From sequence record NC_008720.1: a DNA stretch of 64,000 nucleotides; one strand, given 5' to 3'. The notes beneath the pieces are model-generated. The model made no database searches. It saw nothing but the letters and a program-made list of their open reading frames with translations, and had not been told where the DNA came from. Below are positions 1-64,000 of the stretch, one piece after another. Source of the stretch: Escherichia phage N4. Within the stretch, counting starts at the first letter, position 1. The number at the start of each line of letters is the position of its first letter. The position numbers and the translations under genes were made by a program.

Positions 1-8263: not shown

Positions 8264-9092
8264 GTACATTGCAGTAGCAATTGCAGGGCTAATCATTGCT
8301 CTAAGTTTAACGAGCTGCTATGACCGAGTTGAACCAGGTAATGTAGGTATTATCGTTAACCGTCTCGGTGAAGATAAAGGCGTGGAAAATGAGGTTAAAG
8401 GTGTAGGCCGTTACTGGCTCACTTGGAATGAAGAACTTTATACATTCCCGACCTTTAAGCAGATGAAGACCTATGATGGTCTGTTCTACTTCCAACTGTC
8501 TGATGGTACTCAGATAGGCCACCAGATGGCTATCAGCTATAAAGTAAATCCTACTAAGGTAACTAATATCTTCCAGACGTATCATAAGGGAGTTAATGAA
8601 ATTACCGAACAGGATTTACGCCAACGTATTGCTGATGTACTTAACAGGCAGGGTAACCTGATTAACACCGATACATTTATTGATGGTGGTAAATCTAAGT
8701 TACTGGATAGTGTCACGGACACAATCCGTAAAGAGATGGAACCAGTGGGGATTGATATTATTGCTATCTCCTGGATTGGTGCTCCTGAATACCCTGATAA
8801 CGTTAAACGTGCCATTAATGCCAAAGTAGAAGCTACTCAGAAAACTCTGCAACGTGAGCAAGAGATTCAGCAACGCGTAGCTGAAGCTAATATGGAACGT
8901 GAACAAGCTAAGGGTGTAGCAGATGCTATTCTGATTAAGGCTAAAGCAGAGGCTGATGCTATTCGTTTACGTGGTGAAGCACTCACCGAGAACCCAAATG
9001 TAATGCAACTGGAAGCCATTAATAAGTGGAATGGTACATTACCTACCACAATGATTCCTGGGGCTACTACACCTTTCGTTAATGTGAAATAA
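8256..9092 (+). CDS. SPFH/band-7 (prohibitin/HflK-like) lipoprotein (278 aa)
   Basis: N-terminal signal with lipobox-like LTSC; VEPGNVGIIVNRLG SPFH-type core; C-terminal coiled coil (EATQKTLQREQEIQQRVAEANMEREQAKG). Confidence 0.6.
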   Translation: MYKYIAVAIAGLIIALSLTSCYDRVEPGNVGIIVNRLGEDKGVENEVKGVGRYWLTWNEELYTFPTFKQMKTYDGLFYFQLSDGTQIGHQMAISYKVNPTKVTNIFQTYHKGVNEITEQDLRQRIADVLNRQGNLINTDTFIDGGKSKLLDSVTDTIRKEMEPVGIDIIAISWIGAPEYPDNVKRAINAKVEATQKTLQREQEIQQRVAEANMEREQAKGVADAILIKAKAEADAIRLRGEALTENPNVMQLEAINKWNGTLPTTMIPGATTPFVNVK

Positions 9093-9099
9093 CTAAGCA

Positions 9100-9128
9100 A
9101 ACCCACCATTACGGTGGGTTTATTTTTT
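9100..9128 (+). terminator. Rho-independent terminator
   Basis: Stem AACCCACC/GGTGGGTT followed by TATTTTTTG. Confidence 0.75.
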
Positions 9129-9154
9129 GAAGTTATCTAACACCGGGTATTCCT

Positions 9155-9379
9155 ATGAAAGTAAATGTTTTACGTCGTAAGAAAGTTCCTTTCTTTCAAA
9201 TCAATTGTGGTTCATGTTTTCAACACGATGATGACTACTATATGAAGTGTAGTTATCAATCTAAAGAACACTTCTATGGTGTGAATTTACAAACAGGTCA
9301 TCTGTTCACATTTGATAATAATGACTTTGTTTATCCTGTGACTTTAGAAGCATGTATTCCTGACCCACTTAATAAATAG
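9155..9379 (+). CDS. Hypothetical Cys-containing protein (74 aa)
   Basis: ORF track. Confidence 0.45.
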   Translation: MKVNVLRRKKVPFFQINCGSCFQHDDDYYMKCSYQSKEHFYGVNLQTGHLFTFDNNDFVYPVTLEACIPDPLNK

Positions 9380-9380
9380 T

Positions 9381-9737
9381 ATGGCTCAAGAAAAGAATCG
9401 TCGTCAGACACTTATCGAACGTATTCAGGCCAGAATCAAATTACAGGACTTAGGCTATACCGTTAATGGTCAGCCTAGTCTCTGTCACATCTGGACTGGT
9501 TCACATTCAGGTAATGGACGTGGTGGGCAATATGGCAGGATTTCCGTGAATGGAGTTACCTCTGCAACTCACATTATTGCCTATACCCATTATCATGGTT
9601 ATATCCCCAATAAGATGCAAGTAGACCATCTCTGTAATAATCGTCTGTGCTGTAATCCTGAACATCTTGAATTGGTTACTCACCAAGAGAACCAGAGAAG
9701 AAGGGCTAAGCGTTCTAAATCTAAAGGAAATAAATAA
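9381..9737 (+). CDS. HNH homing endonuclease (118 aa)
   Basis: CHIWTGSHSGNGRGGQYGRISVNG...HIIAY...VDHLCNNRLCCNPEHLELVTHQENQ, a typical HNH_3 signature. Confidence 0.75.
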   Translation: MAQEKNRRQTLIERIQARIKLQDLGYTVNGQPSLCHIWTGSHSGNGRGGQYGRISVNGVTSATHIIAYTHYHGYIPNKMQVDHLCNNRLCCNPEHLELVTHQENQRRRAKRSKSKGNK

Positions 9738-9908
9738 ATGATTAAAAAACTTATTTGTAAACTTATTGCAGCAATCTTAATTAGTATTATTGGTATTGCA
9801 TGGGTAGTTTCTACTCCAGATAACGTTATGCAACAACTTTATTATGCTGTGTATACATCAACCTCTTTTGTTTGGGTTTATGTAATGTACCGTATTTGCA
9901 GCGACTAA
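9738..9908 (+). CDS. Small membrane protein (56 aa, below ORF-track cutoff)
   Basis: ATG directly after the HNH stop; two hydrophobic segments. Confidence 0.35.
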   Translation: MIKKLICKLIAAILISIIGIAWVVSTPDNVMQQLYYAVYTSTSFVWVYVMYRICSD

Positions 9909-9937
9909 TACTTAATATAGCTTAACTGGAGAGTAAA

Positions 9938-10996
9938 ATGGCTAGTATTGATTCTATTGCCGTATGTAATCCACGGCAGGTACGTAAATTTGTTGAACAC
10001 TGTATCCGTTCAGGATTGGTTCCATTTATCACTTCATCCCCTGGCATGGGTAAATCTGCAATTGTTCATCAGATTGCAGAAGACTTTGGCCTGAAACTGA
10101 TTGACCATCGTCTGTCTACTTCAGCACCAGAAGACCTGTCAGGTCTGCCTCGTTTTAAAGAGAATGGCCGTGCTGAATTTGCCCCATTTGATGAGCTATT
10201 CCCACTGGAAGGGGATGCTGTACCTGAAGGGTTTAATGGCTGGCTTCTCTTTCTCGATGAGTTTAACTCTGCTCGTAAAGAGATTCAGGCTGCTGCTTAT
10301 AAACTGGTACTCGACCGCATGACTGGTCAAAAAAAACTGCATCCTTATGTAGCTATCATATGTGCTGGTAACAAAGCAACTGACCGTGCCATTACTAACA
10401 ACCTGTCTACAGCTATGCAATCACGTCTTATTCATCTGGAAATGGAGACTGATTTTGATGTCTTCATGGAAGATGTAGCGATTCCTAACAAATGGGATGA
10501 ACGTGTAATTGCATTCCTGAATGCTAACCCAAATAAACTGAATGATTTTGAACCAGACCATCAAGAGAAGACTTTTTGTTGTTCTCGTACATGGGAGTTC
10601 GTTAACAAGATTGTTTCCATTCTCCCGCCAGGACCAATTGATAGTGAAATGACTCTGCTGTTAGCAGGCACTATCACTTCTGGTGTAGCAACATCATTCG
10701 TTCAGTTTACTCAGGTCTATAGCAACATGGTGTCTTTGAATGAGATTTTAGATAATCCTAAGAAAGCTCGTATGCCTGAAGACAATAACCTGTTGTGGGC
10801 TGTAGTCACTTCACTAATTAACAATACTGACGAAGATAATCATTCGAAAATCTTTGATTATGTTGAACGTATGCCATTTACGTTCAAGGTTTTGTACTAC
10901 CGTTCCGTAGGTAGTCTGGTTCCAGCTTTGGTTAAATTACCGAACTGGCGTGTTGCTGCAATCACATTATCTAAATACGTTCATGGTTCCAATTAA
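9938..10996 (+). CDS. MoxR-like AAA+ ATPase (352 aa)
   Basis: Walker A SPGMGKSA, Walker B LLFLDEF; partnered with the downstream vWA protein. Confidence 0.8.
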   Translation: MASIDSIAVCNPRQVRKFVEHCIRSGLVPFITSSPGMGKSAIVHQIAEDFGLKLIDHRLSTSAPEDLSGLPRFKENGRAEFAPFDELFPLEGDAVPEGFNGWLLFLDEFNSARKEIQAAAYKLVLDRMTGQKKLHPYVAIICAGNKATDRAITNNLSTAMQSRLIHLEMETDFDVFMEDVAIPNKWDERVIAFLNANPNKLNDFEPDHQEKTFCCSRTWEFVNKIVSILPPGPIDSEMTLLLAGTITSGVATSFVQFTQVYSNMVSLNEILDNPKKARMPEDNNLLWAVVTSLINNTDEDNHSKIFDYVERMPFTFKVLYYRSVGSLVPALVKLPNWRVAAITLSKYVHGSN

Positions 10997-11162
10997 CAAA
11001 AAGGGAGTTACAGACCTCCTGTATGTTGCTGGCTTTAACGGTAAAGAAATTACCGTATATGCCCCAAGTCTGGCTGCTGCTAAACAAAAGGCAGTTGAAT
11101 ACTTTCGTCCAAAGAAACGTGTAGCCCATACCATTTGGGTTCATCTCGCAGAGGAAAACTGA
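10983..11162 (+). CDS. Small hypothetical protein (59 aa)
   Basis: ORF in the gap between the AAA+ and vWA genes; start uncertain (track start 10950). Confidence 0.3.
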   Translation: MVPINKKGVTDLLYVAGFNGKEITVYAPSLAAAKQKAVEYFRPKKRVAHTIWVHLAEEN

Positions 11163-11163
11163 T

Positions 11164-12306
11164 ATGTCCATAACAGATGCTCAATTAACCCGTGAATATG
11201 ACAGATGTCAGGCTAAAGCCTTTATGGGCAAAACTGCTGCATTCTTTGGTTCACTGTTATGTTCTCTGAAGTTCCGTTGGGTAAAAGATGGCTGTGATAC
11301 AGCACAAACCGATGGTGAGCATCTCGAATGGAATCCTGATTGGTTTGAGAGTCTATTACCTGAATCTCGTGTAACAGTACTCATGCATGAACTATGGCAT
11401 GTCGGCTTACTGCATTCTGTTCGTATGGGTTCTCGTGACCCAGAAGTATGGAATTATGCCTGTGATATTTATATCAACAATCAGCTTATTCAGGATGGCC
11501 ACAGCTTTATAGGAATCGAAAATTGCTGGAAAGACCCTAAGTATGCTGGTTGGGCTGAAGAACAAATCTATGATGACCTCATGAGCAAACAGATACGTCC
11601 TCCTAAAGCATTTGGTGCTTTTGGGACTGGCTCAGGTGGTGACATGAAACCTTCCACTTCGAAGGCTAGTCAGGTGAATATTGTCAATAATGTAGTAAGA
11701 GCCATGCACCAACAGAAACTATCTGGTGGTTCTTTGCCTGGGGTATTACCTGGAAAAATGGAAGAAGTTATTACTCAATTCCTGAAACCAGTAGTACCGT
11801 GGCAGGTTTTACTTGAACGCTTCTTCAATGACCTGCAAGAAACTTACTACTCATGGCAACGGCCTAATCGTAGATACCCTGATATGTACCTACCATCTCC
11901 TATGGATGATGACGGTAGACTGGAACATCTGGCTTATTTCCTTGATACATCTGGCTCCATTAAACCTAAAGATGCCTTACGCTTTAGCTCTGAAGTGGCC
12001 TATGTAAAAGAGAAATATCAGCCTCAGAAGATGACTCTAGTTCAGTTCACTACAGAGATTGTAGATGAACAAGTCATTGAAGATGGTGACAAGTTTACTG
12101 ATGTCACTATCAAAGGACGGGGTGGTACTAGTCTGGTTCCTGTACGTGAATGGATTATTAAGCATAAGCCTACTGCTGCCATTATCTTTACTGACTTAGA
12201 AGTCAGGCCGATGGAACCATTGCCATTTGACATTCCTGTCATATGGGTAGTTATTCGTAACCCTGGTGCACAAGTTCCATTTGGGAAAGTTATTAACATT
12301 ACATGA
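11164..12306 (+). CDS. vWA-domain protein with N-terminal HExxH metallopeptidase-like region (380 aa)
   Basis: HELWH motif; MIDAS-like DTSGS in the C-terminal half; typical partner of MoxR-type ATPases. Confidence 0.7.
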   Translation: MSITDAQLTREYDRCQAKAFMGKTAAFFGSLLCSLKFRWVKDGCDTAQTDGEHLEWNPDWFESLLPESRVTVLMHELWHVGLLHSVRMGSRDPEVWNYACDIYINNQLIQDGHSFIGIENCWKDPKYAGWAEEQIYDDLMSKQIRPPKAFGAFGTGSGGDMKPSTSKASQVNIVNNVVRAMHQQKLSGGSLPGVLPGKMEEVITQFLKPVVPWQVLLERFFNDLQETYYSWQRPNRRYPDMYLPSPMDDDGRLEHLAYFLDTSGSIKPKDALRFSSEVAYVKEKYQPQKMTLVQFTTEIVDEQVIEDGDKFTDVTIKGRGGTSLVPVREWIIKHKPTAAIIFTDLEVRPMEPLPFDIPVIWVVIRNPGAQVPFGKVINIT

Positions 12307-12312
12307 GGTTTT

Positions 12313-12819
12313 ATGGTTGTTAATGGAAAACTATTGTTAGATGCTATGCCCATTAAGGGCATGGTCAACAGTAAACTCAGTTCAGGTGAGACTACATTTG
12401 GACTGGGAGAAGCTGGTTATGACATCCGTATTAAACAGGATGTTACCTTCTACCGGTTTCTTGGTTTGATTCCCTGCATCAAGATTAAGGATGAAGGAAA
12501 GACCAAGTGGAAGTTTGGTACTTTCACATTAGCTTCTGCAATGGAACGTTTCAATGTACCTGCTGGCCTAGTAGGTATTGTCCACGACAAATCTACATGG
12601 GCAAGGCGTACATTATCTGTATTCAATACTGTTATTGAACCAGGATGGTCTGGCTATCTGACTTTAGAACTGGTTTATCACGGTCGTAAAAAACTTCATA
12701 TCCCTGCTGGTTCAGGTATTGCTCAGGTCATCTTCCATGAGACAGTAGAGAATACTGCCTACAATGGGCGATACCAGAACCAGCCTAATCAACCCGTAGC
12801 TGCTAAGTCAGCTCGTTAA
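12313..12819 (+). CDS. dCTP deaminase/dUTPase-family protein (168 aa)
   Basis: Size and beta-rich sequence with GYDIR and GWSGYLTLEL regions; exact activity not resolvable by eye. Confidence 0.45.
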   Translation: MVVNGKLLLDAMPIKGMVNSKLSSGETTFGLGEAGYDIRIKQDVTFYRFLGLIPCIKIKDEGKTKWKFGTFTLASAMERFNVPAGLVGIVHDKSTWARRTLSVFNTVIEPGWSGYLTLELVYHGRKKLHIPAGSGIAQVIFHETVENTAYNGRYQNQPNQPVAAKSAR

Positions 12820-12832
12820 TTAAGGAAATATC

Positions 12833-13033
12833 ATGTCTATCTTTACTACTAAGGTTAATGGTCAAAAAGTTACTGTTGTTGCTCGTAACGTAGCTTACGT
12901 TACTGAAAACAGTGAAGGCCGTGGTGTAATTACTTTTACTAACGGCGATTCCATTGACACCCAGGTAGGTTATGACTCTATCCGTCGTAACGTAGCTAAA
13001 GCACTTGATGGTGCTAAAGACGCCGCAGAGTAA
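12833..13033 (+). CDS. Hypothetical protein (66 aa)
   Basis: ORF track; RBS AAGGAAATA upstream. Confidence 0.5.
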   Translation: MSIFTTKVNGQKVTVVARNVAYVTENSEGRGVITFTNGDSIDTQVGYDSIRRNVAKALDGAKDAAE

Positions 13034-13108
13034 GGTGTTTACAGTAATGGGGTTATATAGTAGCCCCATTTATGGAAATTCCTTTCTCCATTGCTTAGTC
13101 CCAACTAT

Positions 13109-13131
13109 GCCCACTTTATGTGGGCTTTTTT
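13109..13131 (+). terminator. Rho-independent terminator
   Basis: Stem GCCCAC/GTGGGC, loop TTTAT, then TTTTTT; a second hairpin without a U-tract lies upstream at about 13056-13083. Confidence 0.7.
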
Positions 13132-13146
13132 AATTAGAGACTATGT

Positions 13147-13389
13147 ATGAGCAAATTAGGTATACACGTTTACATAGATGAAGCCGAGAAGATATACCCC
13201 TATACATTATTTAGTTCCAGTGATTTACTTCAGATGAAGGTAAACTCCATTATCGTAAACTACTGGTATAACGATAAGAATTGGGATTACTGGGCTGCAC
13301 GACAGAAGAGTAAGAACAAGAAAGATATATTCAAAAGCAAATCAACTCCACACATGTTTCCTTGGTATCACAGAAACCGGAGATATTGA
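13147..13389 (+). CDS. Hypothetical protein (80 aa)
   Basis: ORF track. Confidence 0.45.
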   Translation: MSKLGIHVYIDEAEKIYPYTLFSSSDLLQMKVNSIIVNYWYNDKNWDYWAARQKSKNKKDIFKSKSTPHMFPWYHRNRRY

Positions 13390-13850
13390 TGACAAGAATA
13401 CCATTTTTAAAACCCAGAAAACGAACACCAAAGCTGTATCAAAAGACTACAGAAGACGGTTTAGCCTTGAACCAGAAAGCTATTAAGGCTGTTAGTATAC
13501 TGGTTCAAGGTAAACAGGATGCTGTTGCTTTACGTCTTGTTGTTGAGCAAATCTTAGTTGCTCTGACACTGGCTCAGGTAGCTAAACAAGAAGGTAAACA
13601 AGAAACCTGTAAAACAGCATTAGGTGCTTTGTACTGGTTGTATAAAGACCTTGCTGACAACTTTGAAATGTCTATGGATAAGTGGCAGGGTATTTCTTGT
13701 GTACTTGCTCTTAGAGAAGGACAGGAATTACTGTCTACTCTACCAAAAGCAGAATTTAAACTAGCCTACACTGGAGCACATAAGATTGTTCTTGGTTCCA
13801 GTAAGGACATCTTTAACCACCTTAAGCTATTCAAGGCTTTCTATGATTAA
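13389..13850 (+). CDS. Hypothetical protein (153 aa)
   Basis: ATG at 13389 overlapping the upstream stop (TGATG); track start 13362 is a TTG. Confidence 0.5.
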   Translation: MTRIPFLKPRKRTPKLYQKTTEDGLALNQKAIKAVSILVQGKQDAVALRLVVEQILVALTLAQVAKQEGKQETCKTALGALYWLYKDLADNFEMSMDKWQGISCVLALREGQELLSTLPKAEFKLAYTGAHKIVLGSSKDIFNHLKLFKAFYD

Positions 13851-14784
13851 TGCAAAAATCCTCGCTGATAGTATTACTCTTTCTGGTGACCGCCTGGTAA
13901 CAATGGAACTGGTTTATCCACGCTTCATTCATTCAGAATTTATGACTCACCGAGCACTTAATCGTAATGCTTCCAGTAGTCGTGCTATTCCTACCCAACG
14001 CCTTATTGAGCAAGTTCGTAATGAACCAGTAATGCCGGTACATTGGGGTAAGAACCAGAAAGGAATGCAGGCAAGTGAAGAACTCACTCCTATGGAAATT
14101 AAAGATGCTGAGTTCATTTGGGAAAATGCTGCCTCTGCCGCTGCTGTGTATGCTGAACAACTTCGTCGTGGACAAGTACATAAGCAGATTGTTAATCGTA
14201 TTCTGGAACCATTCACGCATATCCGTGTAGTAGTGACAGCTACTCAATGGAATAACTTCTTTGGTTTACGCATTCATCCTGATGCTCAACCAGAGATTTG
14301 TGAATTGGCTACTAAGATGAAGGAACAGTATGACCAATCAAAACCCCGTACCCTGTTGGCTGGGGAATGGCATTTGCCGTACATTACTAATAGTGATTAT
14401 CTCGATGCTTATGATTATTGCAAACATCAACGAATTACTCGTGATGAACCAAGTAGTGATGAGATTAATTGCCTGTTAGTAAAAATCTCTGCTGCTCGTT
14501 GTGCCCGTGCTTCCTATAACAACTTTAAAGGTACTCCTTCTACTATCGAAGAAGACCTGCGTTTGTTCTCTAAATTGGTTGAAAGTAAGCCTGTTCACGC
14601 AAGTCCTACCGAACATCAAGCAACTCCTCAACATGTAATGAGTAAAGGCTTAAATGAGCCTACTGACCCATCTACATGGGAAGATGGCATTAGCCACATG
14701 GACAGAGATTTACGTCTATACTCAGGTAATCTGTGTGGCTGGATTCAATTCCGTAAGCTGCTTGCAGATGAATGCATCCACTAA
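13843..14784 (+). CDS. thyX: Flavin-dependent thymidylate synthase ThyX (313 aa)
   Basis: ThyX signature region HSEFMTHRALNRNASSSRAIP (RHR...S motif); ATG at 13843. Confidence 0.8.
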   Translation: MINAKILADSITLSGDRLVTMELVYPRFIHSEFMTHRALNRNASSSRAIPTQRLIEQVRNEPVMPVHWGKNQKGMQASEELTPMEIKDAEFIWENAASAAAVYAEQLRRGQVHKQIVNRILEPFTHIRVVVTATQWNNFFGLRIHPDAQPEICELATKMKEQYDQSKPRTLLAGEWHLPYITNSDYLDAYDYCKHQRITRDEPSSDEINCLLVKISAARCARASYNNFKGTPSTIEEDLRLFSKLVESKPVHASPTEHQATPQHVMSKGLNEPTDPSTWEDGISHMDRDLRLYSGNLCGWIQFRKLLADECIH

Positions 14785-14829
14785 GTAGGTCTTTTGTGGG
14801 TGTAGACCACTCATAATAAACTCCGCTAT

Positions 14830-14857
14830 TTGCCTCCTACATGGAGGCAATTTTTTT
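14830..14857 (+). terminator. Rho-independent terminator
   Basis: Stem TTGCCTCC/GGAGGCAA, loop TACAT, then TTTTTTT. Confidence 0.8.
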
Positions 14858-14881
14858 GATTCCATGTACATAGGAGGCCAT

Positions 14882-15115
14882 ATGGCTAAACCACGTAAAT
14901 TCCGTATTAAGGATAAGCCTGTAATGGGTAGTGCTGCTGGTCAGTCACATGAGAAAGGAGACATTGTTTATGAATGCCTTCAGTATGATTACGGCGTTGC
15001 TCATGATGACACTCGTGCTACTGGTGTCCCACATACCTCAGTAACTCTTGAGAAAGATGGTAGCTACCCATTCTTCACTGTTCCTACTCATAACCTGGAA
15101 GAAATTCATGATTGA
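14882..15115 (+). CDS. Hypothetical protein (77 aa)
   Basis: ATG at 14882 with AGGAGG RBS. Confidence 0.5.
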   Translation: MAKPRKFRIKDKPVMGSAAGQSHEKGDIVYECLQYDYGVAHDDTRATGVPHTSVTLEKDGSYPFFTVPTHNLEEIHD

Positions 15116-15434
15116 CCCAAATATCATCCATGCCAAAACAGGCGAATCCCATAAGCTGTCTGAATATTCCAAAGTAGAAGATATTGCAGTTTGTCCTGCA
15201 AATATTGCTTCTCTTTGCATCTGTATTGCAGAGCTATCTAAAGAACGCCAACTATGGCTATCTCCTAATAAAACAATGGTTCAGGCAGGTCTGGCAGAAG
15301 TACAACGTATGCTGGATGAATGGTCTGAAGACCAGATGTTCATTGATGGCAATGCAGAAGCAATAACCGATGACATGGCCTCTGATATGGCTGTGTTTGT
15401 ATTACAAGCAATGGCTGAAAAGCGTAGTAGTTAA
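15108..15434 (+). CDS. Hypothetical protein (108 aa)
   Basis: ATG at 15108 overlapping the upstream stop. Confidence 0.45.
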   Translation: MIDPNIIHAKTGESHKLSEYSKVEDIAVCPANIASLCICIAELSKERQLWLSPNKTMVQAGLAEVQRMLDEWSEDQMFIDGNAEAITDDMASDMAVFVLQAMAEKRSS

Positions 15435-15459
15435 TTAATAATTTACTGGAGAAAATTCG

Positions 15460-17985
15460 ATGCAAGTAGCTGACTCTACTGAACTGACCACATCAGCAAC
15501 GTTGGGTGCTCAAGATGCTATGGCCTTCGGTATTTCTGAAGACCCAGCATTCTTCCAAATACTCAGTGCTAACCTCTATTCTAATCAGAAACTGGCAATG
15601 GTACGTGAGACATTGTGCAATAGCTGGGATGCTCATATTGAGGGGAATAAAACAGATATTCCTATCCATGTAACCATTGATAAAGATGGTTTCCTTATCT
15701 TCCGTGACTATGGTTCTGGTATTCCTAAAGATAAGATTCAAGAGGTCTATGGGGTATATGGTGCATCTACCAAGAAAGCTAATACTGCTTCCACTGGTGG
15801 CTTTGGCTTAGGATGTAAATCCCCTATGGCCTATACAGACAGTTTTACTGTCACATCTATGTGTGACGGAACCAAGACTGTCTATCACATTGCTAAATCT
15901 TCTGTTGAGACTAACGGTAAACCAGGGATTATTCCTATCGTTAGCGTACCTACTGAAGAATCTGGGCTTGAAGTTAAAATTCAGCTTCAGTCAGAAGATA
16001 TTTTAGAAATTGATTCATATATTCGAGCCATTGTATTACATGGTGAGATTAAATGTATTTACTGCAATCAGTATACAGGACCAAATACAGTAGAATTACT
16101 GCCTGTACTGGGTATGTCTTTTGAACCAGGTAGCTATAACCTAGACCATAGCACATGGCATAAATATTACATGGGCGGTCATTCAATATTTATCCGTTAT
16201 GGTAATGTTATGTATCCTGCTTTGGATACTCCTGCTACGCATGAAGCATTAAAACTGGTTAAACAGTTTATGCAGGTTATTAACTGTAGCCGTATCGTTG
16301 TTCAAGCTGCTCCATCATCACTAGCTGTAGCACCTAGCCGTGAAACATTGTCATCTCAAAAAATGACCGAAGACGGTATCGTAAATTTGGCTGTAGCTTT
16401 AGTAGATAAAATGGAAGCAGATATTAAAGCCCGTCTTCCAAATGCTATTGAGTATATTGGGAAAGCTATTAAAGAATATAGCCCTCACCGTTTTGAGGTA
16501 AATAGTTATTTGCCTTACACCAATTTAGTGCCTGATGTTATTGTCAGTCGTTATATGTCTTCTACTTTATTCAGTAAGCAATATGCTCACCTGTGTAAGA
16601 AATGGGGAAATATGGAGATTGACCGTCAACTTGAACATCCTGCACTGGCTCATTTCTCTGGTTCTCAAAAAGCCCATCTCCGTAAGCATTTAAAGAGGGC
16701 TAAGGATTTACGTAATTACAGGGAATTAACTAAAGTATTTACTGATATGGCTATTAAGCCAATGTTCAAAACCTTTGCTAAATTGGGGATTACTAAAGGT
16801 ATTTCCCTATTTCATTATCAATATGGTGTTGAACTGTGGCGTAATAATATTGTTAATAGTGTCCGTAGAATACACTCATTAAACTTCATGACTTATAGTT
16901 CTAAGAAGTGCCGTGTATTTGTTACCCCACGTATTACCAATATTGAAGATAGTCTGGCTGGGTATCCCGAATTTGATAATCTTTCTACTGAGACACTGGT
17001 GAAATATAACTCAATCATTGTCAAAGTTGGAACCAAGAAAGGTGAAGCAGAAGCTATGGCCAATCTGCTCACTAAAGCAGGATACGAAGTCATTAATATG
17101 GCTGAATATCATGAATGGGATTGTATAGCTCGTAGACGTAAAGAGGAACAAGAGGCTAAATTAGCCATTTCCAAATTACAAGCTAAGAAAGCTACTAATA
17201 AGAAAAAGGTTAGTCCTAACCGTCTTATTAGTATGAATATCCTTGAAATACCAAAAGAGCATCGTAGCTATTCGAGTGAGGTATGCGGTTCTCACTACGC
17301 TTCCCGTTCTCATGACCGAATGGTTGATGTAGATACTCCCCAGTATTACATCATGCAGGAAGATATTAATAACTACACAGGAAGACTTGGTATTCTTTCT
17401 ATGTGGCAATTAACTCCTGCTACCATTAAAGATGTGACTGTTGTTTGTCGTAATAAAATTGAACGTAATAAAGCTATTAAGCGAGGTGCTGTTCATTTGG
17501 ATGAATGGACTGCTCCGTATATTGCTTCGGTTCTTACATCCAAACAATTCATTAAGTATGTCACTAAAGAACGTCAGAAAACGTTAAGTGATATTGGTAT
17601 TTACTCCAAACACCTCAGATTACTGAGAGAACTGGATATTACATACGCCCCATTGAAAGGTCTGCGTTATGACCCAGAACTGGAGAATGCTTATCTCTTC
17701 TTACAAAGTAGTAGCTATCCTAAGCTACGTGCATTGTTAGGGAAGGGGCTGATTACTGAAGAACAGTATCACTTCCTTAGTGATGTTGATGTGCATTGCA
17801 AGACTTTCAGTAAGTACTCGGAACTTCGTAGGATACCGAAGATGTTCCTCGATATTGATGCTGGGGGTTATATGTTGGCTGCATGTACTGTAGACACATT
17901 GCTTCGTGAAATCGAACAATTCCCTGAATCAATCCCTGCAATCAAACTGCTTGTAAAAGCTGCTCTTAAACGGAATACAGACTGA
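15460..17985 (+). CDS. rIIA: rIIA-like protein with GHKL-type ATPase domain (841 aa)
   Basis: N-box LCNSWDAH, G1 box DYGSGIP, G2 box GGFGLGCKS near the N-terminus; size consistent with phage rIIA. Confidence 0.65.
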   Translation: MQVADSTELTTSATLGAQDAMAFGISEDPAFFQILSANLYSNQKLAMVRETLCNSWDAHIEGNKTDIPIHVTIDKDGFLIFRDYGSGIPKDKIQEVYGVYGASTKKANTASTGGFGLGCKSPMAYTDSFTVTSMCDGTKTVYHIAKSSVETNGKPGIIPIVSVPTEESGLEVKIQLQSEDILEIDSYIRAIVLHGEIKCIYCNQYTGPNTVELLPVLGMSFEPGSYNLDHSTWHKYYMGGHSIFIRYGNVMYPALDTPATHEALKLVKQFMQVINCSRIVVQAAPSSLAVAPSRETLSSQKMTEDGIVNLAVALVDKMEADIKARLPNAIEYIGKAIKEYSPHRFEVNSYLPYTNLVPDVIVSRYMSSTLFSKQYAHLCKKWGNMEIDRQLEHPALAHFSGSQKAHLRKHLKRAKDLRNYRELTKVFTDMAIKPMFKTFAKLGITKGISLFHYQYGVELWRNNIVNSVRRIHSLNFMTYSSKKCRVFVTPRITNIEDSLAGYPEFDNLSTETLVKYNSIIVKVGTKKGEAEAMANLLTKAGYEVINMAEYHEWDCIARRRKEEQEAKLAISKLQAKKATNKKKVSPNRLISMNILEIPKEHRSYSSEVCGSHYASRSHDRMVDVDTPQYYIMQEDINNYTGRLGILSMWQLTPATIKDVTVVCRNKIERNKAIKRGAVHLDEWTAPYIASVLTSKQFIKYVTKERQKTLSDIGIYSKHLRLLRELDITYAPLKGLRYDPELENAYLFLQSSSYPKLRALLGKGLITEEQYHFLSDVDVHCKTFSKYSELRRIPKMFLDIDAGGYMLAACTVDTLLREIEQFPESIPAIKLLVKAALKRNTD

Positions 17986-20075
17986 TGAAACGAAATTATC
18001 TCGCCATTATTGCCCTGTCAGTAGACAGCCGTAACCTCACCTTATGGCAACCAGATGGTTCTACTATGGTCATCCCCCAAGGGGATGCCCGTGTACCTCG
18101 TATTGTTGCTGAAGCAAAAGAAAAGAATCTTACCCCAGGTAAGATTATTGAAGTGGATGTCACTATCGAAGCTCAGATTCGTCAAGAGTTTCTAGACGCT
18201 GAACGTGATACAGGTGGCTTTGTTAAATTCTTCCGTATTACCAAGAAGAAGCTGCAAGAGTTCTTTTTGGGGGAAGAGGAAGAACAAGTCCCTCATGTAT
18301 CACCTGTAGAGTTAGGTGCTAAACCAACTGCTTTCAATGCTTTTATTGCTAATGCTGTAGGCAAAACTCTTGCTGTACAACATGCATCATTAAAAGCACC
18401 TGAACCAGAAATGACAGTTACTCATGAGCGTTTTTACGGTAACTATGCTGTATGGATTACAGATGTAGACCCACGGAATCATCGTATTGAGGTTATTCAT
18501 GTTATCCGTGAAATCTCAGGAAGAACCAGTGAATATGTCAATAACCTGCTGGCTCAACCAACTCCATTCAAAGTGTTTGATTGGCTCACAGAGACTCAGG
18601 CTAAAGAATTTGTAAGACGTCTGAATAACACTCAGGGTGTTATCTCTGTCTATAACAAACTGGAAGACGGTATTCCTGCTAAGGTTGCCGTGAAAGCTAC
18701 AGAGCCAACCAATAAAGAAAAGCTGGAAGCTGCATCATCTAAGCTGAAAGCTATGGGTGCTGTCGCTACTGATGCTTACGAGTTTCATACTGACTTGAAT
18801 GAGAATGAAGAGACTATTGTAGCTGTAGTAAATGATAAGGTGGTTCCTGATGTTCAGAACCTACATCGTCATATCCGTCAATCTGCAAATTTGAAAGACT
18901 ATAAAGGCTTTACTAAGTTTCTTGAACGCCTGTCTACTGTAATTGATAAACGTCGTCACTCTGTTGAAGACCTGATGAAGTTTATGGAAAAAGGTGACCT
19001 GCCAATTGCAGATGATGGCTCCATTGTTATCTTCAAACGTCTGGAAAGCAAAGACAATCCTGAACATCTTAAAGATGTAATGGATGATGTATTTGTTGAT
19101 TGCCATTCTAAGAAGATTGAGCAATGCGTTGGTATGCGTGTAATGGTTAGAGAAAGCCTTGTAGACCAGAACCGTCGTAAAGACTGTTCTCATGGTTTGC
19201 ACGTAGCTTCTCTGCAATACATTCGTAATTTCTCAGGCAACGTAACCATTATTGGTAAAGTTGCTCCAGAGGATGTATTTGCAGTACCAGAATACGATGT
19301 TACTAAGATGCGTGTATCTGCTTATCACATCATTACCAAGCTACCTGACGCTATTCGTGACCATGTTAATAATGGCAATCCAATCTCCACCATTGAGGGT
19401 GGTACGGAAATTCTGAACATGGTTCTCAGTGGTAATCACCCTGAACCTTCTCGTCAGGTACTGGTTGGTGGTCATTATGGAACCAATCTGACTTATTCAG
19501 AACTCACCCGTAATTATCTGGATGATGTGGAAGACATCGTTATTCCAGATGAACCAGTAATTAAGAAAACTGCCTTGAATATGGAAGAGAGCTTTACGGC
19601 AACTAATCCTAAAGCCGAACCAGTGAAGGCAACGGATGTTAAACCTATTAAGAAGACTAAGATGGAAATTCTTAAAGACCTTTGGAACCAGTTCCTGAAA
19701 GCAGAGACTTCTAATGAAGCTATTACGCTGGCTGATGAAATCATTGCTGCTAAGGGCAAATGTAAGAAGTCATGGGCTTCTTTAGGCTTCAGTGGTGACA
19801 TGGTTCAGAAACTGATTGATGCTCGTGCTAATAAGCCTAAGCCAGAAAAAGCAGTCAAACAGGATAAAACTGTTGCACCTAAGAAAACTACAGTCACTCG
19901 TAGTCGGAATGCTGATGTTATTCGTAGTTATCTGAATGACAAAGGTATGTCTGATTACTGTAAAGCTCATGCCATTCACGATGTGAAACGTGCTGCTAAG
20001 AAGTCTTATGCTGCACTGGGTCTGACTCCTGAAGAATGCAGCCAAATTGATAAACTGAAGCATCATCTGAAGTAA
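17985..20075 (+). CDS. rIIB-like protein (696 aa)
   Basis: Immediately follows and is start/stop-coupled to the rIIA-like gene; assignment by gene order only. Confidence 0.4.
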   Translation: MKRNYLAIIALSVDSRNLTLWQPDGSTMVIPQGDARVPRIVAEAKEKNLTPGKIIEVDVTIEAQIRQEFLDAERDTGGFVKFFRITKKKLQEFFLGEEEEQVPHVSPVELGAKPTAFNAFIANAVGKTLAVQHASLKAPEPEMTVTHERFYGNYAVWITDVDPRNHRIEVIHVIREISGRTSEYVNNLLAQPTPFKVFDWLTETQAKEFVRRLNNTQGVISVYNKLEDGIPAKVAVKATEPTNKEKLEAASSKLKAMGAVATDAYEFHTDLNENEETIVAVVNDKVVPDVQNLHRHIRQSANLKDYKGFTKFLERLSTVIDKRRHSVEDLMKFMEKGDLPIADDGSIVIFKRLESKDNPEHLKDVMDDVFVDCHSKKIEQCVGMRVMVRESLVDQNRRKDCSHGLHVASLQYIRNFSGNVTIIGKVAPEDVFAVPEYDVTKMRVSAYHIITKLPDAIRDHVNNGNPISTIEGGTEILNMVLSGNHPEPSRQVLVGGHYGTNLTYSELTRNYLDDVEDIVIPDEPVIKKTALNMEESFTATNPKAEPVKATDVKPIKKTKMEILKDLWNQFLKAETSNEAITLADEIIAAKGKCKKSWASLGFSGDMVQKLIDARANKPKPEKAVKQDKTVAPKKTTVTRSRNADVIRSYLNDKGMSDYCKAHAIHDVKRAAKKSYAALGLTPEECSQIDKLKHHLK

Positions 20076-20142
20076 GTAGGTTAACTATTCAAGTAGCTCC
20101 AGTTGAAATATACTGGAGCTATCTTTGAAGAGGATACATACT

Positions 20143-20538
20143 ATGGCCAAAGTTTATCGTGCTAACCGTAAAGCCTATGATGACGATATTATTCGTATGA
20201 ATGCAGTCGGTTTATCATTGGGAACCATTGCTAAAACATTAGGTGTTCACCCCACTACAGTTACCTTACGATTACGCTCTCTTGGTATTGAACCAGCCGA
20301 CACACGTCGAACATTTATGGAGAACGTATTAGCACCATTACCTACTCACGTAGCTGATTGGTTATCGGAACAAGTAGGACCAAAGTATGAGATTCGACAA
20401 TACGTTCGAGACTTATTACTGGAAGCCTACAATAATCGTCATAATCATAAGGAAACTGCCCATGAACGATTCCTCAAAAGATACGTTGGTACAAACCCAG
20501 AACTGGTTTCTGAAGGCAGTACCCAACCCAACGAGTAA
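20143..20538 (+). CDS. Putative helix-turn-helix DNA-binding protein (131 aa)
   Basis: GLSLGTIAKTLGVHPTTVTLRLRSLG resembles an HTH; ATG at 20143 with GAGGAT RBS. Confidence 0.45.
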   Translation: MAKVYRANRKAYDDDIIRMNAVGLSLGTIAKTLGVHPTTVTLRLRSLGIEPADTRRTFMENVLAPLPTHVADWLSEQVGPKYEIRQYVRDLLLEAYNNRHNHKETAHERFLKRYVGTNPELVSEGSTQPNE

Positions 20539-20914
20539 AAACATTAGTACCCAGATTGGTTGCCATCTGGAAGAAGTAGCAGAAATGCTAGAAGCAATAT
20601 GCAGCGTCTATAAGGAAGACGATAAGAAAATAGCTTATCTGAGAGAAGCCATTGTTCATGTAGCAGACCTCATTAAACAAAATGGGGGTATTGCTGTGAA
20701 AGACCCAAATGATCTTTTAGATAGTATTGCTGACCAGATTGTTACAGCAACTGGCGTCGGTACTTTCTTGGGTATGAACGTACCTGGAGCACTCACTGAA
20801 GTGAACCGTTCTAATTATTCAAAATTTGAAGACGGTGAGCCTGTTTTCAATGAGAATAAGAAAGTAATGAAAGGTAAGGATTATACTCCGCCTGATTTAA
20901 CCCCATTCATTTAA
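20462..20914 (+). CDS. MazG-like nucleotide pyrophosphohydrolase (150 aa)
   Basis: HLEEVAEMLEA and EAIVHVADLI helices typical of the MazG/NTP-PPase fold; first in-frame ATG overlaps the upstream gene by 77 nt, so the start is uncertain. Confidence 0.55.
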   Translation: MNDSSKDTLVQTQNWFLKAVPNPTSKNISTQIGCHLEEVAEMLEAICSVYKEDDKKIAYLREAIVHVADLIKQNGGIAVKDPNDLLDSIADQIVTATGVGTFLGMNVPGALTEVNRSNYSKFEDGEPVFNENKKVMKGKDYTPPDLTPFI

Positions 20915-20918
20915 AAGA

Positions 20919-20942
20919 GCCGCCCATATAGGGCGGTTTTTG
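20919..20942 (+). terminator. Rho-independent terminator
   Basis: Stem GCCGCCC/GGGCGG, loop ATATA, then TTTTT. Confidence 0.7.
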
Positions 20943-20956
20943 TATCTGGAGAACTC

Positions 20957-22276
20957 ATGTATAAAAGTACTACTAAGCTGCCACTAAATCCTGGTCAAGA
21001 GGCAGCGGCAGAAGGTTTCTTCGACTTTCTGCTCGACCCCAATGCTTCTGAACTTCGTATTAGTGGACCTGGTGGTACAGGCAAGACATTTACAATGGCT
21101 CATATGATTGACGAGATTATGCCTCGTTATCATGAGACATGCAGTCTGATGGGAATCCCTGCTCTCTATAACGAAGTTATTATGACTGCTACTACTAATA
21201 AGGCAGCAGAAGTATTAGCCCGTGCAACAGGACGTCCTACGTCTACCTATCATTCCTTTCAAGGTCTGACAGTACGGAATAACCTGAAGACTGGAGAAGC
21301 AGACCTGATTCCATCTAAGTCCTTCAGTATCAAAAAGAATAAGGTCATCTTTATTGATGAAGCATCAATGATTGACCGTAAACTGAAGAAGTTTATTAAC
21401 GAAGGTACTCACCAAAGTAAGATTGTTTACTTGGGTGATAAATGCCAATTGTTGCCTGTAAAGGAAACTTCTTCCCCTGTCTACAATGACAGTAGCATTA
21501 AAGAGTTTATGCTGACCCAGCAGATGCGTACTGATGTCCCTGAACTCCATGCACTGCATGAACAGCTTCGTGGAACCATTGAAGGTAAGCACGGATTCCT
21601 GCCTATTAAAGCAGTTCCGGGTATTATCGACTGGATTGAAGATGGTGATGAAATGAGAAAAGAAGTCGAGGGTCATTTCATGACTAAGACTGACACTCGT
21701 ATTGTTGCCTACACCAACCAACAGGTTGTTAACTATAACACCTTCATTCGAGCCATGAATGGATTCCACGGGGAGTTCTGTATTGGTGAAGAGTTAGTAA
21801 GTAACTCTGCTATTCAGATTGGTGCTGGTGACCGCCTCAGTATTGAACAGGAATGCCAAATTGTTGACCAGGATTCTGCTACTCGTAAGATTCTGATTGA
21901 TTCCTCTGGTATCGAATTAGAAGTACGTGATTGCACTCTGGATACTGGTTATGGTGGTGTCTTTGAAGGTATCCCTATTCCGGTAGATATGGATTATTTC
22001 ATTCGTTTGCAAAAGTACTATGCACACCAAAAGAACTGGGAACGTCATTTCTATTTGAAAGAAACATTCCCTGAACTTCGGGCATTACATGCTTCTACTG
22101 TGCATAAGTCGCAAGGTTCTACCTACGACACCATCTTTATTGATGCTACTGATTTATCTACTTGCCGTCAGCCTGATGTAGTAGCACGTCTGCTTTATGT
22201 AGCAGTATCTCGTGCTCGTCATCGTGTTGTGTTCTATGGCTCTTTGGCAGAGAAATTTGGTGGTCTGGTTCGCTAA
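20957..22276 (+). CDS. Dda/RecD-like superfamily 1 DNA helicase (439 aa)
   Basis: Walker A GPGGTGKTF, Walker B IFIDEASM, C-terminal VHKSQGSTYD motif. Confidence 0.8.
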   Translation: MYKSTTKLPLNPGQEAAAEGFFDFLLDPNASELRISGPGGTGKTFTMAHMIDEIMPRYHETCSLMGIPALYNEVIMTATTNKAAEVLARATGRPTSTYHSFQGLTVRNNLKTGEADLIPSKSFSIKKNKVIFIDEASMIDRKLKKFINEGTHQSKIVYLGDKCQLLPVKETSSPVYNDSSIKEFMLTQQMRTDVPELHALHEQLRGTIEGKHGFLPIKAVPGIIDWIEDGDEMRKEVEGHFMTKTDTRIVAYTNQQVVNYNTFIRAMNGFHGEFCIGEELVSNSAIQIGAGDRLSIEQECQIVDQDSATRKILIDSSGIELEVRDCTLDTGYGGVFEGIPIPVDMDYFIRLQKYYAHQKNWERHFYLKETFPELRALHASTVHKSQGSTYDTIFIDATDLSTCRQPDVVARLLYVAVSRARHRVVFYGSLAEKFGGLVR

Positions 22277-22285
22277 GGAGAACTT

Positions 22286-22813
22286 ATGCAACTGGGTGAA
22301 AAACAAATCCGTGAAATGACTAATAGTAGTGAACTGGTTCAGGAATTATTCTTAGCCGAGTTACGTCGGCTAGATAAAGTGCTGGATAGTATCATTACAC
22401 GTAATGGGGAAACATTCGCTGTATATAACTCAACAGGATTCCTGTATTTAGGGGAGTTCTATTCGAGTTCTCGTTCATCACAACAACCCCCTTCTGGTCA
22501 TCGTCTGGCTCTGGCTAATCACCTACTGGATGGTATGCGGGAGTATCTGGAACAAGCAGGTAAACTTCTGCTAGAAGTCCATATGGTAAATCAGATGGTC
22601 TTTCGTCTGGTTCAGGGCTGTAAGACTTATCAAGACGTTCGTGATGCATTGCCAGAATGCCTCATTGCTATGGATAAACAGGGTCATCTGAAATCCTTAC
22701 AGAGAACCAGAAAGGCAGCATTTACTCTGGATAATGATGCTATGGCTCTCCGTCAGTATGAGAAAATCTTGCCGATTATCGAATACTATGCGGGAACCCA
22801 TCTTATCTTTTGA
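22286..22813 (+). CDS. Hypothetical protein (175 aa)
   Basis: ORF track. Confidence 0.5.
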   Translation: MQLGEKQIREMTNSSELVQELFLAELRRLDKVLDSIITRNGETFAVYNSTGFLYLGEFYSSSRSSQQPPSGHRLALANHLLDGMREYLEQAGKLLLEVHMVNQMVFRLVQGCKTYQDVRDALPECLIAMDKQGHLKSLQRTRKAAFTLDNDAMALRQYEKILPIIEYYAGTHLIF

Positions 22814-22820
22814 GGTCTGT

Positions 22821-25400
22821 ATGCGTCACATTACATTCAACAATGAGGGTATCTACCCTATTGCTATCCTTGCTACAACGTTACGTAAGGATGATATTGT
22901 CAAAGCATACATGGAACCCTGGGATGTAGATAAAGATTCAGTAATGATTCTTGAACTTCATACAGCCCCAGGGAAAAAGAAAACTCCTGCTAAAGAGATG
23001 CAGGAGTTTATTACCCAAGAATTAGTGCCAGCATTCGAAGCAGCACAAACTCAGTATATCATCTGTGGTGATTCTGAATATTACAAACAGCTAACCAAAC
23101 AAGGTAAAGCTGATGCCAATATTGGCTATGTAATGGATTGTGCTTATGGGAACCAGAAAGTTATTTACGTTCCCAATTACAGACAAATCTTTTATGACCC
23201 AGATAAGGTAAAGACTAAGATTGCTTTATCCATGCAGGCTCTGATTGATTATGTCTCTGGTTCTTATGTTGAACCAGGAACTAAGATTATCCACTATGCT
23301 GATTATCCATTAACTCCAGAAGCTATATCTAAGTGGTTGGATAAGTTACTGGAGATGAATGTTCCATTAGCAGTAGATATAGAAACCTTCAGTCTGAAGC
23401 ATTATGACTGTGGTATAGGCACTATTACATTCTGTTGGAACAAGCACGAAGGGATAGCATTCCCTGTGGATTACGAACCAATTGAGGGAGCTACCGAAGC
23501 TCCTTATGGTAGACAGGTTCACAACATGCTTGTTCGCTCTATGCTCAGAGACTTTTTTATTAAGTATCTGAACAGGCAGATGTATCACAATATTGCCTTT
23601 GACGTATATGCACTCATTTACCAGTTATTTATGACAGACCTTCTGGATACGGAAGGATTGTTGCATGGCATGAGTATCATGCTAAGAAACTGGGATTGCA
23701 CTAAGTTAATTACCTATCTGGCTACTAATTCTTGTGCTGGTAATAAGCTAAGTCTTAAAGACCAAGCTCAGGAATATGCTGGTAACTATGCTCAGGAAGA
23801 AATCAATGACATTACCAGAATCCCATTAGCAGAGTTGTTGGAATACAACTTAGTGGATGGATTGTGTACCTGGTATGTCTATGAAAAGCATTGGGATACT
23901 CTAGTTAATGACCAACAGTTAGATGTTTATACAAACATCTTTAAACCTGCATGTGAAGATATTATTCAAATGCAGTTAACTGGGATGCCTATCAATATGA
24001 AGACAGTATTGGGGGTAGAAGAGGCATTAACCCAAGACTATAACAATGCGTTAAAAACAATTGCTGACAGTAAAGTAATCAAAGATTTTACCCGTCTTCT
24101 TAATGAAGAATGGGTAGAAAAACAGAACCAGATTCTGAAGAAGAAACGAGTAACTTTAGCTGATGCTAAAGAGCAGTTTAATCCAAACTCAGGTGTTCAA
24201 TTACAGAAGCTACTTTTTGAGTTTCTGGAGTTACCTGTACTGGGTCTGACTGCAAGTAAACTACCTGCTACTGGTAGTGGCATACTCAAGTCTTTGAAGA
24301 ACCATACCCAAGATACCAGTATTCTGGAAATTCTTGACGCTCTGATTGATTACAAAGCTGTAGATAAAATTCTGACAGCATTCATCCCAGCATTAAAAAA
24401 TGCCAGACAAGGACCAGATGGTTGGCATTATCTCTTTGGTAACCTGAACTTAGGTGGAACTGTATCAGGTCGTCTATCCAGTAGCGAACCAAACCTACAG
24501 AACCTACCTTCTGGTTCCAGGTATGCCAAGATAATTAAGAAATGCTTTGAAGCCCCTCCTGGATGGATATTCTGTGGGCTAGACTTTGCTTCTCTCGAAG
24601 ACCGTATATCTGCTTTAACAACCAAAGACCCTAATAAACTGAAGGTGTATACCGATGGTTACGATGGGCATAGTCTTCGTGCGTATGCTTACTTCGGTGA
24701 GATGATGCCTGACATTGAAGATACGGTAGAGTCTGTTAATTCTATTCAGGAGAAGTACAAAGCATATCGTCAGGATTCTAAAGCACCTACCTTTGCTCTT
24801 ACCTATCAGGGCACGTACATCACTTTGATGAAGAACTGTGGTTTCCCTGAACAGAAAGCTCGAATGGTTGAGGAACGTTATCATACACTTTATAAGGTAA
24901 GTGATGACTGGGTTCAGGCTAAACTAGACCAAGCTGCAAAAGATGGTTATGTAACCGTAGCATTTGGCCTGAGAGTCAGAACCCCCTTACTTCAACAAGT
25001 TATCCGTGGAACCAGTAAAACTCCTTATGAAGCTGAAGCTGAAGGACGTACTGCTGGTAATGCATTAGGCCAAAGTTGGTGTCTTCTGAATAACCGTGCT
25101 GGTTCAGAGTTCATGCGTAAGGTGCGGAATAGTAAGCATCGTCTTGATATTCGTCCAAGTACCCATATCCATGATGCTCAGTATTTCCTTATCCGTGATG
25201 ATATGGATGTTGTGATATATACCAATACTCATTTGGTGAAAGCAGTACAATGGCAAGACCATCCTGATATTGCCCATCCAGATGTTCATTTGGGTGGGGA
25301 ACTCTCCTTATTTTACCCAACGTGGGCTAACGAGATTGAAATTCCAAACTACGCTACGCCCGAACAAGTCCATGAAGCAATCCAAAAGGCATTTAAATGA
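22821..25400 (+). CDS. Family A DNA polymerase with 3'-5' exonuclease domain (859 aa)
   Basis: Exo I motif AVDIETFSL; SGRLSSSEPNLQNLP pol A motif; ATG at 22821 (track start 22734 overlaps the upstream gene). Confidence 0.9.
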   Translation: MRHITFNNEGIYPIAILATTLRKDDIVKAYMEPWDVDKDSVMILELHTAPGKKKTPAKEMQEFITQELVPAFEAAQTQYIICGDSEYYKQLTKQGKADANIGYVMDCAYGNQKVIYVPNYRQIFYDPDKVKTKIALSMQALIDYVSGSYVEPGTKIIHYADYPLTPEAISKWLDKLLEMNVPLAVDIETFSLKHYDCGIGTITFCWNKHEGIAFPVDYEPIEGATEAPYGRQVHNMLVRSMLRDFFIKYLNRQMYHNIAFDVYALIYQLFMTDLLDTEGLLHGMSIMLRNWDCTKLITYLATNSCAGNKLSLKDQAQEYAGNYAQEEINDITRIPLAELLEYNLVDGLCTWYVYEKHWDTLVNDQQLDVYTNIFKPACEDIIQMQLTGMPINMKTVLGVEEALTQDYNNALKTIADSKVIKDFTRLLNEEWVEKQNQILKKKRVTLADAKEQFNPNSGVQLQKLLFEFLELPVLGLTASKLPATGSGILKSLKNHTQDTSILEILDALIDYKAVDKILTAFIPALKNARQGPDGWHYLFGNLNLGGTVSGRLSSSEPNLQNLPSGSRYAKIIKKCFEAPPGWIFCGLDFASLEDRISALTTKDPNKLKVYTDGYDGHSLRAYAYFGEMMPDIEDTVESVNSIQEKYKAYRQDSKAPTFALTYQGTYITLMKNCGFPEQKARMVEERYHTLYKVSDDWVQAKLDQAAKDGYVTVAFGLRVRTPLLQQVIRGTSKTPYEAEAEGRTAGNALGQSWCLLNNRAGSEFMRKVRNSKHRLDIRPSTHIHDAQYFLIRDDMDVVIYTNTHLVKAVQWQDHPDIAHPDVHLGGELSLFYPTWANEIEIPNYATPEQVHEAIQKAFK

Positions 25401-25735
25401 CCAAACAAATTGAAGAGAAAAAGCATCACTGGTTAGTAGCAGCTCAACTGACTTTTGTTATTCCTGATAACAAAGATGGGCAGGAAGGTGCTGTTATTGT
25501 TCAGAACACTATGCTGCTTACTGAAGAGAAACAGGTAACTTTCCGTGACCTGGGACGTGCTCAGTCTGCTCTGTTTCAGAATCTGAATGACCGTTTTGGT
25601 CAAGTGGTAGATGTACGGGATATTGTATTCCTGAACGTTAGCTACCTGGGTCATATGAGCCAGCCTGACTTCCAGCAAAATCTGGTAACTAAAGATACTG
25701 CTGCGAAGAAAGCTAAACTGAAAGCTGTGGAGTAA
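25397..25735 (+). CDS. Hypothetical protein (112 aa)
   Basis: ORF track; start/stop-coupled to the polymerase gene. Confidence 0.5.
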   Translation: MTKQIEEKKHHWLVAAQLTFVIPDNKDGQEGAVIVQNTMLLTEEKQVTFRDLGRAQSALFQNLNDRFGQVVDVRDIVFLNVSYLGHMSQPDFQQNLVTKDTAAKKAKLKAVE

Positions 25736-25737
25736 TC

Positions 25738-26346
25738 ATGTCTGAAAAACTATCAGGTGGTTTTAATAACTACTATCTGGTTCAGGTAACCAATCCTCAA
25801 CGTATGGAACAGCCCCCATATCAGGCCGAGTGTGAGGATATTATCCAAGCACTAAATATGACCTTTGATGAAGGGTGTCTGTTCAAGGCATTGTGGCGTA
25901 ATGCTGCTGCTCGTTTAGGTAACGGTAAACCAGGTAACACTGCCATTTATGATGCAGAGAAGATGGTTCATTATGCTAACCGTATTTTTACTAAAGAATC
26001 CGGTGGGCAGAAAAAAGAAGCAGAAGAACCAGTTTCTGAGGCTCTGAAGAAGGGCGAAGAGATTCATATGTCTCTGGCTGAATTATTCACCCTGTTAACT
26101 GGTGAAGCAGCAGAAGGTGAAGTAATGAGCCTTGCTGGTTGGCATACTCATGTACCCAACCGTTTGGGTGTTATGCCTATTGCTGTTTCAATGAGCAAAG
26201 CAGAACAAGTTGATGTAGTACGTGCCGATGGAACGACTATTACTCATGTATTTCCTCATGAGATTGACTGGTCTGATAAGATTGCCCCCTTTGCTCGAAT
26301 CACTGCATGGCGTTTCAGTAACCCATCTAAGGTCGCTTCTAAATGA
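25738..26346 (+). CDS. Hypothetical protein with DUF3310-like N-terminal region (202 aa)
   Basis: GGFNNYY...NPQRM...GNGKPGNTAIYDAEKMVHYANRI resembles DUF3310 as I recall it; uncertain. Confidence 0.4.
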   Translation: MSEKLSGGFNNYYLVQVTNPQRMEQPPYQAECEDIIQALNMTFDEGCLFKALWRNAAARLGNGKPGNTAIYDAEKMVHYANRIFTKESGGQKKEAEEPVSEALKKGEEIHMSLAELFTLLTGEAAEGEVMSLAGWHTHVPNRLGVMPIAVSMSKAEQVDVVRADGTTITHVFPHEIDWSDKIAPFARITAWRFSNPSKVASK

Positions 26347-34522: not shown

Positions 34523-37500
34523 TTAGTGAGTAAGGTTGAACCAAGGATTGAGGGTAGGTGCTCTTAATCCTTGTCCGAAGCCTAATGAGTAATCCAGTCT
34601 TCCTTCAGCCAGCATGGTTAGCATGTTGTCCTGAATTGGTAGACCTACGTTACCAAACATGGTAGGAGCAGGTACTACTGTAGCAATCAGAGAATGTACT
34701 GGGTTGTTTCTAATCATGCTCATAGCAACTTTAATGGAACGAATTTTAAAGTTGTAGAACCACATCAGACCCATACTTTCCATATAGCCACGGAAACGAC
34801 CAGGCAATCTGTCATAGTTAATAAACTCTTCAGTTACCTGACCTAATGCTTCAGAAGAAGATTTTTTCTTACGTTTCACTAAATCATCATAGATGATGGC
34901 TTTAGCAATAAAGTCTGAATACTCTACTGTTTTCTGGATACCCTGGAACAGAGCAGTGTCCTTAGCAATAAGAGCGTAACGGCCAGCATTACGTACTTTT
35001 TCTGGAAGTTTATTAGCAAGTTTTTCCATGTACTCATGAATCTTACCTTCAGCTACTAACAGGTCATCACGACTAATACCAGCATCAGCAATAGAAGAGA
35101 ACTCACCTGCTTCAATCAAAGGCCAGATACTCATACGACGATGACTATCAGTAATAGATTGAATCTCAGTTTTAAGTTTACGAACCAGATTAGGGTTACC
35201 TTCAGCAGCACGTAGCTCTGCTTCCGCATCAATCTGACGTAAACGAGATTTAATATACTGATTAATCTCTGACGTCTTACGAGGAATGTTCACAGCAATA
35301 TCTTTAACAGGAACACCACGTCCAATCATCTGGTAGATGTTAGCAAGGAAGTTAACTGCCGGTACTACAACAGATTTAACAACAATTACTGTCTTAGCGT
35401 CCTTCACTAAGTTCTGAATGGTATTTTCAGCATTCATTACTACATGATATGCCTTATTACCGAATGCACCGAGGAACATCTTCTTAACAGTATCAAGGGT
35501 GCTAGGTGACCAACGAGAGTTACCGGTCCACACATCACCAATAGATGCAGCACGATAGCCAAGTGCATCATTCAGCATATCCCTACGAACCCATAACTCA
35601 TCTTTACCGAAGAGTTCTTCGGCCTTATGACGAGTCTCAATGTTCATCAGGTTAATCGCATCAGCCAGTACTGGGTCATCAATTTTACCTAACAGGTTTA
35701 CATATTGAGATTTATTAGCACTGGAGTCTTTAATGTCTTTCTCATACATAGCATGTAATTGCTCAATGAGAATGTCATTAAAACGTTGTGCTTTAGCCTC
35801 TTCCACCTGACGACCACGCCATACACCAACCATCTTAGCAAAGTGATTGTCTTGGTTTAGGTGCTTCAACATATTAGGGTCAACGGATTGTTCATAAGCA
35901 ACTACCTGACCTTTGCTGTTATAAATTGGCATCAGTGGTTCACGCCCACGCTCACCTTTAGCCAGAGCTTTGGTAATACGCTCTACGGTTGGTTTGTCAG
36001 TAATACGCCCAGCAACCATAGTGCCTAACGTAAAGCCAGTACCAATATCCACACCACCAGCAGTATTACGAACGTTCTGAAGAATACCCTGAGAGTAAGG
36101 GGCACGGGCAGCTACTGGGCTGAAGTAATAACCTTTAGAACCAGTACGGAAACCAGTGCTCCCCTGATAAGTACCAATACGAGTAAAGGATTGGCTATTT
36201 AACTTAGCAAACTCTTTATCGTCAGCAATAATCAAATTCACACCTTGCTGGTTCTCTACAGGGATATAGCCTTTAAAGTGATTCAGCAGAGTACGGTTAT
36301 CACCTTTAGCTTTACGCATCTCTTCAGTACGTTGACCAACCATATAAGCAATGGAGAACTCCATACCTTCCACTTCTGATTGAGCCAATTCTGACAAAAG
36401 GTCACGGTCAGACTTATTCATCAATTCCAGAGAGTACAAAGTAATGAGCTTATCAATAGCAGCTACATCTGCCACAGGACCATTAGTAATACGTTCACCT
36501 AACAAACGACTAATAGCATGGGCATTACGAAGGAGGTTATTACCTACTTCCCCCATAATCATGTATTGAGCCAGTTGCTTAGATTTCTTCTGAACCAGAT
36601 TCCAGTTTCTACCTGCTTGGTTCTGAATCTCTTTTTCCAGAGTAGAGATTTCATCTTTCACTTTCTTGGATGAAGAGAGTAAATCTCTAATTTCAGCCAT
36701 GCTCATAGTTTCACGTAGAACAGCTAAATCTGTTTTACCTAAACCAGTATGCATTGCAGACCATTCGGTATCAGTCAATTTACGAGAGAACTTACCAGCA
36801 ATGACTGTAGGTAAATGCTCACGGAATTGCTGACGGTCTTGAGAAATCTGGCTCTTAACCAATTTGATTAAGTCATAGACATTGGCATTAGTCTTAGTAC
36901 GGCCAACAATGTCATTAACTAAGTCATGGAAAGGTTGCCATACTTTACCCTGGTTCATAGCAGTCATAACACCCTGAGCCACTATTTCACCCTGTTTTTC
37001 AGATGCAATAGCAGCAGTCAGTTTAGCCAGATGAGCAACACCTTTAGCAGCTATATTAGAAGGGTTAGCAATTACCTTATCTGCCTTCTCAATAACAGTT
37101 TCAGATAACCGTTCAATGCTATCCGTTACGTACTGATTAGCACGGTCAATGAAGTTACCGGTAGGGGTTGCTACAGCATCATAGAAGGACTCTCGTTTCA
37201 AAGCAGCAGCCATGATTGTTTCTGACAAAGCATCAATACTGTCCTGAACATTAGTAGCTTTCTGGTCACCAGCCATACGACGGTTCAGAGATTCCATTAC
37301 CTGAGTACCTGCATTGGTAAGCAGAGTATCTATATCATTCCCTAATTTCTTATCTGCTTTAGGTACAGGCATTTCTTTAATGATTGAACGTAGTTCTTCA
37401 TTAACCATAGCCAGACCCAGGAATGTAGGTAACAGACTGGTTCTACCTTTGGCATCTACTTCAACCAGATTAGCACCAGAGATGGTGTCATATTTCTGTT

Positions 37501-40500
37501 GAGCATAGTAACGGTCAGCAGGGTTAGTACTATCAGGGTCAGCCATGAAATGCTCTACCGTAAGGTGTTTCATTACATGGGTATAAAGTTCCTGAGCACG
37601 AGCCATAGCATGTGGGTCAATCGCAGCTTCAGTTGCTAATGCAGCAGTAACCATCTGGAATACAGACTGTTCCTGAGCAGTCATATTGAAGCCATGAGAC
37701 TGAACATCACGAACCAGTCGAGTAGCACTCATTAATGCATTAGCCACATTGCCACGACGTTCTACTTCTGTAACTGGGTCAGTACGAAGGTAATCAGTTA
37801 CCAGTTTATCGAAAGTCTGGTTCAACTGAGACAGACGTTCATTATTACCATATGCTTTGCTATGGAACAGTGTGCCATCTTTAGCTACTGCCTGAGTTGT
37901 AGGTTGGCTACGCATCAGAATTGCAGAGTTAAACAGCAGATTGGAGAACATATCTTCTCCCAATGCAGGAGCTTGTTTACGTCCCCAAATCAATTTCTTA
38001 ATAGCCTGATAAACATCTTTCACCATTTGAACCAGTGAAGATGTTCTCTTCTGTTTAGCAGCAAGAGCACGGTTAGCTAACCCCCAAGCCATAAACTCAT
38101 TAAGAGCAGCAGCTTTAGAGATAGCTGGGTCAACAAATCCATTACTCAAATGACCTTCGATAGTTGCAATAGCATCAGCATATGCTTCTCTCATTTCTGG
38201 AGAATCTTTGGAAATATCCAGAGAACGGAACTGTTCCATCAGACCTTCAAGGTTCTCAATAGCCTGCTTAGAAGTAGGGCTTACTTCATTACCCTGATAG
38301 AAGGAATAAACTTCCTCGAAGGTAGAGGCATGAACCAGTTCATGAATGAGGGTTTCCATAGATGGGCTAACCAGATAAATGGTCTTATCATCGAAGTTAG
38401 TCCAGCCATAAATATTACCTGCCTGAGCTTCTTCCATTTCCTGAGAAGTCAATTCAGTAACATTCTTCTGACGAGCATACTCTGCAACCTGAGTAGGTGT
38501 ACCGTAGATAATCTTATAGTCTTTAGCTGCCAGTGATTTCTGAATCTCCGCAAGAGTAGCTGCCTGAGTAGATGGCAGATTACTAATCTTAGCCAGATTA
38601 CGAATAGCAGTAGCAGACAGGATACGAACACCAGATGCCTTATGCTCACGGCCTACCATACCAAAGTCTGGATTCACTGGTTCTTTTTCAGAAACAGTTT
38701 CTTCTTTGACTTCAGCCCTAGCCTTAGCGACTTTTTGTTTACGGGCTTCTAACTCTTCACGGAAAAGTTTATTCAGTTCATCAGCCTGTTGTTCAGGGGT
38801 CATATTGCTGAGGTCAATCTTACCGTTGTTCTGATAAGGAGCACCTACAGCAGCCATCTGGTCAATGGACAGATTTACCTTATCCAGCACCTTATGACGA
38901 ATATCTACACCCAGTGCAATATTACGTAAGTTACGTTCAATCAGAGATGCAGCGTTAGCAATATCATCTACAGTAGCATTCTCACGTTGGTCATATTCCA
39001 GAGCAGATTTACCAATTGCTTCCAATGCTTCAGGGGACAGCTTGCTGAAATCTACATTCTTCATGAACTTAGCATATGATTCATAAACATTCTTAATAGG
39101 GTTACCCTGCCAAGAAGTGTAAACAGCTTCATTAGCTTTACGACTGGCATCAGTGATGTCATTCAAACCAATGTTCATACCATCAAAGATTTTGAGGGTA
39201 TTCTTTGGTGCACCTTTCATAGTGGAAAGAGTTTGCATCATCATGCCATCACCAGTACCAATAGTCATAAATGGAATACCTGCTACACCGGCCTGTGCTG
39301 GAGCATAGATACTCATTGGTACACGCATACGGTCATCAAGGTTAGTAGCTAATACCTGATTTGCTACTTCTGCATTTTCTGAACCAGCAATGTAGAAAGT
39401 CTGAGAACCAGTCTCAATCATAGGGGCTAAGTTATTCAGAGAAGCCTGAATATCATTCAGTTCTTTCTGAGTAAGGAAATCACCTTTCTTCCATGTTGGG
39501 TCTTTAGCCTTCTCTGCCAGCTTCTCTTGTACTCGCTGTTTGAACATATCTTCCAGCACTACAGATTGAATCTGAGTAGCTTTCTGTAATTGTTCAGTAG
39601 AGTACACCAGACTTTCACCTACAGTCTGAGTAATACCATTACGTAGTGGTTCTACAAAGAAGTGCAGCATATTTTCCTGAAGTGCCTTCAGTTGCTCGCC
39701 CTTAATGGTATAGGTCTTAGGATTGATTTTTCCTTTGGCTCCTGTACCTGTGGATTGTAGTTCCAGTACACCTTTACGTTTAACAGGAACAGTAGAAGTC
39801 AGTGTTTCCATATCTTTCAGGAAACGGGCAAGAAGTTCTTCAGCATGTGCTTCTGAAGCAGCTTGCTTACCAAACATTGCCATAGCAGCAGAGATATTTG
39901 GGTCTTTAGCACGAGCTTTCAGTACATCAGACATACGCTCATAGATGGCATCAGTAACAGAACTAACCAGCTTACCTGCAATACCACGAGCACCAGAACC
40001 ATAGATGGTAATAGTCAGTGGGTTCTTAGCAATACCACGTTTAAGTTCTAAAGCACCATTCTCACCAAGATTAATATCCGGTAAAAACAAATCCATCAGA
40101 GAAAGAAGACTGTCTATCTGAGACTGAATAGGCATATTAGAGGCATAGTTACTACGTAACTTACCCAACGATTCCATCAAAGCATTAGTGGATGCTTGAT
40201 ATAAATCATTATTGTCAGCAGTAGAGCGATGCTCATTCATGGTCTTATTTGGAGAACCAATGAACAAGCCCCCTTTGGCAATATTACGAATCCAGTCAGG
40301 AGTAAACAGACCGCCTGTCATTAGCATCATGGCATTGATTGGACCATTAGTAACACCATCTGCTTCTACATACAGTGGAGTTACAAATGCAGATTTATCC
40401 TCTGCTACTAAGTAACGGGAATACTCCATAAGAGCCATCAATGCTACGAATGACTTCCTATCTCCTAATGCTGTATTCAGAACATCAACTGCGTTTTCTG

Positions 40501-43500
40501 GTAAGGAACCAGTGGTATTAAACTCAACCATCATATCAATGGCTGGTTTCAGATTACCTTCCAGTAATTTAGTCAACTCGTCAGACATAACCTCACGAGT
40601 CATAGTATGGACTTTAATGTCCAATGCCTGAGCCAGACCTAACTGGAATGCAGAGAAGTCTTCATTGTTCTGGTTCGATAAATCCAAAGTAGCTTTAGTA
40701 GGTAAGATGGCCTCACGAACCAGTTTGGCTGATTGAGGATTGTATTTACCTAACATCTGCATACGACCAACACGGGTCATATTGTATGCATAGTGAATAG
40801 GTACAGTAGAGATGTCTTCGCTCTGTGCTCTTACCTGCTCAATGACGGAGAACAGTTGGTTGTAAGAGTCCTCTACTGAACGGTTCTTACCTTCCAGAGA
40901 TTTAGCATGGTTATCATTAAGTAACTCTTTATTCAGAGTACCAGCACCCATCAGTTCGAGAATACGGTCTTTACCTAACGTCTCATAGAATTGAACCATT
41001 GGGGTGTGTACATAGAACTCTGTAGCCTGCTCTGCTTTCAATGCAGCCTTCTGTTCTGGAGTATTACGAACAGCAGGGTTACGAAGCTGAGTATTAGCTA
41101 CAGGAGGAATGTCATCACCAAAGAACATCTTCTCTGTAGGATTCACTAAAACAGCTTCTTCAATAGCAGTAGGGAAGCTATTAATTGGGTCGAAGGAATC
41201 CAGTTCAGTAATGGTGTACAGACCAATAGTCTTCTTGTTATCTGGGTCAATTTCTGACATATCCACGATGTTCTCTACAACATCAGTAGACTCTACAAAT
41301 GCAGCCAGAATTTCAGCAGCCATTGCTGTAGGGATGCCTTTGGTATAGCCCAATGGAGCATTTGGATTACGAGATAATCCCCAGTAAGACTCAATTTTCT
41401 GAGCCAGGGAACTAACTGCTTCAGTGAGTGTCATACCAGTATCAAATTGCTCTACTAAACCTTCTGGCAGCAGAGCTTGGTCAATACCAGTAATAGCAGC
41501 AACATCTTTTGCATCTTTGATAGCAGTATTGCTGGTAGCAGTAAGTCTCCATTGAAGACCTGCTAATACAGCAGTCTGTAGCAATTGTTCGTTGTACTTA
41601 AAGGTATCCCCATCCTGCTCAACAATGTTAAGTAACTTACCACCTACCCAACGGTTGGCTTCTGTACCTTGAGCAAAACGTTTACCAACATCCTTAGTGT
41701 TAAGGAACTTAGCCAGACGGGAGCGAAGAATATCAGCAATACCTTCCCCATGTTCCATGAGTTCTTTGTATCGCTTAATAACTTCCCCATTAAAAGCAGG
41801 GTTAGCAGTTTCTTTCTCAGTAAAGAGTTCATAACGAGCACGAGAAGACAGAGCTTGGGCTACATCTTTTAGAGGTGCTTCTGAACCAACAGTACGGGAT
41901 TTCTGTTCTTCTGGTAAGGTAAAGGACAATTTGAAATAGTTCTTAATACCCTCTGCTTTAGAATCAGCAGTACCTACCAATGAAGGGTAAACAGCATCAA
42001 TACCTTCTTTTAATTCTTCTGTAACTGTACTTTCTTTTGTAGAAGTTTCAGTTTCTTTAACAGATTCAGTAGGTTGCTTGATGTTGTCCTCATTAGTAAG
42101 GTTAACATCCTGTTTTTCAGACTGGTTCACAGGTTCTTTTATAGCCTGTGGGCTAGACTCTTTAGTAGTAGGTTCTGTTTTAACAGATTCACTAACAGGA
42201 GTCTTAGTCTGTACAGTAGATGTAACTGGTTCCTGTTTTGTAACAGGAGTTTCTTTAACCTGATTCACGGAGTCAGCTTTCGGTTGAGAAGAAGCAACGT
42301 CTCGATTGCCTTGACGGAATGCCTTGACCACCTCAGCAGCAGGAGCGTTAAGACGTGAATCCAATGGAGTAACTTTTATATGACTGACCTTCAGTTCCGG
42401 GTAAGCCGAAGCGAGGGCATTAGCAATATCCGCTACCGTTTTCGCTTCAAGAGCAACTTGCTGGGCAAATTTAACCGACTTAGTGTCATAGGGATTGACC
42501 CCCAATCCGGTACGGCTACGAACCCATTCTCTGTCAGCAGTAAGAGCTTGGTAGTGGACAGACTTATTCTTATCCGCATTCCCCGTAACAAGATGCTCAT
42601 TCAACGCTCCAACCTTATTCTGCATGTGCTGGGCGAACTGCATAAAGTCGTTCAGGTAAGCGGAGGCCAACTCGAAATTACCAGAGTTATACGCAGACCG
42701 AATCCTATTCGCATGTTGCAACGCAGAGTATTGTCCTTCCTGAGTTCTGCTCTCATCCGTTTTAATCTGTTTACTCACAATGTCTTGAGGACGTAATCCA
42801 AGACGGGCAGCTTCTGCATCATATTCCCGTGCCCCCTTCAGGATTGCAGCAGCATTCTGGAGGGCAGCAATCTGGCGATTATTCAGTTTAATACGACCAT
42901 CAGCAGCATGTTTAAGAACAACATTTACAGACTCTGGATTGAGCTTTTCAGGGGCTACTTCAGCAGCTAATGCTACGTTCTGCATTTCCTGTGGACTGGA
43001 TTCTTCAGTCACATTCAAAGAACCATTCTGAGCAGATTCATTAATCATTCGATTAATAACATTCAGTGCACCAATTACTTTTGGTGTGTTCTGAATATTA
43101 GCTGTCAGATTCGTATAACGGTTGAGTAACTCAATAGCCGGAGAATCTTTAGGAATGCTATCCAGTGCAGCAGGGTCACGGTTAATGAACTGCTCAAACT
43201 CTGAAACAGCATCATACATATAAGATGCAGCTTCCATCAGTGCTTGAGGATTAGATTCATCTAATGTGTTAACTAAGTCTGCTAACTTCTGAATAACCTG
43301 TACTTGGTCAGTAGAACCAGCTACAGCATTACGAATATGCTCTGGTGCTTCCTGATAATTTTCAGGATTAAAACGAGTAGCATTCATTAAGTCAGAAACA
43401 TACTGGTGTGCTGCAACTTTCTGTTCTGGAGTAGCATCAGTTGCTTCAACAGCATCACGAATAGTAACTTCTGCTTCTGGTGCTTGAGCCATAGCTTCTT

Positions 43501-45043
43501 GTGCTGCCTGTGCAACATAGTCATCAGCAACAGGAGATGCTTCTTCATTCTGCTTCATAACCCGTTCACCACGAGCTACTAAAGTATTCTTAATAGGAGA
43601 AACAACCTTACCTGCTACACTACCAGCAGCTTTAACACCAGCCATTGTGGTACGCAATACAGGAGCAGTTGCAGCACCTGCTAAACGAGCAGCACCAGCC
43701 GGAGCCTGTACAACACCAGCAGAACCAAAGCCATAAAGAGCACCTAAACCAGCCTGTGTACCGACACCTTTAAGCAGGTCTTGGTTCTTATCAATGTTTT
43801 GTTGCTGTGCAATATTCTGAGCCAGTTGGCCTGTAGCACCCTGAACACCTTCTTCCACTGTTTCACGGGCAAGGTTCATACCTACAGCACCTAAAGAGCC
43901 AGCACGGAAAGGAGCCATCTCAAAACGGGATACCAGAGGACCGGTTGCAGCAGCAATAGGTAATTGAATAGCAGCAGCAGTAAGACCAGTTTCAGATGCA
44001 GTCTGACGACGAGCCTGTTCAGGGGACATACCATCTTTAATATGTTGCTGATAAACAGGAGACTTCTCTAAGTCTTTAAGACTCATCTTCATAATTTCAT
44101 CAGCAGTTTGTTGGTATGCACCACCAGCTTCCATTGCACCAACACCAACCATACCCGGTGCAGCTCTACCTACAGTAGAGGCAATACGAGCCAGTGACTG
44201 AGTACCAGTACCTGCATCAATAGCACCAGCCAATGCAGCACTACGAAGAGTATTTGCTGGAACAACTGCTTTACCCAGTAAAGATGCACCCCTTAATACA
44301 GGACCAGCACCTAATAGAGAACCTACCCCTTCTGCTAACCCATCAGAAATAATAGAGTCAGTTTGAGCAGCATTCTCAATTGAACCTACAAAATCACGTC
44401 CAAATTTAGATAAGGAAGCTACTATGTCATTAGTGCCTTCTTTCTTATCTGTTTGATACTGACGTTCACTCTCTACTTCATTCATTAAGTTACGAGCAGC
44501 AAAGAGCTTACGTTTATCTTGTAATGCCTGGCTTTGGGTAGCATGAACAGCATCATTAAACTTACTCAATTGTTGAGCAACAACAGCACCTGCATCATCG
44601 TTGAGTAAGCCTGCCCCAAGAGCACCAATGCCCCCAAGGGTATTAACAAAACCAAGGCCAACACCAGTAGCAATATCCCCCAGTTCTTCCCCAGGAGTTC
44701 TTGTAGTAACTGAATCATTGAATACCTGGTTCCCTGCATCAGCACGAGCATTGATAAGTTGTAAGCCTTGCTCAACCCCATACTTATTCATGATTTGCAT
44801 TGGGGTCAGATTCATGAAATCTGATTGCACTGTCCCTGGTTCAAATGCATTAGCCCCAACATTACCAGTACGGGCAGCTTGCATTTGATAAGCAGCATCA
44901 GGAGAAACAAGAGGAGTAGTGACACCTTGTTCAGCTTTCTTCTGGGCGGTTGCAGTAGAGACGTCAACTTGCTTTGCATTGGTTACGCTGTCTGCGAACC
45001 CAGCCAGTCTATCAAATACTGACATAGTAGGTTTCCTATACAA
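34523..45043 (-). CDS. Virion-encapsidated RNA polymerase (vRNAP; N4 gp50-like, 3506 aa)
   Basis: Giant ORF of N4 vRNAP size; central region has T7-like motif A (VEADGVTNGPINAMMLMTGG) and motif B-like K...YGSG; position at the distal end of the late strand. Confidence 0.88.
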   Translation of the reverse strand: MYRKPTMSVFDRLAGFADSVTNAKQVDVSTATAQKKAEQGVTTPLVSPDAAYQMQAARTGNVGANAFEPGTVQSDFMNLTPMQIMNKYGVEQGLQLINARADAGNQVFNDSVTTRTPGEELGDIATGVGLGFVNTLGGIGALGAGLLNDDAGAVVAQQLSKFNDAVHATQSQALQDKRKLFAARNLMNEVESERQYQTDKKEGTNDIVASLSKFGRDFVGSIENAAQTDSIISDGLAEGVGSLLGAGPVLRGASLLGKAVVPANTLRSAALAGAIDAGTGTQSLARIASTVGRAAPGMVGVGAMEAGGAYQQTADEIMKMSLKDLEKSPVYQQHIKDGMSPEQARRQTASETGLTAAAIQLPIAAATGPLVSRFEMAPFRAGSLGAVGMNLARETVEEGVQGATGQLAQNIAQQQNIDKNQDLLKGVGTQAGLGALYGFGSAGVVQAPAGAARLAGAATAPVLRTTMAGVKAAGSVAGKVVSPIKNTLVARGERVMKQNEEASPVADDYVAQAAQEAMAQAPEAEVTIRDAVEATDATPEQKVAAHQYVSDLMNATRFNPENYQEAPEHIRNAVAGSTDQVQVIQKLADLVNTLDESNPQALMEAASYMYDAVSEFEQFINRDPAALDSIPKDSPAIELLNRYTNLTANIQNTPKVIGALNVINRMINESAQNGSLNVTEESSPQEMQNVALAAEVAPEKLNPESVNVVLKHAADGRIKLNNRQIAALQNAAAILKGAREYDAEAARLGLRPQDIVSKQIKTDESRTQEGQYSALQHANRIRSAYNSGNFELASAYLNDFMQFAQHMQNKVGALNEHLVTGNADKNKSVHYQALTADREWVRSRTGLGVNPYDTKSVKFAQQVALEAKTVADIANALASAYPELKVSHIKVTPLDSRLNAPAAEVVKAFRQGNRDVASSQPKADSVNQVKETPVTKQEPVTSTVQTKTPVSESVKTEPTTKESSPQAIKEPVNQSEKQDVNLTNEDNIKQPTESVKETETSTKESTVTEELKEGIDAVYPSLVGTADSKAEGIKNYFKLSFTLPEEQKSRTVGSEAPLKDVAQALSSRARYELFTEKETANPAFNGEVIKRYKELMEHGEGIADILRSRLAKFLNTKDVGKRFAQGTEANRWVGGKLLNIVEQDGDTFKYNEQLLQTAVLAGLQWRLTATSNTAIKDAKDVAAITGIDQALLPEGLVEQFDTGMTLTEAVSSLAQKIESYWGLSRNPNAPLGYTKGIPTAMAAEILAAFVESTDVVENIVDMSEIDPDNKKTIGLYTITELDSFDPINSFPTAIEEAVLVNPTEKMFFGDDIPPVANTQLRNPAVRNTPEQKAALKAEQATEFYVHTPMVQFYETLGKDRILELMGAGTLNKELLNDNHAKSLEGKNRSVEDSYNQLFSVIEQVRAQSEDISTVPIHYAYNMTRVGRMQMLGKYNPQSAKLVREAILPTKATLDLSNQNNEDFSAFQLGLAQALDIKVHTMTREVMSDELTKLLEGNLKPAIDMMVEFNTTGSLPENAVDVLNTALGDRKSFVALMALMEYSRYLVAEDKSAFVTPLYVEADGVTNGPINAMMLMTGGLFTPDWIRNIAKGGLFIGSPNKTMNEHRSTADNNDLYQASTNALMESLGKLRSNYASNMPIQSQIDSLLSLMDLFLPDINLGENGALELKRGIAKNPLTITIYGSGARGIAGKLVSSVTDAIYERMSDVLKARAKDPNISAAMAMFGKQAASEAHAEELLARFLKDMETLTSTVPVKRKGVLELQSTGTGAKGKINPKTYTIKGEQLKALQENMLHFFVEPLRNGITQTVGESLVYSTEQLQKATQIQSVVLEDMFKQRVQEKLAEKAKDPTWKKGDFLTQKELNDIQASLNNLAPMIETGSQTFYIAGSENAEVANQVLATNLDDRMRVPMSIYAPAQAGVAGIPFMTIGTGDGMMMQTLSTMKGAPKNTLKIFDGMNIGLNDITDASRKANEAVYTSWQGNPIKNVYESYAKFMKNVDFSKLSPEALEAIGKSALEYDQRENATVDDIANAASLIERNLRNIALGVDIRHKVLDKVNLSIDQMAAVGAPYQNNGKIDLSNMTPEQQADELNKLFREELEARKQKVAKARAEVKEETVSEKEPVNPDFGMVGREHKASGVRILSATAIRNLAKISNLPSTQAATLAEIQKSLAAKDYKIIYGTPTQVAEYARQKNVTELTSQEMEEAQAGNIYGWTNFDDKTIYLVSPSMETLIHELVHASTFEEVYSFYQGNEVSPTSKQAIENLEGLMEQFRSLDISKDSPEMREAYADAIATIEGHLSNGFVDPAISKAAALNEFMAWGLANRALAAKQKRTSSLVQMVKDVYQAIKKLIWGRKQAPALGEDMFSNLLFNSAILMRSQPTTQAVAKDGTLFHSKAYGNNERLSQLNQTFDKLVTDYLRTDPVTEVERRGNVANALMSATRLVRDVQSHGFNMTAQEQSVFQMVTAALATEAAIDPHAMARAQELYTHVMKHLTVEHFMADPDSTNPADRYYAQQKYDTISGANLVEVDAKGRTSLLPTFLGLAMVNEELRSIIKEMPVPKADKKLGNDIDTLLTNAGTQVMESLNRRMAGDQKATNVQDSIDALSETIMAAALKRESFYDAVATPTGNFIDRANQYVTDSIERLSETVIEKADKVIANPSNIAAKGVAHLAKLTAAIASEKQGEIVAQGVMTAMNQGKVWQPFHDLVNDIVGRTKTNANVYDLIKLVKSQISQDRQQFREHLPTVIAGKFSRKLTDTEWSAMHTGLGKTDLAVLRETMSMAEIRDLLSSSKKVKDEISTLEKEIQNQAGRNWNLVQKKSKQLAQYMIMGEVGNNLLRNAHAISRLLGERITNGPVADVAAIDKLITLYSLELMNKSDRDLLSELAQSEVEGMEFSIAYMVGQRTEEMRKAKGDNRTLLNHFKGYIPVENQQGVNLIIADDKEFAKLNSQSFTRIGTYQGSTGFRTGSKGYYFSPVAARAPYSQGILQNVRNTAGGVDIGTGFTLGTMVAGRITDKPTVERITKALAKGERGREPLMPIYNSKGQVVAYEQSVDPNMLKHLNQDNHFAKMVGVWRGRQVEEAKAQRFNDILIEQLHAMYEKDIKDSSANKSQYVNLLGKIDDPVLADAINLMNIETRHKAEELFGKDELWVRRDMLNDALGYRAASIGDVWTGNSRWSPSTLDTVKKMFLGAFGNKAYHVVMNAENTIQNLVKDAKTVIVVKSVVVPAVNFLANIYQMIGRGVPVKDIAVNIPRKTSEINQYIKSRLRQIDAEAELRAAEGNPNLVRKLKTEIQSITDSHRRMSIWPLIEAGEFSSIADAGISRDDLLVAEGKIHEYMEKLANKLPEKVRNAGRYALIAKDTALFQGIQKTVEYSDFIAKAIIYDDLVKRKKKSSSEALGQVTEEFINYDRLPGRFRGYMESMGLMWFYNFKIRSIKVAMSMIRNNPVHSLIATVVPAPTMFGNVGLPIQDNMLTMLAEGRLDYSLGFGQGLRAPTLNPWFNLTH

Positions 45044-45090
45044 ACTTATATCTATTAGAAATCACACTATACCTAGTGTAAGGACGAGAA

Positions 45091-45110
45091 AAAAGCCCCG
45101 AAGGGCTTTT
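45091..45110 (-). terminator. Terminator hairpin upstream of the vRNAP gene
   Basis: AAAAGCCC-CGAA-GGGCTTTT; on the minus strand followed by TTTTTT. Confidence 0.6.
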
Positions 45111-45125
45111 GTATTATGGTAGAAA

Positions 45126-47060
45126 TTAACGAGGAAATATATCAGGGATACCCAATCGACGCCCGGCATCTCTGCCTAAACTTCTCCGGTTCGCCTCGCT
45201 CTCTTCCTGTTTAATATTTTGTAAGCTCTTAATATCCAAATTCTGAGGGTCAGCAGCTACAGCACTACGAGCACCATCAAGAAGACGTTTAGCAGTATTA
45301 ACTCGCTCCTGATAGCGAGGTAGTACACTTCTAAGGTTTTCCTGACCGGTCTGAATACGACGCTGTACTTCACGTAAATCAGCAAGTGCAGTATCTAACG
45401 TATTCTGTGCTGCATAGATGTTTGATTGAATTTGTGCAGTAAGCTGATTACGAGCATTCTGTTCAATAGCAGTACCAGTAGTTGCAAGTTTTGCATTTGC
45501 TTCTACGGCTGCTTTATCCAGTTGGTAATCACCACCCAAATCAATAACATCAGTATCAAAGGCATTTCGAATACCACTAAACCATCCCTCTGGTTTACCA
45601 GTGATACTACGTTGAATGATTGCTCCTGCCATAGCGGGAGAAATAGCATTCTGTTTTGCTACCTCATTGATTTGTCGAACCAGTGCACCTTGATTAATGC
45701 CTTTCAGTTCATTGCTATCAATAATACGTTTAGCCACCTGACCAGTCGTAGAAGGGTCAACAGTAGCAGCTTGGTATTCTGGCAGCAGAGTATTACCAAT
45801 ATTCTGCATATTACGAGTACCAACAGTATTACCAGCAACAGAAGTAAATGCTTGTTCCTGTAATGGATTAATAGAATTACCTGTTTCTGCTTGAGCAATG
45901 TAATCCTTCATTTCATCCCATGACAAGTTCTTATAAGCACCAGGAGTATCATCTGGTAAAGCAGCCCATGTACTCTTCAAATTGCCATTCTTACGAGCAT
46001 TAAAAATAGCTTCACCCAGTTTGTCTTGGTTCTCTGGGGACATAGGAATGTTCTGCCAATTTTCACCAAATACCTTTGGAGCAAAGTCTTTAAGGGTATC
46101 TTGGTTAATCTGGTATGCACCAACAGGAGAAGCACCTAGTGTCTTCTTCATAGTGTCTTGATGCTGAACCACCTCACCTAAGTTCATCTGAGTAATAGGT
46201 ACATCAGTTGGTGTGAACTTGTAGGTAGTGTCATATGCAGAACCATTCCGAGTACCATGAGTACCAGGAGGAGATAGAGGTGCAGAACCAGTTCCCGGAG
46301 TATATGCACCTGGGTATGCCCTATCTAACTGAGATAGAGCACGACTTACTGCTCCAGGTGACATTTGGTCGAACGTACCCTCTGCAAGCATACGAGCATC
46401 GTCAGAACTGTATGCACCACGACGGATATTATTCAGTAACTGCATAGCAGCCTGAGTATCCGCATCGTTACGCATATCAACACCTAAGTTGAATAGGCTA
46501 CGACGTTGACCAATACCAGCAGTACCTTGTCCTTGAAGGTTGTTCATGTAGTCCATAACAATACCAGCAGGAAGGGTTTTTAATACATCCCCATACTGAG
46601 CCTGTGCTGCCTGAACCTTTCTTGGGTCACCAGATTGATAAGCCAGAGCCAATTCCTGCAATGCAGGAGCAGCAGCATCAGTAGCTGCATTTACCTTCAT
46701 GGTTCTGTCATTACTGTATCGAGTGAAATCCAGATTTTGTTGTTTAGATGCTTGGTCTAACAGATTGCCAGCACGATTATCTAAGTTCTCCATAGTGCGA
46801 GAAGAAATTAGAGAAGGGTCATAGCCAGCAAATAATGCTCCAGAAGCTAAGGCATTACGATACTCATTAGGGTCTTGGTAACGCATGGCTTCAGCCATAA
46901 TTGCATCACCAGCTTGCTGTCTTGCAGAGTTTCGAAAATCACCTAATGCATTACTCAATCCGGCAGTGGCATTACCCAGCATATTGGAGAAAGTACGAAT
47001 ACTATCCCCAACACCAGAGAAAGAAGGAGCATCAACATTACGCCATGTAATTTGAGCCAT
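45126..47060 (-). CDS. Virion internal protein (N4 gp51-like by position, 644 aa)
   Basis: ORF track; Gln/Asn/Ala-rich; synteny adjacent to vRNAP. Confidence 0.5.
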   Translation of the reverse strand: MAQITWRNVDAPSFSGVGDSIRTFSNMLGNATAGLSNALGDFRNSARQQAGDAIMAEAMRYQDPNEYRNALASGALFAGYDPSLISSRTMENLDNRAGNLLDQASKQQNLDFTRYSNDRTMKVNAATDAAAPALQELALAYQSGDPRKVQAAQAQYGDVLKTLPAGIVMDYMNNLQGQGTAGIGQRRSLFNLGVDMRNDADTQAAMQLLNNIRRGAYSSDDARMLAEGTFDQMSPGAVSRALSQLDRAYPGAYTPGTGSAPLSPPGTHGTRNGSAYDTTYKFTPTDVPITQMNLGEVVQHQDTMKKTLGASPVGAYQINQDTLKDFAPKVFGENWQNIPMSPENQDKLGEAIFNARKNGNLKSTWAALPDDTPGAYKNLSWDEMKDYIAQAETGNSINPLQEQAFTSVAGNTVGTRNMQNIGNTLLPEYQAATVDPSTTGQVAKRIIDSNELKGINQGALVRQINEVAKQNAISPAMAGAIIQRSITGKPEGWFSGIRNAFDTDVIDLGGDYQLDKAAVEANAKLATTGTAIEQNARNQLTAQIQSNIYAAQNTLDTALADLREVQRRIQTGQENLRSVLPRYQERVNTAKRLLDGARSAVAADPQNLDIKSLQNIKQEESEANRRSLGRDAGRRLGIPDIFPR

Positions 47061-47070
47061 GTGATACCTC

Positions 47071-47523
47071 TTAACGAGTTAAGCGATTAGCTGCAATGTA
47101 AGCATCAGCCGTAGATTGGTCACGATTTTCTGCAACAGCACGACTACGAGCACGGTCTTCCAGAGCAGTGTTATAGGACTTAATCTGGTTATTCAGATTA
47201 GTGTTAGTAACATCTTTAGCAAAAGAGAACTGATTCTTAGCTAACTTGTTAGCCTGTAATGCACCATAGATATTACCCAGTGCATTAAGACCACCTAACC
47301 CCAACTGGAAAGTAGGGATGTTCAGACCCAGTTGGTCAGTAAGCCCTTGAGTCTGTCCACCAGTATTCCCTGTAGCACCACCAGTAATATTCTGGAGCCA
47401 GTCATTACTAAGGATGCCAGATTGCAGAGGATTATAGTTCATAGTTGGGGTATTAAAGGAACCATACCCATAGCCAAAATTGCTTTGTGCAGATGGGGTT
47501 CCAAAAAGGAAATTAGTATCCAT
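47071..47523 (-). CDS. Virion protein (N4 gp52-like by position, 150 aa)
   Basis: ORF track; Gly/Gln/Asn-rich. Confidence 0.45.
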   Translation of the reverse strand: MDTNFLFGTPSAQSNFGYGYGSFNTPTMNYNPLQSGILSNDWLQNITGGATGNTGGQTQGLTDQLGLNIPTFQLGLGGLNALGNIYGALQANKLAKNQFSFAKDVTNTNLNNQIKSYNTALEDRARSRAVAENRDQSTADAYIAANRLTR

Positions 47524-47536
47524 AAGGATTCTCCTG

Positions 47537-50194
47537 TTACGTATCTAAATCAAGCTGCAACGTTATATCTGTAAAGTTGGTAATCATGTTGTTAGACATG
47601 TCAGCTATATCATGACCAGTCATAAGAGTACGGCTAAGGAATGAATCCAGTGGTTCAAATTGTTGGCCTACATTAGTTAGGTTCATTGGGTCAATGTAAC
47701 CCATACCCTCAGTACCAAACATTTCCTCGTACTTTTCCTGAATGGTTTTCATCTGGTCACGGTACTCTGCCATAAGTTTCTCTGTCTTTTTGACAGTTTC
47801 CATAGCAGAAGCATTGATGTAATCACTTATGCCATTCCCTACAGATGAAGTGAGTTTAATGATGTTATCTGCTTTCATCATTTCACCCAGCATCGTAGAC
47901 ATGGATGAACCAGTGGATAAAGCTGTACCAACATTCATGGCTACCATAGAGGCAATAGTAGCAACAATGATTCCAATCTTATCCCCAAGCAGACTAACAG
48001 AGACTGTTTGAATAATGGACATCAGAATCATAGCTGCAATGGCATTAGCCACAGCCCCAACGATAATAGCAGCTAACCCTGCAAAACCTAATGCAGCACC
48101 AATAGAAGCAGCAGTACCCATTACCCCAGCACCAGCAGCAGGGGTAAAGAACACAGACACCACTACTGCAACAACAACCACTACTACTTTAAAGATGCCA
48201 GACTGATACCATTTCTTCTTAACTTTCTTATATGAGTTAAGAACCAGATAACAACATGCAGTAGATAACTGAGTACCATTTACCAAAGACATACTACGAT
48301 AAATGTTGTTATGAAGAGGGATGATAAATCCGGACTCTTCATCATCATTTAGTGCATCTACACCAGAAATGCTTACAGATTTATTCTTGTAAACATTATT
48401 GTTATGGTTCAGGCCATAGACAGAAATCTTCCTCCATGAATTATCCCCATCCTGCCAATACATTGTTATCTTATCTAGCCTGTAGATAGTAAACCCAACT
48501 TTGTCATTACCCTTTTCAGAGTACATAACGGCTTTCTGCATAAGGACTACAGTACCTTCATAAGCAAACTTGAGCTGCCCTTTCTTGGCTCCAGAGAATG
48601 CTTTACCTGAACCAACTGATTCTTCAATGAAGTTCCAACTAATAGTCATGTTGTAACGGTATCCACCGTTAGAACGAATATTAATGGATTTAGAAGGTAT
48701 TGTTGGATATACGGGTCTTTTAGGAGGCTTCCCTATGGGAATATCCCTATTACCACTGCGAGATTCCCACCATTCCTGATAAGCATCAAAGTCCCTGTTA
48801 GCTTGAGCAAAGCCTTCTACCAAAGCATCCATAGTTGGGTAGTTTGGGTCAGCAGGCATTGACTGATTCACTAACTGGAAGAATCTGTATATGTACTCTT
48901 TAGCTGTATTTTCAGGACTGTTAAGAGAACAACCAAATACAGCATAGATATACTGAATATCACCAATATCTTTGTTCTTCTTCAGGTCATCCATAATGTC
49001 AGAAATCTTACCCCCTGTAGCCTTCTTAAAGGCTTTCTTACAAAGAGTATATGTAGAACCAGAAATCCAGTTCTTATCACTACGGATAGGGATGAATGAA
49101 TAGAACCTGTTATTGGTTGTCTTATTAATAAACAAAGCATCAAGAACGGCATTGCCACTATTCTGTTTATAAATAAACAGTTGAGGCATACCACCAGCAG
49201 ACAAAGTAGTAACTACATCTGTATTCTGATAAGACCACGTATGCCCTAAAGTATCTGTAGTTACTGTAGTAGTTCTGGTTTCAGTAACCCCACCACCTAA
49301 ATCAATAACTTCAGTGTTTGTAGTGGAACCAGTGGATACAGTACCAGTCTGTACCTGGGTCATTATAGTCTTACGAATAATGATTAAGCCTACTTCACTT
49401 GGTTCACGAAATTCTTTCTCGTAAACATCTGAGAAGTTAGTCCAACTAACCTGTTCTTCTTCAGTATTGGTACTTTCCTCATCAGGTCTACCATCAGAGA
49501 ATACACTCTTAATATGAGTAACTGTCTTCAAGGTAGCTGACTTAGGAGTATGGTTCTGAGATACCTGAGTCCATTCAGAAGTAGAAGGTAAGTCATCAGC
49601 AGATGATACAGATACAGCAGGGTGAACCACTGGGTCTGCAACACTAGTAGGCTGTATGTAGTAATAGTTCACATACAGATACATTGCATCCTGACTGTAA
49701 TTCTTTGGATAAAAGGATAACTCACTGCCATCAGTAGCAGTGAGTACAATCCTGTCATCATCCATGATGTCTATTTCAAATTCTTCAGTAATACGGTCTG
49801 GATAATTCTCATAGAGGAATTTATCAGCCCATTCCTCAAAATCACCAAATCCAATCCTACTGCTTTGAACCTGTACCTCATAACCTGCTTTTTGAGGAAC
49901 CTGCCATTTAACTACTTCAGGGTCTACCTGAGACAGTATTGACAAGTTCCCATAAGCAATACCAATTGAAGGGTCATAGTTAGTTGCAGCCCAACCAGGG
50001 AATCTACGTAAACGAATACCAGGTCCATTTAAATAAGAGTCAGTGATGGTATCACCCATACTAAAGTCAGATTTACTGACGATGTTACCAATCACTGTAG
50101 TCTTTAAATAATTTGGACGTTTATGTATATCCCCTGCCAGATTGTAGACAGAGGATGCTACGTAGATTTTAGTCTTACTGCTAAACAGTCCCAT
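47537..50194 (-). CDS. Large virion protein with internal hydrophobic segments (N4 gp53-like by position, 885 aa)
   Basis: Several membrane-spanning-like Ala/Gly/Val/Ile stretches about 200-300 aa from the C-terminus; late-strand synteny. Confidence 0.5.
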   Translation of the reverse strand: MGLFSSKTKIYVASSVYNLAGDIHKRPNYLKTTVIGNIVSKSDFSMGDTITDSYLNGPGIRLRRFPGWAATNYDPSIGIAYGNLSILSQVDPEVVKWQVPQKAGYEVQVQSSRIGFGDFEEWADKFLYENYPDRITEEFEIDIMDDDRIVLTATDGSELSFYPKNYSQDAMYLYVNYYYIQPTSVADPVVHPAVSVSSADDLPSTSEWTQVSQNHTPKSATLKTVTHIKSVFSDGRPDEESTNTEEEQVSWTNFSDVYEKEFREPSEVGLIIIRKTIMTQVQTGTVSTGSTTNTEVIDLGGGVTETRTTTVTTDTLGHTWSYQNTDVVTTLSAGGMPQLFIYKQNSGNAVLDALFINKTTNNRFYSFIPIRSDKNWISGSTYTLCKKAFKKATGGKISDIMDDLKKNKDIGDIQYIYAVFGCSLNSPENTAKEYIYRFFQLVNQSMPADPNYPTMDALVEGFAQANRDFDAYQEWWESRSGNRDIPIGKPPKRPVYPTIPSKSINIRSNGGYRYNMTISWNFIEESVGSGKAFSGAKKGQLKFAYEGTVVLMQKAVMYSEKGNDKVGFTIYRLDKITMYWQDGDNSWRKISVYGLNHNNNVYKNKSVSISGVDALNDDEESGFIIPLHNNIYRSMSLVNGTQLSTACCYLVLNSYKKVKKKWYQSGIFKVVVVVVAVVVSVFFTPAAGAGVMGTAASIGAALGFAGLAAIIVGAVANAIAAMILMSIIQTVSVSLLGDKIGIIVATIASMVAMNVGTALSTGSSMSTMLGEMMKADNIIKLTSSVGNGISDYINASAMETVKKTEKLMAEYRDQMKTIQEKYEEMFGTEGMGYIDPMNLTNVGQQFEPLDSFLSRTLMTGHDIADMSNNMITNFTDITLQLDLDT

Positions 50195-50197
50195 GTA

Positions 50198-51106
<909 letters not shown>

Positions 51107-51126
51107 TCATTGGTTCATTAAAAGAA

Positions 51127-51155
51127 AACGGCTCACGGTTTTACCCAGTGAGCCG
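51127..51155 (-). terminator. Minus-strand terminator
   Basis: 9-bp stem ACGGCTCAC/GTGAGCCGT; T-rich tract downstream on the minus strand. Confidence 0.55.
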
Positions 51156-51176
51156 TGCTGACTTACAGATTAACTC

Positions 51177-51803
51177 TTATTGAGAGTCTACGCTACCAGC
51201 AGCAATCTGAGCAGCAGCCAGAGTTTGCAATTCTTCCTTAGTCAGTGGAGGCAGAACTTCAATGGCAAACTCACGTACCCATGCAGACGTAATATTAGGC
51301 TGACCATTCTTACCTTTGGTAACTCGAATGTTCAGGAACTTACGTTCTTTAAGGAAGTTATAAATACAGTAAGGGATGTGATAACCCTCATCAGTAGCTT
51401 CACCAAATGGAACGAATTTACGGACAGTACCAATATATTCGTTAGCTACTGTAATAATCTCACCAGGCAGGTCTTTCTTCTTAGGGTCAAGGTTCTGAAT
51501 ACGTACTCGAACCAGCTTTAATTGTTCTAAGCGTTGCTGGTGACGTAAAGAAGTTGCCGTAGTTACTGTACCTGTAGACAGAGCCAAAGGATTAGGCTGA
51601 GGTTCTGCTGGTTCCTGAGCTTTATTTTCCTGTGCTGCTTCAATCTTCTTACGAAGAGTTTCAGCACTAATATTATTTGAGTATGAAATACCCATCATAT
51701 TAGCTCGTTGTTTCAGCAGAGAAAGTTCATCAACCTTAACTTCATCAACGGTGTCATCGTTGCCCTGAGTTAAATCAGCGGTCGGTTTATCGTTAATGCT
51801 CAT
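51177..51803 (-). CDS. Hypothetical structural-module protein (208 aa)
   Basis: ORF track; lies between the capsid gene and internal protein genes. Confidence 0.45.
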   Translation of the reverse strand: MSINDKPTADLTQGNDDTVDEVKVDELSLLKQRANMMGISYSNNISAETLRKKIEAAQENKAQEPAEPQPNPLALSTGTVTTATSLRHQQRLEQLKLVRVRIQNLDPKKKDLPGEIITVANEYIGTVRKFVPFGEATDEGYHIPYCIYNFLKERKFLNIRVTKGKNGQPNITSAWVREFAIEVLPPLTKEELQTLAAAQIAAGSVDSQ

Positions 51804-51829
51804 GTGTATATATCCTATTCATAAAGTAA

Positions 51830-51847
51830 GGGGAGGTTTCCCTCCCC
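51830..51847 (-). terminator. Minus-strand terminator after the capsid gene
   Basis: Stem GGGGAGG/CCTCCCC, loop TTTC; moderately T-rich downstream on the minus strand. Confidence 0.5.
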
Positions 51848-51865
51848 CTGATGTTAGCCCAACTA

Positions 51866-53071
51866 TTACAGCGGAGCTACAGTTTTAATAAGAGCCAGAC
51901 GTTCTGGGCGTTTAACCAGAATACCGTAGTACCATTTGATGCTGGAGAAGCCAGTTTCACCATATGGGTCATTACGGTCAGCAGTTTCTTTACCAGGCAT
52001 CTTAGTCATAACGGTAAATTTAAGTGATTTACCATCAGTCTGGAAGCCAATGGAGGTAAAGGAATCATCACCTACTACCAGCATTGGGTAAACGTCATAG
52101 TGCTCTTGGCCAGATACCATAGAGGTACGGTAACCAGGGTTAGCTCCAGTAGCCTGTGCACCAGCACCTGCCCAGTGCAGCATCTCTGGAACCTGAATGA
52201 TACGGAACTTATCAATAGAACCGACTTCACCATTCATGATAGTACCTGCATCAGCATAGTGCTGAGTTTCGATAAAGGCTTTATTACCGAACAGGTCTTT
52301 CATTGCTTTCAGTTCTGGAACCAGTTCAGAACCTACATACATAACACGAGTAGCACCGATGACTTTAGTATCAATCATACGGGAACCAGTGATGATGGTA
52401 GTCTGAGTAGGAGTACGGTTCTCCGTCAGAATCTGGTCAAGACGCATCAGGTTCTTATAAGAAACAACAGACGGGGTAGAACCTTCACCAGTGATGGTGG
52501 CATCAGAAGTAGCAGCACCAGCATACAGAACAGTACCGGCAGCAGCCAGCAGGTCTTTTTGCAGTACAGCTTCAGTAATCTGAGTAGCACCATTCATCAG
52601 TTCACGGGACAGATGTTCCATCAGGCCATCATCAGAATCGAAGTCAATTGATTCCTGAGTGAACTCATAGAAGAAGCCAAACTTGTGAATAGAACCTTCA
52701 CGAGCAATACGAGTAAAACCAACACGGTTAACTCGACCACCGTTTTCAGTCAGTAGAGGCAGTTTGGAAGTAATGTTACCGATGTCTTTGCTGGAACCAT
52801 ACAGGTTACCGTTAACGATGGTAGCACCACTTGCATCAATACCCTGGTCATTGATGTTACGGTCATCCAGCAGAGGAACATATTCATACACCTTGATGGT
52901 CTTACCGTAATGCTTCGGCATGTTAGTTACAGAGGCCAGTGGCATGAAGTACTGCTCTTTACGGGCAGTGATGATTGCTTTCTTCAGCCAGAAGAAGGTT
53001 TGCATCTGGTCAGAGTTAGCACCATCAATACTAGATTTCTGACCGTCAGTAGGAGCGTTATAGTTCAACAT
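51866..53071 (-). CDS. Major capsid protein (N4 gp56-like, 401 aa)
   Basis: Length equals my recollection of N4 major capsid protein (401 aa); position between scaffold-like and internal protein genes; strong terminator follows. Confidence 0.6.
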
Positions 53072-53082
53072 GTCTCAATTCC

Positions 53083-54300
53083 TTATAGGCCGTTCAGCCG
53101 AGGTAGTTTCATAAAGTCCTCGTCACTCATTGCAAGAGGATTAACAAGGACTTCTGTCTTACGCGGTGTAACCCGTGATGGGGATGCCGCTGCTGCCTGT
53201 TGAGTATTAGTGATTTCAGACTTAGGCGTTGCAACACGAGTTGCTACTGGCTGAACCACTGGCTTAGGTTGTTCAACAGGTTTCTGCTTAATCAAATCGT
53301 TAAAACCACCATTAGCAGCAAGGTAGTTACCGACTTGATTATAAGCATCCAGGAATGCTGTACCGATTGGGATTTGGCCTAAGATTTTGAGTCGTTCAAT
53401 TTCAGAAACAATACGGTCGTAAATACCGTTAGCTTTCTGTTCAACGATGGTATTAACCAGACCACGGTTTTCCAGCAATGCCTGTTTGCTGTGGTCATCC
53501 CACGTAGTCGAAATTAACTGAAGAGTAGCTTGTCCTTCTGGAGTGGATTTAGCATCTTCCAGTTCGGTTGCAAATGCTGCTTCAGCATCTGACACACGGT
53601 GATTACCAGCTTGGTATTTAACTTCCTCTTCTGGATTAATATCCAGAACATCAATACCAGATTCTTTAATCAACTTCTTAATAGCATCAGGATTCCCTTT
53701 AACTAAGTCGATAGCATAAGAGAGTTGCCCTTCATCTAATAATCCGTTGTTTTCTAACATCAGGAGATACTTACGATACGGCTGAATCTCCTGCATTTTA
53801 CGGGTATAGTTAGCTCCCATTTGCATCAAGCTAATGACCTCTTCAGGACTCTGAGGAGTAATCATTTTGCCGTTAGCTTTAAACGGAGCCATTATCCGTT
53901 CATAACCAGCCTTATAGTCGAAGTCAGTTTTCTGGTCTGATACCTGCTTGTCTTCTTCTACTTTTGCTTGGCCTTGCTCAGTAGTAGAAGATGCATTATC
54001 AGTAGCAGGCTTACTGTTGCTGTCAACCTTATTTGGGTCAACTGTAGCACTATCATTACCAGTTGTGAATGCATCTGAATTGCTTTCTGATTCAGAAGTA
54101 TTTTCTACTTCAGTTGGTTCAGTAGTTACTTCTGTTTCATCAGTTTGTTCAACTTCAACAATTGGGTCTGGTTGTGCAGGAGTATTATTTTCTACCGGTT
54201 CCGGGTTGTTCTGAATGCTTGTTGGACCAGGCATGTTCAGAATCTCTTCATCCGACATTTTAAAAATGTCGGAAGCTGTTTTTGCAGCTTCCGTAGTCAT
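53083..54300 (-). CDS. Scaffolding-like protein (405 aa)
   Basis: Highly acidic, low-complexity N-terminal half and helical C-terminal half; immediately upstream of the capsid gene. Confidence 0.4.
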   Translation of the reverse strand: MTTEAAKTASDIFKMSDEEILNMPGPTSIQNNPEPVENNTPAQPDPIVEVEQTDETEVTTEPTEVENTSESESNSDAFTTGNDSATVDPNKVDSNSKPATDNASSTTEQGQAKVEEDKQVSDQKTDFDYKAGYERIMAPFKANGKMITPQSPEEVISLMQMGANYTRKMQEIQPYRKYLLMLENNGLLDEGQLSYAIDLVKGNPDAIKKLIKESGIDVLDINPEEEVKYQAGNHRVSDAEAAFATELEDAKSTPEGQATLQLISTTWDDHSKQALLENRGLVNTIVEQKANGIYDRIVSEIERLKILGQIPIGTAFLDAYNQVGNYLAANGGFNDLIKQKPVEQPKPVVQPVATRVATPKSEITNTQQAAAASPSRVTPRKTEVLVNPLAMSDEDFMKLPRLNGL

Positions 54301-54325
54301 GGGAGTATCTCCGAGTTAGGATTAA

Positions 54326-54673
54326 TTAAACTTCTTCAGGTTCACCACGAGCAACATCCAATGCATTCTCAATATCTGATTGGACACCTACCAGTGTTTC
54401 TGCTTTCTGAAGAGTAATTTCCAGATAACGTTTTAAACAACCAGCAGCTTGAGCCATAGCAAGAGCATCAGCACGTTGACGGTCTTCAAGCAATGGGTCA
54501 CAGGATTCTTGTACATAACGAGCACAGTCTACAGTACAGAATTGCTCAAGAATTACTTTACGGAAAAGGGAATTACCCATCAGCTTACGAACATCTTCTG
54601 CATAAGCACGGGCAGCTTTAATACCCTTCAGTTGGTGTTCCAGTCCTTCAATTTCTTTTTCTTTGCTGTACAT
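54326..54673 (-). CDS. Hypothetical protein (115 aa)
   Basis: ORF track; between the portal and scaffold-like genes. Confidence 0.45.
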   Translation of the reverse strand: MYSKEKEIEGLEHQLKGIKAARAYAEDVRKLMGNSLFRKVILEQFCTVDCARYVQESCDPLLEDRQRADALAMAQAAGCLKRYLEITLQKAETLVGVQSDIENALDVARGEPEEV

Positions 54674-54675
54674 AA

Positions 54676-57459
<2,784 letters not shown>

Positions 57460-57479
<20 letters not shown>

Positions 57480-58086
57480 TACACCTCTCCAGAGGGACAT
57501 TACCAATACGGTTAGCAATCCATCCTGTAGTGTACTCAGGCATATTAAGAGATAAATAGTAGTTTAACTGTTTACCATCCAGAGACTTCAAAATGAGCTT
57601 ACAGGCTTCTACTTTGCCTCGTTTATTCTGAAGGCTCTTATATGCACTTAGAGTTCCAGAACCGACTTTACCATCAACTTGTATTTTAGGGTAGTCTTTG
57701 CCATTTCTGGAGAAAGCATTAAGAGATTCTTGTAACCAACGAGATGGTCTTGCAGGTCCAGTATTAACACCAGCATCTACTAGTTTTTCTGTTACCGCTG
57801 GTGATACATCTGCAAACTTAACAAAGCCAGGCTTCAAGATGTAATCGTTGTAATAAATACTTGATGCCATTTCCTGAGTTAAATTCTTCATTGAACCATC
57901 CCAGTTATACATCGACTCTAGTTCTTGCTTATGCTTTTGAGCAACCTGAATAGTTACACCATGATTAGTTTCACCTCCTGGGTCTTTGGGGTCATTAACG
58001 TATCCACCCTCAACAGCAAATACAGCAGCAATGATTGCTGCAATAACTCCCCCAACACCACCAACTTTCTTCTTACTTATTGCCAC
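57460..58086 (-). CDS. SAR endolysin, GH108-family N-acetylmuramidase with peptidoglycan-binding region (208 aa)
   Basis: N-terminal Gly/Ala-rich signal-anchor-release segment; EGGYVNDPKDPGGETNHG GH108 motif; GTG start with AAGGAGG RBS. Confidence 0.8.
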
Positions 58087-58306
58087 ACCAATCCTCCTTT
58101 GGTTTCAAACGAACCAGTCGGCAAATAATATTCAGCACAAAGAGCGCTATAGCAATGTTATTGCCATGTGGAATATCTTTGAGGATATGTTGGGGTAATG
58201 CAGAGAAAGAACTGGATAAGACATCCACACAAGAGAAGAACAATATTGCTAATGTGCTAATCTGAATAGATGCCCATTTCCAACAACGTTTCCAATTAGG
58301 AACCAT
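58073..58306 (-). CDS. Holin candidate, two transmembrane segments (77 aa)
   Basis: ATG at 58306; two hydrophobic helices; 3' end overlaps the endolysin start. Confidence 0.4.
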   Translation of the reverse strand: MVPNWKRCWKWASIQISTLAILFFSCVDVLSSSFSALPQHILKDIPHGNNIAIALFVLNIICRLVRLKPKEDWCGNK

Positions 58307-58320
58307 TTCCACATGTTTGG

Positions 58321-58653
58321 TTAACTTGCGAACCATGCAAAAATCTCCCGTCTGGCAGCAGCCAGTATACCAATAATGATACCTGCTCCAGCCCATACCC
58401 ATTTACCAAACAATCCAGCACCAACAACTTTGTGTTTGATGGTAATGAACTCTTCAATAGTAGGGGCAGACTCAGCCAGAGACTTTTCTACATTCTCTAG
58501 TCGAGTGTCCATCTTATTAATAGACAGTTGAAGGTTACGTACAGCATCATCTAAATCTTGCCGAGATTTAGCATCACGGGCATTATTTTCGAAGAGTGTC
58601 TTCATACGTTCCTCCATTCGAGCTAGGAGCACCTCTACGGATTCATGACTCAT
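58321..58653 (-). CDS. Membrane protein with coiled coil and C-terminal transmembrane helix (holin/antiholin candidate, 110 aa)
   Basis: C-terminal GAGLFGKWVWAGAGIIIGILAAA helix; directly upstream of the holin/endolysin/spanin genes. Confidence 0.35.
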   Translation of the reverse strand: MSHESVEVLLARMEERMKTLFENNARDAKSRQDLDDAVRNLQLSINKMDTRLENVEKSLAESAPTIEEFITIKHKVVGAGLFGKWVWAGAGIIIGILAAARREIFAWFAS

Positions 58654-58756
58654 GCTAAATCCTTATTGAAAAAGCCGGGTATCCCCGGCTCTGTTAGTCC
58701 TAATGAACAGAGAGTGTGTTTATACACCCGTCAAATAGTACCGATATTTACTAGTA

Positions 58757-60013
<1,257 letters not shown>

Positions 60014-60042
60014 TTAATACCCCCATTGCTGGGGGTTCCTTG

Positions 60043-63999
<3,957 letters not shown>

Positions 64000-64000
64000 C

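Follow-up and report, generated by a model that had tools for sequence, protein, structure and literature searches.

Small free-standing HNH genes of phages are routinely labelled selfish homing endonucleases and read as recent insertions. Such a gene lies in Escherichia phage N4 (NC_008720.1), and this locus raises the question whether the usual reading holds for it. We analyzed 64,000 nucleotides of the N4 sequence, referred to here as the window. A preliminary description of this stretch had proposed a clear HNH_3-type endonuclease between an SPFH cassette and an AAA+ gene, flanked by a 74-aa Cys-containing ORF and a 56-aa membrane peptide. All three ORFs were confirmed on the plus strand at the coordinates described earlier, and their location between the two neighbours was confirmed as well (Table 1). 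Existing annotations of other annotators name them gp21, gp22 and gp23 of N4. The HNH gene is therefore N4 gp22 itself, a long annotated and already known gene. It has been described as a 'putative homing endonuclease', and its roseophage orthologues have been labelled 'N4 gp22-like' (PMC2784036). A literature search on gp22 function, knockdown screens and N4 transcriptomics yielded no biochemical or genetic data on gp22.

Table 1. Features of the gp22 locus in the N4 window (positions within the 64,000 nucleotides).
Feature	Position	Strand	Basis and remarks
gp19 membrane protein and gp20 SPFH lipoprotein cassette	8021..9092	+	Pfam, PHROG; apparently horizontally exchanged, abuts the HNH gene
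Terminator-like hairpin and T-run after gp20	9099..9121	+	9-pair stem, T-rich tail
gp21, 74 aa, ATG start, 4 Cys, accessory gene	9155..9379	+	phrog_7431 E=2e-24, low GC 0.316
gp22, 118-aa single-domain HNH_3 / His-Me finger nuclease, I-PpoI/I-HmuI-like fold	9381..9737	+	Pfam, PHROG, AlphaFold2
gp22 HNH_3 core, residues 62-106	9564..9698	+	Pfam coordinates
gp22 residues D82-H83; N92; N104; C35	9624-9629; 9654-9656; 9690-9692; 9483-9485	+	Invariant alignment columns
gp23, 56-aa predicted membrane peptide, accessory gene	9738..9908	+	phrog_23946, low GC 0.310
gp24 MoxR-type AAA ATPase, conserved family gene, synteny anchor	9938..10996	+	PHROG ATPase family

With 14 Enquatrovirus genomes, among them PMBT57, OLB145 and AlfredRasser, the region shares 98% identity. 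Its three ORFs are tightly packed, with a single nucleotide between the stop of gp21 and the start of gp22 and with the stop of gp22 abutting the ATG of gp23. The hairpin behind gp20 divides the SPFH gene from the three ORFs and marks the start of a gp21-gp22-gp23(-gp24) block; phage vB_Eco_Jura has an annotated terminator at the corresponding place. Upstream of gp21 we found a gp17-like superinfection-exclusion gene, the gene of the small membrane protein gp19 and the SPFH gene gp20 (Band_7, E=1e-23). Downstream of gp23 follow gp24, whose product matches the PHROG ATPase family with E=2e-136 and Pfam AAA profiles just below the cut-off, a DUF2201 metallopeptidase/VWA protein and a dCTP deaminase. 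gp22 sits in a co-directional early/middle block together with RNA polymerase II and genes of replication and nucleotide metabolism.

Several observations concern the annotation of this part of the genome. The 3' end of gp24 is overlapped by a 70-aa ORF (window 10950-11162) that annotators have called in relatives (bas69_0056). phiAxp-3 has a counterpart with 58% identity behind its ATPase, and the ORF probably represents a genuine small gene. The following gene, gp25 (window 11164-12306), matches the Pfam families DUF2201_N metallopeptidase (E=3e-87) and DUF2201 VWA-like (E=1e-46). It is called 'HNH endonuclease' by phrog_1314 and in the GenBank records of Moo19, VLCpiP4b, phiAxp-3 and Presley, a label which looks like a propagated mis-annotation. 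Further upstream, gp14 (window 4142-4528) encodes 128 aa with no Pfam match and is 48-84% conserved across N4-like subfamilies; its homologue lies just downstream of a gp22-like HNH gene in Rhodovirinae and just upstream of one in Klebsiella-type contigs.

By sequence, fold and catalytic residues gp22 is a clear HNH_3 / His-Me finger nuclease, as had been proposed. The protein matched the Pfam profile HNH_3 (PF13392) with E=8.6e-20 and 70.6 bits, well above the curated cut-off of 24.8, and the match extends over positions 2-46 of the 46 profile positions, i.e. from end to end. The zf-His_Me_endon profile was also passed (28.8 bits, cut-off 27), and phrog_1872, an 'endonuclease' family, was matched with E=5.5e-46. 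In an alignment of 43 diverse homologues the residues R7, C35, W38, G44, G48, Y51, H64, G73, P76, D82, H83, C85, C90, N92, H95, L96 and N104 were invariant, and the catalytic core motif was kept in all 91 gp22-family copies (91/91). By analogy with I-HmuI and I-PpoI, D82-H83, N92 and N104 would form a catalytic arrangement of the I-HmuI-type HNH(N), and C85, C90 and H95 are putative Zn ligands, with C35 and H64 upstream of them; the three cysteines plus His residues are the likely zinc ligands. AlphaFold2 modelled the protein as a confident single domain (pLDDT 91.4), and in the predicted structure the ββα-metal fold is present with the catalytic His and the metal-binding Asp/Asn residues conserved. 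The DNA-binding beta-hairpin/sheet, the zinc site and the active site are united in this domain of 118 residues, so that no separate DNA-binding domain is needed. A sequence search of solved structures with gp22 returned chance kringle matches only. One might also think of a catalytically inactive DNA-binding regulator that descends from a nuclease, like the SMAD MH1 and NFI domains. However, such a dead regulator is very unlikely because the active site is invariant: the D-H...N...N residues are retained in all homologues and the HNH_3 profile is matched over its entire length.

The predicted fold of gp22 is nearest to true homing endonucleases, which agrees with the earlier homing-type reading of the domain. 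The best structural match was the His-Cys box enzyme I-PpoI (PDB 1a73/1cyq), although the two are only 16-19% identical in sequence. The I-PpoI gene resides in a group I intron of eukaryotes, and its product is a dimer that cuts rDNA. I-HmuI of phage SPO1, an HNH nicking homing endonuclease (PDB 1u3e), was also among the nearest folds. I-HmuI is intron-encoded and comprises 174 aa with additional C-terminal DNA-binding modules, whereas gp22 is free-standing, consists of one 118-aa domain with a Cys/His cluster and shows the pattern of vertical inheritance. Another class of small HNH proteins is associated with the terminase (HK97 gp74 type; GVE2 HNH 5h0o, Gme HNH 4h9d) and is retained because it serves the phage, not because it spreads selfishly. 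The closest structural similarity of gp22 is not to the GVE2 or Gme-type minimal HNH proteins, and the gene lies among early/middle genes between gp20 and gp24 and not next to terminase or portal genes. A role as packaging-accessory HNH was therefore rejected, since none of the examined loci showed terminase adjacency and the fold match was weak.

A useful comparison is provided by ECBP1_0048 of the Gamaleyavirus ECBP1 (26918-27415 of the record; 9019-9516 of our locus L099), a 165-aa HNH_3 gene downstream of the DNA polymerase. Both this gene and gp22 are free-standing, share the HNH_3 catalytic motif and belong to the replication region of their N4-like phages. The two proteins match across the HNH motif only (31% over 68 aa), and the C-terminal region of ECBP1_0048 has a weak AP2 match (E=0.0015, below the cut-off). 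No counterpart of ECBP1_0048 was detected in the 64-kb N4 window apart from the HNH motif of gp22. ECBP1_0048 looks like a canonical sporadic homing endonuclease; gp22, by contrast, has no added domain, and both its sequence and its position are conserved.

The fold similarity to genuine homing endonucleases and the existing annotation as a putative one (PMC2784036) both favour the view that gp22 is an actively selfish free-standing homing endonuclease, which would cut gp22-less relatives during co-infection and be copied into them with no benefit for the phage. If so, presence/absence polymorphism would be expected between close relatives. The preliminary description had remarked that HNH genes are mobile and often mark recent insertions; for gp22 this was not borne out. 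The gp22 protein is 100% identical in all sequenced Enquatrovirus genomes (14/14), and in the Moovirus Moo19 the gene occupies the same site, with SPFH as its immediate upstream neighbour. Among the relatives compared, none showed an empty allele bordered by conserved flanks; ECBP1, which lacks gp22, is no exception, as unrelated small ORFs take up the whole interval there. Kaypoctavirus, Inbricusvirus, Dongdastvirus and Johnsonvirus carry gp22 in the interval between RNAP2 and the ATPase, with the exact site not fixed in Kaypoctavirus, and so do Rothmandenesvirinae and Erskinevirinae. Altogether, this interval harbours gp22, again with no exactly fixed site, in most N4-like phages sampled, including at least 25 metagenomic N4-like loci, and the retrieved loci comprised 25 arrangements of the type RNAP2, HNH, ATPase and six of the type SPFH, HNH, ATPase.

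Moreover, in each genome compared with N4, no or hardly any shared gene was better conserved than gp22. The identity to the N4 protein amounts to 90% in Moo19 (62% for gp24), 87% in Kaypoctavirus, 62-63% in Rothmandenes- and Erskinevirinae, 56-59% in Pseudomonas phages (40% for the DNA polymerase) and 52% in roseophages. Constraint, not recent transfer, explains this high conservation, because the synonymous sites are saturated like those of the flanks and omega is low. Pairwise NG86 estimates for N4 and Moo19 gave a dN of 0.079, a dS of 1.14 and an omega of 0.07 for gp22, with a dS of 1.1-3.1 for the flanks. Between N4 and Kaypoctavirus the third-position identity of gp22 was 46%, which is similar to the flanks. 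In 15 further lineage pairs omega was 0.02-0.09 in the 12 pairs where dS was computable, and in these pairs the dS of gp22 was broadly comparable to that of neighbouring core genes. Distances of the HNH gene and of core genes correlate (Mantel r=0.71, p=2e-4, n=34), so that the gene has diverged together with the core genes. With a GC content of 0.415 (z=+0.3) and a GC3 z of -0.06 versus all ORFs of the window, its composition is typical for the genome. The pair L042/L044, with an HNH distance of 0.15 versus a core distance of 0.67, was considered as a recent HNH transfer and rejected, as the synonymous sites were saturated. Recent insertion or transfer of gp22 itself was likewise rejected on the basis of dS, composition and synteny.

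A degeneration cycle with truncated or inactivated copies, as known for homing elements, was not seen either: none of the gp22-family copies contains a disrupting stop (0/91). Two annotations touch on this point. The vB_Eco_Jura record (L003, 2781-3138) flags gp22 as a pseudogene; its translation is 100% identical over 118 residues and the flag appears to be an annotation artefact. For the gp22 orthologue of the Litunavirus PAP02 (L013, 6753-7339), residues 5-115 can be aligned in a single frame (7001-7333). The annotation there and in other Litunavirus records instead shows a 63-aa 'HNH endonuclease' that is truncated and a hypothetical ORF that overlaps it out of frame; this is probably a gene-calling error repeated across many records.

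Taken together, gp22 is an old, strongly conserved N4-like gene and not a recent mobile insertion, and its 'homing' label lacks support from its evolutionary behaviour. A purely selfish, currently homing gp22 is unlikely because of the selection and synteny data; in addition, gp22 lacks the extra DNA-binding module that accompanies the HNH_3 domain in ECBP1_0048.

Variable DNA on the flanks of gp22 would also fit a selfish element. We found that the recent-looking parts of the locus are the neighbours gp21, gp23 and the SPFH cassette, and not the HNH gene. The GC contents of gp21 and gp23 deviate strongly from all window ORFs (z=-3.0 and z=-3.2, respectively), with the typical gp22 between them. 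gp21 was found in Enquatrovirus loci only, where its dN/dS is 0-0.11 within the genus; it contains four cysteines, and its zf-UBP match remained below the cut-off. gp23 matches phrog_23946 from end to end (E=4e-37) and has one strongly hydrophobic N-terminal segment with a 19-residue Kyte-Doolittle mean of up to 2.3, in agreement with the membrane peptide described previously. Its sole relative (44%) is located in Kaypoctavirus two ORFs after the HNH gene. The two small ORFs do not belong to an HNH cassette, and they were rejected as functional partners because of the restriction of gp21 to Enquatrovirus and the non-adjacent position of the gp23 relative. No partner gene is conserved beside the HNH gene, and an upstream partner was rejected as well: the HNH gene is preceded by the SPFH gene in N4, by an AAA ATPase in Frozen and by proteins without family match in phiAxp-3 and inbricus.

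gp20 of N4 has 79-81% amino acid and 78% nucleotide identity to SPFH genes of contigs that share only 25-39% identity with N4 in RNAP, ATPase and gp25. The cassettes in these distant contigs (L046, 10667-11754; L048, 10333-11360; L052, 10652-11675) always abut a gp22-like HNH gene, as in N4 and Moo19; they lie upstream of it in the two phages and downstream in the three contigs. The near-identical sister contigs L047, L054 and L050 contain a different segment at the spot of the SPFH cassette. Judged from these sequence comparisons, the gp19-gp20 cassette looks horizontally exchanged between distant N4-like phages. Cassette swapping beside gp22 may just reflect a generally variable early/middle region.

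On deep time scales, and only there, mobility of gp22 becomes visible. The distribution of the family is sporadic over long time scales and extends to unrelated genomes, and the position of the gene varies by subfamily: it is located just upstream of rIIA in Litunavirus (PAP02), just downstream of rIIB in Rhodovirinae (R7L) and upstream of the dCTP deaminase in ZC08. No orthologue was found in 67.8 of the 69.9 kb of ECBP1, nor in the 15-kb ATPase-centred loci of Vibrio, Salmonella TR2, Acinetobacter Presley and Rhizobium N4-like phages. PA26 was not counted as an absence, as its locus stopped short of the rIIA-side Litunavirus position. Relatives with 43-64% identity occur in non-N4-like phages (Vibrio PP270, Skulduggery and the high-GC contig L022), where they sit among small early-region genes and never beside a terminase. 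In a neighbour-joining tree of the HNH proteins, computed without bootstrap and used descriptively only, most copies of gamma- and beta-proteobacterial N4-like phages form one clade irrespective of position, and the roseophage gp22-like copies group with non-N4 contigs. The comparison of the locus across relatives thus had two sides: the presence at the same site largely refutes recent mobility, but distant lineages show absences and other positions. In a distant relative, Vibrio phage JA-1 (NC_021540.1, 19536-21187), a gp24-like ATPase was matched in two pieces and the annotated features are two ATPases and an HNH endonuclease. This suggests that an HNH gene was inserted within the ATPase gene and is likely a genuine mobile insertion.

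The patchy distribution, the shifting position and the relatives in unrelated phages are points in favour of the selfish reading. They are also the points against the explanation that we prefer, since absences, shifted positions and relatives in unrelated phages are expected of a long-term selfish element, too. At the same time, the absence from ECBP1 and from some ATPase-centred loci indicates, as far as genome comparison can tell, that gp22 is dispensable for the N4-like life cycle.

We consider it probable that gp22 is an old HNH nuclease, passed on mostly by vertical descent and still intact in its catalytic site, whose site-specific nick or cut is kept for the benefit of the phage. The invariant active site, the fold, the location, the purifying selection, the dispensability and the cassette turnover all argue for a metal-dependent site-specific nuclease of this kind. 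The identity of gp22, its fold, conservation, selection and synteny and the exchange of cassettes beside it were read directly from the analysis. From these we infer that the protein would bind DNA and introduce a metal-dependent nick or cut at a specific site, and that its very long retention would reflect a benefit to the phage and not current spread. The benefit most likely would lie in interfering with co-infecting related genomes or in subjecting them to gene conversion. We regard this as the most plausible benefit because of the homing-like fold, the dispensability and the adjacent cassette exchange. On this reading gp22 acts as a stable anchor, around which the accessory cassettes (SPFH gp19-gp20, gp21 and gp23) are swapped.

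Next in our ranking of benefits comes a housekeeping function in the phage's own DNA metabolism, such as a specific nick that initiates replication or recombination, the processing of branched or concatemeric DNA, or a part in generating the genome ends. Such a function would suit a gene that is conserved as well as or better than the DNA polymerase and the helicase, that has an invariant active site and that is always located among early/middle genes of replication and nucleotide metabolism; we think it possible, though doubtful. In third place stands a host-directed nuclease that cuts or nicks a conserved chromosomal, plasmid or defence-element sequence for takeover. The unusually high identity of 45-65% among phages of very different Proteobacteria and among unrelated phage types would fit a conserved target, and the rDNA site recognised by the best structural match, I-PpoI, is highly conserved. 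However, gp22 is absent from many N4-like phages of the same hosts, and N4 is not known to degrade host DNA, which makes a role of this type quite improbable.

The preferred reading, a nuclease kept for the phage, can be taken one step further, which we do only as a speculation. The gp22 family might be a domesticated I-PpoI/I-HmuI-like nickase with a conserved target, retained over hundreds of millions of phage generations and serving as a fixed anchor for recombination. The exchange of accessory cassettes such as SPFH between distant N4-like phages would then be driven by the breaks that it makes or by its DNA, which is unusually conserved. The conserved target might be part of the phage genome itself, or else a host sequence that is universally conserved.

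The main value of this analysis is a correction: selection, synteny and composition show that the HNH gene is the stable, constrained element of this locus and that its neighbours are the mobile ones. What it adds is that the usual reading of a selfish, recently inserted gene is wrong for gp22, which is a modest contribution and chiefly of interest for phage genomicists; the practical gain is modest because gp22 has long been annotated. If gp22 was co-opted, N4 would be a tractable model for the role of a conserved minimal HNH protein, a question which extends to hundreds of similar phage genes.

Follow-up and report, generated by a model that had tools for sequence, protein, structure and literature searches.

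Two neighboring genes in the window, the stretch of 64,000 nucleotides analyzed here, encode an AAA+ ATPase and a protein that combines a zincin-like metallopeptidase domain with a compact vWA-like domain carrying a complete MIDAS motif. The best explanation as a whole, with about an even chance of being right, is that the two proteins form an ATP-driven machine that would grip, remodel, and cut an intracellular non-virion client. The genes are almost certainly gp24 (AAA ATPase) and gp25 (vWFA protein) of phage N4. The annotation of vB_Eco_Jura uses these names for the same two genes, and phages classified as Enquatrovirus N4 share 98% identity with the window.

The pair itself is already known. 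In listings that date from 2009–2014, both genes belong to the 14 core genes of N4-like phages, and they are expressed as middle transcripts (PMC4193335, PMC2784036). Published N4 annotations call them "AAA", "vWFA", or "unknown", and the peptidase domain is not mentioned. Our search of the literature on DUF2201, on Schitoviridae together with MoxR, and on N4 gp24/gp25 found no functional study. What is added here is the retention of HExxH in mobile-element copies versus its loss in Campylobacterota, the presence of inteins within the NxACD motif, and the recognition that the "HNH endonuclease" label of gp25 is wrong. The original prediction, made from the letters of the window, was of an ATPase paired with an HExxH-carrying vWA protein, and both open reading frames are found on the plus strand (Table 1).

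Table 1. Coordinates of the gp24/gp25 genes, their conserved motifs, and the flanking hairpins in the window.
Feature	Position	Strand	Remarks
Terminator-like hairpin	9099..9121	+	9-bp stem (5 GC pairs), then ATTTTTT
gp24-type AAA+ ATPase gene, 352 aa	9938..10996	+	MoxR/CbbQ/NorQ-like, dynein-related clade
Walker A/P-loop SSPGMGKS, aa 33-40	10034..10057	+	G38, K39, S40 invariant, G36 nearly so (60 homologs)
Conserved D56-x-R58-L-S-x3-P64-x-D66-L-x-G69-L-P71 and beta-hairpin, aa 56-83	10103..10186	+	D56, R58, P64, D66, G69 invariant
Walker B WLLFLDE, aa 102-108	10241..10261	+	D107, E108 invariant
Sensor 1 AGN (N145) and putative arginine finger R163 in MQSRLI	10364..10432	+	N145, R163 invariant (60 homologs)
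Small gene between gp24 and gp25, 59 aa	10983..11162	+	phrog_19202, E 1.5e-33
gp25-type fusion gene, 380 aa	11164..12306	+	N-terminal zincin-like metallopeptidase, C-terminal compact vWA-like/MIDAS
HELWH (H75, E76, H79) and H84, i.e., HExxHxxxxH	11386..11415	+	Predicted zinc-binding/catalytic motif; HELWH is aa 75-79, nt 11386-11400
N97-Y-A99-C100-D101-x3-N105, helix following HExxH	11452..11478	+	N97, A99, D101, N105 invariant
MIDAS loop 1 DTSGS (D261, S263, S265), aa 261-265	11944..11958	+	Invariant in all sets examined
MIDAS T322 (in GGT) and D344 (in FTD)	12121..12195	+	Invariant
Terminator-like hairpin with T-run	13109..13125	+	

The first gene product had been called a MoxR-like AAA+ ATPase. 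Its AAA+ catalytic motifs are intact, with G38, K39, S40, D107, E108, N145, and R163 invariant in 60 sequences; the sensor 1 and arginine finger roles of N145 and R163 are putative and follow from their position in the AAA+ fold. The solved structures closest to gp24 are those of the MoxR-class proteins CbbQ and NorQ, at a sequence identity of 16–19%, and the best sequence-profile match is midasin (E 7e-21). Residues 56–83, which align with the midasin segment RLSxxxDxxDLxG, probably form the helix-2 insert known from MoxR, dynein, and midasin-type AAA+ proteins. According to the DSSP strings of the gp24 model, strands 70–73 and 79–82 form a hairpin between beta2 and beta3, and strand 132–134 precedes beta4, matching the pre-sensor-1 beta-hairpin. 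The curated MoxR models are not matched, however: in Pfam, gp24 stays below the gathering scores of AAA (20.9 vs. 21.2) and AAA_5 (20.4 vs. 22) and has no match to AAA_3, so the term "MoxR-like" rests on the profile and structure comparisons. Its orthologs in other phages and bacteria match AAA_5 and, with weak scores, AAA_3. The protein is best described as belonging to a divergent MoxR-related subfamily, not as MoxR proper. NCBIfam contains no match for gp24, gp25, or the 59-aa protein encoded between them. Single-sequence phmmer searches of PDB sequences with gp24 and gp25 gave nothing meaningful, and profiles were required. A weak partial match relates gp24 to phrog_249, "porphyrin biosynthesis" (E 7e-7).

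Two Pfam families, both above their gathering scores, cover gp25 over its whole length: DUF2201_N (aa 10–245, E 3.1e-87, 293.1 bits, cut-off 23.2) followed by the vWA-like DUF2201 (aa 256–380, E 1.4e-46, 158.1 bits, cut-off 26.4). The former is the DUF2201-type metallopeptidase N-domain that the original prediction had named for checking, and it contains the HELWH motif noted there near the N-terminus. A confident AlphaFold model of this domain, with HELWH on helix 66–81, matches almost exclusively zincin metallopeptidases; the predicted fold is thus a zincin, and the expected peptidase-like surroundings of HExxH are borne out by the model. HExxH occurs only twice in the window's stop-free stretches of 100 aa or longer, which total 24,077 residues. 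Of 270 phage-type homologs, about 260 conserve it, as do plasmid copies, and the full catalytic and MIDAS pattern is found in 232 of the 270; therefore, HELWH is no chance motif. The extended form HExxHxxxxH is invariant in 15 diverse phage homologs with identity as low as 25%. H84 and D101, both invariant, are candidates for the third zinc ligand, and D101 may instead be a residue of the active site. In two gp25 homologs, the invariant NxACD motif is interrupted by an intein precisely at the A99/C100 junction.

In the C-terminal domain, the DTSGS noticed earlier as MIDAS-like belongs to a complete DxSxS…T…D set, and none of its residues D261, S263, S265, T322, and D344 varies in any of the sets examined. 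The DTSGS loop is profile-aligned to the MIDAS of the integrin alpha-X and alpha-M I-domains (E 4e-4) over the first beta-alpha-beta unit only. The domain is compact, about 125 aa versus 180–200 aa for the full-size vWA fold, and its Pfam name is "VWA-like".

These assignments bear on a label that is widespread for the gp25 family in databases. It matches phrog_1314 (E 1e-135), a family labeled "HNH endonuclease", and dozens of GenBank records, including those of RaK2, Pylas, and Vibrio phages, carry the same name, which would make gp25 an HNH (homing) endonuclease. The case for this identity consists of the labels alone. No HNH family was matched by gp25 in the Pfam search that recovered the genuine HNH gene at 9381–9737 (HNH_3, 9e-20), the two DUF2201 domains span all of the protein, the N-domain is modeled as a zincin, and the note in the Pylas record itself reads "DUF2201 metallopeptidase domain; VWA-like domain". 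The endonuclease identity is refuted at the level of both sequence and fold, and its probability is negligible. The label appears to have spread from an early roseophage annotation and, being widespread on the gp25 family, needs correction.

The gp25 family comprises 14,041 clusters at 50% identity (E <= 1e-3), and relatives occur in about 700–800 of 50,697 deposited phage genomes, in conjugative megaplasmids, and in bacterial chromosomes. In 76 of 80 viral loci, the ATPase gene precedes the gp25 gene in the same orientation, and the other four loci are truncated. The joint conservation presumed in the original prediction is thus strict in the viral sample (76 of 76 evaluable loci), with plasmid and chromosomal examples in addition. 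Genomes that carry the two genes together include those of jumbo, rV5-like, and cyanophages, besides plasmids and bacterial chromosomes. Cellular genomes were surveyed thinly, by plasmid tblastn and look-up of the encoding contigs, and this survey covered Campylobacterota, Burkholderiaceae plasmids, and pSYSA only. In the chromosomal copies of Campylobacterota, HExxH is gone and the MIDAS is kept in 120 of 120 cases, whereas the mobile-element copies retain HExxH; D101 and N105 are retained even in the HExxH-less clade. Domain, fold, and linkage data support the earlier suggestion of a metallopeptidase-linked remodeling module.

In the window, the pair is preceded by the RNAP II genes and by genes for an SPFH protein and the HNH endonuclease, and followed by dCTP-deaminase-like, ThyX-like, rII, and helicase genes. 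The earlier placement inside a replication block was loose, and the region is better called the early/middle-gene arm. In N4-type phages, the pair lies in the middle-gene arm together with nucleotide-metabolism genes, and the late structural genes are on the other strand. The two terminator-like hairpins are the likely boundaries of a transcription unit, and between 9121 and 13109 the plus strand contains no terminator of comparable strength. The unit likely consists of the HNH gene, a small membrane ORF, gp24, the 59-aa ORF, gp25, the dCTP-deaminase-like gene, and a small ORF, which overlap or are separated by gaps of 1–29 nt. A sigma-70 promoter scan was uninformative, as the count of sites was below that of shuffles and promoters of phage RNAP II, the enzyme that transcribes the N4 middle genes, were not modeled.

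The 59-aa gene between the pair went unmentioned in the original prediction. It overlaps the end of the ATPase gene by 14 nt, leaves a gap of 1 nt to the gp25 ATG, and is annotated in the relative Bas69. Among 81 loci, its family occupies this slot in only 7, the slot is empty in 18, and an unrelated gene of 214–271 aa fills it in 41 marine loci. A third subunit was considered and rejected as a core component on the count of 7 loci; the 59-aa gene is a lineage-specific passenger outside the core of the module. A link to DNA or nucleotide modification via the marine insert was also rejected. The Nmad5 match of the insert is below the gathering score (22 vs. 27 bits), the insert gene is missing from the window, and the Nmad5 literature describes no ATPase or vWA partner. 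The plasmid slot genes (about 305 aa) have no similarity to the phage slot genes and no Pfam family.

If NorQ/NorD and CbbQ/CbbO are taken as the analogy, gp24 would form a hexameric AAA+ ring, on which a single gp25 would dock via its vWA-like domain (6:1). The metal bound at the five MIDAS residues of gp25 would grip an acidic side chain of one specific client. ATP hydrolysis by the ring, passed through the vWA domain, would loosen or unfold a part of the client, and the fused zincin domain (H75, E76, H79, H84, D101) would cleave the exposed segment. We consider this generic two-component mechanism of the MoxR/vWA type probable.

Proteolysis is the step on which a second reading differs. The pair may be a maturation chaperone like NorQ/NorD, CbbQ/CbbO, or CoxD/CoxE that remodels one particular enzyme so that a cofactor can be inserted or an inhibitor released. 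The client might be, for example, a neighboring nucleotide-metabolism enzyme, and the zincin-like domain would serve only in client binding or regulation. Such a function is consistent with NorQ and CbbQ being the closest structures and with the Campylobacterota clade, which works without H75 and E76. The pair is also repeatedly found near dCTP-deaminase, thymidylate-synthase, or ThyX genes (N4, RaK2, S-TIM61, roseophages), and it seems to share a transcript with the dCTP-deaminase-like gene. However, the strong purifying selection on HExxH, H84, and D101 in phage and plasmid copies, together with the targeting of the NxACD motif by inteins, argues for catalysis. The linkage to nucleotide metabolism is missing in plasmids and Campylobacterota and may reflect mere shared clustering of middle genes. 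A purely non-proteolytic role is distinctly improbable.

For the grip-remodel-cut machine, we tentatively propose a client that is located inside the cell, is not part of the virion, and is encountered shortly after the element has entered, either a host protein or a middle-phase protein of the element itself. This proposal is made because the pair is transcribed with middle genes, because conjugative plasmids and pSYSA, neither of which forms virions, have it too, and because the catalytic HExxH is kept in the mobile-element copies in contrast to its chromosomal loss in Campylobacterota. A different assignment, to virion morphogenesis, has been published for jumbo phages, with the MoxR/vWA pair found in Acidianus two-tailed virus as the analogy (Iyer et al., 2021; PMC7824862); here, the pair would aid head or tail assembly, and the peptidase would process structural proteins. 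In RaK2 and S-TIM61, the genes flanking the pair do encode virion structural proteins, "Hsp70", and Hsp20. Roseophage RPP1 has a second structural module near its gp24/gp25 homologs, yet these homologs are absent from the listed RPP1 virion proteins. The late module of Bas69, a relative within the N4 species, contains no annotated prohead protease or scaffold, which would leave room for an unconventional maturation protease; the jumbo and rV5-like carriers, on the other hand, are myoviruses, which usually encode a prohead protease of their own. Moreover, the N4-type pair is located in the middle-gene arm on the strand opposite to the late structural genes, and full-motif copies reside on conjugative plasmids, pSYSA, and bacterial chromosomes, all of them virion-free. 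We consider a role in virion assembly unlikely.

A bolder reading, with a low chance of being right, is that gp24/gp25 is an "establishment" effector common to lytic phages and conjugative plasmids. As a protease powered by the AAA+ ATPase and targeted through the MIDAS, it would remove or remodel a specific host protein shortly after DNA entry into a new cell, for instance a factor in immunity, the stress response, or replication control. If so, it would represent a new mechanistic class of anti-host factor, and the Campylobacterota copies would be domesticated versions that have lost proteolysis and retain remodeling alone. Only about 14 genes are common to all N4-like phages, and two of them are gp24 and gp25. 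Finding their client would close a gap in the understanding of a model phage and also of a large family that comprises marine and therapeutic phages, and it would reveal how a MoxR/vWA remodeling engine can be coupled to a protease.

Comparison with known systems shows both shared and distinct features. NorQ/NorD and CbbQ/CbbO supply the mechanistic template, being adjacent gene pairs with a complete DxSxS-T-D MIDAS in the adaptor and the closest ATPase structures. They act on known metabolic enzymes (cNOR and Rubisco), NorD and CbbO are much larger than gp25 and lack the peptidase domain, and gp24 differs from NorQ and CbbQ in having about 110 aa of additional helical sequence at its C-terminus. 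A peptidase fusion is not a known feature of CobT from the CobS/CobT-type cobaltochelatase either. Midasin (Rea1/Mdn1) likewise combines an AAA_5-type ring with a MIDAS domain that acts on an acidic client motif, but it is a eukaryotic protein that unites six AAA modules and its own MIDAS domain in one giant chain, and it has no peptidase. The minimal zincins, i.e., the minigluzincins selecase, projannalysin, and proabylysin, as well as Wss1/Spartan and ArdC, have 9–17% sequence identity to the gp25 domain, which differs in its length of about 250 aa, added helices, the signature HExxHxxxxH … NxACDxxxN, and the constant fusion to a vWA-like domain.

The vWA-MoxR-VMAP ternary conflict systems (Kaur, Burroughs, Iyer, and Aravind, 2020) have the MoxR and vWA core in common with gp24/gp25 and occasionally contain a metallopeptidase-vWA fusion; gp24/gp25 lack the third component, VMAP, and occur in a different genomic setting. 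None of the PADLOC defense models matched gp24, the 59-aa protein, or gp25. The pair from Acidianus two-tailed virus (Scheele et al., 2011, cited through PMC7824862 and PMC7159879) is similar by description, a viral MoxR-type ATPase with a vWA protein; it comes from an archaeal virus, is described without a peptidase domain, and has been linked to tail development outside the cell. Group 2.2 jumbo phages have a MoxR AAA+ and metallopeptidase-vWA pair with the same architecture and pairing as gp24/gp25 (Iyer et al., 2021, Viruses 13:63; PMC7824862), and in jumbo phage RaK2 both orthologs lie side by side and are annotated as similar to N4 Gp24. In that account, the pair is a jumbo-phage feature assigned to virion assembly, whereas gp24/gp25 belong to the core of 70-kb podoviruses, are expressed in the middle phase, and are shared with plasmids and chromosomes.

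The AAA+ ATPase and vWA genes of the window are N4 gp24 and gp25, or indistinguishable alleles of them. Nucleotides 3164-20303 of the window are base-identical to IMG/VR contig IMGVR_UViG_641201066_000001, the gp24/gp25 interval is ~98% identical to Enquatrovirus N4 phages, including AlfredRasser/Bas69, PMBT57 and OLB145, and one relative's record names both genes gp24 and gp25; the GC content of 41% also agrees with N4. Published comparative genomics of N4-like phages placed the two genes among the middle transcripts and counted both as part of a 14-gene core, describing gp24 as "putative ATPase, AAA superfamily" or "unknown" and gp25 as "vWFA domain" (PMC4193335; PMC2784036). In jumbo phages, a MoxR ATPase paired with a metallopeptidase-vWA fusion has been published (PMC7824862), and deposited relatives carry the labels "MoxR ATPase", as for the gp24 homologue of Bas69, and "putative metalloprotease". 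Because these gene assignments, the Pfam families, the jumbo-phage paper and the deposited labels all precede our analysis, the pair is already known at the annotation level. A literature search found no functional study of gp24 or gp25.

Positions of the gp24/gp25 pair, its motifs and nearby genes (window nucleotides unless stated otherwise)
Feature	Position	Strand	Length
gp24, AAA+ ATPase	9938-10996	+	352 aa
Small gene between gp24 and gp25	10983-11162	+	59 aa
gp25, vWA protein	11164-12306	+	380 aa
HELWH motif	gp25 aa 75-79		
DTSGS motif	gp25 aa 261-265		
SPFH/Band-7 gene	8256-9092		
Free-standing HNH endonuclease gene	9381-9737		
dCTP-deaminase/dUTPase-fold gene	12313-12819		
ThyX-like ORF	13786-14784		332 aa

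The gp24 ORF is preceded by a GGAG Shine-Dalgarno sequence, and the 59-aa gene overlaps the gp24 stop codon by 14 nt and ends 1 nt 5' of the gp25 ATG. Between strong plus-strand terminator-like hairpins at 9099-9121 and 13109-13125 lies a compact block in the order HNH endonuclease, small membrane ORF, gp24, small ORF, gp25, dCTP-deaminase-like gene; thus gp24 and gp25 are probably co-transcribed with their neighbors. This probably includes the dCTP-deaminase-like gene (Pfam DCD, 8e-17), which lies directly 3' of gp25 after a 6-nt gap. Between 7500 and 15500, terminator-like hairpins are in excess (15 vs 4.5 +/- 2.2 in shuffles), sigma-70-like promoters are rarer than expected (14 vs 23), and strong plus-strand hairpins at 7620, 8023, 9099, 13109 and 14830 split the middle-gene arm into short units. 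The SPFH/Band-7 (prohibitin-like) protein has an N-terminal lipoprotein-like signal, and its gene is kept upstream of the pair in N4-type phages and in Klebsiella phage Pylas. The ThyX-like ORF looks like a divergent or extended ThyX: it strongly matches phrog_85 "thymidylate synthase", and its aa 38-187 alone match the C-terminal two-thirds of Pfam Thy1 (E 2e-10). The GC skew changes sign near 34 kb, at the switch from plus-strand early/middle genes to minus-strand genes, which is the arrangement expected of an N4 genome.

The original prediction of an HExxH metallopeptidase motif near the gp25 N-terminus and a MIDAS-like DTSGS (MIDAS being the metal-ion site of the vWA domain) holds for both motifs, and the HExxH lies within a peptidase-like fold. 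Residues 10-245 match Pfam DUF2201_N ("putative metallopeptidase domain", E 3.1e-87) and residues 256-380 match DUF2201 ("VWA-like domain", E 1.4e-46). In an alignment of 15 phage homologues down to 25% identity, including those of jumbo phages RaK2 and Deifobo, cyanophage S-TIM61 and one rV5-like phage, the peptidase-domain residues H75, E76, H79, H84, N97, A99, D101 and N105 are invariant, as is the full MIDAS set (D261, S263, G264, S265, T322, D344). H84 and D101 are two candidates for the third zinc ligand. The complete catalytic and MIDAS pattern is present in 232/270 phage-type homologues, and HExxH itself in ~260; when every stop-free stretch of the window with 100 aa or more is counted, HExxH occurs just twice. 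Homologues of gp25 are called "HNH endonuclease" or "homing endonuclease" in PHROGs family 1314 and in dozens of phage records. Since gp25 has no HNH domain, this assignment was rejected, and the label seems to be an annotation error that spread from record to record.

Two metagenomic gp25 homologues (P0129 and P0132) contain allelic inteins, one a mini-intein of ~149 aa and the other of ~300 aa, with canonical Cys start, His-Asn end and +1 Cys. Both interrupt the invariant N-x-A-C-D motif at an identical site, after A99 and before C100 (window 11460/11461). Inteins characteristically home into functionally critical sites, and their position thus independently supports the importance of this second motif. 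In phage Pylas (L092:2495-4364), the gp24-type gene is split by an intron encoding an HNH homing endonuclease, according to the record's own annotation; in the window, the free-standing HNH gene lies just upstream of gp24.

Among 60 gp24 homologues, Walker A (G38, K39, S40), Walker B (D107, E108), sensor 1 (N145) and the putative Arg finger R163 are invariant, R217 likewise, and the segment D-x-R-L-S-x3-P-x-D-L-x-G-L-P is conserved. The Pfam AAA and AAA_5 matches are both below threshold, and an NCBIfam search gave no match. The proposed name "MoxR-like" is correct in the broad sense of the AAA_5, CbbQ/NorQ-related clade working with MIDAS partners. Curated MoxR sequence models, however, failed to match, and gp24 should therefore be called a divergent MoxR-related subfamily.

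The pair is co-conserved. When 80 IMG/VR loci retrieved by gp25 were searched with HMMs of both proteins, the ATPase was found upstream on the same strand in 76, the other four having at most 1.6 kb of upstream contig and not being evaluable; the gap ranges from 3 bp to 4.4 kb. The homologues are adjacent in RaK2, S-TIM61 and Sulfurimonas, overlap by 4 nt in the Hydrogenimonas chromosome, overlap in Synechocystis pSYSA, are separated by one or two genes in Burkholderiaceae conjugative plasmids, lie four genes apart in Deifobo, and are ~3.7 kb apart on opposite strands in the rV5-like MaxTheCat. By tblastn, gp25 occurs in 678 phage records and gp24 in 830, with parallel host-genus distributions. 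Loci differ in what lies between the two genes: nothing in 18, the family of the 59-aa ORF in 7, and, in 41 marine loci, an unrelated gene of 214-271 aa. Thus, the core module is the dyad. This intervening marine gene (L035:7288-7950 and 40 other marine N4-like IMG/VR loci) is conserved and has no counterpart in the window; its matches to phrog_1965 and, at E 1.7e-4, to Pfam Nmad5 ("nucleotide modification associated domain 5") are weak and below threshold. The "Campylobacter phages" A13b, A135, A112b, A140 and A12a (135-143 kb) match with an identity almost equal to that of E. coli rV5-like phages, and their naming or host assignment looks odd.

The HExxH-less chromosomal clade and the full-motif plasmid copies are new observations here. 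In Campylobacterota-type chromosomal homologues (P0391-P0510), N-[G/S/A]-x-x-H replaces HExxH in 120/120 proteins, removing the first zinc ligand H75 and the catalytic E76; H79, mostly H84, D101, N105 and a perfect MIDAS are kept, as is the ATPase neighbor in both loci inspected (L005:8999-10162, L086:7001-8173). Plasmid copies retain the full catalytic pattern. Mobile elements thus carry a protease that is apparently active, whereas one long-resident cellular clade dropped proteolysis and kept the MIDAS and ATPase. The existence of this clade, together with thymidylate-synthase and dCTP-deaminase genes recurrently near the pair, suggests a non-proteolytic chaperone role as a rival reading, but phages strictly conserve the catalytic residues, which argues against it. 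In both Campylobacterota loci, a 445-460 aa LRV_2/DUF2336 repeat protein precedes the dyad and could be its third component or client. The plasmid dyads adjoin T4SS genes on Burkholderia and Cupriavidus conjugative megaplasmids; in B. gladioli (L089:4036-8137) and C. taiwanensis (L090:4939-8161) the cluster is directly upstream of VirB11-, VirB3- and VirB4-like genes. A conserved 305-309 aa protein of no known family is encoded between the pair genes in both, accompanied in B. gladioli by a DNA polymerase III beta-like gene. The pSYSA dyad is surrounded by genes of toxin-antitoxin and defence type. The pair does not belong to the VMAP-type ternary conflict systems, and none of the PADLOC defence-system models matched it.

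Iyer et al. (2021) suggested that the jumbo-phage pair serves in the assembly and processing of virions (PMC7824862). In phages this role is possible: the pair has structural, Hsp20 or "Hsp70" genes on its flanks in S-TIM61, RaK2 and roseophages, and the N4-type late module has no annotated prohead protease. As a general role this is less likely, because the pair belongs to the middle-phase gene set of N4-like phages (PMC4193335), structural genes occupy the opposite arm, and the plasmids and chromosomes that carry it make no virions.

In summary, the predicted ATPase-vWA pair is real, and its domains, motifs, folds and linkage support its interpretation as a remodelling module. It is a conserved and widespread core module of a model phage, and offers two testable contrasts, mobile-element versus chromosomal copies and predicted active versus inactive peptidase. 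The best-supported template for its mechanism, by analogy, is provided by NorQ/NorD and CbbQ/CbbO, in which a single vWA adaptor binds a MoxR hexamer and plugs its ring, the client is bound at the MIDAS site through acidic residues, and the effect of ATP hydrolysis is passed on so as to remodel the client (PMC9976466). On this template, gp24 would form a MoxR-type ring on which gp25 docks as the vWA adaptor, capturing a client through its MIDAS for remodelling by gp24 ATP hydrolysis. The engine would thus be the same as in NorQ/NorD and CbbQ/CbbO, and the gp25 side would differ in its built-in protease of the zincin metallopeptidase fold, which may cut the remodelled client.

Follow-up and report, generated by a model that had tools for sequence, protein, structure and literature searches.

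Two adjacent genes of phage N4, gp35 and gp36, share 77 nt that are open in two frames. gp35 and gp36 are very probably made as separate proteins from a bicistronic unit, in which positions 20462 to 20538 are dual-read, gp36 initiates its own translation, and the overlap arose by extension of gp35. All positions refer to the window, the whole 64,000 nt stretch of Escherichia phage N4 DNA (NC_008720.1) that was analysed (Table 1).

Table 1. Features of the gp35/gp36 locus, with positions in the window.
Feature	Position	Strand	Description
rIIB	17985-20075		upstream neighbour of the gp35/gp36 pair
Hairpin	20094-20121	+	perfect 10 bp stem, TAGCTCCAGT / ACTGGAGCTA, with 8-nt loop; in the rIIB-gp35 gap
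gp35	20143-20538	+	131 aa, helix-turn-helix (HTH) protein
Shine-Dalgarno-like AAGGAAA for gp36	20449-20455	+	in gp35 codons 103-105, 7-13 nt before the ATG
gp36	20462-20914	+	150 aa, predicted all-alpha NTP pyrophosphohydrolase (MazG/HisE/dimeric-dUTPase superfamily)
Overlap, 5′ part	20462-20497	+	gp35 aa 107-118 (HERFLKRYVGTN) and variable gp36 aa 1-12
Overlap, 3′ part	20498-20538	+	most of gp36 helix 1 and the conserved loop (QNWFLKAVPNPTSK); also the disordered distal gp35 tail, aa 119-131
gp35 stop TAA	20536-20538	+	
Cassette in gp36	20588-20733	+	hypervariable, recombinationally exchanged; aa ~44-85, helix 3
Hairpin CCGCCC / GGGCGG with T-run	20920-20941	+	GC-rich; intrinsic terminator after gp36, downstream unit boundary
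gp37	20957-22276		Dda/RecD-like helicase (Pfam AAA_30, UvrD_C_2); downstream neighbour

The locus is that of N4 gp35 (YP_950513.1) and gp36 (YP_950514.1), with identical coordinates and no sequence difference: positions 18962-22411 agree at every base with a 70,153-bp N4 contig in IMG/VR, at equal coordinates, and the translation of 20462-20911 matches 'gp36 [Escherichia phage N4]' with 100% identity. After the initial (M) at 20462, the deduced N-terminal peptide of gp36 is NDSSKDTLVQTQNWFLK, while the deduced C-terminal peptide of gp35 is YVGTNPELVSEGSTQPNE. Among annotated sequences, the best DNA matches come from Enquatrovirus, a genus of N4-like phages (Jura, 99.1%), and the Enquatrovirinae orthologues (G7C gp35/gp36, Jura, AL25 and 24-32N) are the same gene pair. 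gp36 lies in the +1 frame relative to gp35, and the 77 nt common to both ORFs, noted beforehand in a sequence-only reading of the window, are present and are annotated as exactly this overlap in the records of Jura, AL25, AlfredRasser, G7C and 24-32N. In contrast, the records of VEc25, ST4, Moo19 and PhAPEC7 call gp36 from the equivalent of 20585, and that of KP8 calls it from a GTG. This split means that the question of where gp36 begins, raised by the sequence-only reading, is a genuine annotation disagreement. VEc25, which belongs to N4's species (11 differences in 772 nt), was the source of the whole-genome annotation context; in its first 50 kb, every other gene overlap is 38 nt or shorter. 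The hairpin before gp35 marks the upstream boundary of the two-gene unit, possibly as a terminator or a processing site, and the record of phage G7C has a stem_loop at the corresponding site; the records of Jura and AL25 likewise annotate the terminator after gp36.

The overlap and both genes are already part of the public N4 annotation, and the gp36 superfamily is already named in several records; the locus is real but ordinary, and it is no new kind of system. The overlap is not discussed in the public records or in the literature found on gp35/gp36, and a literature search for ribosome profiling, N-terminal proteomics or transcript mapping of the locus, and for biochemical data on N4 gp36, returned none. 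The two genes are present in gene tables only, apart from one speculative remark that the pyrophosphohydrolase might feed the helicase with energy (PMC3915230).

gp35 matches phrog_6377 (E=1e-71), and its matches to HTH families are weak. It is found in 158 phage records and, among the matches listed, all are N4-like phages (Schitoviridae). In its AF2 model, the core (aa 11-100) has a pLDDT of 80-92, followed by moderate confidence across aa 101-116 (helix 106-115, pLDDT ~55) and by values below 50 for aa 117-131. A fold search returned generic HTH regulators alone (RcsB, DegU, MarR-type; E>0.2), and it gave no family assignment. Residues 107-116 form the motif H-x-[RK]-[FY]-[LI]-[KR]-x-Y-x-G, which is also found in Achromobacter phages, and residues 117-131 form a variable tail rich in S, T, E and P.

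The sequence-only reading named gp36 MazG-like, a description that fits as far as the all-alpha NTP pyrophosphohydrolase superfamily (the EExxE motif and the fold) but does not extend to Pfam MazG, of which no model is matched. gp36 aa 3-150 match the PHROG family phrog_671, 'nucleotide pyrophosphohydrolase' (E=3.7e-33), while searches with gp36 found no Pfam match (PF03819 being absent at E<=0.1) and, in NCBIfam, one spurious BlaR1 match and nothing usable. Among 39 gp36 relatives, eight match PRA-PH (PF01503; E>=0.015) and one matches MazG-like PF12643 (E=0.0098), all below curated thresholds, and PF03819 is outside the 25 most-matched families. Sequence searches of the PDB, with the gp36 protein or with the 39-sequence profile, gave matches at E>0.1 throughout. 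The AlphaFold model of gp36, made with the 39 relatives (pLDDT 94.3, pTM 0.86), is an all-alpha bundle of four to five helices (helices at 8-19, 25-44, 51-74, 82-102 and 107-119). The residues invariant in the 39 relatives include W15, G33, H35, E37, E38, E41, D91 and Q92, and D87 is at least 90% conserved; one helix thus carries the acidic motif EExxE (E37/E38/E41), and another carries D87/D91.

The textbook second acidic motif of the superfamily is E-x-x-D, and that of gp36 reads D-x-x-x-D-Q. Together with the unmatched Pfam models for MazG, MazG-like and PRA-PH proteins, this motif sets gp36 apart within the superfamily, as do a P-x-P-T loop and an additional helix, also conserved, at the N-terminus. 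In other respects gp36 resembles MazG/HisE (PRA-PH)/dimeric-dUTPase-like proteins, such as PDB 3nl9 (Exiguobacterium Exig_1061) and Deinococcus DR2231, in being a single domain of ~150 aa and in having an EExxE helix and a second acidic pair. Canonical MazG of the E. coli type has a tandem-domain architecture, whereas gp36 is a single 150-aa domain without a PF03819 match. Judged from its sequence and model, gp36 belongs to the all-alpha NTP pyrophosphohydrolase superfamily and not to canonical MazG, with hydrolysis of (d)NTP to (d)NMP + PPi as its predicted activity. The locus lends no specific support to the proposal, mentioned in the sequence-only reading, that phage MazG homologues hydrolyse alarmone or signalling nucleotides, and the overlap has no bearing on it. 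Its homologues occur in 336 phage records, and in many phages gp36 occurs alone.

Junctions of gp35 and gp36 in N4-like phages

The junction between the two genes varies widely across N4-like phages. gp35 is 107 aa long and separated from gp36 by a 2-nt gap in metagenomic contigs L038/L039, 105 aa with a 4-nt overlap in Pseudomonas phage Holyagarpour, 106 aa with an 8-nt overlap in Erwinia phage Ea9-2, and 106-110 aa with overlaps of 11-17 nt in five further metagenomic contigs. In Enquatrovirinae the overlap has been fixed at 77 nt, one metagenomic group having 86 nt. Longer forms are found in Stenotrophomonas phage Pokken (121 aa, 80-86-nt overlap), Burkholderia phage HN01 (141 aa, 131 nt) and Achromobacter phage Axy13 (195 aa, 269 nt), whose genomes have a GC content of 55-57%, at which alternative-frame stops are rarer.

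Beside the relatives with a short gp35 (105-110 aa, from a 2-nt gap to a 17-nt overlap), N4 gp35 looks like a form lengthened at its C-terminus. Most likely, an ancestrally short gp35 of ~105-110 aa grew over the 5′ end of gp36, and the simplest reading of the junctions is that such extensions were repeated in several N4-like lineages. The opposite direction, in which gp35 was shortened in the short-gp35 lineages, is also conceivable.

Overlapping genes in phiX174 and the lambda Rz/Rz1 pair are classical phage examples. As in these cases, one DNA stretch serves two frames, and at a given position one frame bears most of the constraint; as in other same-strand overprinting, the peptide encoded by the younger frame is disordered and simple in composition. 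In contrast to phiX174 and Rz/Rz1, the gp35/gp36 overlap is terminal and 25 codons long rather than a nested gene, and, unlike overprinted genes, it adds a tail to an existing protein and yields no new protein. A further difference from the classical overlaps is that two relatives of N4 have resolved theirs by duplication around a homing endonuclease.

These relatives are the Gamaleyavirus Mimir124 and Shigella phage pSb-1, where an HNH_3 gene of 159 aa (PF13392; E=8e-16 and 5e-21 in the two phages) lies inside the former gp35/gp36 overlap. The inserted ORF combines HNH_3 with an AP2-like part and sits exactly at the gp35/gp36 junction, and in both lineages the overlap segment is duplicated around it. 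gp35 retains aa 107-116/118, and the gp36 N-terminus is complete from the second copy. In pSb-1, codons 1-12 of the old gp36, its start included, are still in place, in frame with the endonuclease ORF; these nucleotides still encode gp35 aa 107-118 (HDKFIRLYAGKN), where gp35 ends, and the second copy, downstream of the endonuclease, gives gp36 a new start and its whole N-terminus. In Mimir124, the nucleotides of the upstream copy have diverged and the ATG has been lost, and HIRYLRAYGG is still encoded; its downstream copy encodes MSNSLNDTLENTRQWF... and has two stops in the former gp35 frame. The copies in the two phages imply that each frame has been retained where a protein requires it and has degenerated elsewhere. 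Residues ~107-116 of gp35 appear to matter, and residues 119-131 are dispensable in Mimir124 and pSb-1.

Free-standing HNH homing endonucleases are known between and within conserved phage genes, such as those of the T4 mob/seg type, and the endonuclease ORF at the gp35/gp36 junction of Mimir124 and pSb-1 resembles such insertions. The N4 window, unlike these two phages, has no HNH insertion, and for N4 the insertions matter only as a natural separation of the two frames. Elsewhere in this group, VEc25 carries an HNH endonuclease inside its DNA polymerase gene.

Constraint on the two frames of the overlap

Both ORFs are independently conserved coding genes, with low pN/pS outside the overlap (0.15 for gp35 and 0.21 for gp36, by pairwise Nei-Gojobori estimates) and the wide distribution described above. 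gp35 has no stop before 20536-20538, and its product therefore necessarily includes the tail. At 41% GC, composition alone gives an alternative frame a chance of ~0.2 of staying open for 25 codons. Synonymous resampling of the gp36 codons, which kept the observed gp36 N-termini, used the codon usage of four long N4 ORFs and counted a frame as open if it ran to its natural stop, left the gp35 frame open in 4.7% of trials for N4 and in 0.4-16% of trials for eight diverged relatives; the lineages are related, and these probabilities are therefore not to be simply multiplied. Most of the first 12 codons differ between the N4 and G7C groups, however, which makes for at least two nearly independent trials.

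The gp35 frame is open in every overlapping lineage. The codon for gp36 Pro21 is CCC, CCG or CCA across the relatives and never CCT, which would make a stop in the gp35 frame; in the four reference N4 ORFs, CCT accounts for 57% of the Pro codons. Like Pro21, gp36 codons 2, 4, 5, 17 and 24 show synonymous turnover without the stop-making T-ending codon. Past the end of the overlap, a stop occurs in the gp35 frame about every 35 nt, and the two un-overlapped lineages have stops inside the stretch in the former gp35 frame. Overall, these patterns of codon choice suggest that the gp35 frame is maintained by selection.

The constraint on the encoded proteins is partitioned along the overlap. In its first 36 nt, pN/pS is 0.49 for the gp35 frame and 0.67 for the gp36 frame; in its last 39 nt, the values are 1.33 and 0.27, respectively. 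Such estimates are biased in overlapping frames, because the synonymous sites of one frame are non-synonymous sites of the other, and the direction of the differences agrees with the protein alignments. Sequence entropy in gp36 is 1.67 bits over aa 1-10, within a variable stretch of aa 1-12, and falls to 0.19-0.29 bits over aa 21-40, while aa 11-20 have a pLDDT of 95 in the model. The first ~36 nt are thus shaped more by the gp35 helix (aa 106-115), leaving the first ~12 residues of gp36 free to vary, and the last ~41 nt are shaped by gp36 helix 1 and its loop, with the distal gp35 tail as a disordered passenger. The sequence of this tail is nearly free, and its reading frame is still held open.

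It could be argued further that the overlap is translated and that gp35 aa 107-131, the entire tail, are a read-through product with no function, acquired through loss of an ancestral stop and since then tolerated, not selected. Such a reading would account for the relatives that manage with a short gp35 and for Pokken, HN01 and Axy13, whose extensions differ in length and sequence, the two longest being in GC-rich genomes where stops are rarer. It also agrees with the predicted disorder of the distal tail, with the pN/pS of 1.33 for the gp35 frame in the 3′ half of the overlap, and with the loss of gp35 aa 119-131 from Mimir124 and pSb-1. However, the avoidance of stop-creating synonymous codons runs along the whole 77 nt, and aa 107-116 are common to the Achromobacter phages and have been kept in Mimir124, with diverged nucleotides, in a genome where the overlap no longer exists. 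A tail that is functionless over its full length is accordingly an unlikely explanation, and a tail whose proximal helix is under constraint and whose distal part is nearly free agrees better with these observations.

Start codon of gp36 and expression of the two genes

The gp36 frame is open from 20378 and contains three ATGs, at 20387, 20462 and 20585, together with a TTG at 20486, which corrects the earlier statement that 20462 was its only in-frame ATG. Among these ATGs, only 20462 is found to fit the conservation of the homologues. In particular, an ATG is present at the homologous position in 14 of 14 distinct Enquatrovirinae sequences (the N4, Moo19, KP8 and G7C groups and metagenomic contigs), with a nucleotide divergence of ~35-40% around it. 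The 20462 start also has the best Shine-Dalgarno sequence of the four candidates, with a duplex energy to the 16S 3′ end of -6.2 kcal/mol, compared to -4.5 kcal/mol at 20387, -3.3 kcal/mol at 20585 and -0.9 kcal/mol at 20486; the corresponding values for gp35 and gp37 are -5.8 and -6.4 kcal/mol. About 11% of random window positions reach -5 kcal/mol, and in G7C-like phages the gp36 Shine-Dalgarno is weaker (-4.2 kcal/mol).

Moreover, the N-terminal motif T-x-x-W-[FH]-x-x-A-x-P-x-P-T is common to the 39 relatives and lies 3-26 residues after each protein's own start codon, at 3-14 residues in all except one. The N4 codons for it span 20483-20532, within gp35, and the first helix of gp36 (aa 8-19, pLDDT 95) is encoded in the overlap. 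A homologue alignment, examined for a domain start after 20538, instead placed W15 (invariant), A19 and P23 (both at least 90% conserved) upstream of that position, so that the refuting condition set by the sequence-only reading speaks for the overlap. The conserved N-terminus also holds in relatives that lack gp35: 17 of the 39 have no gp35 homologue, including Vibrio, Rhizobium and Pseudomonas ZC03 phages. The conservation of the start, of the gp36 N-terminus and of the open gp35 frame supports a substantial real overlap, the first of the three possibilities raised by the sequence-only reading; the other two, a non-canonical start and an over-called ORF, are rejected. This comparative evidence points to ATG 20462 as the real start of gp36.

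Initiation at other codons of the open stretch would change the length of the overlap, to 53 nt from TTG 20486 or to 152 nt from ATG 20387, the latter giving a protein of 175 aa. Both codons are in frame; AGGA lies 7 nt upstream of ATG 20387 (hence its -4.5 kcal/mol), and an ATG at -75 is present in Moo19, L020 and L021. However, the TTG is CTG in 12 of the 14 distinct relatives and has no Shine-Dalgarno match, and no part of the 25-aa extension from 20387 is covered by the family profile, whose alignment begins at residue 3 of the 150-aa protein. In the KP8 and G7C groups, stops between the equivalents of 20387 and 20462 close the gp36 frame 42-45 nt before the ATG and so rule out 20387 as a conserved start. 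Either codon is therefore an improbable start.

A start at ATG 20585 (M42), which would leave a 109-aa gp36, no real overlap and the 150-aa call as an artefact, is very improbable. It is the start annotated in VEc25, ST4, Moo19 and PhAPEC7, 109-aa versions exist in protein databases (P0041, P0051), and the ATG is kept in relatives. Against this, the shorter protein lacks two helices, the invariant residues W15, G33, H35, E37, E38 and E41, and aa 21-40, the stretch in which the family is most conserved; its Shine-Dalgarno is weak, and conservation of the gp36 frame upstream of 20585 reaches phages that have no gp35. That gp35 is instead the over-called ORF is countered by its frame, which is stop-free against expectation.

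A programmed +1 ribosomal frameshift that fuses gp35 to gp36 is the least probable of these readings, and we give it next to no weight: the gp36 frame is indeed +1 to that of gp35, and for 160 nt neither frame has a stop, but no shift-prone motif is conserved in the invariant columns of the overlap, the RNA of 20420-20545 has no stable structure, gp36 occurs alone in many phages, and no fusion can form in relatives that have a 2-nt gap, a 4-17-nt junction or an endonuclease gene in between, where both proteins nevertheless persist.

Under the preferred reading of two separate proteins, a single bicistronic unit bounded by the upstream hairpin and the terminator after gp36 would yield both. gp36 would initiate independently at ATG 20462, using the Shine-Dalgarno within the gp35 codons; the ancestral gp35 would have been short, its end meeting the gp36 start as it does in the N4-like phages of Erwinia and Pseudomonas, and would have been extended afterwards. 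Ribosomes elongating on gp35 would have to cross the gp36 initiation site, which makes some mutual interference likely. Termination-reinitiation of gp36 is rejected for N4, since the gp36 start is passed 77 nt before the gp35 stop is reached; such coupling is plausible for the 4-17-nt junctions of distant relatives. RNA folding of 20420-20545 was no better than that of shuffled sequences (z=0.06), with no structure around the gp36 start, and a promoter scan gave nothing above shuffled expectation. Both ORFs, the conserved start and gp36 N-terminus, the avoidance of stops and the fold are observations; that gp36 initiates independently, which way the junction evolved, whether the gp35 tail has a function and what the enzyme acts on are matters of inference.

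A variable cassette in gp36 and the significance of the locus

Downstream of the overlap, gp36 contains a cassette whose edges are sharp. N4 and AlfredRasser are 97-100% identical in the regions flanking 20588-20733 and 30-47% identical inside, and across 115 close gp36 homologues the flanks are 89-96% identical. These homologues contain at least 14 cassette types, with 13-48% identity between types, and types are found across genus boundaries. Within the cassette, heptad positions 57/60/64/67/71 stay hydrophobic and K72 is invariant. Sharply bounded alleles that are swapped among nearly identical genomes as well as across genera, and that keep the hydrophobic core and K72, are what would be expected if a host defence protein recognised or bound this surface. 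gp36 might then be a player in phage-host conflict and not a housekeeping enzyme of the dNTP pool, acting as an anti-defence factor that hydrolyses nucleotides or as a defence trigger that escapes by swapping its cassette, a reading that we offer as speculative and doubtful. The cassette is nonetheless the most interesting lead of the locus.

For annotation, the comparative evidence fixes the gp36 start at 20462 and supports the reality of the 77-nt overlap; several N4-like genomes, one of them of N4's species, call a 109-113-aa gp36 that lacks the catalytic glutamates. What is added here to the existing records is the comparative placement of the start, the gp35 frame that is kept open, and the endonuclease-mediated un-overlapping in relatives. 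The locus is a small example of how a terminal overlap may evolve, through extension, partitioned constraint and later resolution by homing-endonuclease duplication. Further, the two frames can be addressed separately by single substitutions, which were checked in silico: T20463C changes the gp36 ATG to ACG and removes the start while being silent in gp35, and C20467T (gp35 codon 109), A20476T (gp35 K112stop), G20512T (gp35 codon 124) and C20524T (gp35 Q128stop) truncate gp35 while being silent in gp36.

The overlap result leaves the picture of N4 biology unchanged. If the conflict reading of gp36 were true, however, the overlap of the gp35 tail with gp36 would tie an HTH regulator and an enzyme into an inseparable, co-inherited unit.

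Upstream of the gp36 start

The annotated start of gp36, the all-alpha NTP pyrophosphohydrolase gene, is preceded in frame by a second ATG, which Moo19 and two metagenomic relatives share; stop codons, however, close the gp36 frame upstream of the gp36 start in the KP8 and G7C groups. The upstream ATG might still yield a minor 175-aa isoform of gp36 in N4. Further upstream, between rIIB and the helix-turn-helix gene gp35, lies an inverted repeat whose equivalent site in the G7C record carries a stem_loop annotation; the repeat may serve in termination, in RNA processing or as part of a promoter.

Features in N4 and in relatives' records (L-numbers; own coordinates)
Feature	Record	Coordinates	Detail
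Perfect 10-bp inverted repeat	N4	20094-20121	8-nt loop, then TCTTTG
In-frame ATG, 75 nt 5′ of gp36 start	N4	20387-20461	AGGA 7 nt before ATG; Shine-Dalgarno duplex -4.5 kcal/mol
Hypervariable cassette	N4	20588-20733	within gp36, aa ~44-85; sharp boundaries
DNA polymerase ORF	N4	22734-25400	unbroken
HNH_3/AP2-like homing endonuclease gene	L011 (Mimir124)	719-1198	within gp35/gp36 overlap
HNH_3/AP2-like homing endonuclease gene	L031 (Shigella phage pSb-1)	1013-1489	within gp35/gp36 overlap
HNH homing endonuclease	L057 (VEc25)	24757-25302	splits DNA polymerase gene into two CDSs
gp35 homologue	L015 (Achromobacter phage Axy13)	876-1463	269-nt overlap with gp36 homologue
gp35 homologue	L007 (Burkholderia phage HN01)	918-1343	131-nt overlap with gp36 homologue

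Insertions and extended overlaps in relatives

Two relatives carry a homing endonuclease gene inserted in the gp35/gp36 overlap: Mimir124 and pSb-1 each have two copies of the segment, with one reading frame surviving per copy, and in pSb-1 the endonuclease ORF is in frame with the old gp36 start. Another such gene interrupts the polymerase of VEc25, in contrast to N4 of the same species.

The genomes of Axy13 and HN01 are GC-rich, and their gp35/gp36 overlaps are either genuine and very long or the result of faulty annotation or sequence. The Axy13 record holds gp36 as a 49-aa fragment only, in keeping with the overrun, while the HN01 record begins gp36 at a later ATG, giving a 23-nt overlap.

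A hypervariable segment of gp36

A gp36-like protein (P0075; 151 aa, 68% identity) is encoded on a 2.76 Mb contig labelled Enterococcus faecium, a host not expected for an N4-like gene; its placement there may reflect contamination or mis-assembly.

Between N4 and AlfredRasser, which belong to one species, DNA identity is 30-47% within the gp36 cassette and 97-100% in its flanks. Across 115 close gp36 homologues, whose flanks are 89-96% identical, there are at least 14 cassette types, all keeping K72 and the hydrophobic heptad positions, and the same types are found in different genera. This pattern suggests that the cassette is a surface helix exchanged by recombination.

Follow-up and report, generated by a model that had tools for sequence, protein, structure and literature searches.

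In phage N4, gene 50, which encodes the virion RNA polymerase (vRNAP), is set apart from the late gene upstream by what its sequence identifies as a canonical and comparatively weak intrinsic terminator, followed by a conserved leader. On balance it seems probable that attenuated read-through of this terminator, together with a weak promoter in the leader consisting of a -10 element only, keeps vRNAP below gp51 and gp52. Both read-through and a separate promoter are compatible with the findings; the comparison of related sequences specifically supports a promoter-like element.

Nothing about gene 50 as such is new: N4, of which it is the defining gene, is the best-studied phage of its family, and structures of the full-length product have been solved. 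The modest value of the analysis is in the regulatory context. Recent structural papers take gp52-gp51-gp50 as one operon from RT-PCR in phage DEV, and a terminator and leader splitting gp51 from gp50 are unmentioned in PMC11445570 and PMC12633501.

Identity and extent of gene 50

The window, the whole 64-kb stretch of DNA analysed, contains an unbroken minus-strand ORF at 34523..45043, with 3,506 codons from a TTG and no internal stops in the ORF list and translation. The true start codon is the in-frame ATG at 45025–45023, which gives a product of 3,500 aa with the N-terminus MSVFDRL – the same start and the same length as the full-length vRNAP chains in the PDB. The TTG at 45043 was rejected as the start: it has no Shine-Dalgarno sequence, it lies inside a conserved 12-mer, and the homologues and PDB chains all begin with MS. 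The 3,506-aa ORF described in the sequence-only reading is real and unbroken, but six of its codons precede the true ATG. As delimited by the ORF list, the PDB match and Pfam, the gene 50 CDS runs from 45025 to 34523 on the minus strand, with its stop codon at 34525–34523, and at 3,500 aa it is a single intact ORF within the giant size range looked for (~3,400–3,700 aa).

Gene 50 is the N4 gp50 virion RNA polymerase and is already known, because over the stretch checked (42626–46525) the window does not differ from the 70,153-bp N4 genome and has the same coordinates. The similarity search called for by the sequence-only reading found a full-length match to N4 gp50: residues 1–3500 match the PDB entries 11gp/9pnq, “Virion DNA-directed RNA polymerase”, end to end (7,708 bits). 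Together with the Pfam vRNAP domains and the genome identity, this upholds the assignment to the N4-type vRNAPs. Compared with the N4 gp50 chains in the PDB (11gp, 9pnq, 2po4, 3c2p), the product is the same molecule, with no protein differences in the parts of the alignments shown. The vRNAP of N4 is packaged in the virion and ejected into the host with the DNA (PMC4496689, PMC12633501), and it transcribes the early genes. Published work gives its N- and C-terminal thirds roles in ejection, encapsidation and autoinhibition.

The central RNA polymerase domain, crystallised as mini-vRNAP (residues 998–2103), is encoded at 38717..42034 on the minus strand, as placed by PDB matches, Pfam and motifs. 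PDB entries 2po4/3c2p/3q0a match query residues 997–2103, and four vRNAP Pfam domains (PF21867, PF21624, PF21894 and PF21769; E-values 1e-22 to 1e-97) lie at residues 1324–2058. The T/DxxGR motif (TRVGR at residue 1417), motif A (D1556), motif B (RGIAKNPLTITIYG, residues 1663–1676) and motif C (FDG at 1947) span residues 1417–1948 and accompany the catalytic residues R1421, D1556, K1667, Y1675 and D1948. None of the A, B and C patterns occurs in vRNAP outside residues 998–2103, which bears out the earlier placement of T7-like motifs A and B in the central third.

In the ORF map, gene 50 is the last gene of the leftward late strand, 3’ of gp52 and gp51 and convergent with the replication genes; the gp52-gp51-gp50 order is also found in AL25, Gutmeister, DEV and LUZ7. 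The upstream late gene, gene 51 (45126..47060, minus strand, from the ORF map), encodes a 644-aa ejection protein, its identity and role being taken from PMC12633501. It ends a tightly packed block, gp54-gp53-gp52-gp51, with gaps of 3–13 nt, that stops at the terminator before gene 50. At the other end of gene 50, 8 nt past its stop codon, the sequence GCCCCTCATTAGAGGGGC (34497..34514) forms a predicted bidirectional terminator shared with the convergent rightward genes. The scan finds it on both strands, each of which has a U-rich tail, and the two predicted folds are -14.3 and -13.7 kcal/mol; AL25 and EcP1 carry a terminator annotation for this element.

The terminator between gene 51 and gene 50

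The predicted terminator is at 45110–45091 on the minus strand, where the DNA reads AAAAGCCC-TTCG-GGGCTTTT, and its T run extends to 45089 (whole feature 45089..45110). As RNA, AAAAGCCC-UUCG-GGGCUUUU lies 15 nt past the gp51 stop and has a predicted fold of -10.6 kcal/mol: the stem is 8 bp long, 5 bp of it a G/C-rich core with 4 G-C pairs, and it carries a UUCG loop and is followed by six U. A terminator had been placed at 45091–45110 from the sequence alone, and sequence, fold and positional conservation confirm it at exactly that position. The N4 late strand also has hairpin and U-tract terminators after gp56 and gp55. The stem between gp51 and gp50 is the weakest among its late-strand terminators, at -10.6 kcal/mol compared with -12.6 to -18.6 kcal/mol.

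A hairpin followed by a U-tract was found at 36 of 39 distinct schitovirus gp51/gp50 junctions, but in only 0–7 of 39 matched coding-window controls (mean 2.4, ~6%). The stems are unrelated in sequence between genera while the position is kept. The terminator is identical in AL25, and the annotations of AL25, Paxi and EcP1 mark a terminator at this junction. Because its position is conserved in relatives, the terminator is beyond chance. A scan for consensus promoters and terminators missed it; with 9 sites compared with 8.2 ± 2.8 in shuffled sequences, the scan was at background and had no power here, and it is therefore not used as evidence. Background-level terminator scans in the region would fit the view that the hairpin and the leader motifs are functionless chance features of an AT-rich gap. 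The comparative data already contradict that view, and it is scarcely credible: besides the 36 junctions, the spacer is better conserved than coding DNA (81% compared with 53–66% in the flanking CDS), and a 12-mer within it would be expected 0.05 times per 64 kb.

The hairpin might instead be mainly an insulator or a 3’-end element rather than a regulator of gene 50, stabilising the gp54–gp51 message or blocking rightward antisense transcripts from entering the structural genes. The plus strand across the hairpin has an A-tract flank, so it reads as a hairpin followed by UUUUGUAUU (-9.7 kcal/mol), and antisense middle transcripts cross the late genes of LIT1 and LUZ7 (PMC9163698), both of which favour such a role. 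The plus-strand tail is poor, however, with 4 T in 8; the A-tract is absent in several relatives (Axy22, inbricus); a far stronger bidirectional terminator is already present at 34497–34514; and the conserved leader would be left unexplained. A role mainly in insulation is improbable.

The leader of gene 50

The leader is about 63 nt, the ATG of gene 50 lying 62–66 nt past the terminator. At the remaining N4 late terminators the next ATG is within 8–30 nt, and a long leader is found only between gp51 and gp50. Gutmeister shows the same contrast, with 21–40 nt elsewhere and 64 nt before the vRNAP gene. An inserted HNH gene separates the terminator from the leader block in HN02, where the block stays joined to the vRNAP gene. 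The vRNAP N-termini diverge too much for the loci to be retrieved with one alignment, and clade alignments were used instead. The Shine-Dalgarno sequence AGGAAA (45032..45037, minus strand) is 8 nt before the ATG; AGGAA is invariant in the Enquatrovirinae alignment, and in a predicted leader hairpin an upstream UUUCU can pair weakly with it. An Rfam search gave a single sub-threshold chance match (NsiR1, E 0.43), and an informal comparison by eye with consensus sequences gave no convincing IHF, CRP or DnaA site.

Not all relatives have this arrangement. In four lineages (EcP1, QDWS595, RHph_X2_28B and L050) a terminator or terminator-like hairpin – with a weak U-tail in RHph_X2_28B – is just 16–23 nt before the ATG, and DEV, LUZ7 and ZC08 have no spacer between the gp51- and gp50-type genes. 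A private promoter is therefore not needed for vRNAP expression family-wide. Expression by read-through only is possible, if doubtful, for N4 as well: all gene 50 mRNA would escape a leaky terminator, and the leader, with no promoter of its own, would act as RNA. In EcP1, QDWS595 and L050, with so short a distance from terminator to ATG, read-through must suffice. This reading is also favoured by DEV, in which the three genes are co-transcribed by RT-PCR (PMC11445570), by LUZ7, in which more than 60% of terminators are leaky (PMC9163698), and by roseophages, in which a hairpin pairs the AUG region, a form of RNA-level control. The gap in DEV and LUZ7 is 0 nt, though, and their operon data therefore do not apply to N4.

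A candidate promoter

The leader contains a -10-like hexamer, TATAGT (45066..45071, minus strand), a candidate weak late promoter for host RNAP. It is a 5/6 match to TATAAT and satisfies the -10 criterion of T(-12), A(-11) and T(-7). Of 20 non-redundant lineages, 19 have the pattern TAnnnT 37–48 nt ahead of the ATG, compared with a mean of 6.5 and a maximum of 14 in shuffles; the position window was picked after inspection of the data, and the lineages are not phylogenetically independent. The longer pattern TGnTAnnnT was found in 9 of the 20 (shuffle mean 0.44, max 4), and most lineages outside the Enquatrovirinae have a C-A start-like motif 4–7 nt past the hexamer. The invariant T, A and final T and the TGn in 9 of 20 lineages are a sigma-70 -10 signature, which would be unexpected for an RNA element and argues against read-through only.

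The candidate in N4 is less complete, which favours read-through only: it has AGG in place of TGn, and no -35 hexamer, that position falling in the terminator T-run with 2/6 matches as read from the sequence. The predicted N4 start, 7 nt past TATAGT, is a pyrimidine, and the consensus scan did not flag a promoter in the N4 leader. A literature search found no 5’- or 3’-end maps, term-seq or RNA-seq of N4 transcripts.

The inverted repeat and the 12-mer

Around the hexamer is an inverted repeat, uACACUA-GGUA-UAGUGUg (45063..45080, minus strand), that is unique in the window. All six Enquatrovirinae sequence classes have a perfect repeat of 6–7 bp with differing arms (each P 0.002–0.036 compared with shuffles), and the arms covary. 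RNAalifold of the Enquatrovirinae spacer (-1.9 kcal/mol) was uninformative, since the register of the hairpin arms varies from clade to clade; hence the repeat was tested sequence by sequence. Covarying arms are expected of a structure, which favours a leader acting as RNA, in which the repeat would form a hairpin for processing or stabilisation and an AU-rich 12-mer and the pairing with the Shine-Dalgarno sequence would tune translation.

The 12-mer, GATATAAGTTTG (45041..45052, minus strand), is invariant and has a single copy in 64 kb, with 0.05 expected per window; it is likewise unique in 47 kb of Gutmeister. Erwinia and Achromobacter phages have its reverse complement, CAAACTTATATC, at the corresponding position. 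The element occurs once per locus and always inside the spacer, with an orientation that differs by clade. Conservation in both orientations is impossible for an RNA sequence element, and this counts against the read-through-only reading. The promoter model leaves the 12-mer and the inverted repeat unexplained.

Two other explanations of these elements were rejected. Neither the 12-mer nor the inverted repeat is a genome-wide motif, as each has a single occurrence in the 64 kb, and allowing up to two mismatches gives no more matches than chance. An antisense promoter with its start in the flipped 12-mer was dropped as well: inspection by eye shows a plus-strand TAGGTT in N4 and KP8, and Gamaleyavirus lacks it.

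Proposed expression of gene 50

Under the combined model of read-through and a weak promoter, host RNAP from upstream late promoters would be partly halted at the terminator, and a fraction would enter gene 50. The leader would supply a weak -10-only promoter (TATAGT, without a -35), fitting the N4SSB-dependent type of late promoter, and the 10.5-kb gene would thereby form a separate transcription unit with low output. The weak leader hairpin that pairs the Shine-Dalgarno sequence may also help to hold vRNAP below gp51 and gp52. The virion has 4 ± 1 copies of vRNAP compared with 12 gp52 fragments, with gp51 assumed to be nonameric (PMC12633501).

If the leader holds a promoter, gene 50 would be a separately tuned unit. 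This would help explain the presence of about 4 copies of the 383-kDa vRNAP beside 9–12 copies of its partners, and would allow N4SSB-dependent late promoters to be tested cleanly on the leader. The 12-mer with its flipped orientation is a minor puzzle, open to direct testing.

A more speculative proposal is that a family-conserved cis-regulatory cassette governs the vRNAP gene in most schitoviruses and splits the “ejection operon”. Its parts would be a leaky terminator, a -10-only promoter lying within a covarying inverted repeat, and the unique 12-bp element (CAAACTTATATC or GATATAAGTTTG). Retained through an inversion, this element would have to act as double-stranded DNA and might, for example, bind a factor, from the phage or the host, by which vRNAP dosage is set.

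Comparison with known systems

Like the T7-like single-subunit RNA polymerases, vRNAP carries motifs T/DxxGR, A, B and C, and its Asp, Lys and Tyr residues are where they would be expected. Unlike them, it is about four times larger and is packaged and ejected; it uses DNA-hairpin promoters on a single-stranded template with E. coli SSB; and it is made late, by the host polymerase (PMC4496689).

N4 late promoters resemble sigma-70 promoters weakly and require N4SSB (PMC4496689, PMC9163698), and the candidate, without a -35, is like them. It also resembles extended -10 (TGnTATAAT) or -10-only sigma-70 promoters in the invariant T, A and final T of the hexamer and in the TGn of 9 of the 20 relatives. 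It differs from extended -10 promoters in that N4 has AGG for TGn and the hexamer is within an inverted repeat.

The N4 order gp52, gp51, gp50 on the late strand is like that of the DEV “ejection operon” (gp73-gp72-gp71, an analogue of T7 gp14-15-16), and as in DEV all three products are ejection proteins (PMC11445570, PMC12633501). The last two of these genes touch or overlap in DEV and LUZ7, while N4 and most other subfamilies have a terminator and a conserved leader of 45–70 nt between them. The vRNAP gene of LUZ7 was not captured in operons (PMC9163698). As with the leaky intrinsic terminators of phage late operons, among them those of LUZ7 identified by ONT-cappable-seq and those after major capsid genes, a hairpin and U-tract in N4 divides genes of unequal product demand. 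Among the N4 late terminators, only the one between gp51 and gp50 has a long conserved leader behind it, in which there are a -10-like element, an inverted repeat and a unique 12-mer.

Gene 50 and its product

The giant ORF at 34523..45043 on the minus strand is gene 50 of coliphage N4, an already known gene that encodes the virion RNA polymerase (vRNAP). The sequence-only reading had described a 3,506-aa vRNAP gene, and while the identity stands, the length does not. The ORF has 3,506 codons if counted from a TTG, but an in-frame ATG lies six codons inside it at 45025, with AGGAAA 8 nt upstream, and translation from this ATG gives 3,500 aa with zero internal stops. Residues 1–3500 match the PDB chains 11gp and 9pnq, 'Virion DNA-directed RNA polymerase' (7,708 bits), and four vRNAP-specific Pfam domains are found in residues 1324–2058. 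The central-domain comparison with N4 gp50 that had been proposed gave the same answer – residues 997–2103 match the crystallised mini-vRNAP (2po4, 3c2p and 3q0a). The T7-like motifs are where they had been placed, with T/DxxGR, A, B and C confined to the central third. The expected amino acid is present at all of the positions that we take to be catalytic in mini-vRNAP (R1421, D1556, K1667, Y1675 and D1948). About 14 E. coli phages are 98–99% identical to the window. Encoded at 34523–45025 (minus), gp50 has no cysteine among its 3,500 residues, which agrees with the suppression of cysteine reported for the ejection proteins (PMC11445570).

A terminator between gp51 and gene 50

The stop codon of gp51, the upstream late gene, is at 45128–45126 (minus), and 15 nt after it is a hairpin, AAAAGCCC-TTCG-GGGCTTTT, at 45110–45091 on the same strand, with a T run on to 45089. 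The hairpin is present in the minimum-energy fold, at −10.6 kcal/mol. A built-in consensus scan missed it and was at background level in this region, so a separate scan for hairpins followed by U-tracts was run. There are few such signals at gene boundaries on the N4 late strand, and the gp51/gp50 stem is the weakest of them (the others range from −12.6 to −18.6 kcal/mol). The depositors of the close relative AL25 annotated this element as a terminator, and the records of Stenotrophomonas phage Paxi and Enterobacter phage EcP1 also have an annotated terminator at the corresponding junction.

Junctions between the gp51 homologue and the vRNAP gene were compared at 56 loci, or 39 distinct sequences, from Enquatrovirinae, Rothmandenesvirinae, Erskinevirinae, Pokkenvirus, Zurivirus and others. 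A hairpin and U-tract at least as strong as that of N4 was found in 36 of the 39, with unrelated stem sequences, versus 0–7 of 39 (mean 2.4) in matched coding windows. Judged by this comparison, the rho-independent terminator that had been predicted at 45091–45110 before gene 50 is real and under selection.

The leader of gene 50

The terminators after gp65, gp64, gp56 and gp55 in N4 are 8–30 nt from the next start codon. This is enough for a ribosome-binding site only, so the genes behind these four would be expressed by read-through only. In contrast, 62–66 nt separate the gp51/gp50 terminator from the start of gene 50. The same contrast is seen in Erwinia phage Gutmeister, with 64 nt before the vRNAP gene and 21–40 nt at five other terminators. 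The spacer is also more conserved than the surrounding coding DNA: N4 and KP8 are 81% identical in the spacer versus 53–66% around it, and N4 and St11Ph5 70.5% versus 53–62.5%. Rfam has no family for the spacer region.

The N4 spacer has a −10-like hexamer, TATAGT, at 45071–45066 (minus), preceded by AGG rather than TGn. TAnnnT occurs 37–48 nt upstream of the vRNAP ATG in 19 of 20 non-redundant lineages (mean 6.5 and maximum 14 in 5,000 shuffles; mean 1.3 in coding DNA), and the extended form TGnTAnnnT in 9 of 20 (shuffle mean 0.44, maximum 4), counts for which the position window was picked after the data were seen and the lineages are related to each other. Among the variants (TATAGT, TACAGT, TAGACT, TAAACT, TAAATT and others) the middle bases vary while the T, the A and the last T are fixed, the sequence pattern characteristic of sigma-70 −10 elements. 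Outside Enquatrovirinae, most lineages have a C-A motif 4–7 nt after the hexamer, where a start site would be expected. A −35 element is lacking, because its position falls inside the terminator. The most likely picture, which we favour with modest confidence, has two parts: the terminator would attenuate, with part of transcription reading through, and gene 50 would also be transcribed from a weak −10-only promoter within the leader.

The hexamer is inside a perfect 6–7 bp inverted repeat in each of the six Enquatrovirinae sequence classes (P 0.002–0.036 against shuffles for each class), with arms that differ by class (ACACTA/TAGTGT, ATTCACT/AGTGAAT, CTTACT/AGTAAG and others). The repeat is also found in some Achromobacter and Burkholderia phages and is absent from half the lineages. 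An invariant 12-mer, GATATAAGTTTG, lies closer to the gene, at 45052–45041 (minus); Gutmeister has its exact reverse complement, CAAACTTATATC, at the corresponding position. In degenerate form it has one copy per locus, always within the spacer, oriented one way in Enquatrovirinae and the opposite way in Achromobacter and Erwinia phages. Chance expectation is 0.05 per 64 kb; the 12-mer is single-copy in N4 and in 47 kb of Gutmeister. Its conservation in both orientations argues for action as double-stranded DNA. The main rival to the two-part picture of expression, a tentative one, is that gene 50 is reached by read-through only and the leader works at the RNA level. The comparison of spacers, and above all the flipped 12-mer, opens a new if minor lead.

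The terminator of Burkholderia phage HN02 is separated by an inserted HNH endonuclease gene from a block of repeat, hexamer and CAAAC, and this block remains joined to the vRNAP gene, so the spacer behaves as two modules. The insert (locus L010, 170–520, plus) is an unannotated 116-aa ORF (PF01844, PF13392) flanked on both sides by AGGGGCTTTCT, and the GenBank record has a small opposite-strand ORF annotated in its place.

Other features

The 160-aa ORF at 34003–34485 (plus) carries at its C-terminus a Tad2-like (Thoeris anti-defence 2) domain (PF11195, E 8e-24) and may be an anti-Thoeris protein. It directly follows a gp49-family ORF (33632–34003, PF13876), and four clustered tRNA genes (Asn-GTT, Ser-TGA, Thr-TGT and Pro-TGG; 32451–33130, plus) lie shortly before the gp49 region. 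Gene 50 and the rightward genes end convergently, and between them, at 34497–34514, is a hairpin with a perfect 7-bp G+C-rich stem and a U-rich tail on either strand, which has the look of a bidirectional terminator at the middle/late transcription boundary. Sigma-70-like promoter matches are depleted in 33500–46500 (9 observed, 27.3 ± 5.9 in shuffles), as might be expected if spurious promoters for the host polymerase were selected against within the 10.5-kb late gene.

The two strongest hairpin and U-tract signals of the late strand are the one after gp55 (−18.6 kcal/mol) and one at 57413–57439 (minus, −18.2 kcal/mol); the latter sits inside lysis-cassette coding sequence, at the Rz/gp61 overlap, and is annotated as a terminator in AL25. 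The 103-nt gp64/gp63 gap (58654–58756, minus) has a −10-like GGTGTATAAAC about 45 nt upstream of a terminator, and this terminator comes just 18 nt before the gp63 ATG; the arrangement may represent a short leader RNA or an attenuator. In Gutmeister a near-consensus sigma-70 promoter (TTGACT, 16-nt spacer, TATATT; L055 46456–46614, minus) upstream of gp91 heads the late gene string, so the late promoters of the family do not all lack a −35.

Comparison with other N4-like phages

Host sigma-70 polymerase, activated by N4SSB, transcribes the late genes of N4 leftward (PMC4496689), from promoters that resemble the consensus only weakly (PMC9163698). Most mapped terminators of the N4 relative LUZ7 are leaky, and its 10.2-kb vRNAP gene was captured in no operon (PMC9163698). 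In DEV, gp73, gp72 and gp71 (counterparts of N4 gp52, gp51 and gp50) were shown by RT-PCR to be co-transcribed, and the paper describes the three as forming an operon that is conserved in 191 genomes (PMC11445570). No terminator is mentioned in that paper or in the N4 vRNAP structure preprint (PMC12633501), and no N4 transcript-end data were found in the literature. Unlike in N4, the gp51 homologue and vRNAP genes abut or overlap in DEV and LUZ7, so their operon evidence is not transferable to N4.

Other junctions differ again. ZC08 has a 13-nt gap; in EcP1, QDWS595, RHph_X2_28B and L050 the ATG is 16–23 nt away from the hairpin, and the U-tail of RHph_X2_28B is weak. In the roseophages the vRNAP gene is not preceded by a terminator, and a hairpin pairs the AUG region instead: in DSS3phi2 (L052 680–749) and R7L (L017 809–867) the start-codon region GUGUCAUAAUG and an upstream complement form a long hairpin with different arm sequences in each phage, which suggests translational control. 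In every gapped arrangement the junction element would be expected to reduce the output of vRNAP compared with that of gp51, and this would fit the virion copy numbers, 4 ± 1 vRNAP versus 12 gp52 fragments and a gp51 assumed to be nonameric (PMC12633501).
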